Positions 1 through 16,498 of a stretch of 16,498 bases of DNA are shown here, piece by piece; the first letter of the stretch is position 1, and every line of letters starts with the position of its first letter. This DNA comes from a virus (lineage: Duplodnaviria > Heunggongvirae > Uroviricota > Caudoviricetes), in the IMG/VR virus record IMGVR_UViG_2728369591_000008, positions 1 through 16,498 of that record; one strand, given 5' to 3'. The notes under the pieces were generated by a model, which saw nothing but the letters and a program-made list of their open reading frames with translations, did no database searches and was not told where the DNA came from. A program made the position numbers and the translations under genes.

Positions 1-756
1 TTGAGTGCGGGACGCCTGAATAAAAAATCTCTGGGTATCGTGATGTTGTTATCGGTTGGACTGCTTTTGGCGGGCTGTTCGGGTAGCAAATCATCCGATA
101 CAGGAACGTATTCCGGCTCCGTTTACACCGTGAAACGGGGGGATACGCTATATCGTATTTCGCGCACCACGGGAACCAGCGTAAAAGAACTGGCGCGACT
201 GAACGGCATTTCCCCCCCTTACACCATTGAAGTTGGTCAGAAACTAAAACTGGGTGGGGCGAAAAGTAGCAGTAGTACACGTAAATCAACCGCCAAATCA
301 ACGACCAAAACCGCATCGGTTACACCGTCATCAGCGGTACCGAAATCTTCCTGGCCGCCAGTAGGGCAACGTTGTTGGTTATGGCCAACGACAGGGAAAG
401 TTATCATGCCGTATTCGACAGCAGATGGCGGCAATAAAGGGATTGATATCTCAGCTCCACGGGGTACACCTATTTACGCCGCGGGTGCAGGAAAGGTGGT
501 GTATGTGGGCAACCAGCTGCGTGGCTACGGTAATCTCATCATGATTAAACACAGTGAAGATTACATTACGGCTTACGCCCATAATGACACGATGCTGGTA
601 AATAATGGGCAAAGCGTGAAGACTGGGCAAAAAATCGCCACTATGGGGAGCACGGATGCGGCATCTGTTCGCCTGCATTTCCAGATTCGTTACCGTGCAA
701 CGGCAATTGATCCGCTACGTTACTTGCCGCCGCAGGGCAGCAAGCCAAAATGCTGA
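1..756 (+). CDS. ygeR: LysM-domain / M23-peptidase lipoprotein (YgeR-like), 251 aa, TTG start at window edge
   Basis: N-terminal lipoprotein signal with lipobox LLAGCSG; LysM-like segment (YTVKRGDTLYRISRTTG...LARLNG); C-terminal M23-peptidase-like region (GIDISAPRGTPIYAAGAGKVVYVG...HLHFQIRY). Length and position next to tRNA-Gly(CCC) match my recollection of E. coli ygeR; the symbol is from memory, not a search. Confidence 0.8.
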   Translation: MSAGRLNKKSLGIVMLLSVGLLLAGCSGSKSSDTGTYSGSVYTVKRGDTLYRISRTTGTSVKELARLNGISPPYTIEVGQKLKLGGAKSSSSTRKSTAKSTTKTASVTPSSAVPKSSWPPVGQRCWLWPTTGKVIMPYSTADGGNKGIDISAPRGTPIYAAGAGKVVYVGNQLRGYGNLIMIKHSEDYITAYAHNDTMLVNNGQSVKTGQKIATMGSTDAASVRLHFQIRYRATAIDPLRYLPPQGSKPKC

Positions 757-789
757 TGGCGAATTAATCAGCAGTCAGCAGCGCGGCAC

Positions 790-817
790 TTGCTAAGGAG
801 AGCGTAAGGTTTATAAT
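790..817 (+). promoter_or_regulatory. Candidate sigma70 promoter for tRNA-Gly (-35 TTGCTA 790..795, 16-bp spacer, -10 TATAAT 812..817)
   Basis: Near-consensus hexamers with 16-bp spacing, about 17 bp upstream of the mature tRNA 5' end. Confidence 0.4.
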
Positions 818-834
818 GCCTTACGCATCTCGAA

Positions 835-908
835 GCGGGCGTAGTTCAATGGTAGAACGAGAGCTTCCCAAGCTCTATACGAGGGTTCGATTCCCTTCGC
901 CCGCTCCA
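835..908 (+). tRNA. glyU: tRNA-Gly (anticodon CCC), 74 nt
   Basis: Sequence GCGGGCGTAGTTCAATGGTAGAACGAGAGCTTCCCAAGCTCTATACGAGGGTTCGATTCCCTTCGCCCGCTCCA folds as a cloverleaf: 7-bp acceptor stem GCGGGCG/CGCCCGC, anticodon stem AGAGC/GCTCT with loop TTCCCAA, T-arm GGTTCGATTCC; no encoded CCA. Confidence 0.95.
891..908 (+). repeat. attL core (3' end of tRNA-Gly, TTCCCTTCGCCCGCTCCA)
   Basis: Direct repeat partner at 15406..15422 (TTCCCTTCGCCGCTCCA, 17 of 18 positions with one C deleted). Confidence 0.6.
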
Positions 909-922
909 AACAAACATTTCTC

Positions 923-1043
923 AACGTCTACTAAAGTCCATCAAACCCACGAATATCAAGCCTTCCAGCATTTTCATAGTTTATTAACGTCTACTCACAA
1001 CTACCAGAATCTACACACAGAAGTGTATAGTAATGCGTATAGG
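923..1043 (+). repeat. Candidate integrase arm-type sites in attL (AACGTCTACT at 923..932 and 986..995; GTGTATAGTAATGCGTATAGG at 1023..1043)
   Basis: Short direct repeats between the tRNA end and the int start; the GTGTATAG motif recurs near the other island end (15327..15350). Confidence 0.45.
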
Positions 1044-1071
1044 ACAAAATTTATTTTTTGGAGCTATACAC

Positions 1072-2286
1072 ATGCTGCTTTCAGACCTTGCCATCAGGCG
1101 CGCGAAGCCGAAAGAAAAGGCTTATACACTCAATGACGGTAACGGGCTTTCGTTGCTCATTGAGCCGAACGGTTCGAAAGGGTGGCGACTGCGCTACAGG
1201 TTTGCAGGAAAGCCCAAAATGTTGTCGTTGGGTGTGTACCCTGATGTGTCTCTGTCTGATGCCAGGGCGGCAAGGGATGAGGCTAAAAGGCTTCTTGCTG
1301 GTGGTATAAATCCAAGTGAGGCCAGAAAAGCCCAAAAGCGAGAACAGGCGAGCAAATTTGGCAATACTTTTGAGGGTATCGCTCGCGAATGGTACGAAAA
1401 GCGGATCGACAGGTGGTCATCGTCATACGCCGAGGAAATGATCGAGACGTTTGAAAAAGACGTTTTTCCGTACATTGGCGGTAGGCCGATCGCAGAAATT
1501 AAGCCGATGGAATTGCTGGCGGTTCTTTCCCGTCTTAATGACCGTGGTGCGACTGAAAAATTGCGTAAGGTTCGCCAGCGATGCGGCGAGGTGTTCCGGT
1601 ACGCAATCATCACCGGACGCGCCGAATATAATCCAGCCCCTGACCTGGTGAGCGCATTTGCTCCACATAAAAAAGAGCATTACGCCTATCTGAAGGCCGA
1701 CGAACTGCCGGAATTTTTCCGCGTTTTTAATACGTACACCGGAAGCCAGATCGTCAAACTGGCAATGCGGCTATTAATTCTGACAGGTGTCAGACCCGGG
1801 GAATTACGGCAGGCAGAATGGCAGGAGATCGATTTTGATAATCGTTTGTGGGAAGTGCCTAAAGAACGAATGAAGATGCGCCGTCCGCATTGTGTGCCAT
1901 TACCAGAACAGGCGATAAAAATACTGGAGCAGTTAAAAAACATGACAGGCCAGTATCAGTTTATTTTCCCCGGTCGTATTCACCACAGTAAGCCAATGAG
2001 TGAAATGGCGATGAATGTGCTCATTCGTCGTATCGGCTATGCCGGGCGCGTTACTGGTCATGGATTCCGGCACACCATGAGCACCATTTTGCATGAGCAG
2101 GGCTATAACACCGCGTGGATAGAAACGCAGCTCGCGCATGTCGATAAAAACTCAATTCGTGGCACATACAACCATGCGCAATATCTGGATGGCAGACGCG
2201 AAATGCTCCAGTGGTATGCCGACTATATGGATTCGCTCGAGCATGGCGGAAATGTGGTGCATGGTGAGTTCGGAAAATGCGGGTGA
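1072..2286 (+). CDS. int: Tyrosine recombinase / integrase, P4-like family (404 aa)
   Basis: N-terminus MLLSDLAIRRAKPKEKAYTLNDGNGLSLLIEPNGSKGWRLRYRF is typical of P4-type integrases; C-terminal catalytic motifs HGFRHT and RGTYNHAQY; RBS GGAG 1060..1063 before ATG 1072 (the track's upstream ATG at 1033 has no RBS). Confidence 0.93.
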   Translation: MLLSDLAIRRAKPKEKAYTLNDGNGLSLLIEPNGSKGWRLRYRFAGKPKMLSLGVYPDVSLSDARAARDEAKRLLAGGINPSEARKAQKREQASKFGNTFEGIAREWYEKRIDRWSSSYAEEMIETFEKDVFPYIGGRPIAEIKPMELLAVLSRLNDRGATEKLRKVRQRCGEVFRYAIITGRAEYNPAPDLVSAFAPHKKEHYAYLKADELPEFFRVFNTYTGSQIVKLAMRLLILTGVRPGELRQAEWQEIDFDNRLWEVPKERMKMRRPHCVPLPEQAIKILEQLKNMTGQYQFIFPGRIHHSKPMSEMAMNVLIRRIGYAGRVTGHGFRHTMSTILHEQGYNTAWIETQLAHVDKNSIRGTYNHAQYLDGRREMLQWYADYMDSLEHGGNVVHGEFGKCG

Positions 2287-2414
2287 CTGGTTGAGTATAC
2301 AGTAGTAGACTTTGAGCGACGAAAGAAAAGGCTGTGTCTAGGGTCGCTCCCGAAAATCCGTACACCTCGACGGACTGGTCCAGCCACTACAGTAGAGGAC
2401 GCTGAGGTGTGCGT

Positions 2415-3212
2415 ATGATTGATATTCATGCCGAATTAAACGAATACAAAAAAGATTTTATTTCTTTACGTGAATTTCTTGAGGTCGTGCTTAAGGTCGC
2501 TGGTGATGATTATGATGTTTCAGATGTCATAACTTGGATACTCAGGAGAATAAGCGGAGAACATATCCGCCTGTACACAGTAAATGAATTTAAGCTGTTG
2601 GAATCTTTTTGTAACCCGTATCGGGATGAATTTGATAATGATGTTCTTTATAGAAATCTGAATGCGGTTCGGAAACGTGGTTGTTTACCTGGTGAGAGGG
2701 ATGAAAATGGTTTTCTGGTGTCCGGTTATTGGGAAGATCCCGAATTTGAGAACATTGGATTTATAAGGGGTGAAATTTTCTCAATTTTTCCCGATGTCCT
2801 TGACGCGTTAACGAAGCTGGAAGGCGCTAACCCTTCTGAAAATGACGAGGCACAAGGACGCGATATTGAAAAGAAAGAGTTGCGTACAGAGGATGATTTA
2901 TTATCCCAAATCGCAATGCTGGAAAAAGAAAACGCAGAGTTAAGGGCAAGGATAGAGCAGTTAGAGCAAGAGCGCCCGATACACTTATATAAATACTGGG
3001 ATAAAGACCCATTAGCTAAGGCTATTGAGATTAGAAACAGAGAGTGGGCCAATTACGATCCAGAAAATGATTTTGCCACCAGGGGAAATCAAGAAGCGAT
3101 AACCAGGGAGCTTAAGCAGTGGGGGGCAAGTAATGCACTTGCAACGCTCATAGAGAGGACTGCCTGCCCTATTAACCGAGACAACAGCCAAAAGAACGCA
3201 AAGCCGGATTAA
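2415..3212 (+). CDS. Hypothetical protein with C-terminal coiled coil (265 aa)
   Basis: Long ORF with RBS GAGG 2404..2407 before ATG 2415; heptad-like segment LSQIAMLEKENAELRARIEQLEQER; no domain I recognise. Confidence 0.6.
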   Translation: MIDIHAELNEYKKDFISLREFLEVVLKVAGDDYDVSDVITWILRRISGEHIRLYTVNEFKLLESFCNPYRDEFDNDVLYRNLNAVRKRGCLPGERDENGFLVSGYWEDPEFENIGFIRGEIFSIFPDVLDALTKLEGANPSENDEAQGRDIEKKELRTEDDLLSQIAMLEKENAELRARIEQLEQERPIHLYKYWDKDPLAKAIEIRNREWANYDPENDFATRGNQEAITRELKQWGASNALATLIERTACPINRDNSQKNAKPD

Positions 3213-3227
3213 CGCACCATACCGCAT

Positions 3228-3338
3228 ACCCTGAGGGTGATTTACTGTTACCCTGAGGGTATTTTTTTATCTTCCCCGTCAATTTTACCATCACCCTTAG
3301 GGTAGATTTCCTTCCGGTAACCATTAGGCCTGAGGGTA
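3228..3338 (+). promoter_or_regulatory. Four copies of ACCCTGAGGGT-like motif upstream of alpA (3228..3238, 3250..3260, 3293..3303, 3328..3338)
   Basis: Imperfect repeats of a partly palindromic core CCTGAGGG / CCTTAGGG in a non-coding stretch directly upstream of the AlpA-family gene; candidate regulator-binding sites. Confidence 0.5.
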
Positions 3339-3406
3339 TGAAAATATTCGTTATTTCTGTGCCATGATTACCTCGTCAAATTGAGTAGACGTTATGAGGT
3401 AAATAT

Positions 3407-3604
3407 ATGTCAAATACGCTTATTCGTTTAACAGAAGTTCAGCGTAGAACTGGATATAGCAAGGCATGGATTTATCGCCTTATGGGGCAAGGTAAATTTC
3501 CTGCATCAGTTAAAATTGGCTCGCGAGCTATTGCTTTCGTTGAGAGTGAAATTGACGAGTGGATTAATCAGCGTATTGCGGAATCACGCGGAACAGCTAC
3601 CTGA
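3407..3604 (+). CDS. alpA: AlpA-family phage transcriptional regulator (65 aa)
   Basis: Sequence MSNTLIRLTEVQRRTGYSKAWIYRLMGQGKFPASVKIGSRAIAFVESEIDEWI matches the AlpA/excisionase-like HTH family pattern; RBS GAGG 3396..3399. Confidence 0.85.
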   Translation: MSNTLIRLTEVQRRTGYSKAWIYRLMGQGKFPASVKIGSRAIAFVESEIDEWINQRIAESRGTAT

Positions 3605-3681
3605 TTAAATGGCTACGGGGCTATTGCCCCCAGCTATCCACCAGCAAATAAAAGTAACTTAATTCGATAGCAGGAGTTTTT

Positions 3682-4482
3682 ATGAAATTTCCAAAAACGC
3701 CCGTACAGGGGCGGGGCTTCGTTCGGCCTGAAAACCAGAATCTGCAAAATTTCGGCGAAATTATCCCGATTATTTCCGGCGTTATTGGCGGGAGTGAAAC
3801 CACTATTGTTAGCGCCAGAGCGTTACATAAGGCGTTAGGTGTAGGGCGCGTTTTCCGTTCGTGGATCAAGGGGCGCATTGAAGAATACGGGTTCACGGAA
3901 GGCGTGGATTATGAGGTTGTTGAATATTTGAGCCGACCCGATCCGGTGAGCGCAAAATCTCGCCAGCAAACCGCTCTTGAGTACATCATCACAGTGAACA
4001 TGGCGAAAGAACTGGCGATGGTCGAACGTACCGAACAGGGCCGCGCCGTTCGCCAGTACTTTATCAAATGCGAGGAGGAGCTACACAAGGTAGCGCCAGT
4101 GCGTTCCGCAGCATTACGCCGGGAACTGAAAGCCCGTATCACCGTTGCCAGCTACTTTAAGCCAATGTGTGCCGCGCTGGAGGCGTACCGGGCTGAACTG
4201 GGTAAAAACACGTTCCAGCACCACTACACCACGGAAGCCAATATGCTGGCGCGTATCGTGCTGGGTGGCATGACTGCAAAACAGTGGGCGCAGGCGAACG
4301 GCATCACAGGCGAACCACGCGACCACATGAGCACGTTGCAGCTTGAGCACCTTTCTTACCTTGAGCAGAGCAATATCACGCTGATTGAGTTAGGCCAGGG
4401 CTACCACCAGCGGAAAGCTGAATTAATTCGTCTTTCGCAGCGTTGGTTAGCCCGTCGCATGGAGGAAAACAGCCATGTGTAA
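3682..4482 (+). CDS. Phage antirepressor-like protein (AntA/Rha-type N-terminal domain), 266 aa
   Basis: N-terminal region SARALHKALGVGRVFRSWIKGRIEEYGFTEGVDYEV resembles the AntA/AntB-Rha antirepressor fold family; RBS AGGA 3672..3675. Confidence 0.65.
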   Translation: MKFPKTPVQGRGFVRPENQNLQNFGEIIPIISGVIGGSETTIVSARALHKALGVGRVFRSWIKGRIEEYGFTEGVDYEVVEYLSRPDPVSAKSRQQTALEYIITVNMAKELAMVERTEQGRAVRQYFIKCEEELHKVAPVRSAALRRELKARITVASYFKPMCAALEAYRAELGKNTFQHHYTTEANMLARIVLGGMTAKQWAQANGITGEPRDHMSTLQLEHLSYLEQSNITLIELGQGYHQRKAELIRLSQRWLARRMEENSHV

Positions 4483-4752
4483 CGCTCTGACCGTTACAAA
4501 AAGAGAAAGCGCCCCGTTGCCGGAGCGCCTTTGTGAACGAATAGCCTACTGCGCCATATTGCTTACTGTCTACGAGGCAGATTATAGCGTTGTGGTCGCA
4601 CAGAGTGAAGGCGCTGATCACCGTTACTACAGCACGCCAGAAATGCAGAATATTTTGCTGCAAAATGTCGTTGGTCACGCTGTCCGGAAAGCAAAAAATT
4701 TTGCTGGTGGCGCGACTGATGCGATTTTTTCTGGTCGCCCGGTGCTGATCAA

Positions 4753-5055
4753 CTACTCCTGTTCTTTGGCCTTGCGGCGCTGGAGTTCTTCACGCGCGAC
4801 GGTGACGAGTTGCCCGATCTCCTCGGCAGCTTTGACACCGATTTTTTCCACCTGCGCCAGTGCATCGAGCGAAGAAACCAGGGGATTTTCTCCTCTTCCT
4901 TCTGCCTGGCGGCGAGCGATCTCACCGCGCATGGCGGTTACTATGAATCCGGCGTTGCTTTCGCCGTCCAGTTTTACGGATTCCATGCCCTCCATAACAT
5001 CGTGGGGAACCCTGATCGTTGTCATTTGCGATTTTGCATTTTTGTATACAGACAT
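4753..5055 (-). CDS. Putative ribbon-helix-helix (CopG/Arc-like) repressor, 100 aa, divergent from the replication operon
   Basis: N-terminal MTTIRVPHDVMEGME fits the RHH beta-strand plus helix pattern; the gene starts next to an operator-like repeat array; the plus-strand frame over this interval translates to Ser/Pro/Ala-rich antisense-looking sequence. Confidence 0.6.
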   Translation of the reverse strand: MSVYKNAKSQMTTIRVPHDVMEGMESVKLDGESNAGFIVTAMRGEIARRQAEGRGENPLVSSLDALAQVEKIGVKAAEEIGQLVTVAREELQRRKAKEQE

Positions 5056-5176
5056 AGTTAATCACCAATTTGTTATGTGTATATCACTATACACAAAAGT
5101 GAGATATAAAAACACTTGCAATGTATATCACCACAATATAATGTGTATCTCACATGGGGGTCGCTATGTATCTCAC
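5043..5176. promoter_or_regulatory. Divergent promoter/operator region: 20-bp palindrome TGTGTATATCACTATACACA (5076..5095) plus TGTAT(A/C)TCAC repeats at 5122..5131, 5144..5153, 5167..5176 and inverted copy 5099..5107; candidate rightward promoter -35 TTGCAA 5116..5121, -10 TATAAT 5137..5142
   Basis: Direct and inverted repeats of one 10-mer, spaced about 22 bp apart, overlapping the candidate -35/-10 hexamers between the divergent RHH gene and the plus-strand operon. Confidence 0.6.
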
Positions 5177-5263
5177 AATGAGCGATTCATAAAAACGACG
5201 AAACCCGGCAGTGCGCGAACACTAACCGGGCTTCTAACCAAACCGTTAAATGAGGTAACGATT

Positions 5264-5629
5264 ATGGCTGGAACACAGCATACCCAAACTCACCCTAAAT
5301 TTATATACACCTTCCTGGCGGTGCACCGTGATTGCATGGCTGACGGTAAAAACACTGTACACGTAGCCGCTGATACGCTGGTGGATGCCTGCGAGATGCT
5401 CAATGACATGGGCTATATCTCGGCAACATGGAAAGGGCGCGAAGAAAACACGCTGTTTATTCAGAAATGCGAGAACAATTTTATCTGGCGTTTTATCGCC
5501 CTGAGCACGGCACAACCGCGCGTGATTCACATCGAGGCCACCAGCGAACAGGAAGCACGCCAGCAATCCCCGGCTGGCTGCGTGATGGTATTCGCCGCCC
5601 GTATTCGCCAGGAGGTGGAACATGTGTAA
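5264..5629 (+). CDS. Hypothetical protein (121 aa), first gene of the coupled operon
   Basis: RBS GAGG 5252..5255 before ATG 5264; overlaps the start of the next ORF. Confidence 0.6.
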   Translation: MAGTQHTQTHPKFIYTFLAVHRDCMADGKNTVHVAADTLVDACEMLNDMGYISATWKGREENTLFIQKCENNFIWRFIALSTAQPRVIHIEATSEQEARQQSPAGCVMVFAARIRQEVEHV

Positions 5630-5846
5630 TGCAACATGGCCTGATGCAGCGGTAGACGCTATCAAAACGCTGATGGATTCACTTGTTGAGATTTCTGCTA
5701 TCGCTGGTGTGGCGCATAAACACGCAGCCAGAGAATCAGAATGCATCTCCCATTATTTAGCATTTGTGCAGCTAAAAGCCGATCAGGCACTGGATAAGGC
5801 CGGAAAAATTATCATGGCTGATGTGCAGGAGGTGCACCATGCATAA
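5622..5846 (+). CDS. Hypothetical protein (74 aa)
   Basis: Start overlaps the stop of the upstream gene (ATGTGTAA); same-strand coupled series. Confidence 0.5.
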   Translation: MCNATWPDAAVDAIKTLMDSLVEISAIAGVAHKHAARESECISHYLAFVQLKADQALDKAGKIIMADVQEVHHA

Positions 5847-6204
5847 CCTGTCAATTTCTGACCTTAACAGCATTCAGTTTGACGAGAAATTTACCGGGCA
5901 GTTGCTGGTCAATGTGGAGAACGGGCGCATAGTGCGTAATTACCACCTGCCGGATGGTGCAATTGCCGGAAGCGTTGAAGCATTGCTGGAACTGGCGGAA
6001 CGTGCGCGACTGATTAAGCCGTCAACGAGCCATCACGATGATGATCTGCATTTTACCGGGCGTATGGTGAGTCACTACGAAAACGGCGTTGAAGTATCCC
6101 GCGAACGGCTGCGTGATGATTGCTGTTTCGGCACACTGCCGGAATTTATCGAGTTGCTGACCAGTTGCGGTTATCAGGTCATTCAGGGGGGTAAACATGC
6201 GTGA
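5839..6204 (+). CDS. Hypothetical protein (121 aa)
   Basis: RBS AGGAGG 5826..5831 before ATG 5839; overlaps the upstream stop. Confidence 0.55.
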   Translation: MHNLSISDLNSIQFDEKFTGQLLVNVENGRIVRNYHLPDGAIAGSVEALLELAERARLIKPSTSHHDDDLHFTGRMVSHYENGVEVSRERLRDDCCFGTLPEFIELLTSCGYQVIQGGKHA

Positions 6205-6430
6205 TGATCGTTTTAATTCCCTGAAACGGGAATTTGATGGCGCACCGGAAGATGCAGCGGGCGCATTGTTGAGCGTTGCTGACATGATGAAAGCTGCATA
6301 TTTTCTTATCAATACCAGTGGCTACAAGTCAGAGGGTGAAATGATTCTTAGTATTGCGTCGGACTATGCGGAATATGTGGCAGAGACGCGTTACAGAAGA
6401 AAATCTCTGGAGGATGTAAGCCATGCATAA
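6197..6430 (+). CDS. Hypothetical protein (77 aa)
   Basis: G-rich RBS before ATG 6197; ATGCGTGA overlap with the upstream stop. Confidence 0.5.
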   Translation: MRDDRFNSLKREFDGAPEDAAGALLSVADMMKAAYFLINTSGYKSEGEMILSIASDYAEYVAETRYRRKSLEDVSHA

Positions 6431-6623
6431 TCATGAAGCGCATGTACCCGTAGTGCTTAATGTGCCAGATGATTTCACCGGACGCGTGCTGGTTTACCTG
6501 GATAAAGGGAAAGTGAAATCACAATGCCGACTGAAAAGTAATGAGATTGTTGGTTCTCCTGAATTTTTTTCTGAACTTTGTATTCGTGCGGAAATAAAAC
6601 CGGAACTGCTGACAGGAAAATAA
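6423..6623 (+). CDS. Hypothetical protein (66 aa)
   Basis: ATG 6423 overlaps the upstream stop; coupled series. Confidence 0.45.
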   Translation: MHNHEAHVPVVLNVPDDFTGRVLVYLDKGKVKSQCRLKSNEIVGSPEFFSELCIRAEIKPELLTGK

Positions 6624-6627
6624 AACC

Positions 6628-6918
6628 ATGAAAAAGAAAAATTCTGGCTTTACTGCCAGCGGCCTCTCTCGGCCTGAAATCCGCCCCGGTGATATTTTCC
6701 GGGACACCAGACGCGGGGGACGGGTGGTTATTCGTCACGTTACGCCAGGCAATATCACCTACCGCCGTGAGGCTTACGAATATGACTGCGTAATGCCGCG
6801 CCGTCAGTTTGAGCGTGATTTTATTCTGGTGGAAAACAAACAACAGGCAGTGGCGAGACGTGCAGCCACGAATATTAAAAAAATCCGGGCAATGTTGGTT
6901 GCGGGAGGTAAGAAGTGA
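6628..6918 (+). CDS. Hypothetical protein (96 aa)
   Basis: RBS AGGAAA before ATG 6628; its stop overlaps the GTG start of the primase/helicase gene. Confidence 0.55.
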   Translation: MKKKNSGFTASGLSRPEIRPGDIFRDTRRGGRVVIRHVTPGNITYRREAYEYDCVMPRRQFERDFILVENKQQAVARRAATNIKKIRAMLVAGGKK

Positions 6919-8720
6919 AAAACGCACCGAATTTAAAATATCAGCCGAAGGATAAATTCACCGAGGTAATCATTTTTGCCGGGACGGATGCTTACGCCCA
7001 TGCTCAACACTGGATTGAAAGCGAAGGACGAAAACACGGCGATAACGTGCCTCCTGTTTACCTGGGGCCAAAGCAACTGGCAGACCTGGCGAATATCCGC
7101 ATTGTCGACGATGAACGCCGCTTTGCGCGTGTCTATCTCGCGGGGGAGATAGAGCCAATCCAGATCAATGCTATTGCTGAAAAGCTGGCGCTGGCTGGTG
7201 TACAGGACGCGAAATTATACAAAGGTATCACCGACCGGGAGCCGGAAAACTGGCGCGACTACCTGCAACGGATCCGCGAACAGGCAGAGAGTGGGGAAGT
7301 TTCAGCGATGAAATTAGCCACAAAAAATATTGACCTATCCAGGCCAGCACTAAATCAGATGGGAGCCAGCCAGAGAGGGGAAGTGTTACTTGAATATTAT
7401 GGAAGAGCACTGGCTATAAATGATGATTCTGATGTAGTTCACCATTACAACGGAATTGTCTGGGTGCCTGTATCTGATAAGGAACTCCAGCGGTCTATGG
7501 CGAAGATTTTTATTGATGCTGGAATCAGTTATTCGCAAAACGCCATTAAATTTGCCGTAGACACAATGAAATTGAGCCTGCCTGTTATGGGCGGGGCAGG
7601 CAGGAATCTTATTGGATTCAGTAACGGGGTATTTGATACCCGGACGGGAAATTTTCGGGAGCATAACAAAAATGACTGGTTGTTAAATGCCAGTGAATTA
7701 CCGTTCAGCCCACCAGCAGAGGGGGAAACGCTGGCAACACATGCGCCGAATTTCTGGAAGTGGCTGCGTCGTTCGGTGGCAGATAATGATCGTAAAGCTG
7801 ATCGCGTACTGGCGGCATTATTCATGGTACTGGCGAACCGGTACGACTGGCAGTTATTCCTTGAGGTAACAGGCCCAGGCGGAAGCGGTAAAAGTGTGAT
7901 GGCTGAGATTTGTACCATGCTGGCGGGTAAGGCCAACACAGTATCGGCAAGCATGAAGGCTCTGGAAGACGCAAGGGAACGCGCGTTAGTAGTTGGCTTT
8001 TCGCTGATTATCATGCCGGATATGACTCGCTACGCTGGCGATGGTGCAGGAATTAAGGCAATTACTGGCGGCGACAAGGTGGCAATTGATCCGAAACATA
8101 AAGCCCCCTACTCCACACGTATTCCGGCAGTAGTGCTTGCGGTAAACAATAACGCCATGTCATTCAGTGACCGAAGCGGGGGGATCTCGCGTCGTAGGGT
8201 GATATTTAATTTCTCTGAGGTCGTACCGGAGAACGAACGCGATCCCATGCTGGCGGAAAAGATAGAAGGCGAACTGGCGGTAGTGATTCGCCATTTGCTA
8301 ACACGATTTACCGACCAGGACGAAGCTAAAAGACTACTTTATGAGCAGCAAAAATCAGAAGAAGCGCTGTTGATAAAGCGCGAAGGTGATTCACTGGTGG
8401 ACTTTTGCGGCTATCTGATGTCGTTGGTTAAATGTGAAGGAATGATGGTGGGCAATGCGGAAATAGTGCCATTTAGCCCGAGGCGATACCTGTATCATGC
8501 TTATTTAGCCTATATGTCAGCGCATGGCCTGGGAAAACCAGTATCACTGACACGCTTTGGTACTGATATGCCAGGAGCTATGGCGGAATACGGAAAGGAG
8601 TATAAGCGGGCTAAATGCACTAAAGGCCCGGATAAAGGGCGAGTGATAACAAATGTTCTGTTAGATGATGATGCTGATGGCTGGTTGCCAGCAGCTACAG
8701 GGATTAACGACAGAACATAA
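6915..8720 (+). CDS. Replication primase/helicase, P4-alpha / D5-type (Walker A GPGGSGKS), 601 aa, GTG start
   Basis: Walker A motif GPGGSGKS and surrounding P4-family primase C-terminal/helicase-like region; RBS GGGAGG 6903..6908 before GTG 6915; immediately followed by an iteron array. Confidence 0.88.
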   Translation: MKNAPNLKYQPKDKFTEVIIFAGTDAYAHAQHWIESEGRKHGDNVPPVYLGPKQLADLANIRIVDDERRFARVYLAGEIEPIQINAIAEKLALAGVQDAKLYKGITDREPENWRDYLQRIREQAESGEVSAMKLATKNIDLSRPALNQMGASQRGEVLLEYYGRALAINDDSDVVHHYNGIVWVPVSDKELQRSMAKIFIDAGISYSQNAIKFAVDTMKLSLPVMGGAGRNLIGFSNGVFDTRTGNFREHNKNDWLLNASELPFSPPAEGETLATHAPNFWKWLRRSVADNDRKADRVLAALFMVLANRYDWQLFLEVTGPGGSGKSVMAEICTMLAGKANTVSASMKALEDARERALVVGFSLIIMPDMTRYAGDGAGIKAITGGDKVAIDPKHKAPYSTRIPAVVLAVNNNAMSFSDRSGGISRRRVIFNFSEVVPENERDPMLAEKIEGELAVVIRHLLTRFTDQDEAKRLLYEQQKSEEALLIKREGDSLVDFCGYLMSLVKCEGMMVGNAEIVPFSPRRYLYHAYLAYMSAHGLGKPVSLTRFGTDMPGAMAEYGKEYKRAKCTKGPDKGRVITNVLLDDDADGWLPAATGINDRT

Positions 8721-8747
8721 TACGAAATTTATAAGCTGAAACGTAAA

Positions 8748-16159: not shown

Positions 16160-16498
16160 TTACTTCTTAATATCGCCAGTGCATTGATATTCGATAGTCA
16201 CAAGTGTTTGCATACAACCAGATGAAGAAGGTTGTGAACATTGAGAAGTGAATCCACCAAAAGGCTCGGCTCCTGAATATCCCCAAGCGGCACAACGCGC
16301 TTTGGCTGCATTCATGCCTTGTTGTGGATCTACAACAGGACTTTCAAACATACCGTAAGAATAACTCATCCTAACTGTGCCGTCTGATTTGCTTCCACCA
16401 GTTGGAACGAGTTGTTTTTTTGTTGCACATCCAGAAATAATCAATGTTGGGTAATGACTCCAACTTATTGATAGTGTTTTATGTTCAGATAATGCCCG
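16160..16498 (-). CDS. Putative lipoprotein, 5'-truncated by the window end
   Basis: Reading frame is open to the window edge upstream of the track's TTG; lipobox-like IISGCATKK; Gly/Ser-rich mature region with four Cys. Confidence 0.5.
   Translation of the reverse strand, partial: RALSEHKTLSISWSHYPTLIISGCATKKQLVPTGGSKSDGTVRMSYSYGMFESPVVDPQQGMNAAKARCAAWGYSGAEPFGGFTSQCSQPSSSGCMQTLVTIEYQCTGDIKK

Follow-up and report, generated by a model that had tools for sequence, protein, structure and literature searches.

Conserved palindromes upstream of alpA in an Escherichia coli PICI-like satellite: a candidate operator array of the protein encoded between int and alpA

Which protein reads the palindromic repeats that precede alpA in a satellite of Escherichia coli, and do these repeats control the gene behind them? 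The DNA analysed here (the window: 16,498 nt, positions 1 to 16,498 of the IMG/VR virus record IMGVR_UViG_2728369591_000008) is an E. coli capsid-forming PICI-like satellite integrated at tRNA-Gly. Beyond the tRNA gene, the satellite genes from int to alpA and onward share one orientation, and their order is that of Gram-negative PICIs of the capsid-forming type (Table 1); the gene at 10053-11195, taken for capsid-like, remained without a family match. AlpA is the master activator of Gram-negative PICIs and stimulates its own promoter (PMC6092414, PMC11773190; layout also in bioRxiv 2022.09.08.507074), and the transcription of alpA is the known decision point of these elements (PMC6092414). 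Helper phages turn it on via an unidentified factor (PMC6092414, PMC11773190), and published work describes neither a repressor for Gram-negative PICIs nor the identity of the helper-phage trigger (PMC6092414). Among the papers covered, our literature search found no described operators at alpA promoters and no Gram-negative PICI repressor.

Table 1. Coordinates of the satellite genes, repeat sites and predicted promoter elements in the window
Feature	Position	Strand	Remarks
tRNA-Gly(CCC)	835-908		attachment end of the satellite
P4-type integrase gene (int)	1033-2286		
265-aa gene, unannotated	2415..3212	+	between int and alpA; candidate binder
Coding region of the conserved C-terminal domain	2970..3179	+	domain presence predicts the motif array
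Site 1, ACCCTGAGGGT	3228..3238	.	perfect 5-N-5 palindrome; centre at about -142 from the predicted TSS; counterpart in relatives at -179 from the ATG
Site 2, ACCCTGAGGGT	3250..3260	.	perfect palindrome, followed by T7; centre at about -120; in relatives at -157 from the ATG
Site 3 with extra upstream half-site, ACCAT-C-ACCCT-T-AGGGT	3287..3303	.	palindrome centre at about -77
33-bp unit with site 3	3287..3319	.	single copy in the window
18-bp imperfect palindrome, ACCATTAGG/CCTGAGGGT	3320..3337	.	centre at about -46; abuts the -35 region
Predicted extended -10, TGcCATGAT	3360..3368	+	alpA promoter; predicted from conservation
Conserved alpA 5' UTR	3375..3406	+	Shine-Dalgarno GAGG at 3396-3399
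alpA	3407..3604	+	65 aa, Phage_AlpA/HTH_17; master activator gene of Gram-negative PICIs; regulated target
AntA-family gene	after alpA		
D5-type primase-helicase gene	6915-8720		
ProQ/FinO and PerC genes, then more unannotated genes	downstream of the primase-helicase gene		

The gap between the stop of the upstream ORF (3212) and the ATG of alpA (3407) has the 194 bp given for it in the earlier note, and contains three perfect ACCCTNAGGGT palindromes of the 5-N-5 type, starting at 3228, 3250 and 3293, all inside 76 bp. When up to one mismatch was allowed, the whole 16.5-kb window yielded a single additional match, at 13383, while 0.30 matches were expected by chance and a count of four was reached in none of the 200 shuffles. 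The same note had counted four copies of an 11-mer with spacings of about 22, 43 and 35 bp. This description holds for the three short palindromes; the fourth copy, GGCCTGAGGGT at 3327-3337, is degenerate, with two mismatches which are both located in its left half, and is better read as the right arm of the 18-bp palindrome, that is, of a longer site of different design. The start-to-start spacings of the four copies are 22, 43 and 34, leaving the first two as claimed and correcting the third; the last copy ends at 3337 and not at 3338. Three perfect sites and one degenerate copy or long palindrome inside 110 bp upstream of alpA amount to a promoter clustering beyond chance. The longer palindrome is perfect in the related loci L092 and L048 (ACCATTAGGCCTAATGGT) and nearly so in L024 and L084 (ACCCTCATGCCTGAGGGT).

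The sites are also regularly phased: their centre-to-centre distances in the window are 22, 43 and 30.5 bp, close to two, four and three helical turns, respectively. The ACCCT units of the array are used both directly (ACCCTtACCCT) and inverted (ACCCTnAGGGT) in a 6-bp register, and the extra half-site of site 3 precedes its palindrome in the same orientation. The lone one-mismatch copy outside the array, AGCCTAAGGGT at 13383-13393, lies upstream of a DUF4747 gene, and sites of this kind are about as frequent as chance predicts (8 outside arrays in 333 kb, with about 10 expected).

A strict scan of the gap for two-hexamer sigma-70 promoters found none. Close to the gene, the sequence TGnNATNAT is invariant among diverged relatives and common to islands with unrelated upstream modules, standing 3-4 bp before a conserved leader, CTCGTAAACC...GAGGTAAAT-ATG. 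It looks like an extended -10 element, which would place the transcription start at about 3375. The alpA promoter predicted in this way has a poor -35, and all of the sites are situated upstream of it; none overlaps the predicted -10 element or start, an unusual layout for a repressor.

The conservation of the motif in related islands, proposed earlier as a check, was found, and at fixed positions. In an alignment of 10 diverged intergenic regions the sites stand at -211, -179, -157 and -114 from the alpA ATG and a long palindrome at about -86 to -69, with diverged flanks; the relatives with such fixed distances between sites and alpA come from many Enterobacterales. Site 3 is the best conserved: every relative has it at -113/-114 from the ATG, in many cases as ACCCTtACCCTnAGGGT. 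The centre-to-centre distances in relatives are about 32, 22, 43 and 31.5 bp, again corresponding to about two, three or four helical turns. Among 54 distinct site contexts the ACCCT/AGGGT arms are near-invariant and the central base is free (T16, C15, G14, A9). This strong positional conservation in diverged islands supports the claim that a separate regulatory input operates upstream of alpA.

Within E. coli, the island was present in 148-188 of 5,426 genomes, differing mainly in copy number of the 33-bp unit. A sample of 60 records spread over the 148 that matched had about nine rows with a single copy, about 43 with two and two with three; the unit is single in about 17 records, including O104:H4 and 55989, a tandem double in most E. 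coli relatives and triple in few. This copy-number polymorphism was noted at 3287-3319 in the window and in the same region of L001 and L002. A recurrent 22-bp deletion fuses sites 1 and 2 in some islands. The polymorphic indels of the array measure 33 and 22 bp, and the helical phase is kept.

Pairs of perfect sites within 8-38 bp turned up at 52 loci when 2.9 million viral contigs were scanned; 33 of these loci have the int-gene-alpA order, and their middle protein was only 30-62% identical in many cases. The other 19 loci were tandem repeats or repeat motifs without PICI genes; on contigs with recognisable PICI genes, paired perfect sites occurred only in the int-ORF-alpA setting. In L059 (IMG/VR 3300037313_000197), a large and unrelated phage-like contig of 126 kb, about 21 copies of tgtcaa-N9-11-ACCCTCAGGGTa stand in 14 kb; they look like a repeated promoter or terminator signal that shares the palindrome by coincidence.

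Palindromes of this kind might also act as nucleic acid hairpins, either as intrinsic terminators or attenuators that prevent read-through into alpA, or as some other RNA or single-stranded DNA structure. Sites 1 and 2 were indeed flagged as terminator-like, with the T7 tract behind the second, the long palindromes of relatives change symmetrically on both arms, and the intergenic RNA folds better than its shuffles (z = -3.3), as expected for any repeated palindromes. Individually, however, the hairpins reach only -4 to -5 kcal/mol, no better than shuffled sequences (z of about -0.6 to -1.0), and the 18-bp site of the window does not fold at all. The T-run occurs at site 2 only and is not kept in relatives. 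The stem is constant, without covariation, and no better conserved than the T and A that would form the loop; no Rfam family matched, apart from a sub-threshold chance hit (16 bits against a gathering score of 49). With weak hairpins, no conserved T-run, no covariation and no Rfam family, a terminator or RNA structure was rejected as an explanation, and we leave it very little probability.

AlpA itself was one of the two binders named in the earlier note, and would activate its own promoter from these palindromes. Positive autoregulation is established for AlpA of EcCICFT073 and probable for that of EcCIMP1 (PMC6092414, PMC11773190), and the sites are directly upstream of alpA. The distribution of the sites, however, does not follow the AlpA allele. 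The AlpA proteins of the Kluyvera locus L084 and the Lonsdalea locus L086 are identical (65/65), but their upstream regions contain 10 and 0 ACCCT/AGGGT pentamers, respectively; similarly, AlpA of the window is 97% identical to that of L004/L005 with 7 versus 0 pentamers, AlpA of L069 and L072 is 97% identical with 8 versus 1, and L088 and L086 (97-98% identity) are discordant for the array. Conversely, a very different AlpA-like protein of L140 is encoded behind sites of the same design, and EcCICFT073, in which autoregulation was shown, has 10-bp-phased direct repeats instead. The discordant pairs led to the rejection of AlpA as the binder of the array, and it now appears very unlikely in this role.

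The repeats might furthermore serve replication or recombination, either as iterons of an origin used by the primase-helicase or as arm-type or excisionase sites. The phased repeats adjoin a T-rich stretch and vary in copy number, as iterons do, and both the integrase gene and a gene of an excisionase family are nearby. Against this, the array is retained with primase alleles 46-100% identical and with Int alleles 54-100% identical. The array and the tRNA-Gly attachment end are separated by 2.3 kb, arm sites are not usually palindromic, and the primase gene begins 3.6 kb downstream of the array, while the origins of PICIs are located downstream of pri (PMC10111431). Both functions were rejected because of the position of the array and because it does not co-vary with the pri and int alleles; we regard their probability as very low.

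The second binder named in the earlier note is the product of the ORF preceding the array. The mechanically called ORF begins at a GTG at 2409; the RefSeq relatives and the family alignment favour the ATG at 2415, giving 265 aa. In the protein, a variable alpha/beta domain at the N-terminus (aa 1-137) is followed by a linker, by a long coiled-coil helix (aa 159-186) and, at the C-terminus, by a conserved four-helix domain (aa ~199-250), predicted to be all-helical, with the ending '...IE.VACPI(K/N)R'. Apart from the coiled coil, searches in Pfam, PHROGs, PADLOC, the PDB (by sequence) and BFVD (Foldseek) yielded nothing of use; the structural similarity to DNA-binding folds was weak, and no profile family matched. 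The family is small, with 121 cluster representatives out of 1.84 billion at E <= 1e-3, and has been found in Escherichia, Salmonella, Klebsiella, Yersinia, Pantoea, Kluyvera, Raoultella, Photorhabdus and elsewhere. Its minimal members of 109 aa, made up of only the coiled coil and the C-domain, retain the full array. In E. coli GPEC1366 the upstream gene is named 'bZIP transcription factor' (RefSeq, hit H85), evidently from its leucine zipper. One sequence (P0074), in which a family fragment is fused to a LacI-type ligand-binding domain, is a truncated chimera that probably arose via rearrangement, and was discarded as support for DNA binding.

The association of this protein with the sites was examined in a motif-blind sample of 80 loci collected via AlpA alone with one genome per species, which gave 76 distinct loci. 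The ORF upstream of alpA was scored with an HMM of the C-terminal domain, and the 320 nt before alpA were scored for sites with up to one mismatch. Sites were present in 6 of the 8 domain-positive loci, the only ones of this kind in the sample, and in 1 of the 68 domain-negative loci (Fisher p = 9e-7). The single domain-negative locus with sites had a decayed or truncated ORF still ending in VACPIKR, and the two domain-positive loci that lacked sites at this threshold had degenerate versions. Since gene and array are physically adjacent, linkage alone could yield much of this co-occurrence. Among 43 domain-positive loci, 147 sites were inside the array and 8 elsewhere, where about 10 were expected by chance; with nearly all sites inside the array and the rest at chance level, the protein would have a single target region.

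Divergence of the domain was accompanied by changes in the half-sites. A distant family member in L147 goes together with variant half-sites, ACCGTGAGGGT, and the related 'GRR' C-terminal class with GGTGG/CCACC repeats instead of the ACCCT type. In L140, the locus with the very different AlpA-like gene, another distant member of the family is associated with sites of the same design, ACTATNATAGT. Of the two binders considered in the earlier note, AlpA is therefore dropped because of the discordant allele pairs, and co-occurrence together with site architecture, both read from sequence, points to the coiled-coil protein as the candidate.

Other classes of genes found between int and alpA have duplicated palindromes of their own: ACCGCAATTGCGGT and ATATAAACCGGTTTATAT in two copies each, TGTAATATTACA, and the GGTGG/CCACC type. 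Loci with such other cassette classes upstream of alpA include L004/L005, L006, L094, L130/L138 and L060/L072/L083. The extended -10-like TGnAATnAT and the leader CTCGTAAACCGCAATAGACGTTACGAGGTAAAT are common to the islands L004, L060, L072, L083 and L086, whose upstream cassettes are unrelated, and the recombination breakpoints between upstream cassettes fall around the transcription start (3360-3406 in the window and the equivalent positions in the same five islands). Islands that differ in their upstream modules become homologous only from about the -10 element and leader onward, from which it follows that the exchanged unit is a cassette consisting of the gene, its operators and the upstream half of the promoter. 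This suggests that interchangeable regulator-plus-operator cassettes before alpA are a general feature.

Alternatively, the sites could be bound by a factor from outside the island, either an inducer of alpA from the helper phage or a host transcription factor, with the upstream gene simply co-travelling. This would accommodate the factor through which helper phages switch on alpA (PMC6092414, PMC11773190), the placement of all sites upstream of a promoter with poor -35, which is a typical activator layout, and the co-occurrence with the neighbouring gene, which could be plain linkage. A phage origin, however, was not apparent from the comparisons made: blastn with the intergenic region matched none of 50,697 phage genomes and no plasmid, and tblastn with the C-domain showed that no phage in the same set encodes it. 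Furthermore, the confinement of paired sites on PICI contigs to the int-ORF-alpA setting, the maintenance of the motif across many genera, whose phages presumably differ, and the joint change of half-site variants and C-domains all speak against an external binder. An outside factor is the serious one among the alternatives, but is judged rather unlikely. No E. coli regulator is known to have this consensus.

The reading that we favour, with moderate confidence, is that the repeats form an operator array of the protein encoded at 2415-3212, which would control the alpA promoter. Owing to its coiled coil the protein is probably dimeric, and its conserved C-terminal helical domain would recognise the ACCCT-type half-sites. 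Dimers may occupy the three short 5-N-5 palindromes and the 18-bp palindrome, which all face roughly the same side of the helix, from about -46 to about -142 of the alpA promoter, and the resulting co-operative complex would set whether the master activator is transcribed. The half-sites are 6 bp apart in the short palindromes and 13 bp apart in the long one, and a rigid dimer could not bind both, so that a flexible linker has to be assumed.

As to the sign of control, we lean slightly to repression, with activation almost equally possible. Under negative control the complex would lock the promoter and stop transcription arriving from int and the upstream gene, until released by a helper-phage product that engages the variable N-terminal domain. 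Repression is favoured by the general habit of mobile-element sensor-regulators, by the need for a self-activating, toxic switch to stay off, and by the fact that no real terminator separates the upstream gene from alpA, so that a protein roadblock would be useful there. Activation is favoured by the position of all sites upstream of a promoter with poor -35, with the proximal dyad at about -46 as in Mu Mor/C. A sensing of the helper phage by the N-terminal domains, as in SaPI Stl, is pure inference by analogy. Such a protein is no general requirement of PICI control, because EcCICFT073 has no gene between int and alpA.

More broadly, and only tentatively, the int-alpA gene might represent a new family of master regulators, which would play the part of SaPI Stl in some of the Gram-negative PICIs: a coiled coil with the C-terminal module would hold the alpA promoter via the ACCCTNAGGGT array, swappable N-terminal domains would sense different helper-phage proteins, and the other int-alpA classes would act likewise. 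If true, this would explain how helper phages switch alpA on. The exchange of a whole cassette of gene, operators and upstream promoter part before an unchanged alpA points to a modular evolution of the induction specificity of satellites. As a cis element the array is of a familiar type; what makes it valuable is the candidate regulator, so far uncharacterised, to which it points at the step where the fate of Gram-negative PICIs is decided. Together with the protein family it offers a concrete and cheap test of the alpA decision in one widespread group of islands, and it gives those who build vehicles for delivery or diagnosis from PICIs a defined cis element to work with.

The window contains a second array, placed by the earlier note at 5043..5176 and correctly regarded there as a different motif: four to five copies of TGTAT(A/C)TCAC(A) at about 5076-5177, in the gap between a small minus-strand gene (YlcI/YnfO-like in relatives) and a plus-strand Icd-like operon, where it probably serves as operator region for the switch of the island's 'dynamic zone'.

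Several known systems resemble the alpA array in part. Omega of pSM19035 and similar repressors read short repeat units in direct and inverted arrays. Common to both are a 5-6-bp unit used directly and inverted at a 6-bp register and multi-copy arrays, co-operative in Omega and possibly so here; Omega, however, is a ribbon-helix-helix protein, whereas the satellite C-domain is predicted to be all-helical. Activators of the Mu Mor/C type are small proteins that dimerise through an N-terminal element and bind DNA with a C-terminal helical domain, and their dyad is located just upstream of a promoter without a good -35, comparable to the long palindrome of the satellite centred near -46. In contrast to Mor/C, the satellite has three to five more phased sites upstream and might be regulated in either direction, and comparison of the proteins revealed no sequence or significant fold relationship.

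The autoregulation of AlpA in EcCICFT073 and EcCIMP1 (PMC6092414, PMC11773190) concerns the same promoter position and the same regulated gene, both being inputs to the alpA decision, but the array of the window does not co-vary with AlpA. The prototype EcCICFT073 (L150, E. coli CFT073), with a different AlpA allele and no intervening gene, has unrelated repeats upstream of alpA, five to six 10-bp-phased direct copies of GA(A/C)ACAAC (7188-7252), and a second short repeat set beside the start codon (7449-7473). The repeats of EcCICFT073 are possible AlpA sites.

Finally, the candidate regulator can be compared with SaPI Stl of Gram-positive PICIs, the operators of which are in the stl-str region. 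Stl has a classical N-terminal HTH and is divergently transcribed, whereas the satellite protein is encoded co-directionally with alpA, has its conserved, unannotated domain at the C-terminus after a coiled coil and would target an activator gene, with repression and phage sensing putative in its case. In both systems the satellite-encoded regulator gene, proven or presumed, adjoins int, the binding sites precede the promoter launching the satellite cycle, and the protein is modular, combining a conserved part, which binds DNA in Stl and may do so here, with a highly variable part, which in Stl senses the helper-phage proteins.

Follow-up and report, generated by a model that had tools for sequence, protein, structure and literature searches.

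The best explanation overall of the region studied here is that dimers of a small protein of the YlcI/YnfO family, predicted to be of the ribbon-helix-helix (RHH; MetJ/Arc/CopG) type, would occupy five operator sites and silence the operon that runs from an Icd-like gene to a primase gene. The operators and the DNA-reading end of the protein would form an exchangeable cassette, and an antisense RNA would add a second layer of control. We put the probability of this reading, which was reached by sequence comparison, at roughly 0.7. The first-pass annotation of this DNA had suggested a multi-operator array over the promoter of the operon at 5264-8720, with the RHH protein as its repressor. This suggestion is strongly supported by the comparative evidence, namely a conserved scaffold, covariation between the N-terminal strand of the protein and the core of the sites, and the decoupling of the other genes.

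A divergent control region in a PICI-like island

The window (the whole stretch of DNA analysed, 16.5 kb) had a gene order like that of a phage-inducible chromosomal island (PICI) at a chromosomal island adjoining a tRNA-Gly gene (835-905), which is the island insertion point. Genes for an integrase (int, 1033-2286), AlpA (alpA, 3407-3604) and an AntA-domain protein (3682-4482) were located on one side of the control region. On the other side were the Icd-like gene (5264-5629, 121 aa), which heads the putatively controlled operon, four small overlapping ORFs (5622-6623), a gene for a DUF4222 protein (6628-6918) and a P4-type primase/helicase gene (6915-8720; Pfam D5_N, DUF5906 and Pox_D5, TIGR01613). 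These were followed by a ProQ/FinO gene (9092-9634), a PerC gene (9631-9918) and, beyond 9918, cargo genes, in which a PADLOC search found nothing. All of these genes were on the plus strand, and the YlcI/YnfO-family gene (4753-5055, 100 aa), which encodes the proposed repressor, was the only listed gene on the minus strand. Within the operon, neighbouring ORFs overlapped by 4-26 nt or were separated by a 4-nt gap. The divergent gene and the tightly overlapping gene string opposite it were as the first-pass annotation had described them. The Icd-like protein matched NF033153 over residues 73-116 (79.7 bits, cut-off 25).

Gram-negative PICIs have int, alpA and primase genes in a single orientation, a specific attachment site and a size of about 10-16 kb, and this layout was recognised here. 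A 10.8-kb circular relative, deposited as a plasmid, had the order int, alpA, RHH gene (minus strand), icd, DUF4222, primase and capsid genes. The region is the divergent control region of a phage-satellite (PICI-like) island at tRNA-Gly. An E. coli chromosome matched the 1.3 kb around the operator region with 100% identity, and 1,321 of 5,426 complete E. coli genomes had matches to parts of this segment. Five cassette types together produced 608 genome matches in the same 5,426 genomes. The family was also found in Yersinia, Enterobacter, Photorhabdus, Xenorhabdus, Serratia, Pantoea and others. Since no match was found among 50,697 deposited phage records using megablast and tblastn, the YlcI/YnfO-type family is apparently absent from deposited phages.

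A gene identical to that of the proposed repressor is annotated in RefSeq as "YlcI/YnfO family protein", and residues 8-49 of the product matched NCBIfam NF041551 (YlcI/YnfO, N-terminal domain) with 71.2 bits (cut-off 30). The protein is laid out as a predicted RHH N-terminal domain (residues about 8-53) and a long C-terminal helix (58-99). An AF2 model built with 44 homologues (pLDDT 80.7) had a short strand, helices at residues 18-27 and 34-53 and the long helix at 58-99, which gives the strand-helix-helix topology of about 45 residues that defines an RHH fold. Pfam PSK_trans_fac was matched below threshold by 31 of the 44 members (best E 0.00098), and the window protein scored 16.1 bits against a cut-off of 28.3. 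Searching PDB sequences with the family profile yielded nothing relevant at E up to 10, and Foldseek found no match in PDB for the predicted structure. We refer to the protein as a "predicted" RHH protein because the predicted fold has the RHH topology, while neither a sequence model nor a solved member was recovered through Pfam, the PDB profile search or Foldseek.

In the alignment frame, N6, S9, R15 and P17 were invariant and K8, Q10 and H18 nearly so. Residues 11-14, which lie in the predicted DNA-reading strand and are M-T-T-I in the window, were variable, with 21 variants of these four residues among the relatives. No paper on YlcI/YnfO function was found in a literature search. The ylcI gene of E. 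coli K-12 (DLP12) is divergent from nohD/cos and lacks the scaffold seen here, so the operator architecture is not a property of the whole family.

Five phased sites over two proposed divergent promoters

The sequence TGTATMTCAC occurred exactly at 5078, 5122, 5144 and 5167 on the plus strand and nowhere else in the 16.5 kb. Shuffled sequences contained 0.04 copies on average, and none of 200 shuffles reached four. The TGTAT(A/C)TCAC half-sites about 22 bp apart that had been reported earlier were thus borne out. A fifth copy, inverted and with one mismatch (5099-5108), had been missing from the earlier list. The functional unit is an 11-bp site, (G/A)TG-TAT(A/C)T-CAC, or (G/A)TG-N5-CAC in its general form. 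The centres of the five sites are 22, 22, 22 and 23 bp apart, which corresponds to two helical turns.

S1 (GTGTATATCAC, 5077-5087, plus strand) overlaps the probable -10 element and the predicted start of the putative leftward RHH promoter, and S2 (TTATATCTCAC when read on the minus strand, 5099-5109) is inverted and lies within the spacer of the same promoter. The other three sites are on the plus strand. S3 (ATGTATATCAC, 5121-5131) begins at the last base of the proposed rightward -35 element and fills the spacer of that promoter, S4 (GTGTATCTCAC, 5143-5153) lies over the end of the -10 element and the predicted start, and S5 (ATGTATCTCAC, 5166-5176) is in the early transcribed region. The position of S1, about 25 nt from the RHH start codon, was kept in relatives, and a counterpart of S5 about 115 nt from the RHH start was also present in other classes.

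The interval 5076-5095 had been described as a perfect 20-bp inverted repeat, and this was wrong. The sequence TGTGTATATCACTATACACA is not identical to its reverse complement TGTGTATAGTGATATACACA; pairing is confined to the outer 8+8 nt and leaves out the central TCAC. An inverted-repeat scan of the same spot returned 11-nt arms that were 91% complementary, with 4 nt between them. The right arm, TATACACA, is part of the scaffold element AGTATACACAAAAA, which was kept in relatives whatever their operator sequence. It was also present beside quite different left arms, e.g. CTGGAATCCAGTATACACG. We rejected the 20-bp palindrome as a functional unit, as its centre is asymmetric and its right arm is conserved where the left arm differs. 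Since the right arm is part of the scaffold and independent of the left arm, the palindrome is best described as S1 abutting a conserved -10-like element, with an incidental dyad.

A consensus promoter scanner called no promoter in 4600-5500, and the promoter assignments therefore rest on family conservation. The proposed rightward -35 element is TTGCAA (5116-5121, plus strand), the TTG of which (5116-5118) was invariant in relatives. The rightward -10 element (5137-5144, plus strand) can be read as TAATGT (5139-5144) with a 17-nt spacer or as TATAAT (5137-5142) with a 15-nt spacer. The former is the weaker -10 element and is the one in register with relatives, most of which had TTGACN, a 17-nt spacer and TAAnnT (e.g. 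TTGACG-17-TAATAT in L004). A candidate rightward promoter overlapped by the sites, as the first-pass annotation had it, does exist, although its spacer and -10 element are imperfect and the scanner did not detect it.

The probable leftward -10 element, TATAGT (5086-5091, minus strand), is part of the scaffold element AGTATACACAAAAA. Positions 5091, 5090 and 5086 of the window correspond to T-12, A-11 and T-7 and were invariant or nearly so across 21 cassette representatives; in the alignment of these representatives the three best-conserved scaffold positions fell on this hexamer. No convincing -35 element was found for the leftward promoter. In the rightward promoter the conserved bases were TTG in the -35 element and the first T in the -10 element, in the leftward one TAnnnT, and both promoters of the window were imperfect and scanner-negative. 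We infer both promoters and their transcription starts from these conserved positions.

Dimers of the RHH protein would bind to the same face of the DNA at the five 11-bp sites, which are spaced by two helical turns, and the long C-terminal helix may link dimers on neighbouring sites. Because S3 and S4 bracket the spacer, the -10 element and the start of the rightward promoter, their occupancy should block RNA polymerase, and the operon from the Icd-like gene to the primase gene would stay silent. The -10 element, start and spacer of the RHH promoter are covered by S1 and S2, through which the protein would autoregulate its own leftward promoter. Binding by the RHH protein, repression rather than activation, oligomerisation and the lifting of repression are steps that we infer.

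An RHH protein that binds the sites and mainly activates the rightward operon or its own gene, or that plays an architectural role, is an unlikely alternative. The leftward promoter has no recognisable -35 element and might need help, and DNA bending could result from the phasing of the sites together with the A-tracts that separate them. A further point for an activator is P22 immI, where bound Mnt represses Pant and favours the promoter of its own gene. However, in all classes S3 and S4 fell on the spacer and on the -10 element and start of the rightward promoter, a geometry typical of repression by occlusion, and the only sites upstream of the rightward -35 element are S1 and S2, which overlap the other promoter.

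Site core and N-terminal strand in related loci

Related loci were fetched via the protein (13 from species genomes, 80 from IMG/VR and 71 from metagenomes) and oriented like the window. All of them shared one scaffold, and conservation of the scaffold and the site positions extended to 165 relatives. In the first part of the scaffold the start codon is followed by some 22 nt that include the ribosome-binding site, and then by site 1, AGTATACACAAAAA and the inverted site 2. In the middle are an A-run and CTTGAC, then site 3, a stretch of about 14 nt that contains TAAnnT, and site 4. Often there is a fifth site at the end, followed by a conserved hairpin and the Icd-like gene. A de novo motif search in 163 loci placed the sites about 25, 48, 70, 93 and 115 nt from the RHH start, and these positions held in nearly all of 20 strand variants.

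The outer GTG...CA(C) of the sites was common to the loci, whereas the inner five bases were locus-specific yet the same across the sites of each locus. In a class-level permutation of own versus foreign sites, none of 100,000 permutations reached the observed concordance. The core covaried with strand residues 11-14 across about 16-20 classes. The strands MTTI and MTTV were found with the core TAT(A/C/G/T)T (TAT(A/C)T for MTTI), LTTV and LFTV with TGTTT, SLTA and SVTA with TAAG(A) or TAATT (TAAGA for SLTA), and QISI with TGATT. KLQT, KLQA and KVQA had GA(A/G/T)TC (GA(A/T)TC for KLQA and KLQT), KMSA had GGTGC, QLNA had AATAC, and IKNV had TGCAT or TGTAT.

Among 127 protein pairs that were at least 90% identical outside the strand and differed in the strand residues, the S3 core was never shared (mean core distance 2.54 of 8). 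Conversely, it was almost always shared in the 41 pairs that were less than 70% identical and had the same four residues (0.12). Given this two-way dissociation, the association between core and strand does not simply reflect overall relatedness. Part of the covariation is due to physical linkage, since only 22-120 bp separate the N-terminal codons from the sites. Some differences between classes are conservative (MTTI and LTTV, for instance), which indicates that residues beyond 11-14, such as those of the N-terminal arm, probably matter as well. The RHH trait of specificity residing in an N-terminal strand and of repeated subsites was recovered here as the five phased sites and the covariation of core and strand.

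Sliding identity against four near-isogenic islands (L093, L133, L036 and L033) delimited a specificity cassette of about 220 bp (5005-5220), which contains the first 17 or so RHH codons (up to about 42) and all sites. The cassette was only 12-68% identical to these relatives, in contrast to 96-100% for its flanks. Its limits were 5005-5220 against L093 and 4930-5220 against L133. We propose that the first 17-42 or so codons and the sites travel together as an exchangeable immunity cassette, which would give the islands different "immunities". To see whether islands in the same genome tend to carry different cassettes, we counted genomes with two copies of one class. Five class-specific queries returned 0, 5, 2, 0 and 1 such genomes, and the genome CFSAN018748 carried an MTTI and an LTTV cassette together.

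It is improbable that another factor (AlpA, the Icd-like protein, AntA, or a helper-phage or host protein) binds the sites, leaving the RHH protein as a bystander. Experiments support AlpA as the master regulator of EcCICFT073 (PMC6092414), and the Icd-like protein matched PHROG families 6196 and 1743, both labelled "transcriptional repressor". However, the core differed between islands with the same version of each of these proteins. The AlpA of the window (100% identity) was found with MTTI, QISI and MKNI cassettes, its AntA (97-100%) with MTTI, MKNI, QISI and SLTA cassettes, and its Icd-like protein (98%) with three cassette classes. The MTTI cassette in turn occurred with AlpA variants of 37%, 41%, 48% and 100% identity, mostly without AntA. 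A host factor would not need about 16-20 different cores in one species, and the only polypeptide segment within the exchanged cassette is the N-terminus of the RHH protein. The C-terminal half of that protein (96-100% identical) was found with five cassette classes. In the locus L001, which was 99.9% identical over a 1.3-kb query spanning the cassette, a RepA-type helicase replaces the P4-type primase. The site core is decoupled from AlpA, AntA, the Icd-like protein, the C-terminal half of the RHH protein and the replication protein.

The AntA gene (3682-4482) had been suggested to be part of the same circuit. This was unsupported, as 25 of 31 same-cassette loci had no AntA homologue within the flank fetched and AntA proteins of 97-100% identity accompanied four cassettes.

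There is a very small chance that the RHH protein serves as an autoregulating antitoxin in a toxin-antitoxin pair, with operators for this pair only. Homology to related islands stops at the RHH stop codon and no conserved gene follows downstream, so the protein is not the antitoxin of a two-gene operon, and this reading was rejected. The putative toxin-like gene is divergent and heads the 3.4-kb replication operon, and its likely antidote is the antisense RNA. Still less credible are replication-origin iterons bound by the primase or an initiator: direct repeats about 22 bp apart do adjoin the replication operon, and a perfect DnaA box (TTATCCACA) closely follows S4 in some relatives, but this reading was rejected on account of the helicase swap in L001, which has the same cassette region and a different replication protein, and of cores that follow the RHH strand and not the downstream genes, while the sites overlap promoter elements and the origin of described PICIs is downstream of pri-rep (PMC6092414).

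A probable antisense RNA over the Icd-like start, and likeness to known systems

The control of the Icd-like-to-primase operon by the RHH protein may be complemented at the level of translation. Fold energy, covariation and a sub-threshold SymR match point to a probable cis-antisense RNA on the minus strand, from 5270 to 5186. The start codon and Shine-Dalgarno sequence of the Icd-like gene are complementary to its 5' hairpin (5269-5236), behind which come a terminator hairpin (5234-5200) and a U-rich tail (5199-5187), the second hairpin being followed by UUUCGUCGUUUUU. A -10-like hexamer, TATGCT (5277-5282, minus strand), lies within codons 5-7 of the Icd-like gene. Each of the 53 distinct gene starts had a minus-strand TAnnnT hexamer at a distance of 4 or 10 nt from the start codon, and it was kept though the codons encode QHT, NHT, NYT, DYI, KST, HDT, NCT or NRI.

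The two hairpins of the leader were conserved in 63 distinct sequences, and their consensus fold scored -21.8 on the minus strand versus -8.0 on the plus strand. On the minus strand a 13-bp stem was 96.1% canonical, with 100 G.U cells and compensatory changes in several pairs. On the plus strand the G.U cells become C.A mismatches, and the same helices were 84.3% canonical. The minus-strand RNA of the window (5270-5186) had an MFE of -34.7 kcal/mol (z -5.27), compared with a z of -1.57 for the plus strand. Rfam SymR (RF01809) was matched over its full length with 35.7 bits in the window and 38.7 bits in the relative L003, the gathering score of 61 not being reached. There was no match to C4 RNA (RF01695) in the window at E up to 1. 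Another relative, L157, had a C4 RNA (72.7 bits) with a1b1 targets just downstream of its Icd-like gene.

We consider it quite probable that this minus-strand structure is a cis-antisense RNA covering the Shine-Dalgarno sequence and start codon of the Icd-like gene. On these computational grounds the region shares with P22 immI-type switches the trait of an antisense RNA that overlies a ribosome-binding site of the operon under control. Transcribed from inside the Icd-like gene, the RNA would pair with the ribosome-binding site and start codon of that gene and act as a second lock. Through the overlap of the downstream genes it may reduce the expression of the entire operon.

In its logic the region appears closest to P22 immI, and next to P1 immI and the Stl region of Gram-positive PICIs. 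It does not belong to any of the three, as membership fails on homology or on the defining RNA. P22 immI comprises the RHH repressors Mnt and Arc, the divergent promoters Pmnt and Pant and the sar antisense RNA. The likeness would lie in a small RHH protein with a C-terminal helix of the oligomerisation type, encoded divergently from the controlled operon, in operators over back-to-back promoters, and in a short antisense RNA at a ribosome-binding region in that operon. No homology to Mnt or Arc was detected when the family profile was searched against PDB chains at E up to 10, and the structures of both proteins were presumably among the chains searched. P22 has one operator with half-sites one turn apart, whereas the array here is made up of five single sites of 11 bp with a spacing of 22 bp. 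In addition, the genes under control here would be the Icd-like and replication genes and not an antirepressor, and the element is a satellite island and not a phage.

P1/P7 immI consists of a C1-controlled promoter, c4 RNA, icd and ant. As in that system, the first gene in an operon of overlapping genes is Icd-like and apparently under the control of a small RNA at its translation start. Unlike P1, the window had no C4 match, its RNA would be cis-antisense and not a processed sense-strand RNA, the repressor would be an RHH protein in place of C1, and AntA is encoded elsewhere and uncoupled. Stl proteins are larger helix-turn-helix repressors, unrelated in fold, and because the fold predicted here is RHH, homology to Stl is unlikely. 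Derepression by helper-phage proteins has been shown for Stl. The Stl (Rpr) gene of SaPIs and other Gram-positive PICIs resembles the proposed RHH repressor gene in being transcribed away from the excision and replication operon, from which a divergent control region separates it (PMC6092414).

The cassette is also comparable to the immunity modules of heteroimmune lambdoid phages, in which a short module with the DNA-reading repressor part and the operators is swapped between near-identical elements. The lambdoid module includes a whole helix-turn-helix repressor gene, in contrast to about 220 bp with only the N-terminal RHH strand here. The antisense RNA is similar to SymR of SymR/SymE (RF01809) in being an RNA of about 80 nt from just inside its target that would cover the start codon and Shine-Dalgarno sequence, and in its two hairpins with a terminator. 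It differs in scoring 35.7-38.7 bits, below the gathering score, and in its target, which is Icd-like and not SymE.

The induction of the best-studied E. coli PICI has been attributed to the activator AlpA, and the founding paper on Gram-negative PICIs described the existence of a repressor as unclear (PMC6092414). We tentatively suggest, at rather less than even odds, that YlcI/YnfO RHH proteins and their phased operators might be the missing master repressor of many Gram-negative satellites, with about 20 orthogonal immunity types, derepression driven by helper phage or AlpA and a SymR-like second lock. A helper phage would then lift repression directly, or AlpA-driven transcription would run antisense through the repressor gene. 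The cassette is a concrete, testable candidate for the repressor of Gram-negative PICIs, a large class of satellites. The roughly 20 natural pairs of strand and operator on one scaffold amount to a table of RHH recognition rules, and orthogonal repressor-promoter pairs could be drawn from them. Proteins of the YlcI/YnfO family are uncharacterised, and the reading offers a first hypothesis on their function.

The Icd-like gene and a probable antisense RNA

The reading frame of the Icd-like gene (5264-5629, plus strand) is open for a further 789 nt 5′ of the real start, which yields a mechanical ORF of 384 aa (4475-5629, plus strand). This upstream extension crosses the control region and runs antisense to the proposed repressor gene. 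Both the conservation of the ribosome-binding sites and the RefSeq annotation point to a start at 5264. A probable SymR-like cis-antisense RNA (5186-5282, minus strand) covers this start. The candidate has two hairpins and a U-tail, and its G.U pattern was strand-specific among 63 relatives. Its -10-like hexamer lies inside the coding sequence and is conserved. The match to SymR was below the Rfam threshold.

The proposed repressor and the elements near site 4

In the C-terminal half of this YlcI/YnfO-family protein (4753-4890, residues ~56-100), I72-G73 is invariant and lies within VEKIGVKAAEEI. This segment is similar to a helix-hairpin-helix motif; in a profile comparison it weakly matched Hef (1x2i, E 0.046). 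Contrary to this resemblance, the C-terminal half forms a single continuous helix in the AF2 model. Short-form relatives lack this half entirely, yet their site layout is unchanged. The family namesake, YlcI of E. coli K-12 (DLP12), has 64 aa (gene ylcI at 3752-3946 of the fetched locus) and is divergent from nohD and the cos region. Neither the conserved DNA between sites nor the GTG-N5-CAC array was seen in the DNA upstream of ylcI.

A perfect DnaA box, TTATCCACA, was found immediately 3′ of site 4 in several related loci (L007, L009, L010, L012, L014, L142 and L146), about 105-115 nt from the start codon of the ribbon-helix-helix (RHH) gene. It is not present in the window. In L003-L008, L013 and L060/L080 the leader carries a palindrome, CCTTG-N6-CAAGG, at its beginning, 3′ of site 4. 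Its carriers are Photorhabdus and Xenorhabdus loci together with loci of the SLTA class (named for RHH residues 11-14), and the window has no counterpart of it.

Other RNA elements, hairpins and cargo

An int-alpA RNA (RF02996) was detected between the integrase gene and the following ORF (2331-2398, plus strand), its Rfam score of 39.3 bits being above the gathering score of 35.8, and it is also present in the related locus L136. A terminator-like hairpin (4506-4531, minus strand) with 11 pairs and a T-rich tail lies ~220 nt past the stop codon of the repressor gene, closely following antA, whose 3′ end is at 4482, and may be the end of the leftward transcript. The stop codon of the primase gene is directly followed by a long, almost perfect hairpin and then by AT-rich sequence (8743-8828). 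This hairpin surfaced through a spurious match to Plastid-psbM; it could be a terminator or belong to the origin. Anti-phage systems are often carried in the cargo region of such islands. Here, positions 13675-15167 of this region encode a DUF4747 protein together with a 199-aa partner that overlaps it, neither of which matched a PADLOC model.

A circular relative and a C4 RNA locus

The circular E. coli record NZ_CP148328.1 (10,790 bp) was deposited as a "non-mobilizable plasmid". It carries int, alpA, a YlcI/YnfO gene, icd-like, DUF4222, primase and a protease/capsid fusion. The record is actually that of a complete satellite, and may represent an excised replicating island. Two further small records, of 10.5 and 17 kb from Klebsiella, also match. 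At 2348-2552 on its minus strand, the related locus L157, which encodes a short-form RHH protein, has a genuine C4 antisense RNA (72.7 bits) with the a1b1 target element, directly 3′ of its Icd-like gene. This ties the RHH cassettes to P1-type immI modules.
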